Virus record (IMG/VR): IMGVR_UViG_3300020450_000008
DNA length: 64,000 nucleotides
Source: a virus
Lineage: Duplodnaviria > Caudoviricetes
Direction: 5' to 3' (one strand)
Position 1 is the first letter of the stretch. Each line of letters opens with the position of its first letter. Below the pieces are notes generated by a model, which worked only from the letters and a program-made list of their open reading frames with translations, made no database searches and had not been told where the DNA came from. Of the stretch, positions 1 through 64,000 are shown piece by piece. The translations under genes and the position numbers were made by a program.

Positions 1-405
1 AGTATTTCTGGTAAGTATCAAAAATTTGGACAAGTTGTATATGCTCAAGCTTCATGGAAATGGAGTTCAGGTCCAGCGGTTTCAACACATGGAGAAAGGT
101 CTACTTACTGGTATATGACAGGACTACCATTTACATCAATTAACATTGGTTCTGATTGGTTGATAGGCGATGTTCGCTATACCGGTCCAGATGGTGCAAA
201 AATGAATGGACAATATGGTTGGTTTGTTGAGCAAAATAATACTCGTCTTAATATTGTTAGAGCATTAGGAAGCACACGTTCTGCAATAGATGGATATGAT
301 GGCTATGGTTATGCTGAAGCGATGAATAATAACGAAGCTGATGATTTGCGAACAAATTATAATGCGTATAACTACATTTCACTTTATTACTTAGCTGCTA
401 GTTAA
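1..405 (+). CDS. Tail-fibre-like protein, C-terminal part (5' truncated by window edge)
   Basis: Frame 1 is open from base 1 (SISGKYQKFGQVVYAQASW...YWYMTGLPFTS), upstream of the track's ATG at 115. Same G-x-Y-x-K-x-G-x-x-V and W-Y-x-x-GLPFTS pattern as the C-terminal domain of 419..1318. Confidence 0.6.
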   Translation, partial: SISGKYQKFGQVVYAQASWKWSSGPAVSTHGERSTYWYMTGLPFTSINIGSDWLIGDVRYTGPDGAKMNGQYGWFVEQNNTRLNIVRALGSTRSAIDGYDGYGYAEAMNNNEADDLRTNYNAYNYISLYYLAAS

Positions 406-418
406 AAGGATTAAATAA

Positions 419-1318
419 ATGAGTAGAACAAGAGATTTTGCAAATTTAATAAATGGAATATCAGCCACTAAGATTACCAGTGGTACGTTTGCTGATGCTC
501 GTATACCAAACTTAGCAACTTCTAAAATTACTACCGGGACATTTGCTGATGCTCGTTTGTCAAGCTCATCGGTCTCACAACATGTAGACTTATCAAGTAT
601 TGATTCTGATTACGTTCAAGCACGTCAAGCGACAGCAGATCTCTCTAATTTAAATGCTTCTAATTTGACTTCTGGGACAATACCGAATGCTAGAATAACT
701 TTAGATGCTAATGAAATACCAAGCTTACCAGCTTCGAAGATAACAAGTGGAACATTTGCTGATGGAAGAATTAGCTCTTCTTCTGTTACTGCCCATGTAA
801 GTGCTGTTACTAGTACTTCAGGAAGTTGGACACCATCTTTTTCTAGTGGAGCAATTCGTGGTGCCTGGGGTTATTATTATAAAATTGGTAATCTCGTACA
901 CTGTGTAGGTGGTTGGGAAATGGATGGAGGAGCTAACAGTGGAAATCAAATAGGTGCAGGCGAAAATAATAATATATGGTATGTGAATGGATTGCCTTTT
1001 ACATCAAACAGCAATGGGAAAGCGGCAGGTGGAGGTATTTGTTATCCTAATGGAAGAAACTTTGCCGCACAAGCAAATCACCAAGCAGTAATAAAAGCTA
1101 ATTCAACAAGTATATACATATACACTGCTGGCTCTGATGGAGCAGGAATTACTGGTTATGGTGGTGAAAATCCTGATGCTGCAGGTTCATCAAATTTTAG
1201 TGGTTATAATTCTTTTTACACTAATAATAACGCTCACATGTCGTGGAACGAGTGGAGTAGATACCAAGGTTCAGATAGCCGCGGGTTTGGGTGGGTTTCA
1301 GTACAATACTATGTTTAA
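419..1318 (+). CDS. Tail fibre/spike-like protein with four SKITSGTFADARI-type repeats
   Basis: Repeats ATKITSGTFADARI, TSKITTGTFADARL, ASNLTSGTIPNARI, ASKITSGTFADGRI; G/N/Y-rich C-terminal domain beginning SGSWTPSF...GYYYKIGNLV, typical of phage fibre domains. Confidence 0.65.
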   Translation: MSRTRDFANLINGISATKITSGTFADARIPNLATSKITTGTFADARLSSSSVSQHVDLSSIDSDYVQARQATADLSNLNASNLTSGTIPNARITLDANEIPSLPASKITSGTFADGRISSSSVTAHVSAVTSTSGSWTPSFSSGAIRGAWGYYYKIGNLVHCVGGWEMDGGANSGNQIGAGENNNIWYVNGLPFTSNSNGKAAGGGICYPNGRNFAAQANHQAVIKANSTSIYIYTAGSDGAGITGYGGENPDAAGSSNFSGYNSFYTNNNAHMSWNEWSRYQGSDSRGFGWVSVQYYV

Positions 1319-1333
1319 CAGGAGAAAAATTAA

Positions 1334-1621
1334 ATGAGTTACACAACAACAAAGCTTCAGTATTCAATAGATATAATGAGAACAACTGATAATCATGCCT
1401 GTGGATTTATGGCAAAAAATATGAATTTTGAGGGTGACACAATAGATTCATCTGGTAATGTCATAAAAACCGGAGCAGGTTGGATAGAATCTGATTGGAA
1501 CTGGGATACTGAACTACAAAGAGTTTTTGGAGAGGTAAACACCGATCTTAAAACAACAATAGAAAACCATTTCACAGACAGCTGCAAAGCAGCTTATGCG
1601 ACTTACGTAAAAGGTGGATAA
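1334..1621 (+). CDS. Hypothetical protein, possible fibre-associated chaperone
   Basis: 95-aa ORF with GGAG RBS directly downstream of the fibre gene; function inferred from position only. Confidence 0.5.
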   Translation: MSYTTTKLQYSIDIMRTTDNHACGFMAKNMNFEGDTIDSSGNVIKTGAGWIESDWNWDTELQRVFGEVNTDLKTTIENHFTDSCKAAYATYVKGG

Positions 1622-1657
1622 TTAAATAATTAATCTCAAGTTAGAAAACCTAACTTG

Positions 1658-1665
1658 TATAAATA
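1658..1665 (+). promoter_or_regulatory. T4-type late promoter TATAAATA
   Basis: Exact gp55 consensus upstream of the head module, preceded by hairpin caagttag-aaaac-ctaacttg (1637-1657). Confidence 0.75.
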
Positions 1666-1684
1666 AACTAAAATATGGAGAACA

Positions 1685-2065
1685 ATGATGGAAAATGAAA
1701 TAATTGAAAACAGTGACGAAATTGATACAGAAGAAGATCAAGTTACAGATGCATTGGAAGACCAAGAAGAAGAAGATCTAGCTGATGGAGAGGAAGCCGA
1801 TACCGAAGAAGTAGAGACAAATCCTGTTAGTGATTTAATCAATTCTATCGAGAATAAAGATTATGTTACATCAGCAAATATATTTAATGATATAGTAGGT
1901 TCTCGATTGCAAACCGCTTTGGAAGACGAAAAAGTTGCAATAGCTAATAAATTATACAACGATACACCAGAAGATACTACAGACGAAATTTCAGACGAAG
2001 AATTAATAGATACTGAAGAAGATATTACAGCAGAAAATGAAGAAGAATCTGTAGCCGCAGCATGA
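1685..2065 (+). CDS. gp67: Prohead core protein, gp67-like
   Basis: Very acidic; core LINSIENKDYVTSANIF...EKVAIANKL resembles T4 gp67 (LIEAIKSNDLVAA...EKIAIARNF); lies upstream of gp21. Confidence 0.65.
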   Translation: MMENEIIENSDEIDTEEDQVTDALEDQEEEDLADGEEADTEEVETNPVSDLINSIENKDYVTSANIFNDIVGSRLQTALEDEKVAIANKLYNDTPEDTTDEISDEELIDTEEDITAENEEESVAAA

Positions 2066-2256
2066 AATTCACAGATTTAAGAACCTCTCTAACTGAGAAT
2101 AAAAAACTCAGATTAAAGGGAGTTACGATTGAAGTAAAGAAAATCGGTCGTAAGTTTCGTGCTATGGTAGACGGCGAAAAGTTAGATGATTATGCAACTG
2201 AAATGCAGGCCATGAAAATGGCAAAAGAATTTATAAAGCAATATAAGGGAAGATAG
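2062..2256 (+). CDS. Small basic head-module protein (gp68 position)
   Basis: 64-aa ORF coupled (ATGA overlap) between gp67-like and gp21. Confidence 0.5.
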   Translation: MKFTDLRTSLTENKKLRLKGVTIEVKKIGRKFRAMVDGEKLDDYATEMQAMKMAKEFIKQYKGR

Positions 2257-2913
2257 ATGAAACTAATTACCGAATATACTGAAAATGACATCCAGTGCAT
2301 GGTCACCGAAGAAAAAGGCGGAAAGAAGAATTACGTCATCGAAGGCGTATTTGCACAGGCTGAAAAAGCAAATCGAAACAAAAGGTTCTATCCTAAAGAG
2401 GTTTTAGAATCTGCTGTTGATAAGTTCGTAAAAGAACAAGTAACTACAAATAGAGCTGTTGGAGAATTAAATCATCCAGAAGGTCCAACAGTTAATCTGG
2501 ATAAGGTTTCACATCGCATTACCGACATGAATTGGGAAGGTAATAACGTGATGGGAAAGGCGCTTGTATTAGACACACCAATGGGAAATATCGTAAAAGG
2601 TCTCCTTGAAGGCGGTTGTCAACTAGGCGTTTCAACTCGTGGTATGGGAAGTCTTGAGGATCGGAATGGAACAGCGCATGTGAAAAATGATTTTCACTTA
2701 GCGACTGTAGACGTTGTACAAGATCCATCTGCACCAGACGCTTTTGTTAATGGAATAATGGAAGGTGTAGAATGGGTTTGGAATAACGGTGTTATACAAC
2801 CTCAAGTCATTGAAAAGATTGAGACTGAAATTAAAAAAGCTCCAAGTGCGAACTTAAAGTACGTACAGGAACGTGAGTGGCAGAATTTCCTCTCGTTGTT
2901 AAAAACTAAATAA
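2257..2913 (+). CDS. gp21: Prohead protease
   Basis: NRNKRFYP, GELNHP, VSHRI, LGVSTRGMGS, DVVQDPSAPDAFV motifs of T4 gp21. Confidence 0.95.
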   Translation: MKLITEYTENDIQCMVTEEKGGKKNYVIEGVFAQAEKANRNKRFYPKEVLESAVDKFVKEQVTTNRAVGELNHPEGPTVNLDKVSHRITDMNWEGNNVMGKALVLDTPMGNIVKGLLEGGCQLGVSTRGMGSLEDRNGTAHVKNDFHLATVDVVQDPSAPDAFVNGIMEGVEWVWNNGVIQPQVIEKIETEIKKAPSANLKYVQEREWQNFLSLLKTK

Positions 2914-2924
2914 GGGAGTCAAAC

Positions 2925-4058
2925 ATGACTGATCAAATCGAACAGGATGTTGAGCTTACCAATGAAACAGAGGAAGCTCTATCCGAAAAGAAACATGGCA
3001 AAGTTAACGCTGGCCATGATCCAAAAAATGCTGAAGCTCAGTCAGCAGCATCTGTAAAAGCTGCAGGTGGTGCAACTGGTACAGCAAAATTACCGGATAT
3101 GGGAACTGCAGTTAATAATAAAAACGCAGATCCTATGCCAAAAATGACTAAAGCTGGTATGGTCAACGCTATGAACAAAATGCTAAAGAGTATGAAGAAG
3201 CCTGAAATGGAAAAATTATACCAAGGTATGTATGGTGAAAGCGTTGAGATGGAAGATGAAGCAGTAATTACTTCAAATCATGACGAAGATCTCGATGTTC
3301 TTATCAAGAGCGAAGAGTCTCTATCTGAAGGATTTAAAGAAAGAGCCGCGGTTATCTTTGAATCAGCTGTAAATTCTAAAGTTGCAGAAGCTGTGAAAGC
3401 TAAAGACGCTGAAATTGAAGCGGAATTAGCTGAAAGAGTAGAAGCAATGGAAGAGCAATATAAGACAGATATCGAGGAAGGTCTTAACGAAGCCCGTGAA
3501 GGTTTAGTTGACAAAATCGATAACTATCTCAATTACGTAGTTGAAACATGGATGGAAGAAAACAAGCTTGCTGTCGAAAAAGGCTTGAGAACTGAAATCG
3601 CTGAGACATTTATGAATAATCTAAAAGATCTATTCAAAGAGTCTTATATCTCAGTTCCAGAATCCAAAGTGGATCTAGTTGATGATCTAGTAGAGCAAGT
3701 TGAAGAACTTGAAGGTCAGCTTAACAAATCAACTGAACAAGCTATGGCTATGAAAACAGAAACTGAAAACTTAAGACGTGACGCAATTATTCGCGACGCT
3801 TCTAAGGATTTAGCAGAAACTCAAGTAGCTAAACTCGAAAAACTTGCCGAGGGTATTAGTTTCGAAGACGAAGAAACATTCAAGAAAAAAGTTGCAACTT
3901 TAAAAGATTCATACTTTTCAAAAAATGCTGATGAAGCTGTAGAAGCTACTGAAGTACCTGTTGAAAAAATTGATGAAGCTACCGAAGAAGCAACTGATGA
4001 AACTGAAGTTTCTAGTGCGATGGAACAGTACATCAAAGCAATACGTCAATCAAATTAA
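2925..4058 (+). CDS. gp22: Prohead scaffolding (core) protein
   Basis: Acidic coiled-coil with FKERAAVIFESAV, VDKIDNYLNYVVETWMEENKLAVEKGLRTEIAE; between gp21 and gp23. Confidence 0.93.
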   Translation: MTDQIEQDVELTNETEEALSEKKHGKVNAGHDPKNAEAQSAASVKAAGGATGTAKLPDMGTAVNNKNADPMPKMTKAGMVNAMNKMLKSMKKPEMEKLYQGMYGESVEMEDEAVITSNHDEDLDVLIKSEESLSEGFKERAAVIFESAVNSKVAEAVKAKDAEIEAELAERVEAMEEQYKTDIEEGLNEAREGLVDKIDNYLNYVVETWMEENKLAVEKGLRTEIAETFMNNLKDLFKESYISVPESKVDLVDDLVEQVEELEGQLNKSTEQAMAMKTETENLRRDAIIRDASKDLAETQVAKLEKLAEGISFEDEETFKKKVATLKDSYFSKNADEAVEATEVPVEKIDEATEEATDETEVSSAMEQYIKAIRQSN

Positions 4059-4069
4059 GGGAGACTTAA

Positions 4070-5401
4070 ATGTCAAATTTTTATAAAAATTTAACCGAAA
4101 AGTGGGCTCCTGTTCTTAACGAAGAATCCGCTGGTGAAATCAAGGACTCATACAGAAAGTCTGTGACTGCTGTTATTCTTGAAAACCAAGAGGCTGCTTT
4201 AAAAGAGCAGAGACAATCACTAACAGAAGCTGGTCCTGCTAATGCTATCTCATCTATCGATCGTTGGGATCCAGTTCTTATTTCACTCGTAAGACGTGCG
4301 TTACCAAACATGATGGCGTATGATGTCTGCGGTGTGCAGCCAATGACTGGTCCAACAGGACTCATCTTCGCGATGAAATCACGATTCAATGGAGGTTCAA
4401 CATCAAATACTGAAGCTCTATTTAACGAAGCTGATACACAATTCTCAGGTGACTCAGCAACAGCACAACCATCTAACTCATCAGGTCTTAATGACTCAGG
4501 TACTGGTAACCTAGTCGGTGGAATTGATGACGACAGAACAACAGCTCTATTTGCTGGCGGTATGCCAACAGGAGACGCTGAAGGTCTTGGGTCTGCTGCT
4601 GGTAGTGGTGATCCAAACTCTACTTTCAATGAGATGGGATTCACAATTGAGAAAGCTACTGTGACTGCAAAGTCAAGAGCGCTCAAGGCTGAATACAGCT
4701 TAGAACTAGCACAAGACCTTAAAGCGATTCATGGTCTTGACGCTGAGCAGGAATTATCAAACATTCTTTCTGCTGAAATTCTAGCTGAAATCAACAGAGA
4801 AGTCATCAGAACAATCAACTCACAAGCTAAAACTGGTGCATCAACAGCAAATACCGCTCTAAACGGTATATTCAACCTTGCTTCAGATGCTGATGGTAGA
4901 TGGTCAGTTGAAAAGTTCAAAGGCCTAATGGTACAAATCGATCGTGAAGCAAACACAATCGCAAAGCAGACCAGACGTGGACGAGGTAACTTCATCATAA
5001 CATCATCTGATGTTGCAAGTGCATTATCCGCAACAGGAATGTTAGATTACGCACCTGCATTATCAACAGCACTAAATGTTGATGACACAGGTAATACATT
5101 TGCTGGTGTTCTTAACGGAAGAACAAGAGTTTACATCGACCCATATGCAACTGTAGACTACGTAACAGTAGGATACAAAGGAACTAATGCATACGATGCT
5201 GGACTGTTCTATTGCCCATACGTACCACTAACAATGGTCAGAGCCGTTGCTGAAGATACATTCCAACCAAAAATTGGTTTCAAAACCAGATATGGAATGG
5301 TATCAAACCCATTTGTAGGTGCAACACCTTCAAACGGTCTAGCTGCAGCGAAGACCAACCAGTACTACAGAATCTTCAGAGTAGACAACATACTCGCATA
5401 A
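4070..5401 (+). CDS. gp23: Major capsid protein
   Basis: LVRRALPNMMAYDVCGVQPMTGPTGLIFAM, KSRALKAEYSLELAQDLKAIHGLDAE, FQPKIGFKTRYG motifs. Confidence 0.98.
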   Translation: MSNFYKNLTEKWAPVLNEESAGEIKDSYRKSVTAVILENQEAALKEQRQSLTEAGPANAISSIDRWDPVLISLVRRALPNMMAYDVCGVQPMTGPTGLIFAMKSRFNGGSTSNTEALFNEADTQFSGDSATAQPSNSSGLNDSGTGNLVGGIDDDRTTALFAGGMPTGDAEGLGSAAGSGDPNSTFNEMGFTIEKATVTAKSRALKAEYSLELAQDLKAIHGLDAEQELSNILSAEILAEINREVIRTINSQAKTGASTANTALNGIFNLASDADGRWSVEKFKGLMVQIDREANTIAKQTRRGRGNFIITSSDVASALSATGMLDYAPALSTALNVDDTGNTFAGVLNGRTRVYIDPYATVDYVTVGYKGTNAYDAGLFYCPYVPLTMVRAVAEDTFQPKIGFKTRYGMVSNPFVGATPSNGLAAAKTNQYYRIFRVDNILA

Positions 5402-5423
5402 GAAGATATTCACCTCTACACTC

Positions 5424-5448
5424 AGGGGCCTTCGGGCCCCTTTTTTTT
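5424..5448 (+). terminator. Rho-independent terminator after gp23
   Basis: ggggcc-ttcg-ggcccc followed by T8. Confidence 0.9.
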
Positions 5449-5460
5449 ATTTTCGATATA

Positions 5461-5468
5461 TATAAATA
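5461..5468 (+). promoter_or_regulatory. T4-type late promoter TATAAATA
   Basis: Exact consensus upstream of the 5500 ORF and gp3. Confidence 0.75.
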
Positions 5469-5499
5469 ATAGTACAAATCAAATTATAGGAGAACACAA

Positions 5500-5655
5500 A
5501 TGAGTGATGATTTAATTGCTGAAACAGCAGATGGTAAAAAAGTAAAATGTAAAGGCGATGGCACTTGGGAATATGTGATTGATTTAGATCATGTACAAGG
5601 CGATGGCGAAGCAGAAGGTGGCGATGGAAAAGAGCCAGATCAAGGAAAATACTAA
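5500..5655 (+). CDS. Small acidic hypothetical protein (51 aa; not in ORF track)
   Basis: MSDDLIAETADGKKVKCKGDGTWEYVID...; AGGAG RBS, downstream of late promoter. Confidence 0.55.
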   Translation: MSDDLIAETADGKKVKCKGDGTWEYVIDLDHVQGDGEAEGGDGKEPDQGKY

Positions 5656-6144
5656 TTGGCTGAAGAGTTTACAAATTATAACTATTTTCAACCTTCTCAG
5701 TTTAAGGTTAACATCGATAGTAAAAAGTATCCTAACTTAGAGTTTTATTGTCAAAATGTATCTCATCCGGGTATTGCTGTCAGTGGTGCTATTGTTCCTG
5801 TATCTAGACTATCAACGATATCAGTACCTGGTGATACATTAAACTATGATGAACTTGTGTTAGATATTATTGCTGATGAAAACTTTAAAGCGTATGATGA
5901 ATTTTATACTTGGTTACAGTCTCTTACTCAAGAAAGATCTGAACCTACTGATAAGTTTATTGAAACAGATATAATTTTGTCGATATTATCTAGTGCCAAT
6001 AATATTATTAAACAGTTTAAATATATAAATTGTGTACCTACAAGTCTTGGAGCAGTACAGTTTCAAGCTACAGTAGCTGATACAGACATAATAACATTTC
6101 CAATAACATTTAAAATAGATACGTTTGAATCTTTAACAGTATAA
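5656..6144 (+). CDS. gp3: Tail completion/terminator protein, gp3-like
   Basis: NYFQPSQF, YPNLEFYCQNVSHPGI, PGDTLNYDEL..F..DENFKAY pattern of gp3/gp19-like tail proteins; conserved position before uvsY. TTG start. Confidence 0.75.
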   Translation: MAEEFTNYNYFQPSQFKVNIDSKKYPNLEFYCQNVSHPGIAVSGAIVPVSRLSTISVPGDTLNYDELVLDIIADENFKAYDEFYTWLQSLTQERSEPTDKFIETDIILSILSSANNIIKQFKYINCVPTSLGAVQFQATVADTDIITFPITFKIDTFESLTV

Positions 6145-6145
6145 T

Positions 6146-7003
6146 ATGATAAATCCAAAAGAGGTGCCTTCTCAAAAAGGTTATTTGAAGGCTCCAAAAC
6201 CAATACCAAAAACGGAATATAGAGGTATCATAATTTTTTCAAATAAAAATTGTGGATCAAAAGGTGTGGTGCGATTTTTGACTTATCAAATATATGAGCA
6301 AATACCATATCAAGAAATGTATGATACACTTGAATCTATGGGTTATAAGGTAAACAAAAATTTAAAATGGGACGACAAATATTGTGATGGTGATGGTATA
6401 TTTGATGATGTCATAAAACAATTTCAAGAAGATAATGACTTAGAGAAAGCAAGAGTTGCCATAAGAACTGTTCTATCTTTTAGACCTATCATGAGAGTAT
6501 TGACTGAAAATGTACCACATGTATTATTGCTTGAAATGCTTCAGTGTTTAAACTATTATCAGGTAAGCGCATTATTAGTCTATAGAAGAAGCTCTGTTGA
6601 AAGACTTTTACAAAACCATGATGATAATAACGATATAGATAAACTAATTGAAGATGAAAAGAAATGTCGTGAAGCCAATCTTTATACGTGGAAATATTTA
6701 CAGAAATATAATTCTATATTTGCATCTGTTACTTCTGAAGATCTTTATTTTATTCAATGTACGCCAATACTAATGATGACGTTTCAATGGATATGCGCTT
6801 CATATATACCATTTATGGACTATCATGTGAATTTTAGATTTACTTTTATTAGAGAACATGATATAATAATAAATAAGAGTTATTTAAATGATGACGCTAT
6901 ACTTATAAGTAGAAAATTAGAAGAATTAGGAGAAAGACCAACTTTTGCTAATATGCACATTCTTACAAGTAAGTATTTTAGACAACTAGGCAAAGTGGGA
7001 TAA
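6146..7003 (+). CDS. Hypothetical protein, possible sulfotransferase-fold
   Basis: N-terminal IIIFSNKNCGS loop and LLVYRR motif loosely resemble 5'-PSB/3'-PB motifs; weak. Confidence 0.3.
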   Translation: MINPKEVPSQKGYLKAPKPIPKTEYRGIIIFSNKNCGSKGVVRFLTYQIYEQIPYQEMYDTLESMGYKVNKNLKWDDKYCDGDGIFDDVIKQFQEDNDLEKARVAIRTVLSFRPIMRVLTENVPHVLLLEMLQCLNYYQVSALLVYRRSSVERLLQNHDDNNDIDKLIEDEKKCREANLYTWKYLQKYNSIFASVTSEDLYFIQCTPILMMTFQWICASYIPFMDYHVNFRFTFIREHDIIINKSYLNDDAILISRKLEELGERPTFANMHILTSKYFRQLGKVG

Positions 7004-7452
7004 TGATGTTAAATTTAGAAGACATACTTAATAAATGGGAAGAAGATAGTAAAATAAATCAAACAGATCTTAGTCATGCATCTATTGAAACAGCAATGGC
7101 ACATTCAAGATATTTGAAATTATTATCGCTAGGAAAATTACAACTTAAAAAATCTCAATTGAATCAAAAAAGTTTATTAAAAGATAAGTGGTTATATTAT
7201 AATAATAAAATGTCAAAAGAAGAAATAGATGAAAAAGGTTGGGATTATGATCCTTTTAAAGGATTAAAGGTTATGAAAACTGACATGAATTACTATTATG
7301 ATTCAGATATAGATATACAAAAGAGCGAAGAAAAAATAGCATATCATAAAACTATAGTTGAAACTCTTCAGGAAATAGTAGAAACTTTAAGATGGCGTCA
7401 TCAAAGTATTAGTAATATTATAAAATGGAAGCAATTTGAATCAGGCGGATAA
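7003..7452 (+). CDS. uvsY: Recombination mediator UvsY
   Basis: WEEDSKI, HSRYL, KWLYY..K, YYYDSDIDIQ, R.QSISNIIKWKQFESG. Confidence 0.9.
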   Translation: MMLNLEDILNKWEEDSKINQTDLSHASIETAMAHSRYLKLLSLGKLQLKKSQLNQKSLLKDKWLYYNNKMSKEEIDEKGWDYDPFKGLKVMKTDMNYYYDSDIDIQKSEEKIAYHKTIVETLQEIVETLRWRHQSISNIIKWKQFESGG

Positions 7453-8950
7453 AATAATAATACAGAAAAAGTCTCATAGTTCTATGTTTTTAGGCTGTGA
7501 TTTTGGAGTTGCTGCCGAACTTAGTGATTTCTTTTCCTTTTTTGTTCCAGGATATAAGTACATGCCTTTATACCGTAACAGAGTATGGGACGGTAAAGTA
7601 AGGTTGTTTAATGCTCAAACAAAAGAGCTACCATGTGGTTTATTGCCATACGTTCAAGAATTTGCTGAAAAAAGAAGATATGCTATAGATTATGAGAATA
7701 GCGACTATGGTCCTCCAGAATCTTTTAATGACGTAGATCCTAATGAAATAATGGACTTTATAAAAGATTTAGATCTTCATAATGGAGGACAACCTATTGA
7801 AATAAGAGATTATCAGTTTAACGCGATATGTGAAAGTATTAAAAGAAAAAGAGCCATAATGTTATCACCCACTGGTTCTGGTAAGTCACTGATAATATAT
7901 GTATTGATGAGGTGGTATTTAGAAAACTTTGATGAAAAAGTACTAATAATAGTTCCAACAACTTCTTTAGTAGAACAGATGTTTGGAGATTTTAAAGACT
8001 ATTCATCTAATGATAATTATTGGAATGCTGATGAGGAATGCCATGTGATATATTCTGGAAAACCTAAAACAAGTATACAAGAAAGAATCTTTATTAGTAC
8101 TTGGCAATCTATATACAAACTACCGTACACTTGGTTTGAGCAGTTTGGTATAACCTTTGGCGATGAATGCCATGGCTTTAAATCAAAATCTTTAACTAAT
8201 ATAATGAATAAGGCAAGACTTTCTGAGTATAGGTTTGGAACGACTGGGACTCTGGACGGCACACAAACTCATCAATTAGTTTTAGAAGGATTATTTGGAA
8301 AGGTTATGAAAGTAACCTCAACAAAAGACTTGCAAGATAAAGACACATTAGCTCCTTTAGATATATTTTTATTAGAGTTGAATTACCCTGATGAAGTAAG
8401 AAAAATGTGCACGGGCTTAAAATATCAAGATGAAGTTGACTTTATCGTAAAATATCAGAAGAGAAATAATTTCATACGTAATTTAGCTCTAGATCAAAAA
8501 GGTAATACATTAGTTCTATTTCAATTTGTCGAGAAGCACGGAAAGGTACTATTTGACTTGATAAATAGTAAGGCTAATGAGAAAAGAAAAGTTTTCTTTG
8601 TTAGTGGTGCTACCGAAACATCTGATAGAGAAGCTATTAGAAAAATAACGGAGGGACAAAAAGATGCTATCATCGTGGCTAGCTTGGGTACTTTTTCCAC
8701 TGGGATTAATATTCGTAATCTCCACAACATCATCTTTGCATCGCCGTCTAAAAGCCAGATTCGAGTTTTACAATCGATTGGAAGAGGACTCCGTAAAACA
8801 GAAGATGGAAGAACCACCAAACTCTACGACATTGCGGATAATCTCCAGCATAAATCGAGAAAAAATTACGCGCTCTCTCATGCAGAGGAAAGATTAAAAA
8901 TTTATAGAAAAGAAAAATTTAATTACAAGGTTGTTAAAGTTAAATTATGA
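7436..8950 (+). CDS. uvsW: SF2 DNA helicase UvsW
   Basis: WDGKVRLF, SPTGSGKS (Walker A), GDECH, GTTGT, QSIGRGLR; TTG start approximate. Confidence 0.95.
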   Translation: MNQADKIIIQKKSHSSMFLGCDFGVAAELSDFFSFFVPGYKYMPLYRNRVWDGKVRLFNAQTKELPCGLLPYVQEFAEKRRYAIDYENSDYGPPESFNDVDPNEIMDFIKDLDLHNGGQPIEIRDYQFNAICESIKRKRAIMLSPTGSGKSLIIYVLMRWYLENFDEKVLIIVPTTSLVEQMFGDFKDYSSNDNYWNADEECHVIYSGKPKTSIQERIFISTWQSIYKLPYTWFEQFGITFGDECHGFKSKSLTNIMNKARLSEYRFGTTGTLDGTQTHQLVLEGLFGKVMKVTSTKDLQDKDTLAPLDIFLLELNYPDEVRKMCTGLKYQDEVDFIVKYQKRNNFIRNLALDQKGNTLVLFQFVEKHGKVLFDLINSKANEKRKVFFVSGATETSDREAIRKITEGQKDAIIVASLGTFSTGINIRNLHNIIFASPSKSQIRVLQSIGRGLRKTEDGRTTKLYDIADNLQHKSRKNYALSHAEERLKIYRKEKFNYKVVKVKL

Positions 8951-10311
8951 TCGTCTTAGGACTTAGTGAAGGATACCATGACGCAGGAGCTTGTCTTATC
9001 GAAGATGGAGAGATACTTAGCGCCACTCATGCAGAAAGATTATCACGTAAAAAGAATGATAGATGGCTACATCCAAAACAAAAGTATCTTGAAAATCTAG
9101 CTCATAAAGTTTCTTTCTTTGAAAAGAATTGGCTAAAATTTTCTAGGCAATGGTATTCTGGCCAAAAAGAACTGGCAGACTTTAGATTAAGTAAATATGA
9201 GCACTCCCACTATCATCATGAGTCCCATGCCGCTGCTGGATTTTATACATCTAAATTTGATAAGTGTAACATATTAGTTATAGATGCGATAGGTGAATGG
9301 GATACTGTTTCTGTCTGGGAAGGCTGGATGCATAGAAACAAGCCTAAAATGAAAAAAGTATGGAGTAGAAAATATCCATATTCAATAGGGTTATTTTATT
9401 CAGCTATAACAAAGGCTGTAGGTTTAAAACCACAAGAAGATGAATATATTACTATGGGAATGGCCGCTTATGGAGAGCCTAAATACTACGATGAATATAA
9501 AGAAATATTAGATAATCATAATTGCCATAAGGGTATGCCAAAAGTTTTAAAAGGTTACCCCAATGACATAGCAGCATCAGCGCAACTTTTAGTAGAAGAG
9601 GAAATAATTAAAATAGTTAAAAATCATTGCCATAGTAAAAATTTAGTAATGATGGGTGGAGTTGCTTTAAATTGTGTTGCTAATAGTAGAGTCGCTAAGT
9701 TAGGGAAAAAAATATGGATAATGCCAAATCCTGGAGACTGCGGTTCTGCTCTTGGCGCAGCAGCTTTGACATACGGAAAGAAAATTAATTGGGAACATCC
9801 ATATCTTGGAACAGAAATAAAAGGCAAAATAAATGTTAAAGAAGTTGTGCGCCATCTTCTTAAATACAAATACTGTGGTATTGCTAATGGTTGTGCAGAG
9901 TTTGGTCCTCGCGCTCTTGGTAATAGAAGCCTTATCGCAGATCCTAGAGAAGATATTAAAGACACTGTAAATAAAATTAAACGTAGACAACCATTTAGAC
10001 CGTTTGCGCCCGCGATTTTGGAAGAATACGTAGATGAATATTTTGAAGGCCCGATGAATGAATATATGCAATTTGTAGCTATGGCTAAGCATGATCATTA
10101 TTCTGTTACGCATATTGATGGCTCAGCAAGAGTTCAAATTGTAAAAAGAGATTGTAAGTCAATAATAAGACCATTATTAGAAAGTTGGTATGACAAAACT
10201 AAATGTCCGATGCTACTTAATACGAGCCTAAATATAAAAGGACAACCTATGGTTGACAACGAAAATGATAAACAACAATTCATGAAAGAGTATAAAGTAA
10301 AGGTTTTTTAA
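8947..10311 (+). CDS. Carbamoyltransferase, NodU/CmcH family
   Basis: YHDAGACL, HHESHAAAGF, GGVALNCVAN, PGDCGSALGAA, EFGPRALGNRS, RPFAP, DGSARVQ, LLNTSLN. Confidence 0.9.
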   Translation: MIVLGLSEGYHDAGACLIEDGEILSATHAERLSRKKNDRWLHPKQKYLENLAHKVSFFEKNWLKFSRQWYSGQKELADFRLSKYEHSHYHHESHAAAGFYTSKFDKCNILVIDAIGEWDTVSVWEGWMHRNKPKMKKVWSRKYPYSIGLFYSAITKAVGLKPQEDEYITMGMAAYGEPKYYDEYKEILDNHNCHKGMPKVLKGYPNDIAASAQLLVEEEIIKIVKNHCHSKNLVMMGGVALNCVANSRVAKLGKKIWIMPNPGDCGSALGAAALTYGKKINWEHPYLGTEIKGKINVKEVVRHLLKYKYCGIANGCAEFGPRALGNRSLIADPREDIKDTVNKIKRRQPFRPFAPAILEEYVDEYFEGPMNEYMQFVAMAKHDHYSVTHIDGSARVQIVKRDCKSIIRPLLESWYDKTKCPMLLNTSLNIKGQPMVDNENDKQQFMKEYKVKVF

Positions 10312-10785
10312 ATGGAAGATATAAAACAATTAAAGCTTAGCGATGGTGAAGAAATAATAGCAGAGATTCTAGAAGAAGTCGATGACGAACTTTTGGTCCG
10401 CTTACCATTAAGAATAATAAAGGTAGATTTATCTATTGATCGCACTCTCTTTACATTTAAATCTTATATGACATACTCTGAATTTACAGATCAAATAGTT
10501 TCAATAAATTTGTACCACATTATTGCTATTTCAATTCCTCACGAAGATTTATTAGAACAATACGACCGGGCGAAGGAAAAAATTAAAGAATATAAATTAG
10601 AATCTCGTGATCTCAGTATTTACGATACCACAGATTCAGCATTAAAAGACGCATTTAGTACGGTAAAAACAAAAATAAAGAGTGATTTAAAAGACTTTAG
10701 TAAGATTCCTGGAGAAGAGATGGATTCAGCATCATCTAATGTAATATATGTACCGTTTTCTACAGATAAAGACAAGATGCATTAA
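10312..10785 (+). CDS. Conserved T4-like hypothetical protein upstream of gp55 (Sm-like N-terminus)
   Basis: IKQLKLSDGEEIIAEI N-terminus; position between uvsW and gp55. Confidence 0.55.
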   Translation: MEDIKQLKLSDGEEIIAEILEEVDDELLVRLPLRIIKVDLSIDRTLFTFKSYMTYSEFTDQIVSINLYHIIAISIPHEDLLEQYDRAKEKIKEYKLESRDLSIYDTTDSALKDAFSTVKTKIKSDLKDFSKIPGEEMDSASSNVIYVPFSTDKDKMH

Positions 10786-10819
10786 CGTATACTCCTCCCA
10801 CTCCAAAAAACCTCTATTA

Positions 10820-10848
10820 ATTATACCATATTTTTAACAGTTTGTAAA
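10820..10848 (-). promoter_or_regulatory. Antisense-oriented sigma70-like promoter TTTACA-N17-TATAAT
   Basis: Reverse complement reads gtttacaaactgttaaaaatatggtataat, matching the phage promoter family exactly. Confidence 0.6.
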
Positions 10849-10880
10849 CGTTTTTTTTCACATTTTAATTATTTTTTTAG

Positions 10881-10909
10881 TTTACTTTTAGGTGAAAATA
10901 GATTATAAT
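10881..10909 (+). promoter_or_regulatory. Early/middle promoter TTTACT-N17-TATAAT (gp55)
   Basis: Member of the recurring motif with 17-nt spacer. Confidence 0.65.
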
Positions 10910-10933
10910 ATTATTATTGAAAGGTAAAATAGT

Positions 10934-11524
10934 ATGGCGAAACGCAGTAAAAATGTTCATTACGTAAACAATCAAGAGTTTTCTCAAGCTGTTGTTAGTT
11001 ATGTAGGAACTGTAAGAGAAGCAAAAGACGCAAATAAACCAATCCCTGTAGTTACAGATTATGTGGCTACATGTTTTTTAAGAATAGCAGAAAATCTTTC
11101 TCATAAGTCTAACTTTATAAGATACACTTACAGAGAAGAAATGGTTATGGATGCTGTAGAAAACTGCTTGAAAGCTATTGAAAACTACGATATCAATGCT
11201 TCAACTAGAACAGGCAAACCAAATGCTTTTGCGTATTTTACACAAATTATCTGGTACGCGTTTTTGAGAAGGATTTCAAAAGAAAAGAAACAACAAGATA
11301 TTAAAGAAAAGTATCTTTCACAATCAGGTATAGAAGCCTTCCTTCAAGCAGAAGGTGGCGATATGTCTACATCAGTTGTTACTAATTTTGTTGATACACT
11401 TAAAGATAGAATCGATAAAGTTAAGAATTATGATGCTGATTTAAAAGCCTTTGCTCAAAAACAAAAAACTAGAAAAAAGAGAGCGGTAAACGTTGACTCA
11501 GATTTAACTGATTTTTTAAAGTAG
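10934..11524 (+). CDS. gp55: Late-transcription sigma factor
   Basis: HYVNNQEF, IAENLSHKSNFIRYTYREEMVMDAVENC, NAFAYFTQIIWYAFLRRI; C-terminal DLTDFLK clamp-binding-type tail. Confidence 0.95.
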   Translation: MAKRSKNVHYVNNQEFSQAVVSYVGTVREAKDANKPIPVVTDYVATCFLRIAENLSHKSNFIRYTYREEMVMDAVENCLKAIENYDINASTRTGKPNAFAYFTQIIWYAFLRRISKEKKQQDIKEKYLSQSGIEAFLQAEGGDMSTSVVTNFVDTLKDRIDKVKNYDADLKAFAQKQKTRKKRAVNVDSDLTDFLK

Positions 11525-11539
11525 TAATAGGAAGGAAGA

Positions 11540-12601
11540 ATGAAAGTTGCAATACTGAATGATACCCATTGTGGTATCAGAAACAGTTCTGATGTTTTTT
11601 TAAATAACTCTGCTGATTTTTACGATAAGGTATTTTTTCCTTATTGTCAAGAACACGATATAAAGCAGATAGTACACTTAGGCGATGTATACGATCATCG
11701 TAAGTTTATAAACTTCAGAGCGTTAAATCATTATAGAAAACATTTCTTAAATAAGATTAGAGAATATGGTATGATCATGGACGTTATTCCAGGCAATCAT
11801 GATACGTATTATAAAAATACTAATGAACTGAATTCATTAAAAGAATTGTTAGGTCATTTTATGAATGAGATTCATATCATAATGGAACCTAAAGTTATGG
11901 AATATGGTTCATTAAAAATGGCTTTACTCCCTTGGATAAACGGAGAAAACTATGATAGGTCTATAAACTTTATAAAAGATTGTAAAGCAGACTGGTTAGG
12001 TGGTCATTTAGAACTTAGCGGTTTTGAGATAATGCGCGGTGTTACTCAAATGCATGGAATGGATCATAAATTATTTCAAAAATTTGAATTAGTAATGTCT
12101 GGTCATTATCATGTATCATCTAAAAGAGATAATGTCTGGTATCTTGGAAGTCAAATGGAATTCTTTTGGTCAGATGTAAACGATCCGAAATACTTTCATG
12201 TGATGGATACTGAAACTCGTGAAGTTAAAATGATAAGAAATCCATATACGATGTTTGAAAAAATTCTATATGATGATTCCAAAGAAGACTATACACAAAA
12301 AGACGTAAGCTTTGTTGATAATAAATTTGTTAAAATAGTTGTGATAAATAGAAAAGACTTGTTTACATTTGACTCATTTGTTGATAAAATACAAAATAGG
12401 CCAATACATGATTTAAAGATCGCAGAAAACTTTGATGAGTATCTTGGTGAAAATGTAGAAGACGAATCAATATCTCTTGAGGATACTAGTACTTTACTCG
12501 ATAGTTACGTAGATGCTGTTGATACAGAACTAGACAAGGATAAGATAAAAGTATCTATGAGACAACTATTAAGTGAAGCACAGGCAATGGAAATAGCATG
12601 A
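11540..12601 (+). CDS. gp47: Recombination endonuclease subunit (Mre11/SbcD-like)
   Basis: DTHCG, HLGDVYD, PGNHD, GHLEL, SGHYH metallophosphoesterase motifs. Confidence 0.95.
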   Translation: MKVAILNDTHCGIRNSSDVFLNNSADFYDKVFFPYCQEHDIKQIVHLGDVYDHRKFINFRALNHYRKHFLNKIREYGMIMDVIPGNHDTYYKNTNELNSLKELLGHFMNEIHIIMEPKVMEYGSLKMALLPWINGENYDRSINFIKDCKADWLGGHLELSGFEIMRGVTQMHGMDHKLFQKFELVMSGHYHVSSKRDNVWYLGSQMEFFWSDVNDPKYFHVMDTETREVKMIRNPYTMFEKILYDDSKEDYTQKDVSFVDNKFVKIVVINRKDLFTFDSFVDKIQNRPIHDLKIAENFDEYLGENVEDESISLEDTSTLLDSYVDAVDTELDKDKIKVSMRQLLSEAQAMEIA

Positions 12602-14316
12602 TAATATTTGAAGCCATACGTTGGAAAAACTTTCTATCTACTGGAAACAACTGGACTGAAATTAATTTAATAAAATCTAAATCGACTCTTGTCATAGGAC
12701 AAAACGGTGCTGGTAAATCTACAATGTTAGATGCTATATCGTTTGCCTTGTTTGGAAGAGCACATCGTAATATAACTAAATCACAACTCATCAATAGTAT
12801 TAATAATAAAAATTGTGAGGTTGAAGTAAAATTTACCATAGGAAAATCTAAGTTTAGAGTCCTACGTGGAATCAAACCAAACACATTTGAGATTTGGAAG
12901 AATGGCGATATGATAAATCAATCGTCGCATTCCAAAGAGTACCAGAAGATTCTCGAACAGAACATCATAAAGCTTAATCACAAAAGCTTTCATCAGATTG
13001 TTGTGCTGGGATCTTCTTCCTTCATTCCTTTCATGCAACTCTCAGCTCAACATAGGAGAGATGTTATAGAGGATCTTCTGGATATTAATATATTTTCAAA
13101 GATGAATACTATTTTAAAAGAAAAGAACCTTGAAGTTAAAAACAAATTAAAAGAAAATGCACATCAAATAGATCTTATAAAGAATAGTTTAGACTCTCAA
13201 AGAAAATATATTAGAGATATTACTCAAATAAATGAAGATGAAATAAGAGATAGAAATAGAAAAATAGATGAACTTCATGATGAAATACAACTTTTAAATA
13301 CTAAAAATGGAGAACATAGCTTATTCTTAGAAGAAAATTCTGCTATTATAACAAGTAAGTTAAAAGAATATAACGATAAAAAAACTTCTATTCTTCATAA
13401 CAAATCCACCATGGAATCTCAAATCAAATCAATTGTAAAAGATTCTAAGTTCTATGAAGATAACGATAACTGTCCTACATGTTCTCAACCTATTGAACCT
13501 GAGTTTAAAAAACAAAAGATCCAAGAGTGTAAAGCAGAAGCTACTTCTATAAAAACACAATACGATAATATGTTAACTGAATCTCAAGATGTTTTAGATC
13601 TAATAGAAGAATGGAATGGAAAGGCAGAAGAGATACGTAATCGTCAGTCAGAAATAAATGGTAACAATAAAACTATTGAAAGTTTACAGAATCAAGTCAA
13701 CAAGACTCAAGAAGAAATTAAAAAACTTACTTCAAGAGAAGGTGATCTTGGAAAAGCAAATGAAGAACTACAAGACATGATAAATAATCGTGATACTCTT
13801 TTAGAAGATAAACTTACCTTAAATGAAGAACTTGCGTACAACGGAGTTATGGGTGAACTATTAAAAGATACTGGAATCAAAACAAAAGTCATCAAACAAT
13901 ACGTTCCAGTAATTAATAAGTTGGTAAATCAGTATTTACAAGTCTTAGATTTCTTTGTACATTTTAACTTAGATGAAAGTTTTAATGAAACAATAAGATC
14001 AAGACATAGAGATGCTTTCTCATATGACTCTTTTTCCGAAGGTGAAAAACAAAGAATTGACTTGGCTTTATTATTTACTTGGAGACAGATAGCAAAAATG
14101 AAAAACTCTGTTGCTACTAATCTTCTTCTACTCGACGAAACTTTTGATTCATCTCTTGATCATGATGGAGTAGAAAACTTAATGAAGATATTACATACAC
14201 TTGATAATAGTACTAACGTATTTGTAATATCTCACAAAGGAGAAATCCTAGACAGCAAATTCAAAGAAAAGCTTGAGTTTGTAAAAGAGAGAAACTTTAG
14301 TAAATTAATTGCATAA
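12598..14316 (+). CDS. gp46: Recombination ATPase subunit (Rad50/SbcC-like)
   Basis: GQNGAGKS, CPTC zinc hook, FSEGEKQRIDLALLF, LLLDE, VISH. Confidence 0.96.
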   Translation: MIIFEAIRWKNFLSTGNNWTEINLIKSKSTLVIGQNGAGKSTMLDAISFALFGRAHRNITKSQLINSINNKNCEVEVKFTIGKSKFRVLRGIKPNTFEIWKNGDMINQSSHSKEYQKILEQNIIKLNHKSFHQIVVLGSSSFIPFMQLSAQHRRDVIEDLLDINIFSKMNTILKEKNLEVKNKLKENAHQIDLIKNSLDSQRKYIRDITQINEDEIRDRNRKIDELHDEIQLLNTKNGEHSLFLEENSAIITSKLKEYNDKKTSILHNKSTMESQIKSIVKDSKFYEDNDNCPTCSQPIEPEFKKQKIQECKAEATSIKTQYDNMLTESQDVLDLIEEWNGKAEEIRNRQSEINGNNKTIESLQNQVNKTQEEIKKLTSREGDLGKANEELQDMINNRDTLLEDKLTLNEELAYNGVMGELLKDTGIKTKVIKQYVPVINKLVNQYLQVLDFFVHFNLDESFNETIRSRHRDAFSYDSFSEGEKQRIDLALLFTWRQIAKMKNSVATNLLLLDETFDSSLDHDGVENLMKILHTLDNSTNVFVISHKGEILDSKFKEKLEFVKERNFSKLIA

Positions 14317-14321
14317 AACTG

Positions 14322-14350
14322 TTTACATTTGTGAAAAAATTTGATATAAT
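14322..14350 (+). promoter_or_regulatory. Early/middle promoter TTTACA-N17-TATAAT (gp45)
   Basis: Exact motif with 17-nt spacer. Confidence 0.7.
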
Positions 14351-14377
14351 AATACTATATAATGATTGGAGTATATA

Positions 14378-15052
14378 ATGGAACTGAATGAAGACACACT
14401 TCAGATATTAAAGAACTTTGCTAGTATCAACTCAAACATAGTGTTTGATGAAGGTAGTACAATTAAAACTATATCTGAAGCAAAAAATATATTATCGGAA
14501 GCTACTATATCAGAAAGCTTTCCACAAAAGTTTGGTGTGTACGATTTAAATGAATTCTTAGGAGTACTTGGTTTAGTTGACAAACCTTCATTAAAGTTTG
14601 AAAAAGACTATGCTACTATTAATGACTCAACTGGTCGTTCAAAAGTAAAATATTTCTTTTCTGATACAGAAATGTTGACCACACCTTCTAAAACAATTAC
14701 AATGCCAGAAGCTGATGTATCTTTTAGTCTTGATGCCGATACACTTGGTAAGATAAGAAGAGCGGCTGGTGCTTTAGGACACAAAGAACTTAAGGTAGAA
14801 CCAAGTGGTGGAGCTGTATCTCTTACCGTTACATCCACAGAAAATTCAACAGCAAATACCTTCTCAATTGATGTAGATGGTACAGCAAACGTTGACAAAT
14901 ACAATTTTATTTTTAATATAAGTAATCTCAAGATGTTATCCGGAGATTATAATGTTGAAATATCTAAGAAACTAATATCTAAATTTACAAATTCTCAAAG
15001 CAATGTAAGTTATTGGATAGCCCTTGAAAAAACATCAACCTATGGAGTATAA
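14378..15052 (+). CDS. gp45: Sliding clamp
   Basis: ILKNFASINSNI, FGVYDLNEFL, YWIALE; start set at ATG 14378 after GGAG RBS (track starts at 14366). Confidence 0.93.
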   Translation: MELNEDTLQILKNFASINSNIVFDEGSTIKTISEAKNILSEATISESFPQKFGVYDLNEFLGVLGLVDKPSLKFEKDYATINDSTGRSKVKYFFSDTEMLTTPSKTITMPEADVSFSLDADTLGKIRRAAGALGHKELKVEPSGGAVSLTVTSTENSTANTFSIDVDGTANVDKYNFIFNISNLKMLSGDYNVEISKKLISKFTNSQSNVSYWIALEKTSTYGV

Positions 15053-15057
15053 TAGTT

Positions 15058-15273
15058 ATGGCTGAAGAAGCAAAAACAGAAAACGAACAAGAGAAAAAAG
15101 CTATGGAGCTTTTAAATCAAATATCAAGATCTGCCATTGCAGTGATTGATACCGTAACTCAACGTGGTGGATTCCGCGGTGAAGAACTTTCTACTATTGG
15201 TAACCTACGTGATCAATGTACACAAGGTGTTCAAATAGTCGAAGCATGGAAGCAGGAACAGGCTGAAGCCTAA
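15058..15273 (+). CDS. Conserved hypothetical protein
   Basis: 71-aa ORF between gp45 and gp44 (VIDTVTQRGGFRGEEL). Confidence 0.6.
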   Translation: MAEEAKTENEQEKKAMELLNQISRSAIAVIDTVTQRGGFRGEELSTIGNLRDQCTQGVQIVEAWKQEQAEA

Positions 15274-15291
15274 TATTGGATAAATTATATT

Positions 15292-16230
15292 ATGAATGAA
15301 ACTTTTTTGTGGGTTGAAAAATATCGACCACAGACTGTTGCTGACACTATCCTATCAGATAATTTAAAATCGACTTTTCAAAAGATCGTTGAATCCAAAG
15401 AGATTCCAAACATGTTATTTACTGGTACTGCAGGTACTGGTAAAACTACTGTTGCGAGAGCTTTATGTAATGAACTCGATTTAGATTATATTTTGATAAA
15501 TGGTTCTGAGGAAGGCAACATTGATACACTTAGAACTAAAATAAAACAATTTGCATCGTCTGTATCTCTACAAGGTGGATACAAAGTAGTTATACTCGAT
15601 GAAGCAGATTATCTTAATGCACAATCAACCCAGCCAGCACTTCGTGGATTCATAGAAGAATTTTCGAATAATTGTAGGTTTATTCTTACTTGTAATTTTA
15701 AAAATCGTATTATTGAGCCTCTACATTCAAGATGTTCTGTATATGAATTTAACACTTCTAAAAAAGATTTACAAGGTCTTTGTGCTCAATTTCTTAAACA
15801 CATACAAAAAATTCTTGATAAAGAAAATATTGGTTATGATCAAATGGTCATAGTTGACCTAATTATGAAATATGTACCAGATTGGCGTAGGGTGTTAAAT
15901 GAATTACAAAGATACTCTATCAGCGGTAAAATCGATGCTGGTATCTTAGTTAATCTTAGTGATAAATCTTTTGATGATTTGTTTGGTTATTTAAAATCAA
16001 AAGAATTTAAAAAGATGAGACAATGGGTTGTCAACAATATTGATACAGATGCTTCTTCTATATTTAGAGGAATATATGATAGAATGATTGATAAAGTAAA
16101 ACCACAATCTGTTCCACAATTGGTTTTAATACTTGCTGACTATCAATATAAAAATGCCTTTGTTGCTGATATGGAACTTAACGTTGTAGCATGTATGACA
16201 GAAATAATGGCAAATGTGGAACTTATATAA
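15292..16230 (+). CDS. gp44: Clamp loader large subunit
   Basis: LWVEKYRP, GTAGTGKT, ILDEAD, SRC motif, PDWRR. Confidence 0.96.
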   Translation: MNETFLWVEKYRPQTVADTILSDNLKSTFQKIVESKEIPNMLFTGTAGTGKTTVARALCNELDLDYILINGSEEGNIDTLRTKIKQFASSVSLQGGYKVVILDEADYLNAQSTQPALRGFIEEFSNNCRFILTCNFKNRIIEPLHSRCSVYEFNTSKKDLQGLCAQFLKHIQKILDKENIGYDQMVIVDLIMKYVPDWRRVLNELQRYSISGKIDAGILVNLSDKSFDDLFGYLKSKEFKKMRQWVVNNIDTDASSIFRGIYDRMIDKVKPQSVPQLVLILADYQYKNAFVADMELNVVACMTEIMANVELI

Positions 16231-16384
16231 AATATGGCTATATTCTCTGGGATCATACTCAGATGATAAAACAAAACCTTTTGATAACTATATCATATTA
16301 GTTAGAACATCATGGGTTTTGTTACACATCTGTACTTGTCTCATGATTATAGCTGGCAACGGAAAATTATTAGGGTGGTGGTAA
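16214..16384 (+). CDS. Small membrane protein (56 aa; not in ORF track)
   Basis: MWNLYKIWLYSLGSYSDDKTKPFDNYIILVRTSWVLLHICTCLMIIAGNGKLLGWW; fills the gap and abuts the next ATG. Confidence 0.55.
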   Translation: MWNLYKIWLYSLGSYSDDKTKPFDNYIILVRTSWVLLHICTCLMIIAGNGKLLGWW

Positions 16385-16783
16385 ATGTTTAAGACTGGAG
16401 CAAACTTATTTACATCAGGTGACTTTATAAGTCATGCTGGTTTACCTTTAAAATGGAAAATAGAATGTGATGCAATCAGACCAGAAGAATGGGATTGTTT
16501 AGCACAAATGATAATGGATTATGAAAAATTTCCGTTTAGAGAAGTAAAAGGAATTCCTACTGGTGGACGGTCTTTAGCTTCTGCTTTGGATAAATATAAG
16601 AGTCCTGATGCTGATGATTTAGTAATGGTAGTTGACGATGTATGGACTACTGGTACGAGCATGCGGGAATTTGTAAAAGATAACTATCCAGGCTATCTTA
16701 GTGCTCAAGTAAAAAAATGGGTTGTATTTGCTAGAAGACCACCTGACGATGGGACAAGAGCTCTATTCACTATGCCTGGTTAA
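16385..16783 (+). CDS. Type I phosphoribosyltransferase (orotate PRT-like)
   Basis: PRPP-binding loop [11 protein letters not shown]; GIPTGG; N-terminal GDFISHAG. Confidence 0.75.
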
Positions 16784-16797
16784 CAAAGGAGAATCCA

Positions 16798-17853
16798 GTG
16801 CGTATAGAAAATGAACAAAAATTAGACTATGGTAATGTTCTTATAAGACCTAAACGATCAACTGCGGGTAGTAGAAAAGAAGTTGAACTTAAAAGAAAAT
16901 TTTCATTTAAATATTCAAATGTTAATGAAGAGTATGATTATACTGGTATTCCTATTATAGCAAGCAATATGGATGGAGTAGGCACTTTTAAAATGGCAGA
17001 TGCTTTAGCTAAACTAGGCTTGATGACTTGTTTAGTAAAAACATATTCAGTAACTGATTTAGTTAATTACTATGATAATAGATTAGATGATTTTGAATTA
17101 AGAACTAATAACGTTATATATTCTATGGGAATAAGTAATAATGATTATGAAAAGTTTGAAAAGGTTTATGAACAGACTGGTAATAATATTAAGTATGTTT
17201 GTATAGACGTTGCAAATGGATATAGTGAAAGATTTTTAAACTTTTGTAAGAAATTTAGAGACACATATCCAGACTTAGTACTTATGGCTGGTAATGTAGT
17301 AACAGGTGAAATGACAGAGGAGTTAATATTAAATGGTACAGATATTGTCAAAGTTGGGATTGGTCCGGGTTCTGTTTGCACGACACGGATTAAAACTGGT
17401 GTTGGTTACCCTCAGCTTAGTGCTGTTATTGAATGCGCTGATGCTGCACATGGTCTTGGAGGACACATCATTGCTGATGGAGGATGTAATTCGCCAGGAG
17501 ATGTTGCTAAAGCTTTTGCAGGAGGAGCTGACTTCGTAATGCTTGGAGGAATGTTAGCAGGACATGACGAAGGTGGCGGTGTTATCAGCACTATCGAAAA
17601 GACTGTTCAATTTTATGGAATGAGTTCTGAAACAGCAAATGAAAAACATTTTGGTGGTCTTAATGACTATAGGGCAGCCGAAGGAAAAGTTGTTGAAATT
17701 CCGTACAAAGGAAAGGTTACTAATACCGTTCAAGAAATACTTGGAGGAATCAGATCAGCTTGCACTTACACTGGAGCAATAAAATTAAAACAATTAAGTA
17801 AATGTACAACTTTTATTAGATGTCATGATACACACAATAGAGTTTACGAATAA
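16798..17853 (+). CDS. guaC: GMP reductase
   Basis: [63 protein letters not shown]. Confidence 0.92.
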
Positions 17854-17871
17854 CAAAAAATATGGTATAAT
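17843..17871 (+). promoter_or_regulatory. Early/middle promoter TTTACG-N17-TATAAT
   Basis: Variant of the recurring motif. Confidence 0.55.
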
Positions 17872-17876
17872 ATATT

Positions 17877-18470
17877 ATGAAACATGCAAGAAATATAATT
17901 TATGATTTTGAAACATTATCTCAAGAGCCTAATGGTGTAGTTACATGCTGCGCTCTTTTAATTTTTGATGAAAAGAAGTTTGACGTCAATAATGATCCAT
18001 ACACGTTTAAAGAACTTGTCGATTCTGCTAAAGTAATTAAACTTGATGTAGAGGATCAAGTAAAAAATTATAAGAGAATAATAACACAAGAAACTTTGGA
18101 TTGGTGGAAATCACAAGGATCTGAAGCTCAGAAATGGATAACACCTTCTGACGAAGATCAAAAGATCTCTAAATTGTACGATTGGTTTTGGGAAAATAAT
18201 CCTACAGATATAAAAAGCTTTTACACCAGAGGAAATACGTTTGATCCTATATTTCTTCAATCACTAATGGAAGCTACAGACAGACCAATGCCATATAATT
18301 GGTGGCAAATAAGAGATACTCGATCTTACATAGAAGGTTTAGCTTGGGGATCAGAATTAATACATGATTATATACCTCCAGGTTGCGAAGGATTTACAAA
18401 ACATGATCCAAAACATGATATAGCGTTAGACGTAATGAGAATGCAAACAATAGCAAGAGCAATAGTATGA
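17877..18470 (+). CDS. DEDD 3'-5' exonuclease, DexA-like
   Basis: IIYDFETL, RGNTFD, IRDTRS, HDPKHD motifs. Confidence 0.75.
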   Translation: MKHARNIIYDFETLSQEPNGVVTCCALLIFDEKKFDVNNDPYTFKELVDSAKVIKLDVEDQVKNYKRIITQETLDWWKSQGSEAQKWITPSDEDQKISKLYDWFWENNPTDIKSFYTRGNTFDPIFLQSLMEATDRPMPYNWWQIRDTRSYIEGLAWGSELIHDYIPPGCEGFTKHDPKHDIALDVMRMQTIARAIV

Positions 18471-19219
18471 AACTAACTTTGATAGGCTATGGCTTTGTTG
18501 GAAAAGCAATGCATCATGTTTTAAACAAGTGGCATGATATTAAAATTGTAGATCCAGAATATACAATTCAAGAAATAGAAAATGATTCAGATGGATATAT
18601 TGTTTGTGTACCAACACCAAGTTCGCATGATGGTTCATGTGACTTTTCAATAGTTGAAGATGTAGTAAAACAATGTCCAAAAGATAAACCAATTTTAATA
18701 AAGAGCACTATTAGTTTGGAAGGATGGAGAAACTTACATCAGTATGAAAAGAGTTTAAATTTTAGTCCAGAATTTTTAACAGCAGCAAATTCTATATTAG
18801 ATGCCGAAAGTAAAGAGCATATGTTATTAGGTGGTCCAGATGCTGATTTTTGGAGCGACGTATTTTTAATGTATAAAAAAGTCTTAGCTCCAATTGAAGA
18901 GTTGATATTAACTAAGTATATAATAAATTGTTTTCTTGCGTCAAAGGTTTCTTTCTTTAACGATATATATAAATTATGCAAAAACACCAATATTGATTAT
19001 GATAAAGTATGTGAACTTGTACAGACTGATGATAGGATAGGATCAAGTCATATGCAAGTACCAGGACCAGACGGTCAAATGGGATTTGGTGGTATGTGCT
19101 TTCCTAAAGATACAAAAGCATTAATTCATACTGGAATGCATTTTAGAAGTCCATTGACTTTGTTAAATGAAGTGGTGGCTTTAAACAATTTAGTAAGAGA
19201 AGACGATGAATCACTTTGA
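18467..19219 (+). CDS. UDP-glucose/GDP-mannose dehydrogenase family protein
   Basis: IGYGFVG Rossmann motif, CVPTP, IKST, SPEFL, GFGGMCFPKD; lacks the usual C-terminal domain. Confidence 0.85.
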   Translation: MKLTLIGYGFVGKAMHHVLNKWHDIKIVDPEYTIQEIENDSDGYIVCVPTPSSHDGSCDFSIVEDVVKQCPKDKPILIKSTISLEGWRNLHQYEKSLNFSPEFLTAANSILDAESKEHMLLGGPDADFWSDVFLMYKKVLAPIEELILTKYIINCFLASKVSFFNDIYKLCKNTNIDYDKVCELVQTDDRIGSSHMQVPGPDGQMGFGGMCFPKDTKALIHTGMHFRSPLTLLNEVVALNNLVREDDESL

Positions 19220-19586
19220 TTATTTAAAAAGTATAACTGATTCCAAAGAAGACATCATGGTTGATGATCTTGCAGAAAAAGATTATAATGCATTTATGGT
19301 TAACAGAGGGCTATCATATTATAATGATACTGTCATATATGCAAATGAAATGAATAAGAATTCTCATATAGATTCCAGATTACAATTTGATTTCTTAAAA
19401 CAAATAATAAGAAAAAGAAAAAGATTCTCTAAATGGAATAAAGCAGATAAATTAGCTGATATAGAAGTTATTAAAGAATATTACGGTTATTCGAGAGATA
19501 AAGCTTATCAAGTTCTTCCTTTATTATCTAAAGATAAAATTGATCATCTTCGAAAGAAGATCAGTAAAGGTGGTAGAAATCCGTAG
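19206..19586 (+). CDS. gp62: Clamp loader small subunit
   Basis: FDYLKSI, YNAFMVNRGLSY, QFDFL...RKRKRFSKW, IKEYYGYS, KGG C-terminus. Confidence 0.92.
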   Translation: MNHFDYLKSITDSKEDIMVDDLAEKDYNAFMVNRGLSYYNDTVIYANEMNKNSHIDSRLQFDFLKQIIRKRKRFSKWNKADKLADIEVIKEYYGYSRDKAYQVLPLLSKDKIDHLRKKISKGGRNP

Positions 19587-19589
19587 ATT

Positions 19590-19597
19590 TATAAATA
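19590..19597 (+). promoter_or_regulatory. T4-type late promoter upstream of regA
   Basis: TATAAATA within inverted repeat cgtagat...atctacg (19582-19605). Confidence 0.6.
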
Positions 19598-19625
19598 GAT
19601 CTACGAACAATATAATAAAATAACC

Positions 19626-20051
19626 GTGAGTTTTAAAATGGAAGAACAACAGACTCTTATTGAGTGGAAGCCGGAAGAAATGTTAGAAGTTTCCCTCAAT
19701 GAACCTGACGATTTTTTAAAGGTCAGAGAAACACTTACCAGAATCGGTGTAGCATCAAGAAAAGACAAAAAGCTTTATCAATCTTGCCATATACTACATA
19801 AGCAAGGTCGATATTTTATCGTGCATTTTAAAGAACTTTTTTTATTAGATGGAAAAAAATCTAATTTAGAAGAATCAGATATAGCTAGAAGAAATACAAT
19901 AGCAACTCTTATGAGTGATTGGGGCTTAGTAACAGTAGATAATTTAGATAATCTCGCACCACTAGCGCCCTTAAGACAAATTAAAATTATATCATTTAGA
20001 GATAAAAACGCATGGGAACTTTGTCCGAAGTACAACATCGGGAAAAAGTAA
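19626..20051 (+). CDS. regA: Translational repressor RegA
   Basis: PDDFLKVRETLTRIGVAS, LYQSCHILHKQGRYFIVHFKELF, WELCPKYNIG; start may be ATG 19638. Confidence 0.96.
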   Translation: MSFKMEEQQTLIEWKPEEMLEVSLNEPDDFLKVRETLTRIGVASRKDKKLYQSCHILHKQGRYFIVHFKELFLLDGKKSNLEESDIARRNTIATLMSDWGLVTVDNLDNLAPLAPLRQIKIISFRDKNAWELCPKYNIGKK

Positions 20052-20917
20052 GATTTTACATTTGGACAGATAATAGGTTAACGTATGACTATTATCTGTT
20101 CGATGAAAAATTTACTAATTGCTTTACATCAGTTGAAACAATATTCAGAGATGTTAACGTAGATTATTTTTCAAAATTCAATCCTTCTGAATATAACTTA
20201 ATAGTACTTCCTGTGTGGGATATGGATTCATATTATCATTTGATATACAATATGTCAGATAATTTAAGATCTTTCGCGGTATCAAAAAATATACCAATAG
20301 TACTAGCGGCAGGTGATTCAAATATTTTAGAGGGTAAAGAATTTGATAAACTAAAAACTTGCGGCATACCTTCAAAAAGTTTAAAAATACTAGTAAATGA
20401 ATCTGAAATAAAAAATGATTACATAATATCAATAAATGCTTTTCCTGCAAAGCTTTATAATTTTTTTGGATGGAAACTTCATTATGATTATTTTGAAGCG
20501 TTTAATGTACTACAGCCATTAGATAAAGACTATTATGTTTCAAAAGATGATACGGTGTCTCAATGGTTTGAAACATGGCAGATTAGAAGTTCTGCAATAT
20601 CAGTTTTAGATAAAAAAGTTGAGTATTGGAAAGCTTTAATGTTAGGTGCTCCTTTTATATGGAATTCAGATAAAAAATTAAAAACTTACTTTGAATCATT
20701 TGGTTTTAAAATGTATCCATGGATTGATTACTCGTTTGATGGAGATCCAAAGAAAGTAAAAAAAGAATTAAAAAGACTTTTAAATATCGATAATATTAGA
20801 CTATTTGTTAAAAAAAATTCTTATTATATTAATTTACATAATAAAAGATTATTTCATAAGATAGCATTAAAAGATGATAACTATTCATTTTTTGCAAAAC
20901 AGGTATTTACTTTTTGA
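20012..20917 (+). CDS. Hypothetical protein (glycosyltransferase-island-type family)
   Basis: 301-aa ORF; KALMLGAPFI...FGFKMYPWIDYSFD resembles a motif common in marine T4-like accessory proteins; true start uncertain. Confidence 0.4.
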   Translation: MGTLSEVQHREKVRFYIWTDNRLTYDYYLFDEKFTNCFTSVETIFRDVNVDYFSKFNPSEYNLIVLPVWDMDSYYHLIYNMSDNLRSFAVSKNIPIVLAAGDSNILEGKEFDKLKTCGIPSKSLKILVNESEIKNDYIISINAFPAKLYNFFGWKLHYDYFEAFNVLQPLDKDYYVSKDDTVSQWFETWQIRSSAISVLDKKVEYWKALMLGAPFIWNSDKKLKTYFESFGFKMYPWIDYSFDGDPKKVKKELKRLLNIDNIRLFVKKNSYYINLHNKRLFHKIALKDDNYSFFAKQVFTF

Positions 20918-20934
20918 ATAAATTATGGTATAAT
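20906..20934 (+). promoter_or_regulatory. Early/middle promoter TTTACT-N17-TATAAT (hsp20)
   Basis: Recurring motif. Confidence 0.65.
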
Positions 20935-21006
20935 AATATTATATATAGTTATAGGCGCTGAATAATCAGGCCTTAAATTTTAACCTTGCTAAATTAGGAG
21001 GCAACA

Positions 21007-21465
21007 ATGACTGGTACTTTTATGTTCCCTAGGAACGCTTTTTTAGGTTTCGACCATCTTTTTGACGAACTCGAAAAAATCACAAATCACGCAAATGACT
21101 CATACCCACCTCACAATGTAATTAAACATGGTGATCACAAGTATGATATAGAATTAGCGATTGCTGGATTCTCTAAGGACGATATTAATATCGAACTAAA
21201 AGAACACGTATTAACGATTAAAGGTGATAGTGGTAAAGAGAAAGATAAAAAATATGTCCACAAAGGCATATCAGGTCGAAAGTTCTATAAATCGTTCAGG
21301 TTATCAGAGTACGCAGAAGTCAGTGGTGCAGATCTAACGGATGGAATCTTAACTGTCAGTATCGAAGTTATTCTACCGAAAGAGAAGCGACCCCAACTTA
21401 TTGAAATAGGAACGGGGAGAAAAACCAATGGCAGTAGTGCTCAATTACTTAATGAAGATCTTTAA
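21007..21465 (+). CDS. hsp20: Small heat-shock protein (Hsp20/IbpA family)
   Basis: FLGFDHLF, YPPHNV, IELAIAGF, YVHKGISGRKF, A.LTDGILT. Confidence 0.93.
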   Translation: MTGTFMFPRNAFLGFDHLFDELEKITNHANDSYPPHNVIKHGDHKYDIELAIAGFSKDDINIELKEHVLTIKGDSGKEKDKKYVHKGISGRKFYKSFRLSEYAEVSGADLTDGILTVSIEVILPKEKRPQLIEIGTGRKTNGSSAQLLNEDL

Positions 21466-21589
21466 TTCAACTAAACTAAATGCTCAGGAGAGATTTCTTT
21501 CACTATCGAAAGATACTGCTGATCTTGAAAGAAGAACTAAAGAACTTATACATTCAACTAAAATACCTACATACAGGTATTGGATTTAA
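21428..21589 (+). CDS. Small protein, DUF3563-like (53 aa; not in ORF track)
   Basis: MAVVLNYLMKIFNSTKLNAQERFLSLSKDTADLERRTKEL...; the ERFLS.SKD..DLERR pattern resembles proteobacterial DUF3563. Confidence 0.45.
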   Translation: MAVVLNYLMKIFNSTKLNAQERFLSLSKDTADLERRTKELIHSTKIPTYRYWI

Positions 21590-21593
21590 TCTA

Positions 21594-21624
21594 GGGAGCG
21601 GGCTTCGGCCCGCTCTAAACTTTT
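21594..21624 (+). terminator. Rho-independent terminator-like hairpin
   Basis: ggagcgggc-ttcg-gcccgctct, then aaactttt. Confidence 0.7.
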
Positions 21625-21640
21625 AAAAGAGGATAGAACA

Positions 21641-21916
21641 ATGTCAGCTATAGCAACAGCTTTTTTAGAAAGAACCTGTCATATATGCGATGCCGTAAAT
21701 CTTTTTGTATATAAGTTATACATAAAAGCAAAGTGGAGTAAAGAACTTCGTAGAAACTATAATGCGTTTGAAAACCTACTTAGTAAATACGATAGTGAAG
21801 CAGGTTATCATTTAACAAGAATGAACGAAGCAACTAACGAAAAATATCAAAACAAATTAAATGCAACTAAACTAAAACCTTTTAAGTGGGGTTGGGAAGA
21901 TAATGGAGATGACTAA
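21641..21916 (+). CDS. Hypothetical protein
   Basis: 91-aa ORF with GAGGA RBS. Confidence 0.55.
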   Translation: MSAIATAFLERTCHICDAVNLFVYKLYIKAKWSKELRRNYNAFENLLSKYDSEAGYHLTRMNEATNEKYQNKLNATKLKPFKWGWEDNGDD

Positions 21917-21917
21917 T

Positions 21918-22352
21918 ATGAAAAACTTTTATTTAATTCTGATAACAATGTGTTTTATGGGTGGTATGTTTTTATCTGCGAATGCTGCAGATATGTCAAT
22001 AGATATGCTGAACAAACAAGGTAAAGAAAAAATGTTATACAGTGTTAACGTAGCTGAAGTTGACGTTGGAGACACTATTACCTGGCAGCCAAAAGATAAA
22101 GGACATAACGTACAGTTTATCGCTGGTCCTGATGGATGGAAACTTCCAAAGAAGTCTAAGATGAATGCTGTAGTTGAAATTACTTTTGATACTCCAGGTA
22201 TGTATCTTTATCAGTGTACACCACACGCAACAATGGGCATGATCGGCGTTGTAATAGTTGGTGGTGACGTATCTAATAAAGATGCTATTGCTAAAGTTAA
22301 AATTAGAGGCAAAAGTAAAAAGAAACTGAAGAAAATACTGAAAGATATTTAA
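21918..22352 (+). CDS. Pseudoazurin-like type-1 blue copper protein with signal peptide
   Basis: GDTITW, GHNV, YQCTPHATMGM give the His-Cys-His-Met copper ligands; hydrophobic N-terminus ending ANA-A. Confidence 0.88.
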   Translation: MKNFYLILITMCFMGGMFLSANAADMSIDMLNKQGKEKMLYSVNVAEVDVGDTITWQPKDKGHNVQFIAGPDGWKLPKKSKMNAVVEITFDTPGMYLYQCTPHATMGMIGVVIVGGDVSNKDAIAKVKIRGKSKKKLKKILKDI

Positions 22353-22367
22353 ACTATAAATTATATT

Positions 22368-22790
22368 ATGAAAATGAAAATACCCGAATTTTGTTTATCA
22401 CAGTGGCTATTAAGACTACCCTTAGCCATTGTGTTCATTCAACAAGGACTTGACAAGATTCCTGTTGATATTGAAACCGCAGAATCATTTGAACTATCCT
22501 ACTTAGTATGGTGGTTTGTAGCTTATGGAGAACTGTTAGCTGGAATCGGATTACTAGTAGGAGGTTTGATGACCAAACCCTACCTTCCAATATTAAATAG
22601 ATGTTATATACCTGACATTGGCGATATGTTAACACGATTTAGTGGTATCACGATGTGTTGTATAATGACTGGTGTCATATGGATTGGCGAGCCAGCAAGC
22701 TTTATGGACGTTCTTCTCTATGATAACCTACATGTCTTTTTATGGGTAGGTGGAACATTTTTTGCTCTACGTGGTAACAGAGCAAAGTAA
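22368..22790 (+). CDS. DoxX-family membrane protein
   Basis: LLRLPLAIVFIQQGLDK, VAYGELLAGIGLLVG; about four TM segments. Confidence 0.75.
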   Translation: MKMKIPEFCLSQWLLRLPLAIVFIQQGLDKIPVDIETAESFELSYLVWWFVAYGELLAGIGLLVGGLMTKPYLPILNRCYIPDIGDMLTRFSGITMCCIMTGVIWIGEPASFMDVLLYDNLHVFLWVGGTFFALRGNRAK

Positions 22791-22808
22791 CACACACAGG
22801 AGGACAAT

Positions 22809-23042
22809 ATGTCTAAAAACCCGTACGAGATACGTCTCGAAACACTTCGCATGGCGAAAGAAATGCTTGATAGATCATTTGAAATGAAATACGATTTCAT
22901 GCGTGAAATGATTGAGCAAGCCAAAGAAACTAATCAACCTATTAAAGATGCATACGACAAGTATGTACCTGATATGTTTAAACCAGAAGAGGTTGTCAAA
23001 AAAGCTGATGAACTCTATAACTATGTGTCAGCCAAAAAATAG
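22809..23042 (+). CDS. Conserved hypothetical phage protein
   Basis: MSKNPYEIRLETLRMAKEML...KKADELYNYV; GGAGG RBS. Confidence 0.65.
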   Translation: MSKNPYEIRLETLRMAKEMLDRSFEMKYDFMREMIEQAKETNQPIKDAYDKYVPDMFKPEEVVKKADELYNYVSAKK

Positions 23043-23043
23043 G

Positions 23044-23072
23044 TTTACAATTCAACTAAATTATGATATAAT
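23044..23072 (+). promoter_or_regulatory. Early/middle promoter TTTACA-N17-TATAAT (gp43)
   Basis: Exact motif. Confidence 0.7.
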
Positions 23073-23078
23073 TACAGT

Positions 23079-25610
23079 ATGAAATCTTTTTATACTTCCG
23101 TAAATCGCTATGGCAATTCTATACTTTATCGTGGTTACAACGAAAATGGAGCTGCCATAGCTCAAAGATATAAATTTTCACCTACACTCTATACACCATC
23201 AAAGAAACCTACCAAGTTTAAAGGCTTTGATAGTGGATATGTTGCACCATTAAGTTTTCCAACTATGAGGGATGCTAAAGAATGGCTGGAACAATATCAA
23301 GAGATGGAAGGTGTAAATATATTTGGCACAAAAAATTATATACATCAGTTTATTACAGAAAAATTTCCTGATAAAATAGACTTTGAGCCAAATGCTATCA
23401 ATGTTGTTAACTTCGATATAGAAGTTGCATCTGATTCTGGATTTCCAGTTCCGGAACAAGCGGCATATCCAATCACAGCAATCACAGTTAAATCAAGTCA
23501 ATCTTCAGTATATCAAGTCTGGGGTTGTGGCGAATACAGCTCAGAAAAATGTGAAATAGAACTATATGGAAATCTGATTCAATATCACAAGTGTAAGAAT
23601 GAAACAGAATTACTTGCTAAGTTTCTTGGTTATTGGATAAAAAATTATCCTGATGTTATAACAGGTTGGAATACTCGATTCTTTGATATTCCATACATTG
23701 TAAATCGTATAAAAAATGTTGGTGGTGAAGCAGCTGCTAATAGATTATCTCCTTGGAAATTAGTAAGTGAAAGAAACCTAATGATTGGCGGCCGTATGAA
23801 TTATGGCTATGACATAACTGGCATTCAACAAGCAGACTATTTAGAATTATTTAGAAAGTTTGGATATTCATATGGTCCACAAGAATCATATCGTCTTGAT
23901 CATATCGGTCATGTTGTACTTGGTGAACGCAAACTTTCTTTTGAAGAACATGGTAGCTTATTAAATCTGTATAAAAATGATCATCAAAAATTTATTGATT
24001 ATAATATTAAAGATGTTCAATTAGTAGATCGAATCGATCAGAAGATGGGACTTATTAATCTAGTATTTACTATGGCTTATAGAGCTGGTGTTAATGTTAC
24101 AGATACATTTGGCACTACAGCAATATGGGAATCAATCATTTATCGTAGATTACAGAAAAATAATATCATAAGCCCTATTGATCAAATTAAAAAAGTCATT
24201 TATCAAAATAAATCAAATGCAAATGTTATTGAAGGTGGCTATGTTAAGGAACCTCAAGTTGGTGCACATGACTGGGTGGTATCATTTGATCTAAACTCTC
24301 TATATCCAAACATAATAGTTCAGTCTAATATATCACCCGAAACTTTAATTAAAGATAAATCATTCGGTCATTACGAACAAGATGTCCAACACTATCTTAA
24401 CAGTAAAGATAAAACGTCAAAAGAATATTCTATATGTGCAAGTGGTGTTCCTTTCTCTCATGAAAAACAAGGTATCATACCAGAGTTAATTGTTGAATAT
24501 TATGCAGAACGTACACAAATTAAAAAGAAAATGTTAGAAGCTAAATCTGCATATGAAAAAGAAAAGTCTCGCCAACTTGAAGCAGAAATTAATCAACTTG
24601 AAAATAATCAAATGGCCATCAAGATCTTATTGAACTCTCTTTATGGCGCATTGGCCAATAAGTACTTTAAGTATTTTGATAATGCTCTTGCCGAAAGTGT
24701 TACACTTACTGGTCAGCTTTCGATTAAATGGGCAGAAAAAGCTATCAATCAAGAGATGAATAAAGTTCTTAAGACTGGTAATAAAGACTATGTTATAGCA
24801 ATCGATACCGATTCTTTATACATTAACTTTGGTCCACTTGTGCAAAAGCTAAATCCAAAAGATCCAGTTGCGGCTATTGATAAACTATGCCAAACACATT
24901 TTGAAAAGAAACTTGCTGAGGCTTATGATAAACTATTTAATAACTTAAATGGTTATACACCTAGAATGGAAATGGGTAGGGAGGTTATTGCTGATCGTGG
25001 AATCTGGACAGCTAAGAAAAGATATATTCTTAACGTACATAACTCAGAAGGCGTACAATATGCTGAACCTAAACTTAAGATTATGGGTATTGAAGCTATC
25101 AAATCTTCTACACCAGAAGTTGTTCGTAATAAATTTAAAGAGGCATTCAAGATTATAGTGTCAGGTGATGAGTTAAAAACTCGTCAGTTTATTAATGATT
25201 TTAAAGAAGAGTTTAAACTACTTTCTCCAGAGATGGTATCATTTCCAAGAAGTGTACAAAATGTCGGTAAGTGGAAAGATAGAATACACATTTATTCTAA
25301 AGGTACTCCAATTCATGTTCGTGGCGCGCTTTTATATAATCATCATGTATCAGATCTTTTCCTCGATAAAAAATATTCTCAAATCAGCTCAGGCGATAAG
25401 ATAAAATTTTCTTATCTCAGATTACCAAATCCTATCAAAGAAAATGTTATATCGTTTCCTGACTTCTTACCACAAGAATTCAAGCTTCATAAATATATCG
25501 ATTATGATACTCAATTTGATAAAACATTTATCGAGCCACTCAATCCAATACTTGAAGCGGTTGGGTGGTCAGTAAAAGAACAAGCAACCTTAGAGGAGTT
25601 TTTTGGATGA
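23079..25610 (+). CDS. gp43: Family B DNA polymerase
   Basis: Exo FDIEV, GWN..FFD, YNIKD; pol SFDLNSLYP, KILLNSLYG, AIDTDS; C-terminal TLEEFFG. No intron or intein visible. Confidence 0.98.
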   Translation: MKSFYTSVNRYGNSILYRGYNENGAAIAQRYKFSPTLYTPSKKPTKFKGFDSGYVAPLSFPTMRDAKEWLEQYQEMEGVNIFGTKNYIHQFITEKFPDKIDFEPNAINVVNFDIEVASDSGFPVPEQAAYPITAITVKSSQSSVYQVWGCGEYSSEKCEIELYGNLIQYHKCKNETELLAKFLGYWIKNYPDVITGWNTRFFDIPYIVNRIKNVGGEAAANRLSPWKLVSERNLMIGGRMNYGYDITGIQQADYLELFRKFGYSYGPQESYRLDHIGHVVLGERKLSFEEHGSLLNLYKNDHQKFIDYNIKDVQLVDRIDQKMGLINLVFTMAYRAGVNVTDTFGTTAIWESIIYRRLQKNNIISPIDQIKKVIYQNKSNANVIEGGYVKEPQVGAHDWVVSFDLNSLYPNIIVQSNISPETLIKDKSFGHYEQDVQHYLNSKDKTSKEYSICASGVPFSHEKQGIIPELIVEYYAERTQIKKKMLEAKSAYEKEKSRQLEAEINQLENNQMAIKILLNSLYGALANKYFKYFDNALAESVTLTGQLSIKWAEKAINQEMNKVLKTGNKDYVIAIDTDSLYINFGPLVQKLNPKDPVAAIDKLCQTHFEKKLAEAYDKLFNNLNGYTPRMEMGREVIADRGIWTAKKRYILNVHNSEGVQYAEPKLKIMGIEAIKSSTPEVVRNKFKEAFKIIVSGDELKTRQFINDFKEEFKLLSPEMVSFPRSVQNVGKWKDRIHIYSKGTPIHVRGALLYNHHVSDLFLDKKYSQISSGDKIKFSYLRLPNPIKENVISFPDFLPQEFKLHKYIDYDTQFDKTFIEPLNPILEAVGWSVKEQATLEEFFG

Positions 25611-26338
25611 CAAATTATGTTTTCGATGTGGATGGAACACTTACACGTAGTAGGGGAAGAATAAATGAAGGATTTAGAAGATTCTTCTTAAAATTTATTC
25701 AAGATCATAAAGTATATCTTGTTACTGGAAGTGACTACTATAAGACAGTAGAACAAGTTAGTCGTGAGGTCACTGAATCAGTTGAAAAGGTATTTAATTG
25801 TTCTGGGAATAGTGTTTGGAGAAAAGGTTTAAATATTCAAAAAACGGATTGGAGTATTCCTATGGAAGTAAAGGACTGGCTTAAAAAGAAACTTAATGAA
25901 AGTAAGTTTGATTTAAGAACTGGAAATCATATAGAAGAGCGACCAGGACTTGTAAACTTTAGTACCATAGGTAGAGGCTGCAACTTAGAACAAAGACAAT
26001 CGTATGTAAAGTTTGATAGCATACATGAAGAAAGAGAAAAGATTACAAAAGAATTTAATGATAAATTTAAAGATATTACTGCTCAGGTTGCTGGAGAAAC
26101 TGGGATAGATATTATACCAGCTGGAAAAGATAAAAGACAAGTAGCATTTATGATTGATGGACCTATAACATTTTTTGGTGATAAAATGAAATATGGAGGA
26201 AATGATTATCCATTGAAATTTGCCATAGAAGGTCGTGCTGATTCAGGTGCTATAGAAGTTAAAGATTGGGAACAAACGCATAGATACTTACAACAAATAC
26301 AAATTTTCAGTTTACAAGAAGCTGTCGGTATGGTATAA
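25607..26338 (+). CDS. HAD-IIB hydrolase, phosphomannomutase-like
   Basis: FDVDGTLT, LVTGSD, IEERPGLVNFS, FFGD...GGNDY; ATG 25607 overlaps the gp43 stop. Confidence 0.8.
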   Translation: MTNYVFDVDGTLTRSRGRINEGFRRFFLKFIQDHKVYLVTGSDYYKTVEQVSREVTESVEKVFNCSGNSVWRKGLNIQKTDWSIPMEVKDWLKKKLNESKFDLRTGNHIEERPGLVNFSTIGRGCNLEQRQSYVKFDSIHEEREKITKEFNDKFKDITAQVAGETGIDIIPAGKDKRQVAFMIDGPITFFGDKMKYGGNDYPLKFAIEGRADSGAIEVKDWEQTHRYLQQIQIFSLQEAVGMV

Positions 26339-26339
26339 T
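26311..26339 (+). promoter_or_regulatory. Early/middle promoter TTTACA-N17-TATAAT
   Basis: Exact motif inside the 3' end of the HAD gene. Confidence 0.65.
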
Positions 26340-26359
26340 ATACTTGGAAGGATAAAATT

Positions 26360-26773
26360 ATGAGTACACATTGGTCAAAAGATATTAGTGATATGCATCA
26401 AAAGTTTGGTGTTAATAAATGGTTTACTAAAAATAAATCAAACAAAGAGATTATGAAAAAATATCTTATGTTTCGAATGCTTATGTTAAATGAAGAACTA
26501 CATGAAACGATGCAAGCTGTAAATAGTGAAAACCCAGAAGAAATAGTAGATGGTTTGATAGACATATGTGTATTTGCAATAGGTACTCTCAATGTTTTAG
26601 AAGTTGATGCTGATAAAGCTTGGGATGCCATACATAATGCAAACATGGCAAAAGAACCTGGCGTAAAAGCTGGTAGACCTAATCCTTTCGGTATGCCAGA
26701 TCTATTAAAGCCAGAAGGTTGGAAAGGACCTGATCATAGCGACAATCATGGAAGTATCAGCGACATTCTTTAA
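26360..26773 (+). CDS. All-alpha NTP pyrophosphohydrolase (MazG/HisE-like)
   Basis: EELHE...EEIVDGLID acidic motif; AWDAIHNANMAK; KPEGWKGP. Confidence 0.8.
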   Translation: MSTHWSKDISDMHQKFGVNKWFTKNKSNKEIMKKYLMFRMLMLNEELHETMQAVNSENPEEIVDGLIDICVFAIGTLNVLEVDADKAWDAIHNANMAKEPGVKAGRPNPFGMPDLLKPEGWKGPDHSDNHGSISDIL

Positions 26774-27677
26774 ATCAATATACGATAATAAAACACATCG
26801 TAGAATGGATTTCCCAAACTTTCCTAAGTTTGAGGAGTTCCTATATAAATTATCTGAAAGAAAACTTGGAGGCAAAAATGATGCAGAACTTATGTGTCCA
26901 GCTACGTTCACTAAAGATACTACCCGAGCCAATAGAAACGTATTGGATTGGGCAGGCTGGGCTGCTGTTGATGTTGACGATTATGAATTCAAAGGGGATA
27001 TAAAAGATGCTTTACGCGATACAATTGGCTCTTTCCATTACATTTGTTATAGTACTGCTAGCAGCCGAGAAAGTCTTCCAAAGTTTCGTATTGTCTTTCC
27101 AACTCGAGAAAGAATTGGAGCAGGCAACATCAGAGCTTTCTGGTATGCTCTCAACTCAAAGCTCGAGTCAATTGGTGATAAACAAACTAAGGACCTCTCA
27201 CGCATGTATTATACTCCTGCTACGTATAATGGCGCTTTCAACTTTATCTTTACTAATGCTGGCTCTATTTTAAATCCAGCTGATCTAATAGAAAAATATC
27301 CATACGTTGAGAAAAATACAGGTAAAACATTCTTGGATAGATTACCCGAAGCTTTACAAAAGCAAATAATACAACATCGTAAAGATAAAGCTGAAAATAG
27401 AGATATACGATGGAATCATTACAGTGATTGTCCGTTCTGGCCACAAAGACTCGCATCAGAATACAAAGTAATAAGTAACACAGGTTGGTATCATAAGATG
27501 TATCAAATTATGGTTGCCACTGCAAGTAAAGCAATTCAAAGAGAATATCCTATTACATCTACAGAGATATCAGAAATGTGTAAAGCATTTGATGCTGATA
27601 ATGGTAATTGGTACCAGAATAGACCTATTGATAAAGAAGCGGATAGAGCAATTGAATATGCATATAAAAATATGTAA
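26748..27677 (+). CDS. Putative AEP-superfamily primase-polymerase-like protein
   Basis: AAVDVDD, YSTASS...PKFRIVFP, D..TKDLSRMYY.P motifs; C-terminal helical domain. Confidence 0.55.
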   Translation: MEVSATFFKSIYDNKTHRRMDFPNFPKFEEFLYKLSERKLGGKNDAELMCPATFTKDTTRANRNVLDWAGWAAVDVDDYEFKGDIKDALRDTIGSFHYICYSTASSRESLPKFRIVFPTRERIGAGNIRAFWYALNSKLESIGDKQTKDLSRMYYTPATYNGAFNFIFTNAGSILNPADLIEKYPYVEKNTGKTFLDRLPEALQKQIIQHRKDKAENRDIRWNHYSDCPFWPQRLASEYKVISNTGWYHKMYQIMVATASKAIQREYPITSTEISEMCKAFDADNGNWYQNRPIDKEADRAIEYAYKNM

Positions 27678-27684
27678 AAAAGTA

Positions 27685-27713
27685 TTTACTTTTGTCAAAA
27701 AGTTTGTTATAAT
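27685..27713 (+). promoter_or_regulatory. Early/middle promoter TTTACT-N17-TATAAT
   Basis: Recurring motif upstream of the 27736 operon. Confidence 0.65.
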
Positions 27714-27735
27714 AGAATTAGAATGGAGGTAAAAA

Positions 27736-28104
27736 ATGAAAGAATCAGTTAAAGTTTTACAAGAATGCGCTCAAATGCAAACTAAAAAATCAGCTGACTA
27801 TCAAAGCGATGAGTCAAGTGTATTACAAGCAATGCACTATCGTCGTGGCGTTGATACAATACACGATATTATAGTTGGCAAACTTATGCGTGCTACATCA
27901 TTACTTGAATCAGGCAACTCACCAAACTTTGAATCACTTGAAGATAGTTATAAAGATATGATTAATTATGCATCATTTGCAGTATCTTATATGCGTGGTA
28001 AGATGGAAGGCCAAAGACAAGATCGTGATATGTTTAATAAACCAATTGACCCATCAGCGACAGTTGAAATTGTTGAAGAACCAATTGAGGCGCATGACGA
28101 ATAA
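27736..28104 (+). CDS. Nucleotide-modification-associated domain protein (DUF1599/Nmad1-like)
   Basis: LQEC..MQ.KKSADY ... ESLEDSYKDMINYASF helical pattern. Confidence 0.55.
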   Translation: MKESVKVLQECAQMQTKKSADYQSDESSVLQAMHYRRGVDTIHDIIVGKLMRATSLLESGNSPNFESLEDSYKDMINYASFAVSYMRGKMEGQRQDRDMFNKPIDPSATVEIVEEPIEAHDE

Positions 28105-28337
28105 TGGCCGGAGCAATCAATACACCTTTAAGACAACTTATTATGGATTGGAGTGCATGCCAATTGTTAGAGAAAGATCCTGATAATATTGTTCTTAAAA
28201 AACTTAGATCTTGGGAGCATCCTGAAACAATAGAACTAAATAAACTATTAACACAATTTGAAAAAGATGGAAAATATCCAGAACACTATAATTTAGACTG
28301 GGGTTCAATTAATTATGAAGAGTTTATAAAAGAATGA
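28104..28337 (+). CDS. Hypothetical protein
   Basis: 77-aa coupled ORF. Confidence 0.5.
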   Translation: MAGAINTPLRQLIMDWSACQLLEKDPDNIVLKKLRSWEHPETIELNKLLTQFEKDGKYPEHYNLDWGSINYEEFIKE

Positions 28338-28681
28338 AAGCTGGAAAGATATGGGGTCAAACAGAACTAATCCATGCAAATGGTGTTCTAGAGTTTCATC
28401 GCATTGAATATAAAAAAGGCTTTAAATGTTCAGAGCATGAACATCAATTTAAATGGAATGGATTCTATGTTGAGTCCGGACAAATGCTTGTAAGAGTCTG
28501 GCAAGACGATCAAGAAGGATTAGTTGATGAAACTATATTAAATCCTGGAGACTTTACGCAAGTGAAACCTGGCAAGATTCATCAGTTCGAAGGACTTGAA
28601 GATGGAATTGCATTTGAACTTTATTGGGCTGAATTCAATCACAACGATATAGTTCGAAGAACTGTAGGAACAAAAGTATGA
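28334..28681 (+). CDS. Cupin-fold protein (sugar isomerase/epimerase-like)
   Basis: KIWG, CSEHEHQFKWNGFYVESG, PGKIHQF cupin motifs. Confidence 0.75.
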   Translation: MKAGKIWGQTELIHANGVLEFHRIEYKKGFKCSEHEHQFKWNGFYVESGQMLVRVWQDDQEGLVDETILNPGDFTQVKPGKIHQFEGLEDGIAFELYWAEFNHNDIVRRTVGTKV

Positions 28682-28869
28682 TATATGGTTGGATATTGAT
28701 AATGATAACTCTACATCCTGATGGATCATTAGACGGTGGAGCAATAGATTATTTTAACACTTACCCAGAGTGTTTTGAAGTAATGAAAGAAATGTCGGTT
28801 ACAGGTCAAGGAACAGGTTATACCTGTGTAGATGACTATGTAGATATGAGTGGAGATATAGAACAGTGA
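28678..28869 (+). CDS. Small hypothetical protein
   Basis: 63-aa coupled ORF with hydrophobic N-terminus and two Cys. Confidence 0.45.
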   Translation: MIYGWILIMITLHPDGSLDGGAIDYFNTYPECFEVMKEMSVTGQGTGYTCVDDYVDMSGDIEQ

Positions 28870-29282
28870 GAATTGGATTTACCTGCAGTACCTTTGATTT
28901 ACTTCATGCAGGCCATGTCATGATGTTAAGAGAAGCGAAAGCCCAATGTGATTATTTAATATGCGGACTGCAGGTAGATCCAAGTATAGACAGGCCAGAA
29001 AAGAATTCTCCTATACAATCTATTGTAGAAAGAGAAGCTCAATTATCAGCAATAAAATATGTTGATGAGGTGATTATTTATTGTACAGAAGATGATTTAT
29101 GTGATATAATTAATATGTACCCAATTGATATTAGAATATTAGGCGAAGAGTATAGAGATAGAGACTTTACTGGTAAAGATGAATGTAAGAAAAGAGGTAT
29201 TCAACTTTATTTCAATAAAAGAGAACATAGGTTTAGTACTTCAGATTTAAGGAAAAGAGTGTGCGAAAAGACGACATTATAG
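28866..29282 (+). CDS. Cytidylyltransferase, glycerol-3-phosphate CT (TagD)-like
   Basis: FDLLHAGH (HxGH), LICGLQ.D, KYVDEV, G.EY, FSTS motifs. Confidence 0.88.
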   Translation: MRIGFTCSTFDLLHAGHVMMLREAKAQCDYLICGLQVDPSIDRPEKNSPIQSIVEREAQLSAIKYVDEVIIYCTEDDLCDIINMYPIDIRILGEEYRDRDFTGKDECKKRGIQLYFNKREHRFSTSDLRKRVCEKTTL

Positions 29283-29470
29283 ATCTAGGCATAGACTTAG
29301 GCGAACCAGACTTTACAACTAAAAATGATAGGCCAGGATTTATTAGTAGCAGTGGTTGGCCAGTTCGTAGAGAAATAACAAAGTTAAATGACAATATGAA
29401 AATTATGGTCAAGCAAATGAGTAAATTAAAAAAACAAATAAGTAAACTAGAGAAGAAACTAAATGGATAA
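29261..29470 (+). CDS. Small coiled-coil hypothetical protein
   Basis: 69-aa ORF filling the gap, GTG start. Confidence 0.4.
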   Translation: MRKDDIIDLGIDLGEPDFTTKNDRPGFISSSGWPVRREITKLNDNMKIMVKQMSKLKKQISKLEKKLNG

Positions 29471-30170
29471 TATTGTGGAAAATTTAACATGGGCAAAAGT
29501 AAAACATATTCGTCAGCATTTTAGAGATGAATTAAACAAAGAAGTATTTACTATTGATAAAACTGGTCAAAAGACTATTGAAATGATTGGTGCATCTTTT
29601 GTTGCTGATGAATCAGCAATATTTGGTACTCCTAATCGAGAATATATTGATGCAGAAATAGATTGGTACAATAGTAGATCTACAAATATAAATGAAATAT
29701 TTGGAATCACAAAAGCACCACCACAAGCTTGGCAATATTCAGCTAATAAGTTTGGTGAGATCAACTCTAATTATGGCCACTTAATCTTTAGTGAAAAATT
29801 TTATAATCAATATTTACATGTTGTAGAAGAATTAATAAATAATCCTGATAGTCGTAGAGCCGCAATGATTTACAATCGTCCTTCAATATGGCTTGAATAT
29901 AATGAAGACGGTAAGAATGATTTTATCTGTACTAATGCTGTTACATACTATATACGTAATAGAAGATTAGATGCTGTAGTTCAAATGAGATCTAACGATG
30001 TGGTATATGGCTATAAAAATGATTATGCCTGGCAACAATACGTTATGAAACAACTTATTGAAGATATAAATGTTCAAAGACCCGATGATGATCAAGTCTT
30101 TAAAGGTTTTATGCATTGGCAGGTTCAAAACTTACATGTGTATGAAAGGCACTTTGATTTAGTACAATGA
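29463..30170 (+). CDS. gp42: dCMP hydroxymethylase-like enzyme (T4 gp42 family, thymidylate synthase fold)
   Basis: Colinear with T4 gp42 as recalled: DKTG.KTIE.IGASFVADE, GEINSNYG, NPDSRR, DFICTN (catalytic Cys), MRSNDVVYGYKNDYAWQ (Asp at the dCMP-specificity position), LHVYERHF. Confidence 0.9.
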   Translation: MDNIVENLTWAKVKHIRQHFRDELNKEVFTIDKTGQKTIEMIGASFVADESAIFGTPNREYIDAEIDWYNSRSTNINEIFGITKAPPQAWQYSANKFGEINSNYGHLIFSEKFYNQYLHVVEELINNPDSRRAAMIYNRPSIWLEYNEDGKNDFICTNAVTYYIRNRRLDAVVQMRSNDVVYGYKNDYAWQQYVMKQLIEDINVQRPDDDQVFKGFMHWQVQNLHVYERHFDLVQ

Positions 30171-30715
30171 GTCAATTATTTAAAGATCCAAAAAAACCAG
30201 CATTATTTGCAGATATGAATGATCCTGTTCTTAACGCGACATATAAAACAATGAATATTATTGGAGTCGATCCTGAAAAGAAATGGGATGTAAGATATAT
30301 TGAACTAGCCTACAAAGTAAGTGAATGGTCAAAAGATCCATCAACAAAGATAGGATGTGTGGTTGTAGGAAATAAGGGACAGGTATTGACTCAAGGATAC
30401 AACGGTTTTCCTCGTGGTATTGATGACTCAAATGAAAGACTTACAGATAGAGAAACTAAATTGAAATACGTTGTTCATGGAGAAATGAACGCGATATATA
30501 ATGCTTGTTATAATGGAATATCTCTTGAAGGAAGTACCATGTATGTTACTGGTCTTCCAACATGCTCTGATTGCGCCAAGGGTGTAATACAAGTAGGTGT
30601 TAAAAGAGTTGTCTGGCCTAAAGAACTTGAAAATGTTGAAGACAGATGGAAAGAATCTGTTAAATTAACTATGTCTATGTTCGATGAAGCTGGAGTAGAG
30701 TATGAGTTCATCTAA
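30167..30715 (+). CDS. dCMP deaminase
   Basis: SKDPSTKIG, GYNGFPRG, HGEMNA, PTCSDC zinc motifs. Confidence 0.92.
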   Translation: MSQLFKDPKKPALFADMNDPVLNATYKTMNIIGVDPEKKWDVRYIELAYKVSEWSKDPSTKIGCVVVGNKGQVLTQGYNGFPRGIDDSNERLTDRETKLKYVVHGEMNAIYNACYNGISLEGSTMYVTGLPTCSDCAKGVIQVGVKRVVWPKELENVEDRWKESVKLTMSMFDEAGVEYEFI

Positions 30716-31619
30716 TGCTCAAACAAATTTAAGTCGACTTAAATTAGCAGCAGATAAACCTAAAACTGTTGTAGCTTCTGATTGGAAAAGGTATTATAGT
30801 CGGTATGTTGACAGGGCTTTCGCAAGAACAATCAATATTGATACATCTACACGTTGCTTGATGCAATGTCCTTTTTGCTCTCGCCAAAATTTTGCAACTG
30901 GTAAACTGCACATCAAAACAAATAGAACGTTTTATGGAGATTTAACTCCAGAAAATGCTTTACAAATGGCTGATGCATTTGATCGTATAAGTTTTTGTGG
31001 TCAAATATCAGATCCAATATTTCATAAAAATTTATTCTCTATATTTGAAGCCTTAGATCAAGGTGCTGCTATTAGAACACTTGAGTTTCATACAGTTGCC
31101 TCTGGAAAAAAAATGGCTTGGTGGGAAAGAGTTTTCTCATATATGGAGAATGCAAAATATAAAACTGATTTTATCATAGGTATTGATGGAATTGATCAGA
31201 AAACAGCTTCTCATAGAATAGGACAAAACTTTGAAGAAGCATGGGAAGTCTTACGATATTTTGCTGATAATAAAAGAGATAATATAGATATCACCTGGCA
31301 GTTCATACCCTTTTTATATAATGAAGATGAAGTGTTAACTGCGGCAGAAACTGCTGTTTCATTAGGGATAAATTTATTACTTCTCAAATCATCTCGTCAC
31401 GTTGGAGAGTATAAGACAAATACTGGAGATAAAAAATATGCTATAGGAGCTGATTTATACACTCAAGAAGAATTTGAAAAAAAATTTCAAGGTCATTTAC
31501 CATTAGCTCCAACGAAATCATTTTTAAAATCAAATAATGGTATAACAAGTTTTAATGATGGATATATAAAAACAAAGGAAGATATAAAAGAATTAGAAAG
31601 AGTTTTAAATGAATCCTAA
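30702..31619 (+). CDS. Radical SAM protein
   Basis: CLMQCPFC (CxxxCxxC), FCGQISDP, GIDG, WQFI.F.YNE. Confidence 0.8.
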   Translation: MSSSNAQTNLSRLKLAADKPKTVVASDWKRYYSRYVDRAFARTINIDTSTRCLMQCPFCSRQNFATGKLHIKTNRTFYGDLTPENALQMADAFDRISFCGQISDPIFHKNLFSIFEALDQGAAIRTLEFHTVASGKKMAWWERVFSYMENAKYKTDFIIGIDGIDQKTASHRIGQNFEEAWEVLRYFADNKRDNIDITWQFIPFLYNEDEVLTAAETAVSLGINLLLLKSSRHVGEYKTNTGDKKYAIGADLYTQEEFEKKFQGHLPLAPTKSFLKSNNGITSFNDGYIKTKEDIKELERVLNES

Positions 31620-32190
31620 ACCTATTAGTTTTGAAATTGATCCAGTGTGTGTACCATTTGATAAAAATGGAGAAGAAAGAGAACAACAAAATTGCGTAGC
31701 CTTCGGTTCTCATGGTTGGTACATGCCATGCTGTTGGTGTGATCAGTTTCAAGATACTCGAAATAATTATATGGATATGTATTCTAAACATTTACATGCT
31801 TCAACTGGAATTACACCAAGAGAAGTCCTTGAATCTCCAGAATGGCAAAATTTCTTTAAAGTTATTTTTGAAGACCCACAAAACTCTTCTCATGTTTGTC
31901 AAAAATATTGTGGTGTCATAAATTATGATGATGGTACAAAAAGAAATGTCGTAGGATTTACTGATCAAGAAAGAAGAGATATGGGAAAAGATCTTGAATT
32001 TATCAAATTTTTTGAAGAAAATATGGAGAGCAATAATAGTTACCAGTACTGGTGGGATTTTGTTCAAGATTATAGTGGTTGGTCAGCAAGAATGAAATCA
32101 AAAGCGTGGTTTAGATTTGGATATACAGGGATAGGTAGGCTCGCAAAAATTAAAAGACTAGAGGATAATTTAAATGCAGCCAATGTCTGA
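31609..32190 (+). CDS. Cys-rich protein, detached SPASM/twitch-like Fe-S domain
   Basis: C..F...G.YMPCCWC ... CQKYC pattern directly after the radical SAM gene. Confidence 0.5.
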   Translation: MNPKPISFEIDPVCVPFDKNGEEREQQNCVAFGSHGWYMPCCWCDQFQDTRNNYMDMYSKHLHASTGITPREVLESPEWQNFFKVIFEDPQNSSHVCQKYCGVINYDDGTKRNVVGFTDQERRDMGKDLEFIKFFEENMESNNSYQYWWDFVQDYSGWSARMKSKAWFRFGYTGIGRLAKIKRLEDNLNAANV

Positions 32191-32512
32191 TAGTGCAGAA
32201 CTCTTGATGCTCTCAAGTATATTTGCTGATCTTGAAGATGGAGAAACAAGAACAGAAAACATCAAAAGAAGAATAGATCTAATGCAAAAATTTGTTAGAC
32301 CAACACCTACTCCAGCTAAAGTTGTGTCAACTCCATCTGAAAAGATGCAAGAAGAACTTGAACCTATTGCAGAACCAGAAGAAGAACAACAATTTAGTTT
32401 TTATAAAAAGGCAGATGCTGGTTCTGATTTAGTAGAACAACTCAGACAGAAAGAAATCATGAGAGCTGAACTTGCAGCTACTGTATCAAAAACCATGAAA
32501 AAATACAAATAA
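32174..32512 (+). CDS. Hypothetical protein
   Basis: 112-aa coupled ORF. Confidence 0.5.
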   Translation: MQPMSDSAELLMLSSIFADLEDGETRTENIKRRIDLMQKFVRPTPTPAKVVSTPSEKMQEELEPIAEPEEEQQFSFYKKADAGSDLVEQLRQKEIMRAELAATVSKTMKKYK

Positions 32513-32516
32513 ACTG

Positions 32517-32545
32517 TTTACAAACTCTAAAAAATTTGTTATAAT
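32517..32545 (+). promoter_or_regulatory. Early/middle promoter TTTACA-N17-TATAAT
   Basis: Exact motif heading the 32552-38861 operon. Confidence 0.7.
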
Positions 32546-32551
32546 ATTATT

Positions 32552-32926
32552 ATGAAAAAAATATTGATAGTTGGTCAAAATCCATCAGCTCAAAAGCCTA
32601 GAAAAAATTCTACATTTGATAGGTTAGATCAATGGTGTAAAGAAATGAAAGTTGATGATTTTGATTTTATTAACTGTATTGATTCAGTTGGTGATTATAA
32701 AAAGCTAAATATCAATAAGACTAATATAGTAAACTCAACTCAGAATCGTAAAAAGATTATAGCTCTTGGAAACTTTTCTTCAGAAACTCTGACTAAACTT
32801 GGGATAGATCATTTTAAGATGCCACATCCCTCTCCAAGAAATAGAAAACTTAATGATAAAGAGTTTGAGAAAAAAATGATTAATGAGTGTAAAAGTTATT
32901 TGAACGAAACCTGTGAGCTACTCTGA
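32552..32926 (+). CDS. Minimal uracil-DNA-glycosylase-superfamily protein
   Basis: IVGQNPS (motif A) and MPHPSPRN (motif B), IIALG. Confidence 0.65.
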   Translation: MKKILIVGQNPSAQKPRKNSTFDRLDQWCKEMKVDDFDFINCIDSVGDYKKLNINKTNIVNSTQNRKKIIALGNFSSETLTKLGIDHFKMPHPSPRNRKLNDKEFEKKMINECKSYLNETCELL

Positions 32927-32972
32927 TCCAGTCAAATATCTCACGTTAATAAACTGATATAAAGGAGAAAAT

Positions 32973-34268
32973 ATGTCAAAAATTAAAGTCGGCATTGTCG
33001 GTGTCGGAAACTGTGCTAAGTCTCTCGTCGAGGGAATTCAATACTACAACTCAAATCCAGAAGATAAAGTAGGACTTATGTATGATGATATTGGTGGTTA
33101 TACAACTACTGATATAGAATTCGTAGTCGGTTTTGATGTAGATCGTCGTAAAGTAAATCGTCCATTAACAGAAGCTTTAAGAGCCGCTCCAAACTGCGCT
33201 ATGGATCATGTTGGAGAAATATTAGAAGTCGGTGCAAACACTCCAGGCTGTGTAGCTTCAGGAGCTATGGTATATTCTGGACCAGAACTAGATGGTATCG
33301 CACCATGGATGCTTGAATATCCTAAAGAAGTTTCATTTAGAACTGGAGCTGAAGCGGCAAAATCTTATGATGATATTGTAGACATAATTAAAAAGACTAA
33401 AGTTGATGTTCTGATTAATTATTTACCAGTTGGTACAGAAAAAGGGTCTAGATTTTATATGGATGCTGCATTAGACGCTGGTGTTCATTTTGTTAATTGT
33501 ATTCCAACTCTTATATCAACTAAAGAAACTATGGAGATAGAACAAAAGTTTATCAACAAAGGATTGACTATTGTTGGATCTGATATGAGATCCGCTTGGG
33601 GAGCTTCAAGAATGTCAGAAGTACTTCAAGGTGCTATGATAGATTCAGGACTAATGGTTACACAACATATACAGATGAATATGGCCGCTGGTTCTACTCA
33701 AGGTCAAGAAAATATACGAACAGGTAGAACAGCTAATACTGATTTTCTTAACATGGCAGAAAAATCTCGATTGCATAATAAACATGTATCAAAAGAAAAT
33801 GTTTTGAAAGGTCAAAATATAGTACGTAATGAACCTACAGCAGGTGCAACACTTTATGCTGGTCCATCTCTTACAGTATTTCAAAAGCCAGGTGGACAAT
33901 ATGTAGGTAGTGATAATAAAATAGCTAACTTCGATATTGTTGCTTATGGTTTTGGTGGGGCTAGATATGAAATGTCAGCTAGATTATCAGTACAAGACTC
34001 TCCAAACTCTGGTGGTGTTGTAGTATCTGCAATCAGGTTCTGCAAAGTTGCATCTGAAATGAGCATTGTTGGTTATCTTAGAGGTCCATCAGCATGGACT
34101 CAAAAAACTCCTCCACTTCAGTTATCTACATCTGATTCAAAATTTGAATGTGATGCTTTGGCAAGACGTACTCTTACAAAATTAACTGAAGCTCAATTAA
34201 AAGTAAATAAACCAAAAGCAAAAAGTCTACCATATACATTCCAAGCTGGAGAAACAGATTATGAGTAG
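32973..34268 (+). CDS. ino1: Myo-inositol-1-phosphate synthase
   Basis: VGIVGVGNCAKSLVEG, EFVVGFDVD.RKV, DVLINYLPVG, FVNCIP, GSD.RS..GA, NTDFLNM, DNK, DSPNSGGVV. Confidence 0.9.
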   Translation: MSKIKVGIVGVGNCAKSLVEGIQYYNSNPEDKVGLMYDDIGGYTTTDIEFVVGFDVDRRKVNRPLTEALRAAPNCAMDHVGEILEVGANTPGCVASGAMVYSGPELDGIAPWMLEYPKEVSFRTGAEAAKSYDDIVDIIKKTKVDVLINYLPVGTEKGSRFYMDAALDAGVHFVNCIPTLISTKETMEIEQKFINKGLTIVGSDMRSAWGASRMSEVLQGAMIDSGLMVTQHIQMNMAAGSTQGQENIRTGRTANTDFLNMAEKSRLHNKHVSKENVLKGQNIVRNEPTAGATLYAGPSLTVFQKPGGQYVGSDNKIANFDIVAYGFGGARYEMSARLSVQDSPNSGGVVVSAIRFCKVASEMSIVGYLRGPSAWTQKTPPLQLSTSDSKFECDALARRTLTKLTEAQLKVNKPKAKSLPYTFQAGETDYE

Positions 34269-34665
34269 AGAACCTTTTGAGCCTTGGAAAAACATTCCTC
34301 AAAAGACTATAAATTCATATGATATCGATGGCGTTATATACATGGGTGACTATGATGGATTAAGGCCAGGACCTGATGATATCGTAATTACTGGTAGATC
34401 TATTTGTACCGAAGAAGAAACTAAAAAAATGCTTCTTAAAAAAGGTATAACTAATCCTTTATACATGAATTTTAAAGACAAAGACTATAATAATAGAGAA
34501 CAATCTGGATTTCATAAAGGTTGGACTTTATTTCATCTTGAGCAGCTGGGGTATCATATTGGAATCCATTATGATGATGATATGATTCAAATCGAAAAGA
34601 TAAATGAAATGATGCCGCATATTCATTGCGTTCATGTAAAACACGAACTTGTACCAAAGGAGTAA
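34261..34665 (+). CDS. Small HAD-superfamily phosphatase
   Basis: YDIDGVI (DxDG), VITGRS, K, HYDDD motifs. Confidence 0.75.
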   Translation: MSREPFEPWKNIPQKTINSYDIDGVIYMGDYDGLRPGPDDIVITGRSICTEEETKKMLLKKGITNPLYMNFKDKDYNNREQSGFHKGWTLFHLEQLGYHIGIHYDDDMIQIEKINEMMPHIHCVHVKHELVPKE

Positions 34666-34667
34666 AC

Positions 34668-35738
34668 ATGTACAACTATGATTGGTGGTCTTACGATAAA
34701 GACATAATGAAAGATTTTAATCATTTCTTAAAAAAGATTAATACTCGAGCATGTATCAATTATGGTTTTATTGATGAGGAATATGAAAACTTAAATAGGC
34801 ATGGAGACTTAGATCATGGTCTTGGTCGTAATGTAGAATATTTCCACCCTACAATTACTTTAGATGATAGAATGAGATATATTGGTACAGTCATTGCGCA
34901 GCATGATATGTCTGATTTTAGTATTTTAGGCAATGGTATAATATCTCACTTTTATGGAGCACGTGGCGTTCATATGGCAGTTACAGGATCTAACGATCCT
35001 AATGACTGTTTTGTTGATTTTGACAAATTAGCTGATAATGATAAAGATTACCTACAGCATCTTAGAAATAATATAGATAATTCTAGAAAGTTAAAAAAAC
35101 CAATATGGGGTACAACAGAACTTCATACATCAATACAAGCAGCTTCTAGAAATTATTGTAGACAAAAATATGATGACGCTGAAAGAGCATTCCATCCTGT
35201 TGACGTAGTTGATTGGGTTGCATCATTTAGAAATAATGGAACATATGAAGAACTCTTTGCCGCAGATCATATTGGAGAAGCTTATAAAATATTAAGAAAG
35301 TTACCAGGTATTGGAGAATATTACGGATTTCATGGTGCTGCATCAACTAGTGTTTTACCTCAAATGAAATATTATCATGATGATAAATTTGTAGCTCCAG
35401 GACCTGGTGCAGTATATACAATAGGACTTATGTGGCCAAAGGCTCCAAAAAAATATTATGCAGAAGCAATTTACTTCTTAAGAGAAAACAGCGATGAGAT
35501 TGGTCTTACAGAAGATGTTAGTTTTCATCCAGGCGCTTATAACATCGATATGCCAGGTGGAAAAAAGCTTTTTAGAGAAGATCAAAAAACTCTTAAATAT
35601 TATGGTACTGAAGTTTTATCTTGTCAGTTTGGTATATACTTACAGATTAGAGAAGATGCTAAGCTATGTGCAAAACGTCAGGTATCAAGAGCTACAGTAC
35701 TTGAAGATCAAAATACGTTAGAAAGTTTTATGCAATGA
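34668..35738 (+). CDS. aGPT-pyrophosphorylase/amino-acid:DNA-transferase-like protein (HhH glycosylase fold)
   Basis: LPGIGEYYGF helix-hairpin-helix followed by FVAPGPGA, EVLSCQFGIY; ATG 34668 has GGAG RBS; C-terminal TLESFMQ. Confidence 0.6.
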   Translation: MYNYDWWSYDKDIMKDFNHFLKKINTRACINYGFIDEEYENLNRHGDLDHGLGRNVEYFHPTITLDDRMRYIGTVIAQHDMSDFSILGNGIISHFYGARGVHMAVTGSNDPNDCFVDFDKLADNDKDYLQHLRNNIDNSRKLKKPIWGTTELHTSIQAASRNYCRQKYDDAERAFHPVDVVDWVASFRNNGTYEELFAADHIGEAYKILRKLPGIGEYYGFHGAASTSVLPQMKYYHDDKFVAPGPGAVYTIGLMWPKAPKKYYAEAIYFLRENSDEIGLTEDVSFHPGAYNIDMPGGKKLFREDQKTLKYYGTEVLSCQFGIYLQIREDAKLCAKRQVSRATVLEDQNTLESFMQ

Positions 35739-36721
35739 AAGCAATATTAAACTGTCCATTTATTCCAGTAGCAAAAAGAATAGCTTCTCACAGAGGAGCT
35801 CAAGGCGTTATGTATGGCGATATGATAAAACAAAAGTATGGTCATTGTGATGTCAACTTTGGTGGCGAGATTATAGATCATAATCAGTATGATACGATGT
35901 GGGTATATCATGGAAATGATTTTAGTGGTGGATTAAATATGTTTGGTGGCGTTTATGGTTTTCCTTATGTAGAAAATACAGTAAACTTTTCTAAGTTTAA
36001 AGGTAAAATAAAATCAATAGCCATTGACTTTCCGCCATATCATGAATGGATAAAAGATAAATTAGATAAAGCTAAGAAAGACGTACAGCCTGAATGGGCC
36101 AGTGTAGATTTAAATAATCTTGAAAGAATGTATAATGAAGCTGAAACGGTTGATTATCCAAATATGACCGACAAATTAGTCATAGGTGATTCACATTCGA
36201 TATGCATGTATAGACCGGGTTGGACCGTCAATAGCATACCATTTAAAACTTTAAATGGAGCTTTAAAAGAAGGTATTAAAACATTCATACCAAAAGGAAG
36301 TTTCAATCAAATAGAATTGTACTTTGGCAATATTGATATAAGACATCATGTGTGTAGGCTAAATGCTGATATAGAAGAATTGGCTGATAGATATATTGAA
36401 CAAGCAAAAGAATTGAATGCTAAAATATATGAACTATTGCCAATAGAAAATGAATCACGCAAGTTACCACAATCTGGATATTATAAAGGCGAACCTTTCT
36501 GGGGTACATGGCAAGAAAGAACAGATGCAAGAAATAAATTTAATGATTACATTGAAAGCAAATATGGAATCATACGTTGGACGGATAAATTACTAAATAA
36601 AACTGGTGAACTTGATTTTGCATGTATGGAAAAACCAAAGTCAATACATTTAAGTAGAGAGTTCTATCCTCACTGGAACGGAGAGGAAGAGGTAAATACA
36701 TTAGAGGAGTTTTTCGGATGA
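35735..36721 (+). CDS. Putative DNA-modification protein: beta-glucosyltransferase-like N-terminus plus SGNH-like C-terminus
   Basis: YD..WVYHGND...LNMFGG...FSKFKGKI resembles the T4 BGT N-domain (from memory); LVIGDSH, GNIDIRHH, SIHLS are SGNH-like; ends TLEEFFG. Confidence 0.4.
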   Translation: MKAILNCPFIPVAKRIASHRGAQGVMYGDMIKQKYGHCDVNFGGEIIDHNQYDTMWVYHGNDFSGGLNMFGGVYGFPYVENTVNFSKFKGKIKSIAIDFPPYHEWIKDKLDKAKKDVQPEWASVDLNNLERMYNEAETVDYPNMTDKLVIGDSHSICMYRPGWTVNSIPFKTLNGALKEGIKTFIPKGSFNQIELYFGNIDIRHHVCRLNADIEELADRYIEQAKELNAKIYELLPIENESRKLPQSGYYKGEPFWGTWQERTDARNKFNDYIESKYGIIRWTDKLLNKTGELDFACMEKPKSIHLSREFYPHWNGEEEVNTLEEFFG

Positions 36722-37914
36722 GCTTTGCAAGTATAGTGCCACTCATAGGTGGTGAAACAATAGCAATGCAAAATGTATCAGGTAAAAAACCAGAATACAT
36801 ATTAAGCTATTCAGCGTTTGAAGCAAATGATAACCAATTAGTTGAATACTATGATAACAAAGTACCATACTATCATTTAGATGGTAATATGCCAAAAAGT
36901 TTACCAACTGTAGAGTCTGTCAATACTGTTTGTCCTTGTGCTGGATTAAGCAGTCTTTCTCCAGTTGCTGGTACAAATAATAGTAATAATGATTGGATGA
37001 GTAAAACAGCTAAACATGTTTTAGAACATATCAATCCTAAAGTGTTTTGGGGAGAAAACGCTCCAAGACTTGCAAGTAAAATGGGTGAGCCTATAGTTAA
37101 AAATCTTAGAAAAATTGGAAGTGACAATGGATACACATTTTCAATATATAAAACAAAATCAATATTACATGGATTAAGTCAGGTAAGAGATAGAACCTTC
37201 TATTTCTTTTGGAAAGGAGATAAGATTCCACGCTTACCTTATATTCACAGAAATTACGAGCGTATTGAAGATACCATTAGAAATACAAAGCTTAAAAAAG
37301 ATGATCCAATGAATATTCCAGTAAATAGTAAGGCTCCTACAGATAATCCTTTTTATAAGTATGTACTAGAGGAGATAGAAGGTGGTATAACACATTCAGA
37401 ATTTCAAGAAAAAATAGAGCGTAGTACCAATCCTTTAGAAGAAATAGAGAGAGCCGGTATAAAATATCGTACTGTAGGCGAGTGGATGACTAAAAAAGGC
37501 TATGATAGAGAAGCAGAAAAGTGTAAAAGAATGCATGATAAATTAGCATCAGGTGGTAACATAATGCGTAAAACTACTGAAATACCAAAAGATTATATTG
37601 GAGCTTTTGTTGGTCATATGCCAACATCACTAACACATCCTGATGAAGATAGGTATCTTACAGTAAGAGAATGTTTATCAATCATGAAATTACCTGATGA
37701 TTTTATGTTACAAGGTGGTCTTAAAAATCTTAATCATATTTGCCAAAACGTTCCTGTGACTACGGCAGAAGATATGGCCACTAGTGTTCATGCTTTTGTA
37801 GAGGGAAGGCTTGATAACCAGATGATTGATACAAAATTTTTAGTACAAGATAACAAAAATAAGTCATTGGATTATCAAAGAGAAAGCATGCAACTAGATG
37901 AGTTTATGGTATAG
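36718..37914 (+). CDS. C5-cytosine methyltransferase-fold protein with degenerate SAM-binding motif I
   Basis: PLIGG (motif I variant), CPCAGLS (IV), GENAP (VI), QVRDRTF (VIII), RYLTVRECLSIMKLPDDF (IX), QNVP (X). Confidence 0.75.
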   Translation: MSFASIVPLIGGETIAMQNVSGKKPEYILSYSAFEANDNQLVEYYDNKVPYYHLDGNMPKSLPTVESVNTVCPCAGLSSLSPVAGTNNSNNDWMSKTAKHVLEHINPKVFWGENAPRLASKMGEPIVKNLRKIGSDNGYTFSIYKTKSILHGLSQVRDRTFYFFWKGDKIPRLPYIHRNYERIEDTIRNTKLKKDDPMNIPVNSKAPTDNPFYKYVLEEIEGGITHSEFQEKIERSTNPLEEIERAGIKYRTVGEWMTKKGYDREAEKCKRMHDKLASGGNIMRKTTEIPKDYIGAFVGHMPTSLTHPDEDRYLTVRECLSIMKLPDDFMLQGGLKNLNHICQNVPVTTAEDMATSVHAFVEGRLDNQMIDTKFLVQDNKNKSLDYQRESMQLDEFMV

Positions 37915-37922
37915 GAGATAAA

Positions 37923-38861
37923 ATGAAAATATTAATAACAGGACAAGCTGGATTTATAGGTTTCCATGCCGCTATTGGATTTAAAAATGATGGTTGGGAA
38001 GTACATGGTATTGATAACTTCAATGATTATTATGATGTAAAACTGAAAAGAGATAGAGCTACTATTCTTCAAGATTTAGGAATTTCTACTATTGATGATA
38101 CCATTGAAAATTTTAATAAAATAGATTTTCCAGAATATGATTTAATACTACATTTAGCCGCTTATACAAATCCCAGACACGCTTTAAAAACTCAACAACC
38201 TTATATTGATACTAATATTACAGCAACTCAAAGAATAATTGATGTAGCACAAGATAAAGGAACACCAGTTGTATACGCTTCAAGCAGTTGCGTCATGCTA
38301 GGACAACCACTTCCTTGGAATGAAACCGATAGACCACAACATCAAAACAATCCTTATGGTTGGTCAAAGCATGTCAATGAATGCCAATTTAAACACTCAA
38401 CTGTTGTAAGATCTGCTGGATTGAGATTCTTTACGGTTTATGGTCCTTATGGAAGACCTGATATGGCACTGTTTTCTTTTACAAGATCGATAGTAAAAGA
38501 TGAAGGAATAGTTTTATATAACTACGGCGATATGAAAAGAGACTTTACTTACGTAGATGATATTATCCAAGGTATAAAAATAGTTGCAAACAAACTTATG
38601 AAAGATGAAGAAAACTATCATGAGATATATAATATTGGGTATGGTGATCAAGTAGAGTTAATTGACTTCGTTGATCATATTGAAAAGAATCTTGGTAGAA
38701 AGACCGAAAGAAAATTAGAACCAATGCATCCTGCAGATGCAAAAGAAACTTGGTCAGATACTACAAAGCTTCAAGCACTTGGATATAAACCAACAACTCC
38801 TGTACAAATAGGAGTTGCTAAATTCGTTGAATGGTATAAACAATATTATAATGTAAATTAA
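37923..38861 (+). CDS. NAD-dependent sugar-nucleotide epimerase (UDP-glucuronate 4-epimerase-like)
   Basis: TGQAGFIG, YASSS, YGWSK (YxxxK), RFFTVYGPYGRPDMA, RDFTYVDD. Confidence 0.9.
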   Translation: MKILITGQAGFIGFHAAIGFKNDGWEVHGIDNFNDYYDVKLKRDRATILQDLGISTIDDTIENFNKIDFPEYDLILHLAAYTNPRHALKTQQPYIDTNITATQRIIDVAQDKGTPVVYASSSCVMLGQPLPWNETDRPQHQNNPYGWSKHVNECQFKHSTVVRSAGLRFFTVYGPYGRPDMALFSFTRSIVKDEGIVLYNYGDMKRDFTYVDDIIQGIKIVANKLMKDEENYHEIYNIGYGDQVELIDFVDHIEKNLGRKTERKLEPMHPADAKETWSDTTKLQALGYKPTTPVQIGVAKFVEWYKQYYNVN

Positions 38862-39031
38862 TGGCGTTATTATATCTCATATTCATGGGATTCGTTATAT
38901 TAACTTTGCTATGGGTAGGACTACTTATAATAATATGGGTATTATCTATTTCATTCGCTATAGCTTATTATATCGTTTTACCAGTGATAGCAATATTACT
39001 AATACTAATTATGATTGGATCAATTTTTTGA
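38861..39031 (+). CDS. Very hydrophobic 56-aa peptide (not in ORF track)
   Basis: MALLYLIFMGFVILTLLWVGLLIIIWVLSISFAIAYYIVLPVIAILLILIMIGSIF; TAATG overlap with the epimerase stop. Confidence 0.4.
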   Translation: MALLYLIFMGFVILTLLWVGLLIIIWVLSISFAIAYYIVLPVIAILLILIMIGSIF

Positions 39032-39060
39032 TTTACATTTTGATGAAAATATTATATAAT
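39032..39060 (+). promoter_or_regulatory. Early/middle promoter TTTACA-N17-TATAAT (uvsX)
   Basis: Exact motif. Confidence 0.7.
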
Positions 39061-39088
39061 ATAATATATGACAAAATAGGAGAACTGC

Positions 39089-40126
39089 ATGTCGATAATG
39101 GATAAACTCAAAAAGAACTCAAAGCTAAGTCATACCGAAGTTCTTTCAGAGTCTAAATTTTTTACAGAAAAAGATATGGTAACAACTGACGTACCTATGT
39201 TAAACGTTGCTCTATCTGGTTCTGTTGAAGGTGGCTTAGCACCAGGACTTACTGTATTAGCGGGTCCATCAAAACATTTTAAAACTTCCTTTGCATTAAT
39301 GATTGCTTCATCGTATCTTAAAAAATATCCTGAAGCCGTAATGCTATTTTACGATTCAGAGTTTGGTTCACCACAATCTTACTTTCAGCAATTTGAAATT
39401 GATACGTCAAGAGTTTTGCATACACCTATTACAAATGTAGAAGAACTTAAATTTGATCTTATAGGTCAACTTGAAAATCTTGATCGTAATGATAAAGTTA
39501 TTGTTGTTATAGATTCGATAGGTAACCTAGCATCTAAAAAAGAAATGGAAGATGCACTTAATGAAAAGTCTGTTGCGGATATGTCTAGGGCAAAAGCGCT
39601 TAAAGGTTTATTTAGAATGACCACTCCATATCTTGCAATGAAGAATATTCCTTTACTAGCTGTTAACCATACCTATATGGAAATAGGTTTATTTCCTAAA
39701 GCTGTTGTTGGTGGTGGTACTGGTATTTACTATTCTGCAGACAATATCTGGATCATTGGTCGTCAACAGGATAAGAAAGGTACTGAAATTAGAGGTTACC
39801 ATTTCGTAATTAATGTAGAAAAATCAAGATATGTAAAAGAAAAATCTAAAATTCCAATATCAGTTACTTGGGAAGGTGGCGTATCTAAATTTTCTGGATT
39901 ACTTGATGTAGCTCTTGCTGGTGGACATGTTGTAAAACCATCAATGGGTTGGTATCAGCGAAAAGGTGACGAAGGTAAAGTGCGTGAGGCTGGAACTTTG
40001 GAAGAAAGTTTTTGGGAGCCAATCTTTAAGGATACTGACTTTAAAGAGTTTATAAAGAAGCAATATTCTATTGGATATACCGCACCTGTTGATATGGAAG
40101 AGATTGCTGAAGATGCAGTTGCTTGA
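39089..40126 (+). CDS. uvsX: RecA-like recombinase UvsX
   Basis: AGPSKHFKT, FYDSEFG, IDSIGNLASKKE, GGGTGIYYSAD, VEKSRYVKEKSKIP. Confidence 0.96.
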   Translation: MSIMDKLKKNSKLSHTEVLSESKFFTEKDMVTTDVPMLNVALSGSVEGGLAPGLTVLAGPSKHFKTSFALMIASSYLKKYPEAVMLFYDSEFGSPQSYFQQFEIDTSRVLHTPITNVEELKFDLIGQLENLDRNDKVIVVIDSIGNLASKKEMEDALNEKSVADMSRAKALKGLFRMTTPYLAMKNIPLLAVNHTYMEIGLFPKAVVGGGTGIYYSADNIWIIGRQQDKKGTEIRGYHFVINVEKSRYVKEKSKIPISVTWEGGVSKFSGLLDVALAGGHVVKPSMGWYQRKGDEGKVREAGTLEESFWEPIFKDTDFKEFIKKQYSIGYTAPVDMEEIAEDAVA

Positions 40127-40424
40127 AGAAAATGTTGATTATGAGTTCATAGCAACTGATGAAGATGTTAGTAAGTGGCGTGTAAGAATGCTTACTGGAC
40201 CATATCCTGAAACAATAATATCTTTTGGTAAAGTTACGGCATTTGAAAATGAAACAAATGAAGATGCAACTCTTAAATTTGATTTCATTATACACTATAG
40301 TCCAGATGAAATGCTTACAGATAAAGATGCCGGTCTTCAACAAGCCGCTGGAAATATTTTAGTAGCTATACTTGAAAGTTCAATGGTGGGAAAAGAAATA
40401 TTTACTACAAGCGAGGATAAATGA
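40113..40424 (+). CDS. gp40: Head vertex assembly chaperone-like protein (gp40 position)
   Basis: Between uvsX and gp41 as in T4; acidic ~103 aa; ATG 40113. Confidence 0.55.
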   Translation: MQLLEENVDYEFIATDEDVSKWRVRMLTGPYPETIISFGKVTAFENETNEDATLKFDFIIHYSPDEMLTDKDAGLQQAAGNILVAILESSMVGKEIFTTSEDK

Positions 40425-41806
40425 ATACAAATATAGAACAAGTAGTTCTAAAGAACATTCTCACTAATGAGAAATATATGCGAAAGGTTCTACCTTTTGT
40501 AAAACCAGATTACTTTGAAGGAACATATAAGATTCTCTTCAAAGAAGCAGGTAAGTTTGTTGGAAAGTATAATAAACTTCCGACAGCTGAAGCCTTCAAG
40601 ATTGAGATTGATAATGCTGATTCTTTTAACGAAGAGCAATATAGACATGCAGTCGAGATTATTCCTAACCTTTTCGAAGAAGAAAAAGCCGATGAACAAT
40701 GGCTCTATGAAAGTACTGAAAAGTGGTGCCAAGATAGAGCGCTATATAATGCAGTCATGGAATCAATCTCAATCATTGATGGTAAACATACTAAATTAAC
40801 AAAGAACGCTCTGCCAGAAATATTAACAAAAGCTTTAGGAGTTTCTTTTGATACTAATGTAGGTCATGATTATATTGAAAATGCAGATTCACGATATGAT
40901 TTTTATCATAGAGATGAAGAACGTATTCCTTTTGATTTAGAATATTTTAATCTTATAACAAAAGGTGGTCTTCCTAATAAAACACTTAATATATGTCTTG
41001 CAGGTACTGGTGTTGGTAAATCTTTATTCATGTGTCATTGCGCCGCATCTGCAATGAGTCAAGGACGTAACGTTCTTTATATCACGATGGAAATGGCTGA
41101 AGAACGCATTGCTGAAAGAATTGATGCTAATTTGCTTGATTGTCCTATTGATCAATTACCAAACCTATCAAAAGAAATGTTTGCAGATAGAGTCTATAAA
41201 TTATCTACAAGAACAAATGGTAAATTAATTATTAAAGAATATCCTACTGGCCAAGCAAGTACTTCACATTTTAGAGCATTACTAAATGAATTAAAACTTA
41301 AGAAGTCTTTTGAACCAGAAATGATCTTTATAGATTATCTAAATATATGTGCTTCATCTAGAATGAAAGGAATGGGCGGTGCAATCAATTCATACAACTA
41401 CATTAAAGCAATTGCTGAAGAGATACGTGGCCTTGCGGTCGAATTTGACGTACCGATCGTCTCTGCAACGCAAACGACTCGTTCGGGTTATAGTAACTCG
41501 GATATTGGGTTGGAAGATACGTCCGAATCTTTTGGATTACCCGCAACTGCTGATCTAATGTTTGCTATTATATCTACTGAAGAATTAGAAAGCATGGGAC
41601 AACTTGCAGTAAAACAATTAAAGAATAGATATAATGACCCCACTTATAAGAAAAGGTTTGTTATAGGTGTGGATAGATCAAAGATGAGATTATTTGATGT
41701 AAATGATTCTGAACAAACTCTAATCGATGACACTCCTGTATTTGATAAGACCCCAACTGGAAAAGCAATAATGGACGAAAAGGCATTCGAAGGATTTAAA
41801 CTTTGA
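40421..41806 (+). CDS. gp41: Replicative DNA helicase
   Basis: AGTGVGKS, ITMEMAEERIAERID, IKEYPT, FIDYLNI, SATQTTRSG, ESFGLPATAD, KQLKNRY. Confidence 0.97.
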   Translation: MNTNIEQVVLKNILTNEKYMRKVLPFVKPDYFEGTYKILFKEAGKFVGKYNKLPTAEAFKIEIDNADSFNEEQYRHAVEIIPNLFEEEKADEQWLYESTEKWCQDRALYNAVMESISIIDGKHTKLTKNALPEILTKALGVSFDTNVGHDYIENADSRYDFYHRDEERIPFDLEYFNLITKGGLPNKTLNICLAGTGVGKSLFMCHCAASAMSQGRNVLYITMEMAEERIAERIDANLLDCPIDQLPNLSKEMFADRVYKLSTRTNGKLIIKEYPTGQASTSHFRALLNELKLKKSFEPEMIFIDYLNICASSRMKGMGGAINSYNYIKAIAEEIRGLAVEFDVPIVSATQTTRSGYSNSDIGLEDTSESFGLPATADLMFAIISTEELESMGQLAVKQLKNRYNDPTYKKRFVIGVDRSKMRLFDVNDSEQTLIDDTPVFDKTPTGKAIMDEKAFEGFKL

Positions 41807-42870
41807 GAGATTTGATTGTAGCTAGCGGCTGTTCTTTTACTGATGAAAAATTCAGGGCAGCTTCTGTTCCGAAAGATTTTCCTGAGCATCTTAGAGGTGG
41901 ATGGAAAATGTGGCCAGAAGTATTTAAAGATAGCCTATCAAAAGCTGATAATTACAAATATGAGCTCATAAACACTGCAGTCTCCGGAGTGGGTTTAGAA
42001 TACGCCTTTGATAGTCTTATAGAATTATTTCATACAAATAAAGATAGATTAAAAGTTATGTTATGGGGTGGAACGGATTGGCTTAGAGTTCCTCACTTTA
42101 CTCGCCATAAACATGGTTGGGGAAACATCAGATATTTTCAAGATGATGCAAACGTGCATATTCCAAAAGAATGGGAAGAAAAAGATAACGTACAAAAAGG
42201 AGCACAGCTTACAATTCACGTTAATAATACTTCGCCATGGCAAAAGTTGGCTGATGGAAAAGTCAAAGTAAAGCTTGCTAAAGAATTAAAAAAATATAGT
42301 GATGATTTTGTAGAGAAAATAAAGAGTCAAGAAAACTTTGGTCCATACTTATTGGAAGTGGCCAGAGATCTTAAAGATATTAACAAATTTCATCATATAG
42401 TAAAAAGATGTATGAATCGAATATTGACTCTAAAAGAATTATGCGAAAAGGAAGGAATCACTTTCATATATATGACTTTATTACCTCCTTTATACACTGG
42501 AGCTCCTATGACAACTGTTGGCGGACTTGAATATGCAATAAACCAAGAAAAAGAAATTAAAATAATTTCTGATGCATCTATTGAATCTTTTAAAAAAATG
42601 TGTGACTCAAAAAATATTTGGGGATTTGATAATAAAAGTTTAAGAGTGGCAATAAGAACGTGGAGTCAGTTTAATATGCATGATTTAATTTCTTCCAATA
42701 CAGAACATTTTAATTGGGACGGGCATCCAAACGAACAAGGACAAAGGAAATTAGGAAATCAAGTTTTTGATCTTTATAATGAAATAGTAAAAGGTGACGA
42801 AAGTTATTCTATTAATCATGCAAGTTTAAAAAGAAGATGGAAAATGAGTAAGGGGTTTGGTAAAAAATGA
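41803..42870 (+). CDS. SGNH-hydrolase-like hypothetical protein
   Basis: ASGCSFT, NTAVSG, DGHPN motifs. Confidence 0.5.
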   Translation: MRDLIVASGCSFTDEKFRAASVPKDFPEHLRGGWKMWPEVFKDSLSKADNYKYELINTAVSGVGLEYAFDSLIELFHTNKDRLKVMLWGGTDWLRVPHFTRHKHGWGNIRYFQDDANVHIPKEWEEKDNVQKGAQLTIHVNNTSPWQKLADGKVKVKLAKELKKYSDDFVEKIKSQENFGPYLLEVARDLKDINKFHHIVKRCMNRILTLKELCEKEGITFIYMTLLPPLYTGAPMTTVGGLEYAINQEKEIKIISDASIESFKKMCDSKNIWGFDNKSLRVAIRTWSQFNMHDLISSNTEHFNWDGHPNEQGQRKLGNQVFDLYNEIVKGDESYSINHASLKRRWKMSKGFGKK

Positions 42871-42977
42871 GTATGTTTATTTTTAGATTAAAATTACTAC
42901 TAAGTAGATTATTTAGACGTAAAGAATATAAATCAGATATTTTTATATACGAACAGGAGGATAAAGATGATAAATGA
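42867..42977 (+). CDS. Small hypothetical peptide (36 aa; not in ORF track)
   Basis: MSMFIFRLKLLLSRLFRRKEYKSDIFIYE...; ATGA-coupled. Confidence 0.35.
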   Translation: MSMFIFRLKLLLSRLFRRKEYKSDIFIYEQEDKDDK

Positions 42978-43152
42978 TTTAACAAGGTTTCAAGTGTTGA
43001 TGGAAGAAATAGCTTATTTAAAAACAAAAATCCAGCCACATGATACTGGTCACATTTATACTACTATAAGTACATTAGAGAATAGAGTTGAAGAAATTAA
43101 AGAAAGAATAGAACCTCAACTAGATAATAGACAAGGGACTTTGTTTGGATAA
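42967..43152 (+). CDS. Small coiled-coil protein
   Basis: GGAGG RBS; LKTKIQPHDTGHIYTTIS.L; ends QGTLFG. Confidence 0.6.
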   Translation: MINDLTRFQVLMEEIAYLKTKIQPHDTGHIYTTISTLENRVEEIKERIEPQLDNRQGTLFG

Positions 43153-43352
43153 TGGCTAATAACTACGGAATGCTTACAGTCTTAGGACTAAAAAGACCAC
43201 CTCAAGGTGATGAAGAATTAGATACAAGAGTTAATATACACACTCTATATAAACATCGATGGGTGTGGTATCACTTGATTCTTTGTATTCAAATGATTTT
43301 AACAAATATACTTTTAGTTGGAATACTAATTGTATTAGCAATAAAACTATAA
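43152..43352 (+). CDS. Small membrane protein
   Basis: 66 aa with C-terminal TM helix. Confidence 0.55.
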   Translation: MANNYGMLTVLGLKRPPQGDEELDTRVNIHTLYKHRWVWYHLILCIQMILTNILLVGILIVLAIKL

Positions 43353-43362
43353 AGGAAATAAT

Positions 43363-43569
43363 ATGCCTGGACAAAATTTTATAAACGGTCCACCCAATCC
43401 ACGTGGAGTAGAAAGAACCACACTAGATGGCAAAATTCGTATAGAAGATCAGACTGAATCTCTAATACTAAAAGTCACTGGATTAAAGTTTTTAGTAGAA
43501 AATCCTAAAGCACCGTTTGTATGGTTTGCAATTGCCATATCCATTATCTTTTATATAGAGGGATTTTAA
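43363..43569 (+). CDS. Small membrane-anchored protein
   Basis: 68 aa with C-terminal hydrophobic segment. Confidence 0.5.
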   Translation: MPGQNFINGPPNPRGVERTTLDGKIRIEDQTESLILKVTGLKFLVENPKAPFVWFAIAISIIFYIEGF

Positions 43570-43836
43570 ATGTTAAGTGACGATAAATTTAAAGATGTTT
43601 ATAACAGATTAATGACTACTGCAAATTCATTAATAGAAGAATATGAAGATGAAGACGAAAACATGCATCTTGTTGTGGCTGGTGTCTTAACAACTATGGG
43701 ATTAAGTATGTACAAATCAATTATGTCAGAAAGAGACTTTGAGAAAATGATGACTCTTATGGTCAGCATGAAAGAAGAAATAAAAACTTACCAAGAAATG
43801 GAAGAAGAACAAGCCGATTCGGAGACATATCATTGA
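43570..43836 (+). CDS. Hypothetical protein
   Basis: 88-aa acidic ORF. Confidence 0.5.
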   Translation: MLSDDKFKDVYNRLMTTANSLIEEYEDEDENMHLVVAGVLTTMGLSMYKSIMSERDFEKMMTLMVSMKEEIKTYQEMEEEQADSETYH

Positions 43837-44702
43837 AAGTAAATTTAGTAGGATATACACAACCAAACGAGGAGTTTGAATATGATTTCACCGATACCCA
43901 AGACTTTATCGCCTTCTGCGCGCGCGTCTCAAATCCGGCCAACCAGAACAACAAAGAAACTAGCAAAAAGCTCATCAAATACCTCATCAAGCATAAACAT
44001 TGGAGTCCCTTCGAAATGGCATCAGCAACGCTCGAAGTTGAAACAACAAGAGACATCGCGAGACAACTCCTCCGTCATAGAAGCTTTAGCTTTCAAGAGT
44101 TTAGTCAGCGCTACGCTGATCCTAATAGTCTTGGTGATATTTTCGTATTGAGAGAAGCTAGATTACAAGATGAAAAAAATAGACAAAATAGTATCAAAAC
44201 AGCCGACGCACAACTTAAAGTTTGGTGGGATGCTAAACAAAAGTTTATTATAGACCAAGTAAAAGAAATATATAGTGAAGCACTAGAAAAAGGGATTGCA
44301 AAAGAACAAGCAAGGTGTATTCTTCCAGAAGGTAATACAACATCTAGATTATATGTTAATGGAACCATACGTTCTTGGATACATTACATTGAATTAAGAT
44401 CTGCTCATGGCACTCAGCTTGAGCACATAGAATTAGCAAAAGCTTGCGTACTAGCAATATCTAAAATTTTTCCAATGATAAGAGAGAATGACATGTCTGA
44501 ATTTGTAAAAGAAATTTCAACGTATTATAAAGAAGATAATAAAGGAAAAGCAGTTGTTTGTGTAAACACAAAAGAAGAATTAGCATTTGTTAACTACTAT
44601 GATGAAAAAGATGAATTCATAAAAACTACATCATTTCCTGATAAATCGGTAAGGTACGCCGAAGACGCGGCAGAAAACTGGGCTCTTGGATACATGGAAT
44701 AG
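43833..44702 (+). CDS. thyX: Flavin-dependent thymidylate synthase ThyX with C-terminal extension
   Basis: ARVS, HWSPFE, RHRSFSFQEFSQRY, R..LP, WIHYIELR; about 70 extra aa after residue ~220. Confidence 0.93.
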   Translation: MKVNLVGYTQPNEEFEYDFTDTQDFIAFCARVSNPANQNNKETSKKLIKYLIKHKHWSPFEMASATLEVETTRDIARQLLRHRSFSFQEFSQRYADPNSLGDIFVLREARLQDEKNRQNSIKTADAQLKVWWDAKQKFIIDQVKEIYSEALEKGIAKEQARCILPEGNTTSRLYVNGTIRSWIHYIELRSAHGTQLEHIELAKACVLAISKIFPMIRENDMSEFVKEISTYYKEDNKGKAVVCVNTKEELAFVNYYDEKDEFIKTTSFPDKSVRYAEDAAENWALGYME

Positions 44703-44745
44703 TGTAACATTTTTATCACAGTATTAAAAATAATTAAATTAACTG

Positions 44746-44774
44746 TTTACAATTCTAGAAATTTATGTTATATT
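44746..44774 (+). promoter_or_regulatory. Early/middle promoter TTTACA-N17-TATATT
   Basis: Variant of the recurring motif upstream of the cell-wall hydrolase. Confidence 0.55.
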
Positions 44775-44803
44775 AAATATAGAATAAAAGGAATGAGGGC
44801 AGT

Positions 44804-45316
44804 ATGATAAAAAAAATAATAGCAGCAGTATTAATTAATGTGTTAGCATTTGGTGGAATAATACACCATGCTCACGCAGAATTTCATGAGATACAAAAAA
44901 GAAATAGTTTAGAATGTTTAGCTATGAATATATACTTTGAAACTAGAGCGTCATCTCTTGCAGATGCTATGGCAGTTTCAGACGTAGTTATGAATAGAGT
45001 TTATAGCAGACATTTTCCAAATAACATCTGTGACGTTATATACCAAGCAGTAAAATACCAAGATGGTAGTCCAAAAAGAAACCAGTGCCAGTTTAGTTGG
45101 TATTGCGATGGAAAAAAAGATATTCCAACAGATGATACTGCCTGGGAAAAGTCACGAAAGTACGCAAGTGACTTCTACGTATACAGTAAATACATAGGTA
45201 TAACTGAAGGTGCAACTCACTATCATGCAACTTATGTAAGACCATATTGGGCTCCAACTCTAGATAGAATAACTAGAATAGGATCTCATATTTTTTATAG
45301 ACAAAAGGGTGGCTAG
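44804..45316 (+). CDS. Cell wall hydrolase, SleB/Hydrolase_2 family
   Basis: CLAMNIYFETR, V..VVMNRV...FPNNICDVIYQ, CQFSWYCDG, GATHYHA.YV.P.W, IGSHIFY; N-terminal signal anchor. Confidence 0.9.
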   Translation: MIKKIIAAVLINVLAFGGIIHHAHAEFHEIQKRNSLECLAMNIYFETRASSLADAMAVSDVVMNRVYSRHFPNNICDVIYQAVKYQDGSPKRNQCQFSWYCDGKKDIPTDDTAWEKSRKYASDFYVYSKYIGITEGATHYHATYVRPYWAPTLDRITRIGSHIFYRQKGG

Positions 45317-45485
45317 TAAACTAACTCCTTGTAAAAATGTTTGTACATTGGAAGATGATATATGTATAGGCTGTGGAAGAACAAAAGAAGAAATAAGTGA
45401 CTGGACTAAATATAATAGAGAAAAAAGATTAATGATTATGAGGAGAATAAAGAATGATGACAGACTACGAACTAAAGCTCGATAA
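45309..45485 (+). CDS. DUF1289-family Cys-rich small protein (not in ORF track)
   Basis: TPCKNVCTLEDDICIGCGRTKEEISDW; GTG start. Confidence 0.7.
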   Translation: MASKLTPCKNVCTLEDDICIGCGRTKEEISDWTKYNREKRLMIMRRIKNDDRLRTKAR

Positions 45486-45822
45486 AAGAGTCCGCAATCT
45501 TTCTGATAGAGAAAGAGATATTTTAGTAACTGACTTACAAAAAACTATCGATATTGATTATAAATTTAATGAAAAAAATTCTATAGAAGAACTACAAAAA
45601 CATATAGATAAAACGTATGACAGTCATTATTCAAAGGAAAAATTTCAAGCAGCAGAGTTCATTATAGACGGCGGTCATGGAACTGGTTTCTGTATCGGCA
45701 ATATACTTAAGTATGCTCAAAGATATGGAAAGAAAGGTTCTAGAGAAGATGCTCGAAAAGATCTTTTGAAAGTGCTACATTATGCAATAATACAATTACA
45801 CGTTCATGATCAAGAATTATAG
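45454..45822 (+). CDS. DUF3310-family protein
   Basis: HY...GFCIGNILKYAQRYGKKG...DLLK..HY. Confidence 0.7.
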   Translation: MMTDYELKLDKRVRNLSDRERDILVTDLQKTIDIDYKFNEKNSIEELQKHIDKTYDSHYSKEKFQAAEFIIDGGHGTGFCIGNILKYAQRYGKKGSREDARKDLLKVLHYAIIQLHVHDQEL

Positions 45823-45830
45823 GAGATAAC

Positions 45831-46187
45831 ATGACAGAATTTAAGAACGGTGCAAGAAAATACGTATCACCAATGTATACACCAGTTATTGGTCCAATAA
45901 AAACTGGTTATGACGCTTACACAACACTACTTTCAGTAGAAAAGTCGCCACTTCGAAAAATGCCACCGATGGTTGGACATCTTGTATTCACAGTTTTAGC
46001 GTGGATGTGGAGTGGAATATTTGGACTTTACATGGGAAGTTACATGATATGGGGAGTAAGTGCGGTAGGTCACATGCTTTTAATATCAGGAGCTTTTATA
46101 ACCTGGCTTATATGGCAACAAGCCGATAGAGGAAATAGTGAAAAAGGATTCTACAACGGCAGAGGTGCTGGTGGAGAACATGAATAA
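45831..46187 (+). CDS. Membrane protein
   Basis: Two TM segments; AGGAG RBS. Confidence 0.6.
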   Translation: MTEFKNGARKYVSPMYTPVIGPIKTGYDAYTTLLSVEKSPLRKMPPMVGHLVFTVLAWMWSGIFGLYMGSYMIWGVSAVGHMLLISGAFITWLIWQQADRGNSEKGFYNGRGAGGEHE

Positions 46188-46195
46188 AAAAAACG

Positions 46196-46224
46196 TTTAC
46201 ATTGTTTAAAAAATATGGTATAAT
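46196..46224 (+). promoter_or_regulatory. Promoter TTTACA-N17-TATAAT driving the RNA cluster
   Basis: Exact motif immediately upstream of the tmRNA acceptor piece. Confidence 0.7.
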
Positions 46225-46230
46225 AAATAT

Positions 46231-46600
46231 ATTATTCGAACGGTGAAGCTGAGTTAAAGTAGACTGGACTCGGGGGCGGTACCCGACGGCTCCACCAAGA
46301 ATACTGGCCCATAAGTAGCCTTCGTAGCGTCATCCGGATGCCACCATTAAGTAGGTGGTTAGCAGTCAGACGACAAAGACAGTAAGATGTCTTAGGGTTT
46401 TAGAACGTGGCTTGGTTCTCCAGTATTCTTGATGGGGCCGAAATAGGATCGACAGATATGGAGATAACGTGGAGTTCGACGGTTAATCGCGTCAAAGATT
46501 AAATAAACTAAACGCAAACGATGATTTTGCACCTGTGGATTACGCCCTAGCGGCCTAATCGCACCGAGCCAGGAGGAGCTTGGGAACAGAATCCTCCACG
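46231..46600 (+). ncRNA. ssrA: Circularly permuted (two-piece) tmRNA
   Basis: Acceptor piece ends ...gggggcggtacccgacggctccacca (CCA at 46295-46297). Coding piece starts ggggccgaaataggatcgac at 46434. Tag frame 46514-46558 encodes ANDDFAPVDYALAA*. Outer ends approximate. Confidence 0.92.
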
Positions 46601-46623
46601 GAATTTGGTCGACGGACCGAATA

Positions 46624-46807
46624 GTGTAGTGCAAGGAAACGCGTCTTACCAAGAGGCGTAACTTGATTGCTCAGGCGTGGTAGCCAGGTTCAAGGCCTAG
46701 CGGCTAAGAATCACATCACCATACCAGGTGGGAGTAAGTTCTGGGAGTTATGAGAGATGGTATCTTGAGCGACCCAGTTGGAGGTATACCCACAGTCCTC
46801 CCTACAC
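46624..46807 (+). ncRNA. Candidate structured ncRNA 1
   Basis: GC-richer intergenic segment closed by gtgtag/ctacac, with internal stems ctggg/cccag, ggagg/cctcc, cacc/ggtg, ggc-gtggta-gcc. Confidence 0.5.
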
Positions 46808-46813
46808 AGTAAG

Positions 46814-46945
46814 AACGATGCCTATGCTAATCTTTTAAAGTTTAAAGATTGGAGTTAATAGGTTCGGTTGAAAAAAATCGGTAAGATCGTTGGGGTGATG
46901 CCCTAATACATCCGCGGGAAGCCTATGGTTAGCTTCCCATCTTTA
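46814..46945 (+). ncRNA. Candidate structured ncRNA 2 with terminal hairpin
   Basis: aacgat/atcgtt closing stem, cctat/atagg and aatcttt/aaagatt stems, ggg-gtgatg-ccc, then gggaagc/gcttccc hairpin plus U-rich tail. Confidence 0.4.
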
Positions 46946-46984
46946 TTTGAGTGATATATATTATTAATTTACTGGGAGATTATA

Positions 46985-47197
46985 ATGGCAAAGATTGGTG
47001 ACGATATTAAAGAAGCAATGATAGCACACGCAAAAGGTCATATCGAAAAGCACAAAATGAATGTAAAGATTTATTTTCGAAATGCTGCAGGTATTGGTGG
47101 AGAAAAACATCCAGATGTTTTAGAAGCCATAGAACAAGAATTAGATATAGTTGCAAAGTACGATGATCAGATTGAGATGCTTAAAAAATATTTTTAA
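46985..47197 (+). CDS. Conserved hypothetical protein
   Basis: AHAKGHIEKHKMNV..Y...AAGIGGEKHPDVLEAIE.EL..VA.YDDQ; GGAG RBS. Confidence 0.65.
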   Translation: MAKIGDDIKEAMIAHAKGHIEKHKMNVKIYFRNAAGIGGEKHPDVLEAIEQELDIVAKYDDQIEMLKKYF

Positions 47198-47200
47198 CTG

Positions 47201-48016
47201 ATGCGTGTACATAGAGCAGGATTGAAAGATAAGGAATGGGAAATTGATAGAATTACAAAAAAGATAGGAGCCTTCTATACTGAATCTAATTGGAGAAAAC
47301 AAGAAGAGATAACCTTTACCAAACCTCGTGCATTTAAAGAAACATTTAAAAATTTTTTATTCTATGATGTAATAATTTTAGCAGATCAACAACATGTTAA
47401 TCATTGGAAGGCATGTAAGTATGCTTTTGACTATTATTGTTCAATAGATAGAGATGTTGAGATAGTAACTTATGAAGAATACGGTTTAAATTTTCATCAG
47501 TTTTGCAAATTTGTAAATTATACTATCAAAGATATTATGAGAGAAGATGCTAATGTATTTAGATATATGGGAGCCAAATACAAACATTATTTTGTACGGC
47601 CTTTAAAAAATAAAGAAGTACAAAAAACTGATACTGTTGTTTATTCTCTCATGGATTCTGCCTTTCTTTCTAGAGAAATCAATTCCGTAGAAAAACAAGT
47701 GCAGTTAGCTTTTAGAGGAATGGAGCCTGAACATCATCAAATATTTAGAGAAGCACTTAAAAATACTAATTGGGTTGATCTTGGAGATAGTAGAAGATTA
47801 GATGATGGTCCAAGTTTATTAGATAAATTAGAACTTATAAGAAGATCTAATTTTTATATTGGAACAGCATGCAGTTGGTCGCAATGGGCTCGAAATGTTG
47901 ACACAAAAGTTTACATAATTTATAATAGACGCCCGAGAGATCATAATCACGATATGCGTAATTTAGATACTAAAGATAAGTATCTTATTCTAGGTGAGTT
48001 AATGACGACATCATAA
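47201..48016 (+). CDS. Putative GT-B glycosyltransferase-like protein
   Basis: C-terminal LLDKLELIRRSNFYIGTACSWSQWA resembles GT9/GT11-type acceptor motif; weak. Confidence 0.35.
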   Translation: MRVHRAGLKDKEWEIDRITKKIGAFYTESNWRKQEEITFTKPRAFKETFKNFLFYDVIILADQQHVNHWKACKYAFDYYCSIDRDVEIVTYEEYGLNFHQFCKFVNYTIKDIMREDANVFRYMGAKYKHYFVRPLKNKEVQKTDTVVYSLMDSAFLSREINSVEKQVQLAFRGMEPEHHQIFREALKNTNWVDLGDSRRLDDGPSLLDKLELIRRSNFYIGTACSWSQWARNVDTKVYIIYNRRPRDHNHDMRNLDTKDKYLILGELMTTS

Positions 48017-48024
48017 TATAAATA
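48017..48024 (+). promoter_or_regulatory. T4-type late promoter TATAAATA
   Basis: Exact consensus just before the HesB gene. Confidence 0.5.
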
Positions 48025-48029
48025 TTAAT

Positions 48030-48323
48030 ATGTTTAAGTTACCAATACAGCTTACTGAAGCTGCAGAAGAATATTTAAAAGATATTGGAGACCCAAACGT
48101 TTCTCTAACAGTAAAGGGCGGGGGATGCGCTGGATTTCAATATGTCTGGGGTACAACAGACAAAGAACCCAAAGTAGCAAACTTGTGGGTTGATCCAATG
48201 GCAGAAATGTTTGTCTTTGGTTGTACAGTTGATTATGTAAAAGAAATAGGAGGATCTTACTTGAAAATTATTAATCCAAATGCAAAAGCATCATGTGGTT
48301 GTGGGGAGAGTTTCGGTGTTTGA
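48030..48323 (+). CDS. A-type Fe-S carrier (HesB/IscA/ErpA family)
   Basis: VKGGGCAGFQY, VDY......F.I.NPNAKASCGCGESF. Confidence 0.92.
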   Translation: MFKLPIQLTEAAEEYLKDIGDPNVSLTVKGGGCAGFQYVWGTTDKEPKVANLWVDPMAEMFVFGCTVDYVKEIGGSYLKIINPNAKASCGCGESFGV

Positions 48324-48513
48324 TTTTAAATTTAAAGCTGAAATGTTCTACAAGACTAAAGGACACTTAAACGCGTCAAAAGAAACTATTGAAGGAATGT
48401 TTGATAGTTATTTTAAAAGAGCTTGGGGTAATCATGAATGGGGTGCTGAATATAGAACTGAAGGGTTTGAAGAAGCTTGGAAAAAATACAATGAATATGT
48501 GGCAATAAAATAA
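48316..48513 (+). CDS. Hypothetical protein
   Basis: FDSYFKRAWGNHE; GTG start at 48316 assumed. Confidence 0.5.
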   Translation: MFDFKFKAEMFYKTKGHLNASKETIEGMFDSYFKRAWGNHEWGAEYRTEGFEEAWKKYNEYVAIK

Positions 48514-48575
48514 AGACCTATACAAAAAATATTTTTTACGGGGATATTGATGAATGTATTCGGGTAAAACAATCT

Positions 48576-48977
48576 ATGGCAGAAAATATACTTACTATTC
48601 GATCCATAGAACATCCGCTTATTCCTAAGATATATGCCGCCGATAACACTTGGTATGAAATGGAATACGTTGATGGAGAATCGGTTGGTAATATAATTAA
48701 TAGTGTCGGCTATAAAGAAAGAATAGAATTAACATTTAAACTTATTAGTGAAATATCTAGTTTGATAAGTGTGATGTTTAAACTTAAAAATGAATCTCTT
48801 CCATATCATATGTTTATTGGTAAAGATATGAGAAACTATCATAATTATATGATAGATAAAGATGGAAGAATTTTGTGTATTGATTTTGATACTTGGAGGT
48901 GGTATCCCGATAAAGAAGCTATATGGAATGCTCGCAATGCTCATTCATTTATAATTGAGAAGCTTCTTATTTCATAG
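48576..48977 (+). CDS. Protein-kinase-like/phosphotransferase fold protein
   Basis: IPKIY, YEMEYVDG, D...HNYMID..G..LCIDFD; the reading frame is open about 27 codons upstream without an ATG. Confidence 0.55.
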   Translation: MAENILTIRSIEHPLIPKIYAADNTWYEMEYVDGESVGNIINSVGYKERIELTFKLISEISSLISVMFKLKNESLPYHMFIGKDMRNYHNYMIDKDGRILCIDFDTWRWYPDKEAIWNARNAHSFIIEKLLIS

Positions 48978-49335
48978 CGTCATTTAAAGAATCTAAAACA
49001 CTATCAATATTTGGTTCTTGTCCATCAGGATCATATTTACATTGATATGTTACAGGACATTGTCCTTCAACTACTAATTGATACGTATCATTAGCACCTT
49101 TATATAAACAAACTTGTTGTCCATTTTTAGCAGTTTTTCTTTTGTATCTTCGGCAAGTAATGTACTTTGGATCTTCTCTCTTACCTAAACGTTTTTCCTG
49201 CTCCCAAGTCCAATCACTAAACTTCTTGAGAAAACAAGTAAAACATTGTTTGATATTATCTGGTTGTTTTCTTTCCTCTGATGATGTGGGCGTTGCTATT
49301 AATACTAGAAAGAAAACTAATAAGACTCTAAACAT
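48967..49335 (-). CDS. Secreted/membrane-anchored Cys-rich hypothetical protein
   Basis: Signal-like N-terminus; CFTC, TCRR, VCLY, QCPVTYQC. Confidence 0.6.
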   Translation of the reverse strand: MFRVLLVFFLVLIATPTSSEERKQPDNIKQCFTCFLKKFSDWTWEQEKRLGKREDPKYITCRRYKRKTAKNGQQVCLYKGANDTYQLVVEGQCPVTYQCKYDPDGQEPNIDSVLDSLNDAMK

Positions 49336-49810
49336 AACCTCTCGTCACAAGGTAAAGATAAAACATCCACCCGACGAATCCCACAATAATCGTTACTAAA
49401 AAAACAATTGCAATCCACTCAAAAACTTTTCTTCTTCTTTCTTCTTGGTCATATATTGCTTTTTGTCTTTTCTTTCTAATCTCACCTTCAGTTCTTAGTA
49501 GTTCTTCCCATGCACCCATGCCTCTTGTAAACATAATCATCTTTTTAAGTTCTTCACGCATGTCTTCAGCTTTCTTTTTAGCCATAAGCGTTTGCAAAGC
49601 CTCCTCTTCTACAGATCCTGCAGCAAAAAGTTTTTTAAATAATGGTGGTTTCTGACTTAGCTCTTCTGCTTTTTTAATGTCACTCACTGCTCCCATCCAT
49701 CTACCAAGGTCACCAGCCATGCCTTCAATATCACGACCTAACTGGAATCCTTTTTTGATAGTTGTAAATGCAGCTGAAGCAGTAGCTAATGCTGTTACTG
49801 GATCTATCAT
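49328..49810 (-). CDS. Conserved hypothetical membrane protein
   Basis: MIDPVTALATASAAF..IKKG N-terminus, coiled coil, C-terminal TM; AGGAG RBS. Confidence 0.65.
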   Translation of the reverse strand: MIDPVTALATASAAFTTIKKGFQLGRDIEGMAGDLGRWMGAVSDIKKAEELSQKPPLFKKLFAAGSVEEEALQTLMAKKKAEDMREELKKMIMFTRGMGAWEELLRTEGEIRKKRQKAIYDQEERRRKVFEWIAIVFLVTIIVGFVGWMFYLYLVTRGYV

Positions 49811-49874
49811 GTTTACTCCTACTTTATCTTCCCATAATGCAACTCAAAGGAGTAATAATAAATATCAACAGAAC

Positions 49875-49882
49875 TATTTATA
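49875..49882 (-). promoter_or_regulatory. Late promoter TATAAATA on the minus strand
   Basis: tatttata on +, upstream of the two minus-strand genes. Confidence 0.55.
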
Positions 49883-49886
49883 AAAG

Positions 49887-49915
49887 TTTACAAATCAACT
49901 CAAATGGTTTATAAT
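49887..49915 (+). promoter_or_regulatory. Early/middle promoter TTTACA-N17-TATAAT
   Basis: Exact motif heading the 49921-58967 operon. Confidence 0.7.
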
Positions 49916-49920
49916 ATAAT

Positions 49921-50475
49921 ATGAAAACTATTTTAATAGACTGTGATGGTGTCATACTGGATTGGGAAGGTGCTTTCCATGAATACATGAAATCTATGGG
50001 ATATGAAAGATCTGGAACTGAAGGATACGTAGAAGAACAATATAATAAAGAGAGATCTGAAGTAATACAATACATACATGATGTAAATCATTCAGATAAA
50101 ATTAAAAATTTAAATCCAATAAAAGATTCGATTCACTATATGAAACTACTAAAAAGCATTGGATATAATTTTATTTGTATAACAAGTATAAGTAGAAATG
50201 AATCAGTTAAAAAAAATAGAATGGAAAATTTTGATAGATTGCTCGGAAAAGATTTTTTTGATGAAGTAATATTTTTAAATACGGCAGAGAAAAAAGATGA
50301 CGTATTAAAAAAATACAAAGATAGTAATTATTGGTGGATAGAAAATAATTGGAAAAATGCGCAAACAGGAGCAAGATTAGGATTACGATCTATTTTAATT
50401 ACACAAGAGAAAAGAAGAGACGTAATATGTCTTAAAGATTGGACTAACATATATTTGGAGATACTCTTATCATGA
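49921..50475 (+). CDS. HAD-family 5'(3')-deoxyribonucleotidase-like protein
   Basis: IDCDGVILDW, CITS, KKD, WWIEN..KNA..G..LGL (usual DD motif altered). Confidence 0.7.
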   Translation: MKTILIDCDGVILDWEGAFHEYMKSMGYERSGTEGYVEEQYNKERSEVIQYIHDVNHSDKIKNLNPIKDSIHYMKLLKSIGYNFICITSISRNESVKKNRMENFDRLLGKDFFDEVIFLNTAEKKDDVLKKYKDSNYWWIENNWKNAQTGARLGLRSILITQEKRRDVICLKDWTNIYLEILLS

Positions 50476-51476
50476 GTAATTTTATAGAACTAGATTTTTT
50501 AGAAAAATATGATTTAGTGGCTGAAATGAAGAGAATGGAAGACATTCTTGACTGGGGAAACACTGAGCAAATATGCATCAACACAATAAAAGAGAAACCA
50601 GATGACCATCAGTTTGGAACAGGAAGTCTTTACATTGATTGGAAAAAAACAGAATCTGGAAATATGGAATGGGTTTTAAAAGATAATCCACCATCAGAAA
50701 GTGATTTCACTGAAACAGTTACTATGTTTAAAGAAACTCTTTTCGATAAGATACTTCAAGATTTAAAAAAATATTATGACATTGGTAGAGTTAGACTTAT
50801 GAGATCATCTCCAAAGACTACTCTTACTTGGCACACAGATGATACAATAAGACTTCACTATCCTTTAGATACCTATGAAGGTTGTTTCATGGTAATTGGA
50901 AAAGAAATACAGCATCTTAAAGCTGGAAAGTGGTATGAAACTAATACGCTTGTTCAACATACGGCATTTAACGCTAGTCAAAATAAAAGAACACACTTAG
51001 TTGTAAATGTTGTAAAAAAGAAAATACCAAACAAAATAGTTATGAATGGACATGAAGGTATGTTAGGAAAAGTAATTTACAAAAATTTTCCATGTGATCA
51101 AATACGCTCTTCAACAGATAAAATAGTTGAGCAAGTAAAAGATTACGATATTTTCATAAATAATGTTTACTCAAAAGAAATGCAATACGAATTGATGAAA
51201 AAAGTATGGGAAGTTTGGAAGTATAATTCTAAAAAAAGAATAATAAACATTGGAAGTCGTGCCAAAGATTTTATAAAAGATGAGTATGGATTTCATAAAA
51301 ATGTTTTAAGTAATTTTACAAAGCACGCTAATTTCAATGGATCATGTAGAGTGAGTTGTATAAATTTTGGTTATCTTGATGAACTTACTGAAGATGAAAT
51401 TATAGATACATTAACATACGTTTTAAGTAGTAAAATAAACATAGAAGAAGTGACGGCGTTTTCAACAAATGAATAA
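50472..51476 (+). CDS. Fusion: Asp/Asn-beta-hydroxylase-like 2OG-Fe(II) oxygenase plus short-chain dehydrogenase-like domain
   Basis: RVRLM....TTLTWHTD..RLH.PL ... HTAFN (HxD...H); then NGHEGMLGK, DIFINN, IINIGS, YGFHK. Confidence 0.6.
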   Translation: MSNFIELDFLEKYDLVAEMKRMEDILDWGNTEQICINTIKEKPDDHQFGTGSLYIDWKKTESGNMEWVLKDNPPSESDFTETVTMFKETLFDKILQDLKKYYDIGRVRLMRSSPKTTLTWHTDDTIRLHYPLDTYEGCFMVIGKEIQHLKAGKWYETNTLVQHTAFNASQNKRTHLVVNVVKKKIPNKIVMNGHEGMLGKVIYKNFPCDQIRSSTDKIVEQVKDYDIFINNVYSKEMQYELMKKVWEVWKYNSKKRIINIGSRAKDFIKDEYGFHKNVLSNFTKHANFNGSCRVSCINFGYLDELTEDEIIDTLTYVLSSKINIEEVTAFSTNE

Positions 51477-52158
51477 TATAATAACTATCAAATGGGGCAC
51501 TAAATATGGCCCTGAATATCCAAATAGACTTTATGAAGAATGCAAACAAAAATGTTCTTTTCACTTTAATTTTTATTGTGTAACAGATAATCCTGAAGGA
51601 TTAAATGAAGATATAATATCTTTAGAAATGCCTAAACACAGTAATTTAAATTATAATGATTATATAGAAGATCATCTAAATTATAAAACGCAAATGTGGG
51701 ATAGACCTAAACTTTATCTCTTTTCTGACTTTGATTTTAGAGGAACAAATATATTTTTAGATCTAGACTCAGTAATAAATGAAGATATATCATATTTGAC
51801 AACTTTACCAAATGACAAACCGTGGTGTATAGACATGTGGTGGAAAGTAGGTTACAAAGAAAATTGGGATAAATTATGGGGAACTAGAGCAAACACAAGT
51901 GTGATGGTATGGAAAAATGATCAATGTAAAGAGATAACAGAAAGAATACTATCAAATCCAGAGCTTTTTGATAAGTATGCTACGATAGATTGCTTTATAG
52001 GTTATGAAATGCTTGATTACGAAAACTATCAAAAATCATTTTTTAATTTTATACCACCATTTGTTTATATACTTGGAAAGGAATATCAAGCCGGATATAA
52101 AATATCGTTATTTAGTAACAGTAAAATGGGAAGGCACACTGACGAACCTGGAATATGA
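51469..52158 (+). CDS. GT-A glycosyltransferase-like protein
   Basis: IITIKWGTKYGPEY.NRLY, FLDLD (DxD), NTSVMVW. Confidence 0.7.
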   Translation: MNNIITIKWGTKYGPEYPNRLYEECKQKCSFHFNFYCVTDNPEGLNEDIISLEMPKHSNLNYNDYIEDHLNYKTQMWDRPKLYLFSDFDFRGTNIFLDLDSVINEDISYLTTLPNDKPWCIDMWWKVGYKENWDKLWGTRANTSVMVWKNDQCKEITERILSNPELFDKYATIDCFIGYEMLDYENYQKSFFNFIPPFVYILGKEYQAGYKISLFSNSKMGRHTDEPGI

Positions 52159-52691
52159 TTATAGAAGTTATTGAAGATAGACATTTTAAGATGTTAGAAT
52201 ATTTTTGTCAAAGGTGTAAAATACTAGGATTTGAAAATAATTCTAGTTTTGAAGCCATGAAACTTTTATGGTGCAAAAGTTGGGGAGAATACTGGTGTGC
52301 TATTGATGATAATGAAATAGTTGCAGTTGGTGGGTGCCATCCTTTACCTGAAGTATCTCCAACAGCTTGGAGAATATTATTTAGAGGTTGTGAACTTCCA
52401 AATAAATACACGTTTAAAGGTCTAGGTAAAGGAGATTGGAATAGTATAACTCAAAGAGAATTCATTCCGCTTATGATAAAATACTGCCCATCTTCTGAAA
52501 TCTTTTTAACAACACACAGAGGTGGTGTACATGAAAAGAACCATAAACTCATGACATTACTTTCTAAACAAAAGAATCCTTATTTAGTATATCATACGAC
52601 AATGGAATTATATAATACTGAACAGACAATATGGAGAGTAAAAGTTCCTACATATTTTGAAAGAAGAGGAAAACTAAAAAATGTTAGATAA
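52155..52691 (+). CDS. GNAT-like acyltransferase
   Basis: YWCAIDDNEIVAVGGC...WRILFRG; weak. Confidence 0.4.
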   Translation: MIIEVIEDRHFKMLEYFCQRCKILGFENNSSFEAMKLLWCKSWGEYWCAIDDNEIVAVGGCHPLPEVSPTAWRILFRGCELPNKYTFKGLGKGDWNSITQREFIPLMIKYCPSSEIFLTTHRGGVHEKNHKLMTLLSKQKNPYLVYHTTMELYNTEQTIWRVKVPTYFERRGKLKNVR

Positions 52692-53565
52692 ATTAACAGC
52701 TTGGCATAATGGTGAGTATAAACCACTTGGAAATGTAAAGATTAGTCCACTTGATTTTGGGTTTATACATTCGGATGCAACATATGATGTTATAAGAGTT
52801 AATGAAAGAAAAATATTATTTTGGCAGTATCATGTAGAAAGATATCACAAAGCTTGTCATTATTATGGATTCGATCAAATAGATTACGAAGATATTTTAG
52901 AAATATCATCTAATTTAATTATTAAAAATAATTTAAAAAATGCATTTATATGGATATGTAATTGGAGAGGAACACCAGAAAGTGGTAGTCCTAGAGATAT
53001 TTGTAATGCGCCCCAGCATCAATTGATTTATGTAAAGCCGTATTATCCCATTAACGACAACAAACCTATTAGCTTGATATCTTGGTACGAGAATAAAAGA
53101 TCCGATGCTGCATATCCACAAATATATAAAAACTTTTCATGGATAGAATTTACGCGTGCACAATTAGACGTGCAACAAAAAGCACAAGTTGATTCAGCTG
53201 TATTACTAAGTCCGGAAGGTTACATAACTGAAGGTCCTGGTTTTGGAGTTTGTTTTGTAAAAGATAATAAAGTAATAACACCTAAGAGAAATGTTTTAAA
53301 AAGTGTTACTATTGATATAGTTGGAAACTTATGTAAAGATTTAAATGGTGAGTTTGAAAGAAAAGATATAACATTAGAAGAAGCTCATTCAGCTGATGAA
53401 TGTTTTATATGTAGTACAAGTGGAGGTATAACACCAGTAAATAAATTTGATCATGTTTGGTTAAAACATAAATTAACTATTATTCTCATGAGAGAATTTG
53501 CTGAGTTTATAAAAGGTGGATATAAGCAAGCCCACGGTTATTATCATCTTATTAAAGAAAGGTAA
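52681..53565 (+). CDS. PLP-dependent aminotransferase class IV (IlvE/Dat/PabC family)
   Basis: ISPLDFGF..SDATYD, H.ER, YKNFSW, YITEGPGF, LKSVT, DECFICSTSGGITPV. Confidence 0.88.
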   Translation: MLDKLTAWHNGEYKPLGNVKISPLDFGFIHSDATYDVIRVNERKILFWQYHVERYHKACHYYGFDQIDYEDILEISSNLIIKNNLKNAFIWICNWRGTPESGSPRDICNAPQHQLIYVKPYYPINDNKPISLISWYENKRSDAAYPQIYKNFSWIEFTRAQLDVQQKAQVDSAVLLSPEGYITEGPGFGVCFVKDNKVITPKRNVLKSVTIDIVGNLCKDLNGEFERKDITLEEAHSADECFICSTSGGITPVNKFDHVWLKHKLTIILMREFAEFIKGGYKQAHGYYHLIKER

Positions 53566-53569
53566 GTAA

Positions 53570-54577
53570 ATGAAAAAATTTTTAGATTATAACGATGTTT
53601 TAATAATTCCAAAGGTTAGTGATGAACCACTTGCAAGAAAAGATATTAATATAAACATAGATACTGGATATGTTCCTATTGTTATATCTAATATGTTAAG
53701 CACTGGAACTTATAAGATTGCAGATCTTATGTCAAAAGAACAAGTATTAACTTTCATACACAAAGAATATTCCGCAGAAGAGCATATACAAAATTTAAAG
53801 AAAATAAGATTTCCTGAATTTGTTGGGATAACAAGTGGAATACAATCATGGGATATAGAAAAAACAATAGATGTTTACAGTCAAATTCCTGTTGGATTTA
53901 TTAATGTTGACATAGCAAATGTATATGCAAATATGGAAGGTATGGTGAAAACAATAAAGACATATCGTGATGCCTTTCCTGATGCAAAAATTGTGGCGGG
54001 AAACATTTGTAGTCCTGAACCAGTAAGAGATCTAATAGGCGCTGGCGCAAATATAATAAAAATAGGTGTGGGTCCAGGAGCCGCGTGTAAAACTCGATCA
54101 GAGGTTGGTGTAGGAGTTCCACAATTCTCTGCCGTTCAAAGTGTAGTTGATTGTGCAAAATTATTTGGTGCAATGACTATTGCTGATGGTGGATGTGTTA
54201 ACAGTGGAGACGTGTGTAAAGCCATTGGTGCTGGAGCTGATATTGTAATGATTGCTGGAATGGTTTCACATTCTGAAGAATGCGATAACGTTATTGAAGT
54301 TGATGGAAAAAAATATATTAACTTTTATGGACTTGGAAGTAATGCGCAATATAAAAAGTTTACACCTCAAGAAGTTGAATACAGACCTAATGAAGGCCGT
54401 GATCTTTTGATTCCAGTAAAGGGAAGTATATTTGAAGTAATAAATCAAATCAAAGGAGCTTTAAGAAGTGTCTGTACTTATGTTGGTACAGATGATATAT
54501 CAAAGCTTAAAAAACATGTCGAATTTGTAGAAGTAAATAATACAATTAATAAGAGCTTAGAAAAATATGAGAGATGA
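53570..54577 (+). CDS. Second IMPDH/GMP-reductase-family protein
   Basis: LDYNDVLIIP, NVDIAN, VAGNI, KIGVGPGAACKTR, IADGGC, FYGLGS, GALRSVCTYVG. Confidence 0.85.
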   Translation: MKKFLDYNDVLIIPKVSDEPLARKDININIDTGYVPIVISNMLSTGTYKIADLMSKEQVLTFIHKEYSAEEHIQNLKKIRFPEFVGITSGIQSWDIEKTIDVYSQIPVGFINVDIANVYANMEGMVKTIKTYRDAFPDAKIVAGNICSPEPVRDLIGAGANIIKIGVGPGAACKTRSEVGVGVPQFSAVQSVVDCAKLFGAMTIADGGCVNSGDVCKAIGAGADIVMIAGMVSHSEECDNVIEVDGKKYINFYGLGSNAQYKKFTPQEVEYRPNEGRDLLIPVKGSIFEVINQIKGALRSVCTYVGTDDISKLKKHVEFVEVNNTINKSLEKYER

Positions 54578-55385
54578 TCTCATCATTGCTACTGTTGTTG
54601 CCATTGACAGCGAAAGAAGGCAACGAAATTATGATTTTCTAAAAAGATATTACGTTGACAATAATCTACCACATGTATTTTTAGAATATTCTGATAGTAG
54701 TTACTTACACTTACAAAAAATTTATAATGATTTTTATAAAAGCAACAAAGAAAAAATACTATTTAAACATGATGTTGACTGTATATTAAATGTTGAATCT
54801 ATTAAGAAAGGTTATGATCTTTGCCGTGCTGATAAAAATAATTTTGTATATCCATATGATCATGTTTCCTTCATTGATCCTACAGAATATAAATCAAACT
54901 TTGATGAATACCAACAAGTAGAATCTTTTAATAGAAAGAATGATGGATTAGAAGTAGAGTCAAGTTACTGGCCAGATTGGTTAACTTTAGAAATGATGGC
55001 AAACTCTATCATGGGTGAACAAAGACATTTGCCAGCCCTTTCACATACTAATTTTAAAGATATGAATTATCAGAGTCCTTTAGGATATTGTTATATGTTT
55101 AATTTTGAAGGATACAACAGAGGTGGTTTGGATAATGAATATCTACTTGATTTTAATTTTGATGATTTAGAAAGGTATCATAGACTAAGAACCTTAGGAT
55201 ATAATATAATTCAATTACCTGGAAAAATATATCACATGGATCACAGTTTTAATAAAAATGGTACAAGAGTTAGAACTAAAGATTATATGATTCAAAACAT
55301 ATTTGAATATTTAAAAATAGCAAATTTAAATAAAAAAGAATTACAACTTTACATAGAGACATGGCCATGGACATTAAAGAATTAA
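54567..55385 (+). CDS. Glycosyltransferase (GT2/GT7-like, galactosyltransferase C-terminal motif)
   Basis: FKHDVD (DxD), GG.DNE.....FDD.E...R...LGY.I, IYHMDH. Confidence 0.7.
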   Translation: MRDDLIIATVVAIDSERRQRNYDFLKRYYVDNNLPHVFLEYSDSSYLHLQKIYNDFYKSNKEKILFKHDVDCILNVESIKKGYDLCRADKNNFVYPYDHVSFIDPTEYKSNFDEYQQVESFNRKNDGLEVESSYWPDWLTLEMMANSIMGEQRHLPALSHTNFKDMNYQSPLGYCYMFNFEGYNRGGLDNEYLLDFNFDDLERYHRLRTLGYNIIQLPGKIYHMDHSFNKNGTRVRTKDYMIQNIFEYLKIANLNKKELQLYIETWPWTLKN

Positions 55386-55963
55386 ATATAGGAGTCTCAG
55401 ATTACAATTCGACCGAGGGTTTTACTAATATAGGATTAGATATATCGCATTCTCCACCAACAAAATTAAATCATGACGTAACAAATAAGATTCCAATTGA
55501 TGATTCTTCTATTGAGTTCATATACACGAGCCATTTAGTAGAGCATTTAAAAATAGAAGACTTTTATTTTTTTATTAAGGATTGTTATAGACTACTTAAA
55601 GAAGGAGGTATCTTACGTATTGTAACTCCTGACCTGAAAGAATGGGTGAAGTCCTATTTAAACAATGATCAAGAGCTCTTTAAACTACATCAGCAAATTA
55701 TGATAGAAAATAAAGGAAGACCTTGGAGTTTAATTGATCATGAATATGTACAATTACCAGCAGATTATTTCATGACGATTTGTCATAACTGGAATCATAA
55801 ATGGCTGTTTGATTATGAAAGTATTAGTTATCACTTAAAAAAATGTGGCTTTAAAAATATAATAAATACTGGTTACAGGAATAGTGGTTATAAAGATATT
55901 GAAAGAGTAGAATTTAATCCAGAATTTTATAAACCATCTTTGTACATAGAGGTTAAAAAGTAA
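55361..55963 (+). CDS. SAM-dependent methyltransferase (type 11-like)
   Basis: LNIG, NIGLD, IYTSHLVEHL, RLLKEGGILRIVTPD. Confidence 0.8.
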   Translation: MAMDIKELNIGVSDYNSTEGFTNIGLDISHSPPTKLNHDVTNKIPIDDSSIEFIYTSHLVEHLKIEDFYFFIKDCYRLLKEGGILRIVTPDLKEWVKSYLNNDQELFKLHQQIMIENKGRPWSLIDHEYVQLPADYFMTICHNWNHKWLFDYESISYHLKKCGFKNIINTGYRNSGYKDIERVEFNPEFYKPSLYIEVKK

Positions 55964-57514
55964 ATGAAAAAAATAGCTTTGTGCCAAATACCAGGAATGG
56001 ATGTTAGGGCACCGAGTCAAGGTATAGCAGTCTTAAAAGCAATAGCTTTATCAAAAAGTTTTGACGCTAAATGTTTTGACTTAAACATATCAGTGTGGAA
56101 TGATTTAGTGGATGAAGGACTAGGTTACCTTTGGGCCGATTGGAGCATTGAATTTGCTTATGCATTAATGAATGATAAAGAGTTTCATGAGTTGCAAAGT
56201 ACATCATATGATGAGGAAACAGCAAATAGAGTTTTAAGCTGCATGCATTTTCATATTGACAGTATGATATATGAATATGACCCAGATGTTATTGGATTCA
56301 GCTTATTTAGTATAGTGCAAGAAAATACAGCTAGGATCGTTATAGACTACATAAAAGAAAATTATAAAGATATTGAAATTATAATAGGTGGACCAGCTTT
56401 ACGGCACTATCATGAAGAAAGTTTACCTAAAGATATTTTAGATAAAGTCGATGATTATTTTATTGGTGATGCTGAAGAAAGTTTTGTTAATTACTTAGAT
56501 GGAAAAAAAGACTTTGGTGGATTAAATAATATCAATGTAAATATGCATTTTGATAGAGATATATGGCCATCACCTGATTATAGAGATTTTGATTTTAGCC
56601 TATATCCTTCTAAATGGAGAGAACCACATGTAAGATCATCTGATGAAGGAACAGTTTATGTTACTGGATCAAAAGGTTGCGTAAGGGCATGTGAGTTCTG
56701 TGATGTACATAAAATATGGCCAAAGTTTTATCAAAAACAAGTTAACACAGTATTAAGAGATATTAAAAGCATAAGAGAGTATTTTAAATTTAGAAATGTA
56801 TTCTTTACAGACAGTCTTATAAATGGAAGTAATAAATTTATTAAAGATTTATCTCAAGGTATAATAGACGAATTTGGAGAAAAACCGTTTAGTTGGAGTG
56901 GACAGTGGATATGTAAAAGTAAAAAAAGTTTTACTGAAGAGTATTTTGAAATAGCATCAAGAGCTGGATTGAATCAAATAATAGTTGGAATTGAAAGTGG
57001 CAGTGAAAAAGTTAGATGGGAAATGAATAAAAAGTTTTATAATGAAGATATTTACTTTACATTAGAAATGTGTAGAAAGTACAATATTCTTTTTATCCCT
57101 TTAATGATTGCTGGTTATCCTACAGAAACTGATGATGACTTTAAACAGACATTGGATTTAGCAAAGAAATGGATAGAATATAGAGATGTTGTAAGACCTA
57201 CATGTATTAATATGATGATGCTACTTCCAGGAACAGATGTTACCATAGATCATGATAAATATCAATTGGCAAATATAACTTATGCAGAAGTCGAAGCTGG
57301 ATATACTCCCTTAGATCAAAATTGGTCTTGTGGAGATAATGACTATGAAAAAAGAATTGAAAGATTTTACGAGTATCAATATCAGATTAAAAAAGCAGAA
57401 ATGGGATTAGGTCATGTAAAAAGAAAGACTTTAAAAAGAGATTATCTTAATATTGCGAAGATACCAAATCCAGAATTAATACACAAGATTGATTATGTAA
57501 ATGGCATCTATTAG
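55964..57514 (+). CDS. B12-binding domain radical SAM protein
   Basis: PSQGIAVLKA, DVIGFS, IIIGGP, GDAEE, SKGCVRACEFC, FTDSLING, GIESGS, IAGYPTET. Confidence 0.85.
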   Translation: MKKIALCQIPGMDVRAPSQGIAVLKAIALSKSFDAKCFDLNISVWNDLVDEGLGYLWADWSIEFAYALMNDKEFHELQSTSYDEETANRVLSCMHFHIDSMIYEYDPDVIGFSLFSIVQENTARIVIDYIKENYKDIEIIIGGPALRHYHEESLPKDILDKVDDYFIGDAEESFVNYLDGKKDFGGLNNINVNMHFDRDIWPSPDYRDFDFSLYPSKWREPHVRSSDEGTVYVTGSKGCVRACEFCDVHKIWPKFYQKQVNTVLRDIKSIREYFKFRNVFFTDSLINGSNKFIKDLSQGIIDEFGEKPFSWSGQWICKSKKSFTEEYFEIASRAGLNQIIVGIESGSEKVRWEMNKKFYNEDIYFTLEMCRKYNILFIPLMIAGYPTETDDDFKQTLDLAKKWIEYRDVVRPTCINMMMLLPGTDVTIDHDKYQLANITYAEVEAGYTPLDQNWSCGDNDYEKRIERFYEYQYQIKKAEMGLGHVKRKTLKRDYLNIAKIPNPELIHKIDYVNGIY

Positions 57515-58037
57515 TTGGAATAAAGAAGTTGATATTATAGATGATAATCTATATTACATGAATGAACTCATGCAGGATCCGGTAGCTGAGGAGACACTTA
57601 ATAAATGGAAAGATTGGGTAGAACACAATTTAAATAAAATTTTGTCTCAATACATGATTCCAGAAGGAATGATTATCCAAGCCGGAGTATGGAATGGAGA
57701 TTTTTATTCGGTATTAAAAGATATTTTTGGTTGGGAAAGATGTATAGGATTTGATATAGTTAAATATACTGAAGACGACTCAGTAATATATAGTGATTTT
57801 AGAGATTTAAAAGATGAGCATCAGCTTCCTTGTGCTTTATTTTATAATGGAATGGGAAACTGGCTTTATAATAAAAAAAGTAAAACGTCAGGTTTAGAGT
57901 ACGCGAAAAGAAATTTGGTAAAAGGTGGGTTATATTTAGACTCTATTCATATGGATACAACAATACTTAAAGATGTTGAAGGATTAAATTACATGGCTAC
58001 TTACGACGACAGGTTAATAATTTTAAGGAAAGAATAA
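57501..58037 (+). CDS. Putative methyltransferase-fold protein
   Basis: IIQAGVWNG, CIGFD, LVKGG; weak. Confidence 0.4.
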   Translation: MASISWNKEVDIIDDNLYYMNELMQDPVAEETLNKWKDWVEHNLNKILSQYMIPEGMIIQAGVWNGDFYSVLKDIFGWERCIGFDIVKYTEDDSVIYSDFRDLKDEHQLPCALFYNGMGNWLYNKKSKTSGLEYAKRNLVKGGLYLDSIHMDTTILKDVEGLNYMATYDDRLIILRKE

Positions 58038-58744
58038 TGAATTTATGGAAAGATTCAATAATTAATGGAGTTACGGTTACTTCTAGTGGAACTACTGGAA
58101 CTCCTAAAAAGATTTTTAGAAGTCCACAAAATATTGCTGAAGTTTCTAAAGCGGCCAACGAGGCTCAGAAAATAACAAAGGACAGTAGAATACTTACTGT
58201 AACAAGTCTAGATCATGCTGGTGGGTTATTAGCTCAGACAATACCTGCATATATAATGGGTGCAGTGGTTCACGCTACAACATTTAAACCTTTCAGTTTT
58301 TTAAAAGAATTTAGAAATTTTACTCATACGTTTTTGACCCCAACACAGATGGGCGCATTAATAAAAACAAAAACATTTAAAGACTATGATTTAAGTGGTA
58401 AAAGAATATTAGGAGGTAGTGATCCTATCCCTTGGGATTATATCGAAGCTTTTGTGAATCAAGGTGCTCTTGTTCAGCCTAACTGGGGAATGAGTGAAAT
58501 AGGACCTATTACAATAAATTGTGAAATTGACTCAATAGAAAAATTTAACTATTATAAGGAACGTGCGCCGCAAACTCCACACGATCCAACCATTTTAGGA
58601 GACACCTTTTACTGCCAGAAAAAAATAATTGATGGCGAATTAGTCGTGCGGGGGCCTTTGTGTTATAAATTAGGTTGGCTTGAAACCGGAGACATAGTAG
58701 AAGAAGTAGATAACATTTTATATTTTCATCGTAGAAAGGAATAA
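58037..58744 (+). CDS. Truncated adenylate-forming (AMP-binding) enzyme
   Basis: TSSGTTGTPK P-loop, HAGG, GGSD, WGMSEIGP, GEL.VRGP, WLETGD, R. Confidence 0.75.
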   Translation: MNLWKDSIINGVTVTSSGTTGTPKKIFRSPQNIAEVSKAANEAQKITKDSRILTVTSLDHAGGLLAQTIPAYIMGAVVHATTFKPFSFLKEFRNFTHTFLTPTQMGALIKTKTFKDYDLSGKRILGGSDPIPWDYIEAFVNQGALVQPNWGMSEIGPITINCEIDSIEKFNYYKERAPQTPHDPTILGDTFYCQKKIIDGELVVRGPLCYKLGWLETGDIVEEVDNILYFHRRKE

Positions 58745-58745
58745 C

Positions 58746-58967
58746 ATGAATACTGGACCATTAACTAGTGCATTTGATGACGACATCGAAGGTGTAGTGC
58801 TAAAAGAGTTTATAGTTTACAGAGTTGTAGATGGCAATCTTACAAGAGAAAAATTTGTTAGAAAATATCATGGTGATGGTGACTATACCGATCACAGTGA
58901 ATCCACACCGCTATCTCCAATAGGCTTTACGCTTGAAGGAAAGATTCCTGGTGCCACAGGAAAATAA
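58746..58967 (+). CDS. Hypothetical protein
   Basis: 73-aa ORF with AGGA RBS. Confidence 0.55.
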   Translation: MNTGPLTSAFDDDIEGVVLKEFIVYRVVDGNLTREKFVRKYHGDGDYTDHSESTPLSPIGFTLEGKIPGATGK

Positions 58968-58990
58968 TTCACTTTTTTTAAAAATAATCG

Positions 58991-59019
58991 TTTACATTTG
59001 AAAAGAATTATGGTATTAT
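58991..59019 (+). promoter_or_regulatory. Early promoter TTTACA-N17-TATTAT
   Basis: Variant motif upstream of DUF932. Confidence 0.6.
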
Positions 59020-59049
59020 ATACTATAATATGAAAAGGAAGGAGCCAGA

Positions 59050-60015
59050 ATGGCACATCAAGTAGAAACAATGGCATACGCAGGGGATCTCCCTTGGCAT
59101 GGTCTAGGTGTAAAAGTTAGTAACGAGTTAACTCCAGCAATGATGATGGAGAAAGCAGGCCTTGATTGGTCTGTAGAAAAGAAGGATATGAAAGTTATAG
59201 ATGGCATGAAGTCTATAACAATTCCAGGAAGAAAAGCTTTAATCAGATCTTCCGATAATAAATTTCTTGACGTTGTAGGAGATGATTGGCATCCAATACA
59301 AAACGCAGAAGTTTTCGATTTCTTTACAGAATTCGTAATGGCAGGTGATATGGAAATGCATACTGCTGGATCACTTAAAGGTGGTTCAATTATATGGGCT
59401 CTTGCAAAAGTAAAAGAGTCTTTTGATGTATTTGGTGATGATAGAGTTGATGCTTACATGCTTCTTTCATCTCCTCATCAATATGGTAAATCTATGGATG
59501 TTAGATTTACTCCAATCAGAGTTGTTTGCAACAACACTTTAACAATGTCTCTTCAACAAGAGTCTAAAAGATCAGTAAAAGTTCGTCACAGAACTGCATT
59601 TGATCCTGATAGTGTTAAAGAAACATTAGGTATCGCTCATGAAAAATTTGCGAAGTACAAGGACATGGCTCAGTTTCTTGGAAGCAAAAAGTTTTCAGTT
59701 GATAATCTTATTAATTATTACAACGAGCTTTTCCCAACAACTTCAAGAAGAGAAGAGCAAAAGGTCAAACCAGTGAGTGGTTACAAAGATCTTTCAAGAG
59801 CAGCTCAAATGTGTTATGACGCGCTTGAAGTTCAGCCAGGAGCAGAATACGCTCCAGGATCTTGGTGGCAGGCCTTAAACTCAGTAACATATTTTACTGA
59901 TCATCAACAAGGTCGTAACGCTGAAAACAGACTACATAGTCAGTGGTTCGGTTACAATCAAGGTCGAAAAGTAAAAGCTGCTGAAAAAGCAGTTGAATTC
60001 GCTAGAGCCTCTTAA
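59050..60015 (+). CDS. DUF932-family protein (TIGR03299-like)
   Basis: PWHGLG, AGLDWSV, IQNAE.F.FF, TAGSLKGG..IW, TPIRVVCNNTL, W.A.N.VT. Confidence 0.85.
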   Translation: MAHQVETMAYAGDLPWHGLGVKVSNELTPAMMMEKAGLDWSVEKKDMKVIDGMKSITIPGRKALIRSSDNKFLDVVGDDWHPIQNAEVFDFFTEFVMAGDMEMHTAGSLKGGSIIWALAKVKESFDVFGDDRVDAYMLLSSPHQYGKSMDVRFTPIRVVCNNTLTMSLQQESKRSVKVRHRTAFDPDSVKETLGIAHEKFAKYKDMAQFLGSKKFSVDNLINYYNELFPTTSRREEQKVKPVSGYKDLSRAAQMCYDALEVQPGAEYAPGSWWQALNSVTYFTDHQQGRNAENRLHSQWFGYNQGRKVKAAEKAVEFARAS

Positions 60016-60025
60016 GGCTCTAGTT
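60002..60025 (+). terminator. Hairpin at the DUF932 stop
   Basis: ctagagcct-ctta-aggctctag; weak U tail. Confidence 0.35.
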
Positions 60026-60227
60026 AACCCTAGAATAAGGAAATAAAATTGATAAATGAACTTATATGCATAGTCGGAATTGCTGCAACTAGCTTTTTAA
60101 CAGGTTATTTGATAGCTGATTTACAAAGTTTTAGAAGGTACATTAAAGAAAATTGCTTGAAGTAGCAGTCAAAGCATCCTTTTTAATAAATAATTCTTAT
60201 GACAAGAACAATACTAAAAGGAGTAAC

Positions 60228-60386
60228 ATGCATGAATCAGACAAGGATGATCCATGTGATGATGTTTCTGGAAAAAACGCATTAGAAGGCTGGATTAAAG
60301 CCTCAGAAAACACCACTAAAAAGAAGAAAAAAATTGAAAGGGATTATCCGCCTTATCCAGGTATTGAACCCGAAGACAATGAATAG
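60228..60386 (+). CDS. Small acidic hypothetical protein
   Basis: MHESDKDDPCDD...; AGGAG RBS supports ATG 60228. Confidence 0.45.
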   Translation: MHESDKDDPCDDVSGKNALEGWIKASENTTKKKKKIERDYPPYPGIEPEDNE

Positions 60387-60409
60387 TTTAATACAAATTT
60401 GATATATAG

Positions 60410-60439
60410 AAGCAGAGGCCTTAAAATCTCTGCTTTTAT
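60410..60439 (+). terminator. Rho-independent terminator
   Basis: aagcagag...ctctgctt followed by ttatt. Confidence 0.55.
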
Positions 60440-60600
60440 TTAATTAAAAAGTAAAGCTTATAAAAAGAAATCTAAAAAATTAATTAAGAAGGTAAATGTT
60501 ATGAATAAAGAAGCACTGATAACACATTTCGTAATGTTTATACTTGGTTGTATCACTATGTACATGATGGTAAACTATCTATGATAATATTTAAATATGA

Positions 60601-60626
60601 AAAAGGGGAGACAAGCTCCCCTCTTC
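60601..60626. terminator. Bidirectional terminator between convergent units
   Basis: aggggag-acaag-ctcccct with an A-run upstream. Confidence 0.55.
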
Positions 60627-60863
60627 CTAACTTACGGCTACTCTTAAATCATTTCGCAACTTTGCTTCCATGTGAGAAATTAAAACTTTTCTCATTGCAG
60701 AAGCTCTGTTACGATCACTAAATGAATACTCTCTTACATCGTCGTTATCTACTCTAATACTAAAAACGAAAAATGCACCTTGCTTTTTAACGTTTGATGC
60801 ACTGCCTAGAGCAACCCGTTTTGGGTCTATTCTAGCGCCAAAGTTTGTTTCTATTACTGACAT
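60627..60863 (-). CDS. Hypothetical protein
   Basis: MSVIETNFGARIDPKRV...; start coupled to the upstream stop (TAATG). Confidence 0.6.
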   Translation of the reverse strand: MSVIETNFGARIDPKRVALGSASNVKKQGAFFVFSIRVDNDDVREYSFSDRNRASAMRKVLISHMEAKLRNDLRVAVS

Positions 60864-61024
60864 TAGTCTGCCTTCCATATTGTCCATGCTCCATAGATTA
60901 TTGCTAATCCGGCAGCAATTTTAGCGAGCGGTGTTAAGAAAAGAACTAGCAATCCAAGTGCTATTAGTGCAGCACCGTCCCATGTAGTTCTTTCTGAGAT
61001 TCTATTCTTTACCCAATTAATCAT
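60863..61024 (-). CDS. Small two-TM membrane protein (53 aa; not in ORF track)
   Basis: MINWVKNRISERTTWDGAALIALGLLVLFLTPLAKIAAGLAIIYGAWTIWKAD. Confidence 0.6.
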   Translation of the reverse strand: MINWVKNRISERTTWDGAALIALGLLVLFLTPLAKIAAGLAIIYGAWTIWKAD

Positions 61025-61257
61025 TACTTCTTATTCCATATATGCCATAAGACTGCAATTGCAACTAGACCTACTAGGCCTTGGTCACTGAAATTGCTGA
61101 TCAGTCCTAGAATGTTTTCTGTTACGTTTACTTTTGGCCAGAATGGAATGTTCATACCGTTGAATAGTATCTCTAGCACGATTCCGAGACCGATTAAACT
61201 TACACCGGCTTCTGCTATTCCACCAGCCCAAGATTTAATTGATTTTAATATATCCAT
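61024..61257 (-). CDS. Small membrane protein
   Basis: Two hydrophobic helices; GGAGGGGAA RBS. Confidence 0.65.
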   Translation of the reverse strand: MDILKSIKSWAGGIAEAGVSLIGLGIVLEILFNGMNIPFWPKVNVTENILGLISNFSDQGLVGLVAIAVLWHIWNKK

Positions 61258-61315
61258 GTATTCCCCTCCTATATTGTTTCGGGTGTAGTATTATTTATCA
61301 TTCTTTTGATTTGAA

Positions 61316-61462
61316 CTACCTAGATTTACCTTGTCCACGGTATTTTTTAGTCATACGTCTCTTATGTTTATTCATGGTAGACGTGATAGGTTTTCTTCCT
61401 ATAGAAGTTCCTTTCTGAACTGGAGTGTGTATTACAGTTCCAATTGTCTTCTGTTTTGCCAT
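61316..61462 (-). CDS. Small basic protein (48 aa; not in ORF track)
   Basis: MAKQKTIG...STMNKHKRRMTKKYRGQGKSR; GAGGA RBS. Confidence 0.65.
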   Translation of the reverse strand: MAKQKTIGTVIHTPVQKGTSIGRKPITSTMNKHKRRMTKKYRGQGKSR

Positions 61463-61514
61463 AATATCCTCTGTATCATTTATGTAACAGTATTATATAT
61501 TATGAAAATAAACC

Positions 61515-61543
61515 TTTACTTTTCTAAAAAAATATTGTATTAT
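61515..61543 (+). promoter_or_regulatory. Early promoter TTTACT-N17-TATTAT
   Basis: Variant motif followed by AAGGAAAGGAAA leader. Confidence 0.6.
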
Positions 61544-61567
61544 ACTATTATAAGGAAAGGAAATAAA

Positions 61568-61654
61568 ATGTTTACACCAGATACAATAGCAATAACAATA
61601 ATGTTAATAGCGCTTTTCATAACAGTAAAGGTGGTCTTCGGACCATACTTATAA
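61568..61654 (+). CDS. 28-aa single-TM peptide
   Basis: MFTPDTIAITIMLIALFITVKVVFGPYL; strong RBS, coupled to next ORF. Confidence 0.45.
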   Translation: MFTPDTIAITIMLIALFITVKVVFGPYL

Positions 61655-61896
61655 TGCCAAAGTTTCGTAGAAAATTTTTAAAGCCAACAAGATTTAATCC
61701 TAAGGGACATATGTATGTTGGCGTTGTTTGGCCAGTCGAAGGTAGCACTGGAAAGAAATATGATGTAGAATTAACCGATGAAGGATTTGAATGTAATTGT
61801 TATGGATTTGGATTCCATGGATATTGCAAGCATTCAAAGGCAGTTCTTAAAAAAGTGGAACAAACAACTTTTGATAACTTTGTGAGGGTCCTATGA
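61654..61896 (+). CDS. SWIM zinc-finger protein
   Basis: VEGSTGKKY.V......CNC.GF.FHGYCKH. Confidence 0.75.
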   Translation: MPKFRRKFLKPTRFNPKGHMYVGVVWPVEGSTGKKYDVELTDEGFECNCYGFGFHGYCKHSKAVLKKVEQTTFDNFVRVL

Positions 61897-62018
61897 GTAA
61901 AGGAATTAAAGGAAGAGGAAAAGTTTCTTCAACCTCTAGGTCTTGGGAAAAAGCTATGAAAAAGAACGGTAATAAGAAGATAAGACAACAAGGAAAGAAA
62001 GAGGCGAAAAAGAGATGA
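61893..62018 (+). CDS. Small basic peptide (41 aa; not in ORF track)
   Basis: MSKGIKGRGKVSSTSRSWEKAMKKNGNKKIRQQGKKEAKKR; ATGA-coupled on both sides. Confidence 0.5.
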   Translation: MSKGIKGRGKVSSTSRSWEKAMKKNGNKKIRQQGKKEAKKR

Positions 62019-62140
62019 GTGATATAGGCTGGTTAGTTGTGATGTATATTATAGGCGTACTATATATTTTGTCACCTTGGATAGCTGTTACATATATGTT
62101 ACAGTCTGATAAAAAAAGTGAAAAAAGTGAAAAAAAGTAA
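62015..62140 (+). CDS. Small membrane peptide (41 aa; not in ORF track)
   Basis: MSDIGWLVVMYIIGVLYILSPWIAVTYMLQSDKKSEKSEKK. Confidence 0.4.
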   Translation: MSDIGWLVVMYIIGVLYILSPWIAVTYMLQSDKKSEKSEKK

Positions 62141-62149
62141 AAATAAACG

Positions 62150-62178
62150 TTTACATTCATGTGTTTTTATGGTAGATT
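62150..62178 (+). promoter_or_regulatory. Early promoter TTTACA-N17-TAGATT
   Basis: Variant motif with TGG extended -10 and upstream A-tracts. Confidence 0.55.
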
Positions 62179-62210
62179 AATAGTATAAGGTAAATAAAAA
62201 AGGAAGATAA

Positions 62211-62522
62211 ATGTCAAACGAATCAATATTTTTAGAAGCAGATAATGGCGGAATCGCTATATACGAAGGCGCTGGTAACAGGGTCGATTGGGCGAAAGAC
62301 GTTCTTGCTCTTTCAGTTGTCATCGAAAATTGGGATCTTCTAGATAGACCTAATGTTTTCTTCACTAGCTCAATGGATTTTGCTAGTGAGAATGGTTTCA
62401 AAAGAGACCAAGACGCTAGAATTCTTTTTGGCGAAGCTTCAACAATCGTTCTTCAAAGAGAAGCCGATGAAGAAAGACTAAGAAGAAAAATGAATAGAGC
62501 AATTATTGATGGAGTTATATAA
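62211..62522 (+). CDS. Hypothetical early protein
   Basis: 103 aa; AAGGA RBS. Confidence 0.6.
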   Translation: MSNESIFLEADNGGIAIYEGAGNRVDWAKDVLALSVVIENWDLLDRPNVFFTSSMDFASENGFKRDQDARILFGEASTIVLQREADEERLRRKMNRAIIDGVI

Positions 62523-62824
62523 TGAGAAAAGATTTAGCAGATATGGTAGTAACTATCTCTCAAATGACAGATAGATCAGACTTAAAAGTTTTGAATGACG
62601 CGCTTTTTAGACAGTTCAAATACTTACAGCAGCTTGAAGCTAAAAAGGCTAAAATCAAATTTAGAGTTGGTATGCCTGTTTCTTTCCACTCAAAGGTAAG
62701 TGGTAAGTTCCCACATGTCGGTAAGATCAAAAAGATCAATCGAACAAAAGCTATTGTTGCTATTCCTGGCGAATTTGATTGGAATGTACCACTAGAAAAA
62801 CTAAAGTTAGAAGGAGCTGCTTAA
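62522..62824 (+). CDS. Hypothetical early protein, SH3/KOW-like C-terminus
   Basis: FRVGMPVSF...GKIKKINRTKAIV...WNVP. Confidence 0.55.
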   Translation: MRKDLADMVVTISQMTDRSDLKVLNDALFRQFKYLQQLEAKKAKIKFRVGMPVSFHSKVSGKFPHVGKIKKINRTKAIVAIPGEFDWNVPLEKLKLEGAA

Positions 62825-62979
62825 TGCAAGTACTTTATGAAGTACATTATGAAGACATCTCTGGCTGGAAATACCAGTTTATAAAGCTTACTGTAAAGCA
62901 AGCTGCAGAGATCGCGACGAGATTAGAAAAAGATGCAAGAACCGTAAACGTACGGGTTATTCAGGAGGAGTACGTATAA
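62824..62979 (+). CDS. Small hypothetical protein
   Basis: MQVLYEVHYED...; TAATG coupling. Confidence 0.5.
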   Translation: MQVLYEVHYEDISGWKYQFIKLTVKQAAEIATRLEKDARTVNVRVIQEEYV

Positions 62980-63218
62980 TGAAATGTAGATATAAATTTA
63001 AATTTCCTGTAGACGAATTTGGTCGTCCAGGTGGAATGTACAGTTTAGCTGATTTACCAGTTGTTGGTTATAAAATACTTGAAAGAGTTGGTACACTTAA
63101 GAAGCGTGATACTGCAAAAGAACTTTATGAGCTTCAAGATATTGAGAAAAACTGGACTCTTGTAGTACCATTTGAAGATGTAGAGATTATAACGTCTCCA
63201 CTAACGGAGGTTATATAA
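62979..63218 (+). CDS. Hypothetical protein
   Basis: 79-aa coupled ORF. Confidence 0.55.
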   Translation: MKCRYKFKFPVDEFGRPGGMYSLADLPVVGYKILERVGTLKKRDTAKELYELQDIEKNWTLVVPFEDVEIITSPLTEVI

Positions 63219-63559
63219 TGGGATTTGCTTTTGATGATGAAAGACACTCAAACTACTTAGGTAGGTTTGATAGAACTAATCAATCCGATATGATGGAGCT
63301 AAACATCGCTAAAAAGATGGTTAGACATTTTAATAAAGATCAAAGAAATAATAAATCTTTTGATAGAAGTGGTAGTCCTATCAAGACAACTCCATACAAA
63401 TGGAGAATCGAATACAGAGGTCGTGAAGTCTTCAAGAAGATGGTTGTTCCAGGATTTAGCAAAGGACCTGTTAAATTTGGTCCTTGGGGCAACATTGCTG
63501 GTGGTATGAAGAATGCCAAAGTTGTAGATGCCTACATTTACAGAAGATACGAATACTAG
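63218..63559 (+). CDS. Hypothetical protein
   Basis: 113-aa coupled ORF. Confidence 0.55.
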   Translation: MGFAFDDERHSNYLGRFDRTNQSDMMELNIAKKMVRHFNKDQRNNKSFDRSGSPIKTTPYKWRIEYRGREVFKKMVVPGFSKGPVKFGPWGNIAGGMKNAKVVDAYIYRRYEY

Positions 63560-63561
63560 AA

Positions 63562-63601
63562 TTTCTCGGTATCTTCCTTTTATTTCCTTATAACCGAGAA
63601 A
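63562..63601 (+). other. Hairpin with 22-nt pyrimidine-rich anti-leader loop
   Basis: Stem tttctcggt/accgagaaa; loop atcttccttttatttccttata. Confidence 0.6.
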
Positions 63602-63603
63602 GG

Positions 63604-63630
63604 AAAGGGCCCCACGTGGGCCCTTTTTGT
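63604..63630 (+). terminator. Rho-independent terminator
   Basis: aaagggccc-cacgt-gggccc followed by T5. Confidence 0.85.
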
Positions 63631-63639
63631 TTTAAACTA

Positions 63640-63647
63640 TATAAATA
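63640..63647 (+). promoter_or_regulatory. T4-type late promoter TATAAATA
   Basis: Exact consensus upstream of the last ORF. Confidence 0.7.
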
Positions 63648-63678
63648 GAAAGAGTTACATTTACAGAAAGAAATAGAT

Positions 63679-64000
63679 ATGGCTATCATGGCTCCCAAAA
63701 ATTTTAGAGGATCTGCACTTGATCCGGTTTTTATTAAAAGAGCAAGAATTCAAACATCTTTCAATGTTGAAGATGCTGATTTAACAAGTCTTAAATTTAA
63801 AAAAGAGATGCAGTTTCTTTATGATTTTCAGTTTTTTCCAGGCTGGTTTGAAAAGAATACACTATTAACTGGAAACAACGTGAATATAAATGCTTTCAAT
63901 AGATTAGCTACTAAATTAAAGACTGCTAATCCTAGTGGTTATAAAAATCTTGTTCAGTTTACAGGACAGTACTTAGGACCTGGTGAAGTCCTACTTTATG
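63679..64000 (+). CDS. Hypothetical protein, 3' truncated by window edge
   Basis: MAIMAPKNFRGSALDPVFIKR...GQYLGPGEVLLY open to the end of the window. Confidence 0.55.
   Translation, partial: MAIMAPKNFRGSALDPVFIKRARIQTSFNVEDADLTSLKFKKEMQFLYDFQFFPGWFEKNTLLTGNNVNINAFNRLATKLKTANPSGYKNLVQFTGQYLGPGEVLLY

Follow-up and report, generated by a model that had tools for sequence, protein, structure and literature searches.

In the hok mRNA of plasmid R1, the fbi element at the 3' end of the full-length message pairs with the extreme 5' end and keeps the mRNA translationally inert; the message is activated by 3' trimming. In the icaR mRNA of Staphylococcus aureus, a UCCCCUG motif in the 3' UTR pairs with the message's own Shine-Dalgarno (SD) sequence, by which initiation is blocked and a duplex for RNase III is formed (PMC3868564). 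In the hbs mRNA of Bacillus subtilis, a 14-bp pairing that joins the 5' and 3' UTRs modulates cleavage by RNase Y (PMC5737220). Gill et al. have shown in a 2025 preprint that pyrimidine-rich anti-SD-like words located hundreds of bases away base-pair with the ribosome-binding site of bacterial mRNAs, which inhibits initiation and favors decay, and that such words are depleted in genes (PMC12697547).

Phages P1 and P7 produce the c4 antisense RNA, whose loop sequences are complementary to a ribosome-binding region of the same operon (2025 phage sRNA review, PMC12197685). T4-like phages carry PeSLs, composite terminator/promoter cassettes that are repeated and include an early promoter; no anti-leader loop is described for them (PMC4122927, PMC2839356). 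The early shut-off of T4-type phages is currently ascribed to RegA, RegB, the autoregulation of gp32 and gp43, and local hairpins at ribosome-binding sites, and the T4 post-transcriptional review makes no mention of "long-range" pairing. Our literature search found no description of a 5'-3' UTR interaction in a phage.

Here, we analyzed a hairpin at the end of an early operon of an uncultured marine T4-like phage. The window, that is, the whole stretch of DNA analyzed, has 64,000 nt and a GC content of 33%, and it is nearly all transcribed on the + strand. Its DUF932 protein is 55% identical to the counterpart in the Methylophilales phage Melnitz; a DNA-level search found no close phage record for the window, cultured relatives included.

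Genomic Setting of the Operon

The promoters of the window are T4-like, with early promoters of the form TTTACA-17-TATAAT and late promoters of the form TATAAATA. The features of the operon and of the sites compared with it are listed in Table 1.

Table 1. Features of the early operon, its terminal hairpin and the compared sites. Positions are those of the window unless a relative is named.
Feature	Position	Strand	Sequence or remark
Exact 14-mer	60035..60048	+	ATAAGGAAATAAAA; ribosome-binding site of a 38-aa TTG ORF; secondary match, chance level
Leader of the upstream early operon	61549..61568	+	Partly complementary to the loop, -13.1 kcal/mol; chance level
Sigma70-type early promoter, predicted	62150..62178	+	TTTACA 62150-62155, 17-nt spacer, TAGATT 62173-62178
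5' leader of the operon, target of the loop	62184..62208	+	TATAAGGTAAATAAAAAAGGAAGAT; SD AAGGAAG, ATG at 62211
Five small early genes (103/100/51/79/113 aa)	62211..63559	+	No assigned function
Hairpin, 5' arm	63562..63570	+	TTTCTCGGT; begins 2 nt past the TAG stop at 63557-63559
Hairpin loop, 22 nt	63571..63592	+	ATCTTCCTTTTATTTCCTTATA; G-free, two UUCCUU motifs
Hairpin, 3' arm	63593..63601	+	ACCGAGAAA; pairs with the 5' arm in a 9-bp stem
Intrinsic terminator	63604..63633	+	AAAGGGCCC-CACGT-GGGCCCTTT and T-run; 9-bp GC-rich stem, 5-nt variable loop
Late promoter motif, T4-type	63640..63647	+	TATAAATA; serves the next gene, ATG at 63679
Second hairpin type	L034:3128-3277		Loop AAAYYUUUUUUUCUCCUC; also in L011, L027, L028, L031, L035-L038, L040, L047-L050

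All four gene junctions of the operon are 1-nt TAATG overlaps. Pfam and PHROG searches with the five proteins matched no family, the Atlas gave no useful lead to their function, and the last gene had no match in the phage collection. The hexamers of the early promoter are kept among relatives and its spacer is variable; at the usual spacing from the -10 element, the predicted transcription start is at about A62185. No terminator-like site was found between 61569 and 63560. From the promoter at 62150, the TAATG-joined genes and the terminator at 63604-63633, we infer the ends of the transcript, a predicted message of about 1.45 kb (62185-63634). Transcripts that come from the early operon upstream are probably terminated at 63633 as well.

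Directly 5' of the early promoter lie three tandem GTGAAAAAA(A) units (62112-62139), which are kept in relatives and which also encode the end, KKSEKSEKK, of the small protein of the gene before. The units may be an A-tract UP-like element. Elsewhere in the window, at the gene starts 15058, 23079, 32552 and 49921, a TATAAT -10 element ends 4-6 nt 5' of the ATG and no SD is present. Judged from this arrangement, these early genes (that at 23079 encodes 843 aa) look as if they are translated from leaderless or near-leaderless mRNAs.

The Terminal Hairpin and Its Terminator

A preliminary description of this DNA had reported a 9-bp stem presenting a 22-nt loop, followed by a strong terminator, and all three are present in the sequence. 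The minimum free energy (MFE) structure of 63550-63640 consists of exactly the hairpin and the terminator (-27.5 kcal/mol, z = -3.56, none of 200 shuffles as good); the first hairpin by itself contributes -9.4 kcal/mol. The window contains 374 hairpins whose stem has at least 7 bp and whose loop measures 10-32 nt, and only in this one is the loop G-free and pyrimidine-rich. A search of Rfam gave nothing at or above the gathering threshold, the best hit being osmY RNA on the opposite strand (23.8 versus 46.9 bits).

Three other readings of the element were considered and rejected. A pseudoknot between UUUCCUU of the loop and AAGGAAA just 3' of the stem fails on geometry, as nothing would link its two halves across the 9-bp stem, and the MFE structure retains the hairpin. 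On the minus strand, the leader-like sequence is not followed by a start codon, and the stem changes seen in relatives would be C.A mismatches. As for a dispersed repeat or mobile cassette, the exact 19-mer of the loop is confined to the clade of this phage. Both the window and IMG/VR showed the element to be single-copy, and the stem/terminator pattern, searched with a free loop, was found in the same clade only, other matches (L022, L044-L046) being due to chance.

Complementarity between the Loop and the Operon Leader

We compared the loop with the window by alignment and by duplex energy, and the leader of its own operon was the best site by both measures. All 22 positions of the loop's reverse complement match in an alignment with 62184-62208 that has one gap of 1 nt and one of 2 nt (Smith-Waterman score, SW, 34), as the preliminary description had it when it called the two matching apart from 3 extra nucleotides. 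The runner-up scores were 28 (60035), 25, 25 and 24 (61541). The similarity ends exactly at the loop edges, and the flanks are unlike. Complementarity begins at the predicted +1 (62184/62185); with a start at about A62185, the loop therefore complements essentially the whole predicted 5' UTR.

Purine-rich leaders could resemble the complement of such a loop by chance, a doubt that was raised when the match was first described. For the own leader, the match is beyond chance: of 300 dinucleotide-shuffled windows, one had a + strand site that scored at least 34, and only 1 of 94 natural leader 22-mers had a second copy scoring at least 34. The match of the loop to the operon's own leader is real.

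Duplex energies were calculated for 96 ribosome-binding/start regions (TIRs). The duplex of the loop with its own TIR (-20.9 kcal/mol) is the best of about 12,800 windows, the mean over the 96 TIRs being -7.8 kcal/mol (sd 3.6) and the second best -14.8 kcal/mol. Shuffled loops reached -20.7 kcal/mol on the own leader in 0 of 400 cases; in 6 of 400 they did so on at least one of the 96 TIRs. Through G.U pairs, two G-rich sites inside genes come near the energy of the own leader (-20.1 and -19.8 kcal/mol).

Other Early Leaders and Action in trans

The loop had also been proposed to be aimed at several early-gene leaders, on the strength of the 14-mer at 60035-60048 and of two pieces in the leader at 61549-61568. 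These matches exist as sequence (the two pieces overlap), but they are within chance, a score of at least 28 being reached in 41 of 300 dinucleotide-shuffled windows. Their duplexes (-14.8 and -13.1 kcal/mol at 60035 and 61549) equal the mean best-of-96 value of shuffled loops (-15.1 kcal/mol). The nine predicted early leaders in the window are heterogeneous, and one only is matched beyond chance. The wider aim of the loop is thus not supported: besides the parent mRNA, no trans target within the 64 kb is above chance.

These results bear on the idea that the hairpin and the terminator make up a stable 3'-UTR-derived sRNA of about 70 nt, which would act in trans on early leaders (62211, 60049, 61569 and others) as a class-wide shut-off. 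The operon's terminator would be shared by such an RNA, the loop would be its conserved "seed", and the four best-scoring sense-strand matches to the loop complement are all found within 3.5 kb upstream. At the base of the stem there is also a GA|AUU, which may resemble the loose RNase E consensus. However, the own leader alone stands above chance, and the remaining TIRs give -14.8 kcal/mol or weaker, as with shuffled loops; the nine early leaders differ among themselves, and four early genes look leaderless. A conserved internal promoter is also missing; the last gene contains a TTTACA, which is unconserved and comes with no -10 element. We consider this sRNA unlikely. The preliminary description had left a choice between a 3'-UTR-derived sRNA and a 5'-3' end pairing that occludes the SD; what is supported is the complementarity to the own leader, which is specific, conserved and clade-matched and makes such a pairing the best reading; a separate sRNA of about 70 nt, for which no internal promoter is present, is not supported.

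Behind the textbook ribosome-binding site ATAAGGAAATAAAA lies a hydrophobic ORF of 38 aa with a TTG start (60049-60165). From its sequence, it is likely to be an unannotated small membrane protein.

Conservation within the Clade of the Window

The element is kept in twenty-odd metagenomic contigs, which amount to 10 distinct sequences with 83-94% nucleotide identity. Conservation in related phages had been proposed as a check on the element, and the outcome is favorable: among the 10 distinct relatives, 1 of the 22 loop positions is variable (a C to U that still pairs with G), as against 54% of the third codon positions of the last gene, where 13% of the first and second positions vary. The loop and the T-run of the terminator vary freely among relatives. 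In eight relatives, the leader is invariant except for one inserted A.

The stems have undergone five one-sided changes, all of which give G.U pairs in the + sense; one pair is broken, and there are zero double compensatory changes. The A-to-G changes in the 3' arm lead to U.G wobble pairs in the + sense only. Taken as a pattern of substitution, the stem changes point to the + strand RNA as the form that is probably under selection.

The intergenic module comprises 93 nt with 15 variable positions, 1 among the 22 of the loop and 14 among the other 71, a difference that is not significant. Since the whole 93-nt module is well conserved, the loop does not stand out significantly from the sequence around it. 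Base-by-base compensatory change was not found within the window's clade, where such co-variation is impossible because loop and leader are both nearly invariant. The loop is supported as a specific and conserved antisense image of the leader and SD of its own operon.

The homology with most relatives stops at 63649, beyond which at least three different late genes follow (L001-L032). By its composition, the stretch 63604-63649, with the terminator and TATAAATA, would be a PeSL-like module boundary built on a late promoter, and the intergenic module may also be kept as a recombination junction. In one relative, an inserted hydrophobic ORF of 33 codons (L032:802-903) separates the last operon gene from the hairpin. 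This ORF stops at the module's own TAG, so the hairpin stays 2 nt behind a stop codon.

Relatives with Another Hairpin and Leader

The hairpin of the window is absent in L011, L027, L028, L031, L034-L041 and L047-L050, where the homologue of the last gene is 48-87% identical and is followed by a DUF3310 gene. A second hairpin type is found 12-35 nt past the DUF3310 stop. It has a 19-nt G-free loop, AAA(C/U)(C/U)UUUUUUUCUCCUC, and stems of 7+8 bp, 10-12 bp or 16 bp depending on the lineage, which are rich in G.U pairs in the + sense and show one C-G to U-A exchange (fold z-scores of -3 to -6.6). About 65 nt downstream there is a GC-rich terminator-like hairpin.

The L033, L034 and L028 lineages have a promoter block homologous to that of the window. 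In the loci with the second hairpin type, it comes with the GTGAAAAAAAG upstream block seen in the window, and the leaders behind it are different. The leader is ...AAAACGAGGAGAAAAAAUG in L034, L038 and others, and UAUAAGGUUAAAAAUGAGGAGAAAAAAUG in the mosaic L028. L033 has a fourth leader type (a variant with AAUUAAGGAG; leader ...AAAAAAUUAAGGAGAAAAACAUG), and its contig ends before the 3' end of the operon; a search for another contig of this lineage gave none.

For each locus, the best target of the second-type loop was the leader behind the homologous promoter (L034, -17.3 kcal/mol; L038, -18.3 kcal/mol; L028, -18.7 kcal/mol), and the leader of L028 is the best site of the whole locus for its loop. 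Of 1000 shuffled loops, none reached the L034 value on the L034 leader, and 25 reached it on at least one of 16 TIRs. Non-cognate combinations gave -9.4 kcal/mol for the window loop on the L034 leader, -12.3 kcal/mol for the window loop on the L028 leader, and -9.5 and -7.4 kcal/mol for L034-type loops on the window leader. What the second clade shares is just a 12-13-nt stretch, which covers the ribosome-binding site. Loop and leader differ together across clades, a co-variation that rests on two loop types and three leader types.

The second-type loop is also antisense to a conserved purine-rich coding sequence (..HAPEEKKRFK..) in the C-terminal part of a convergent gene, and this coding sequence alone may keep the loop free of G. 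Two amino-acid differences of the convergent gene (His/Cys and Met/Ala) coincide with differences in the stem, as if the protein sequence might yield to the RNA stem on the opposite strand.

The early promoter-leader cassette TGTACA-17-TAGGAT-GGTAYCA...GGAGAAAAAATG occurs twice in L034 (422-481 and 1574-1633), and likewise in L037, L048 and L049. Its copies lie on the same strand, about 1.15-1.3 kb apart, as a PeSL-like repeated promoter.

The complementarity could be a relic, for example an inverted promoter-leader fragment left by recombination, and the hairpin a generic 3' stabilizer or termination helper that is conserved in a young recombining junction. The locus does have the marks of exchange: homology ends just past the late promoter, the downstream genes differ, and in L032 a gene has been inserted before the module. 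Terminator/promoter cassettes of the PeSL type are known as mediators of shuffling among T4-like phages (PMC4122927), and the conservation of the loop does not significantly exceed that of the remaining module. A relic, however, would have to account for a match that spans exactly the loop with flanks unlike those of the leader, for the fixation of 21 of 22 loop positions beside a terminator loop and T-run that vary, and for other clades, in which this operon end bears another hairpin whose loop is cognate; nor is the single-copy element a dispersed cassette. This explanation seems improbable to us.

It is very unlikely that the two sites, the same 22 bases inverted at the transcription start and at the operon end, act as double-stranded DNA (for one factor, as an operator pair or a roadblock), or that the loop, pyrimidine-rich single strands being common protein-binding sites, binds an RNA-binding protein such as S1 or Hfq independently of the leader, because the 1-nt and 2-nt gaps are bulges to an RNA helix but a register shift to a DNA site, the stem substitutions preserve pairing only in the + strand RNA, the second clade has in common only the 12-13 nt over the ribosome-binding site, and the cognate and non-cognate energies are as RNA pairing predicts.

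Proposed Pairing of the Two Ends of the Message

The complementarity is specific and conserved, and loop and leader are matched by clade; therefore, the best reading is a 5'-3' RNA pairing of the loop with its own leader that masks the SD and the predicted 5' end, to which we give a probability of roughly 0.58.

In the predicted fold of the mRNA 62185-63634, the leader-loop pairing has a probability of 0.44-1.0 per base, above 0.8 for most bases, and in the local fold the 5' half of the leader is unpaired. The half-duplex that covers the SD has 11 bp and -13.3 kcal/mol; the 16S anti-SD gives -6.2 kcal/mol on the same leader. Because it has 11 bp only, this half-duplex is feasible with the stem closed. 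Pairing of the closed 22-nt loop over its full length requires the stem to open, which counts against it. We also found that anti-SD-like words are about 2.5-fold rarer on the sense strand of this phage, and that both TTCCTT words of the operon mRNA lie within the loop.

The 5'-3' pairing may work as follows. The hairpin would form the untranslated 3' end of the early transcription unit that runs from the promoter near 62150. Its single-stranded 22-nt loop would pair with the leader of the first cistron, most simply within the same RNA once the 3' end has been made, and would cover the SD and, as predicted, the 5' UTR in its entirety, the first transcribed base included. Fewer ribosomes would load on the first gene, and the output of the whole operon would probably fall too because the five genes are joined by TAATG overlaps. 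The pairing may also provide RNase III with a long duplex or change the decay that depends on the 5' end. The message would then be translated mainly while nascent and would silence itself once complete. We infer that the pairing takes place in vivo; it would act in cis rather than in trans, and its effect may be repression rather than stabilization. The term "feedback", which had been used for the shut-off, is dropped because the pairing needs no product of the operon.

Tentatively, and at somewhat less than even odds, this may extend to a class: the early operons of these marine T4-like phages would be self-limiting, the completed 3' hairpin of each closing its own leader through lineage-orthogonal pairs (two here), as a general, undescribed RNA-only means of dosing or shutting off early genes in lytic phages.

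Comparison with Known Systems

Among 3'-UTR sRNAs, the CpxQ/SroC type shares the intrinsic terminator of its mRNA and has a conserved seed, and both traits are found here. Unlike that type, the present element showed no trans target above chance beyond the parent mRNA within the 64 kb. Unlike hok, it has a strong terminator hairpin 3' of it, and no toxin-antitoxin context was seen.

The c4 antisense RNA of temperate phages is produced by processing, stands alone and controls an antirepressor, and it has no sequence or Rfam relation to this hairpin. The likeness to PeSLs lies in a conserved stem-loop and promoter module at a junction where relatives exchange neighboring genes. However, the module here is single-copy, its promoter is the late TATAAATA, and it has an extra hairpin 5' of the terminator, so that it falls outside the PeSLs as they are defined.

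The anti-SD-like words studied by Gill et al. (PMC12697547) are depleted from the sense strand of this phage as well. Theirs were synthetic 8-mers in B. subtilis, whereas here a natural, conserved and structured element of 22 nt is retained and not avoided. With the hbs mRNA, the locus has in common a long-range pairing of both UTRs of one mRNA, which is predicted here; in hbs, the pairing protects the leader from cleavage and stabilizes rather than represses.

The icaR mRNA is similar in that its 3' UTR, too, holds an anti-SD motif of pyrimidines that complements the SD region of the same message. In contrast to icaR, the phage message is a five-gene operon of about 1.45 kb, known here from its sequence, and the motif is placed in a hairpin loop beside the terminator. 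Its complementarity covers 22 nt and the whole predicted 5' UTR, against a 7-nt motif in icaR. The two natural, mutually non-cognate leader/loop pairs could be orthogonal parts for synthetic control of translation. If the proposed pairing is true, it would represent an RNA-only, intramolecular layer of control with lineage-specific cognate pairs, and the first phage case of 5'-3' UTR communication of the icaR/hbs kind.
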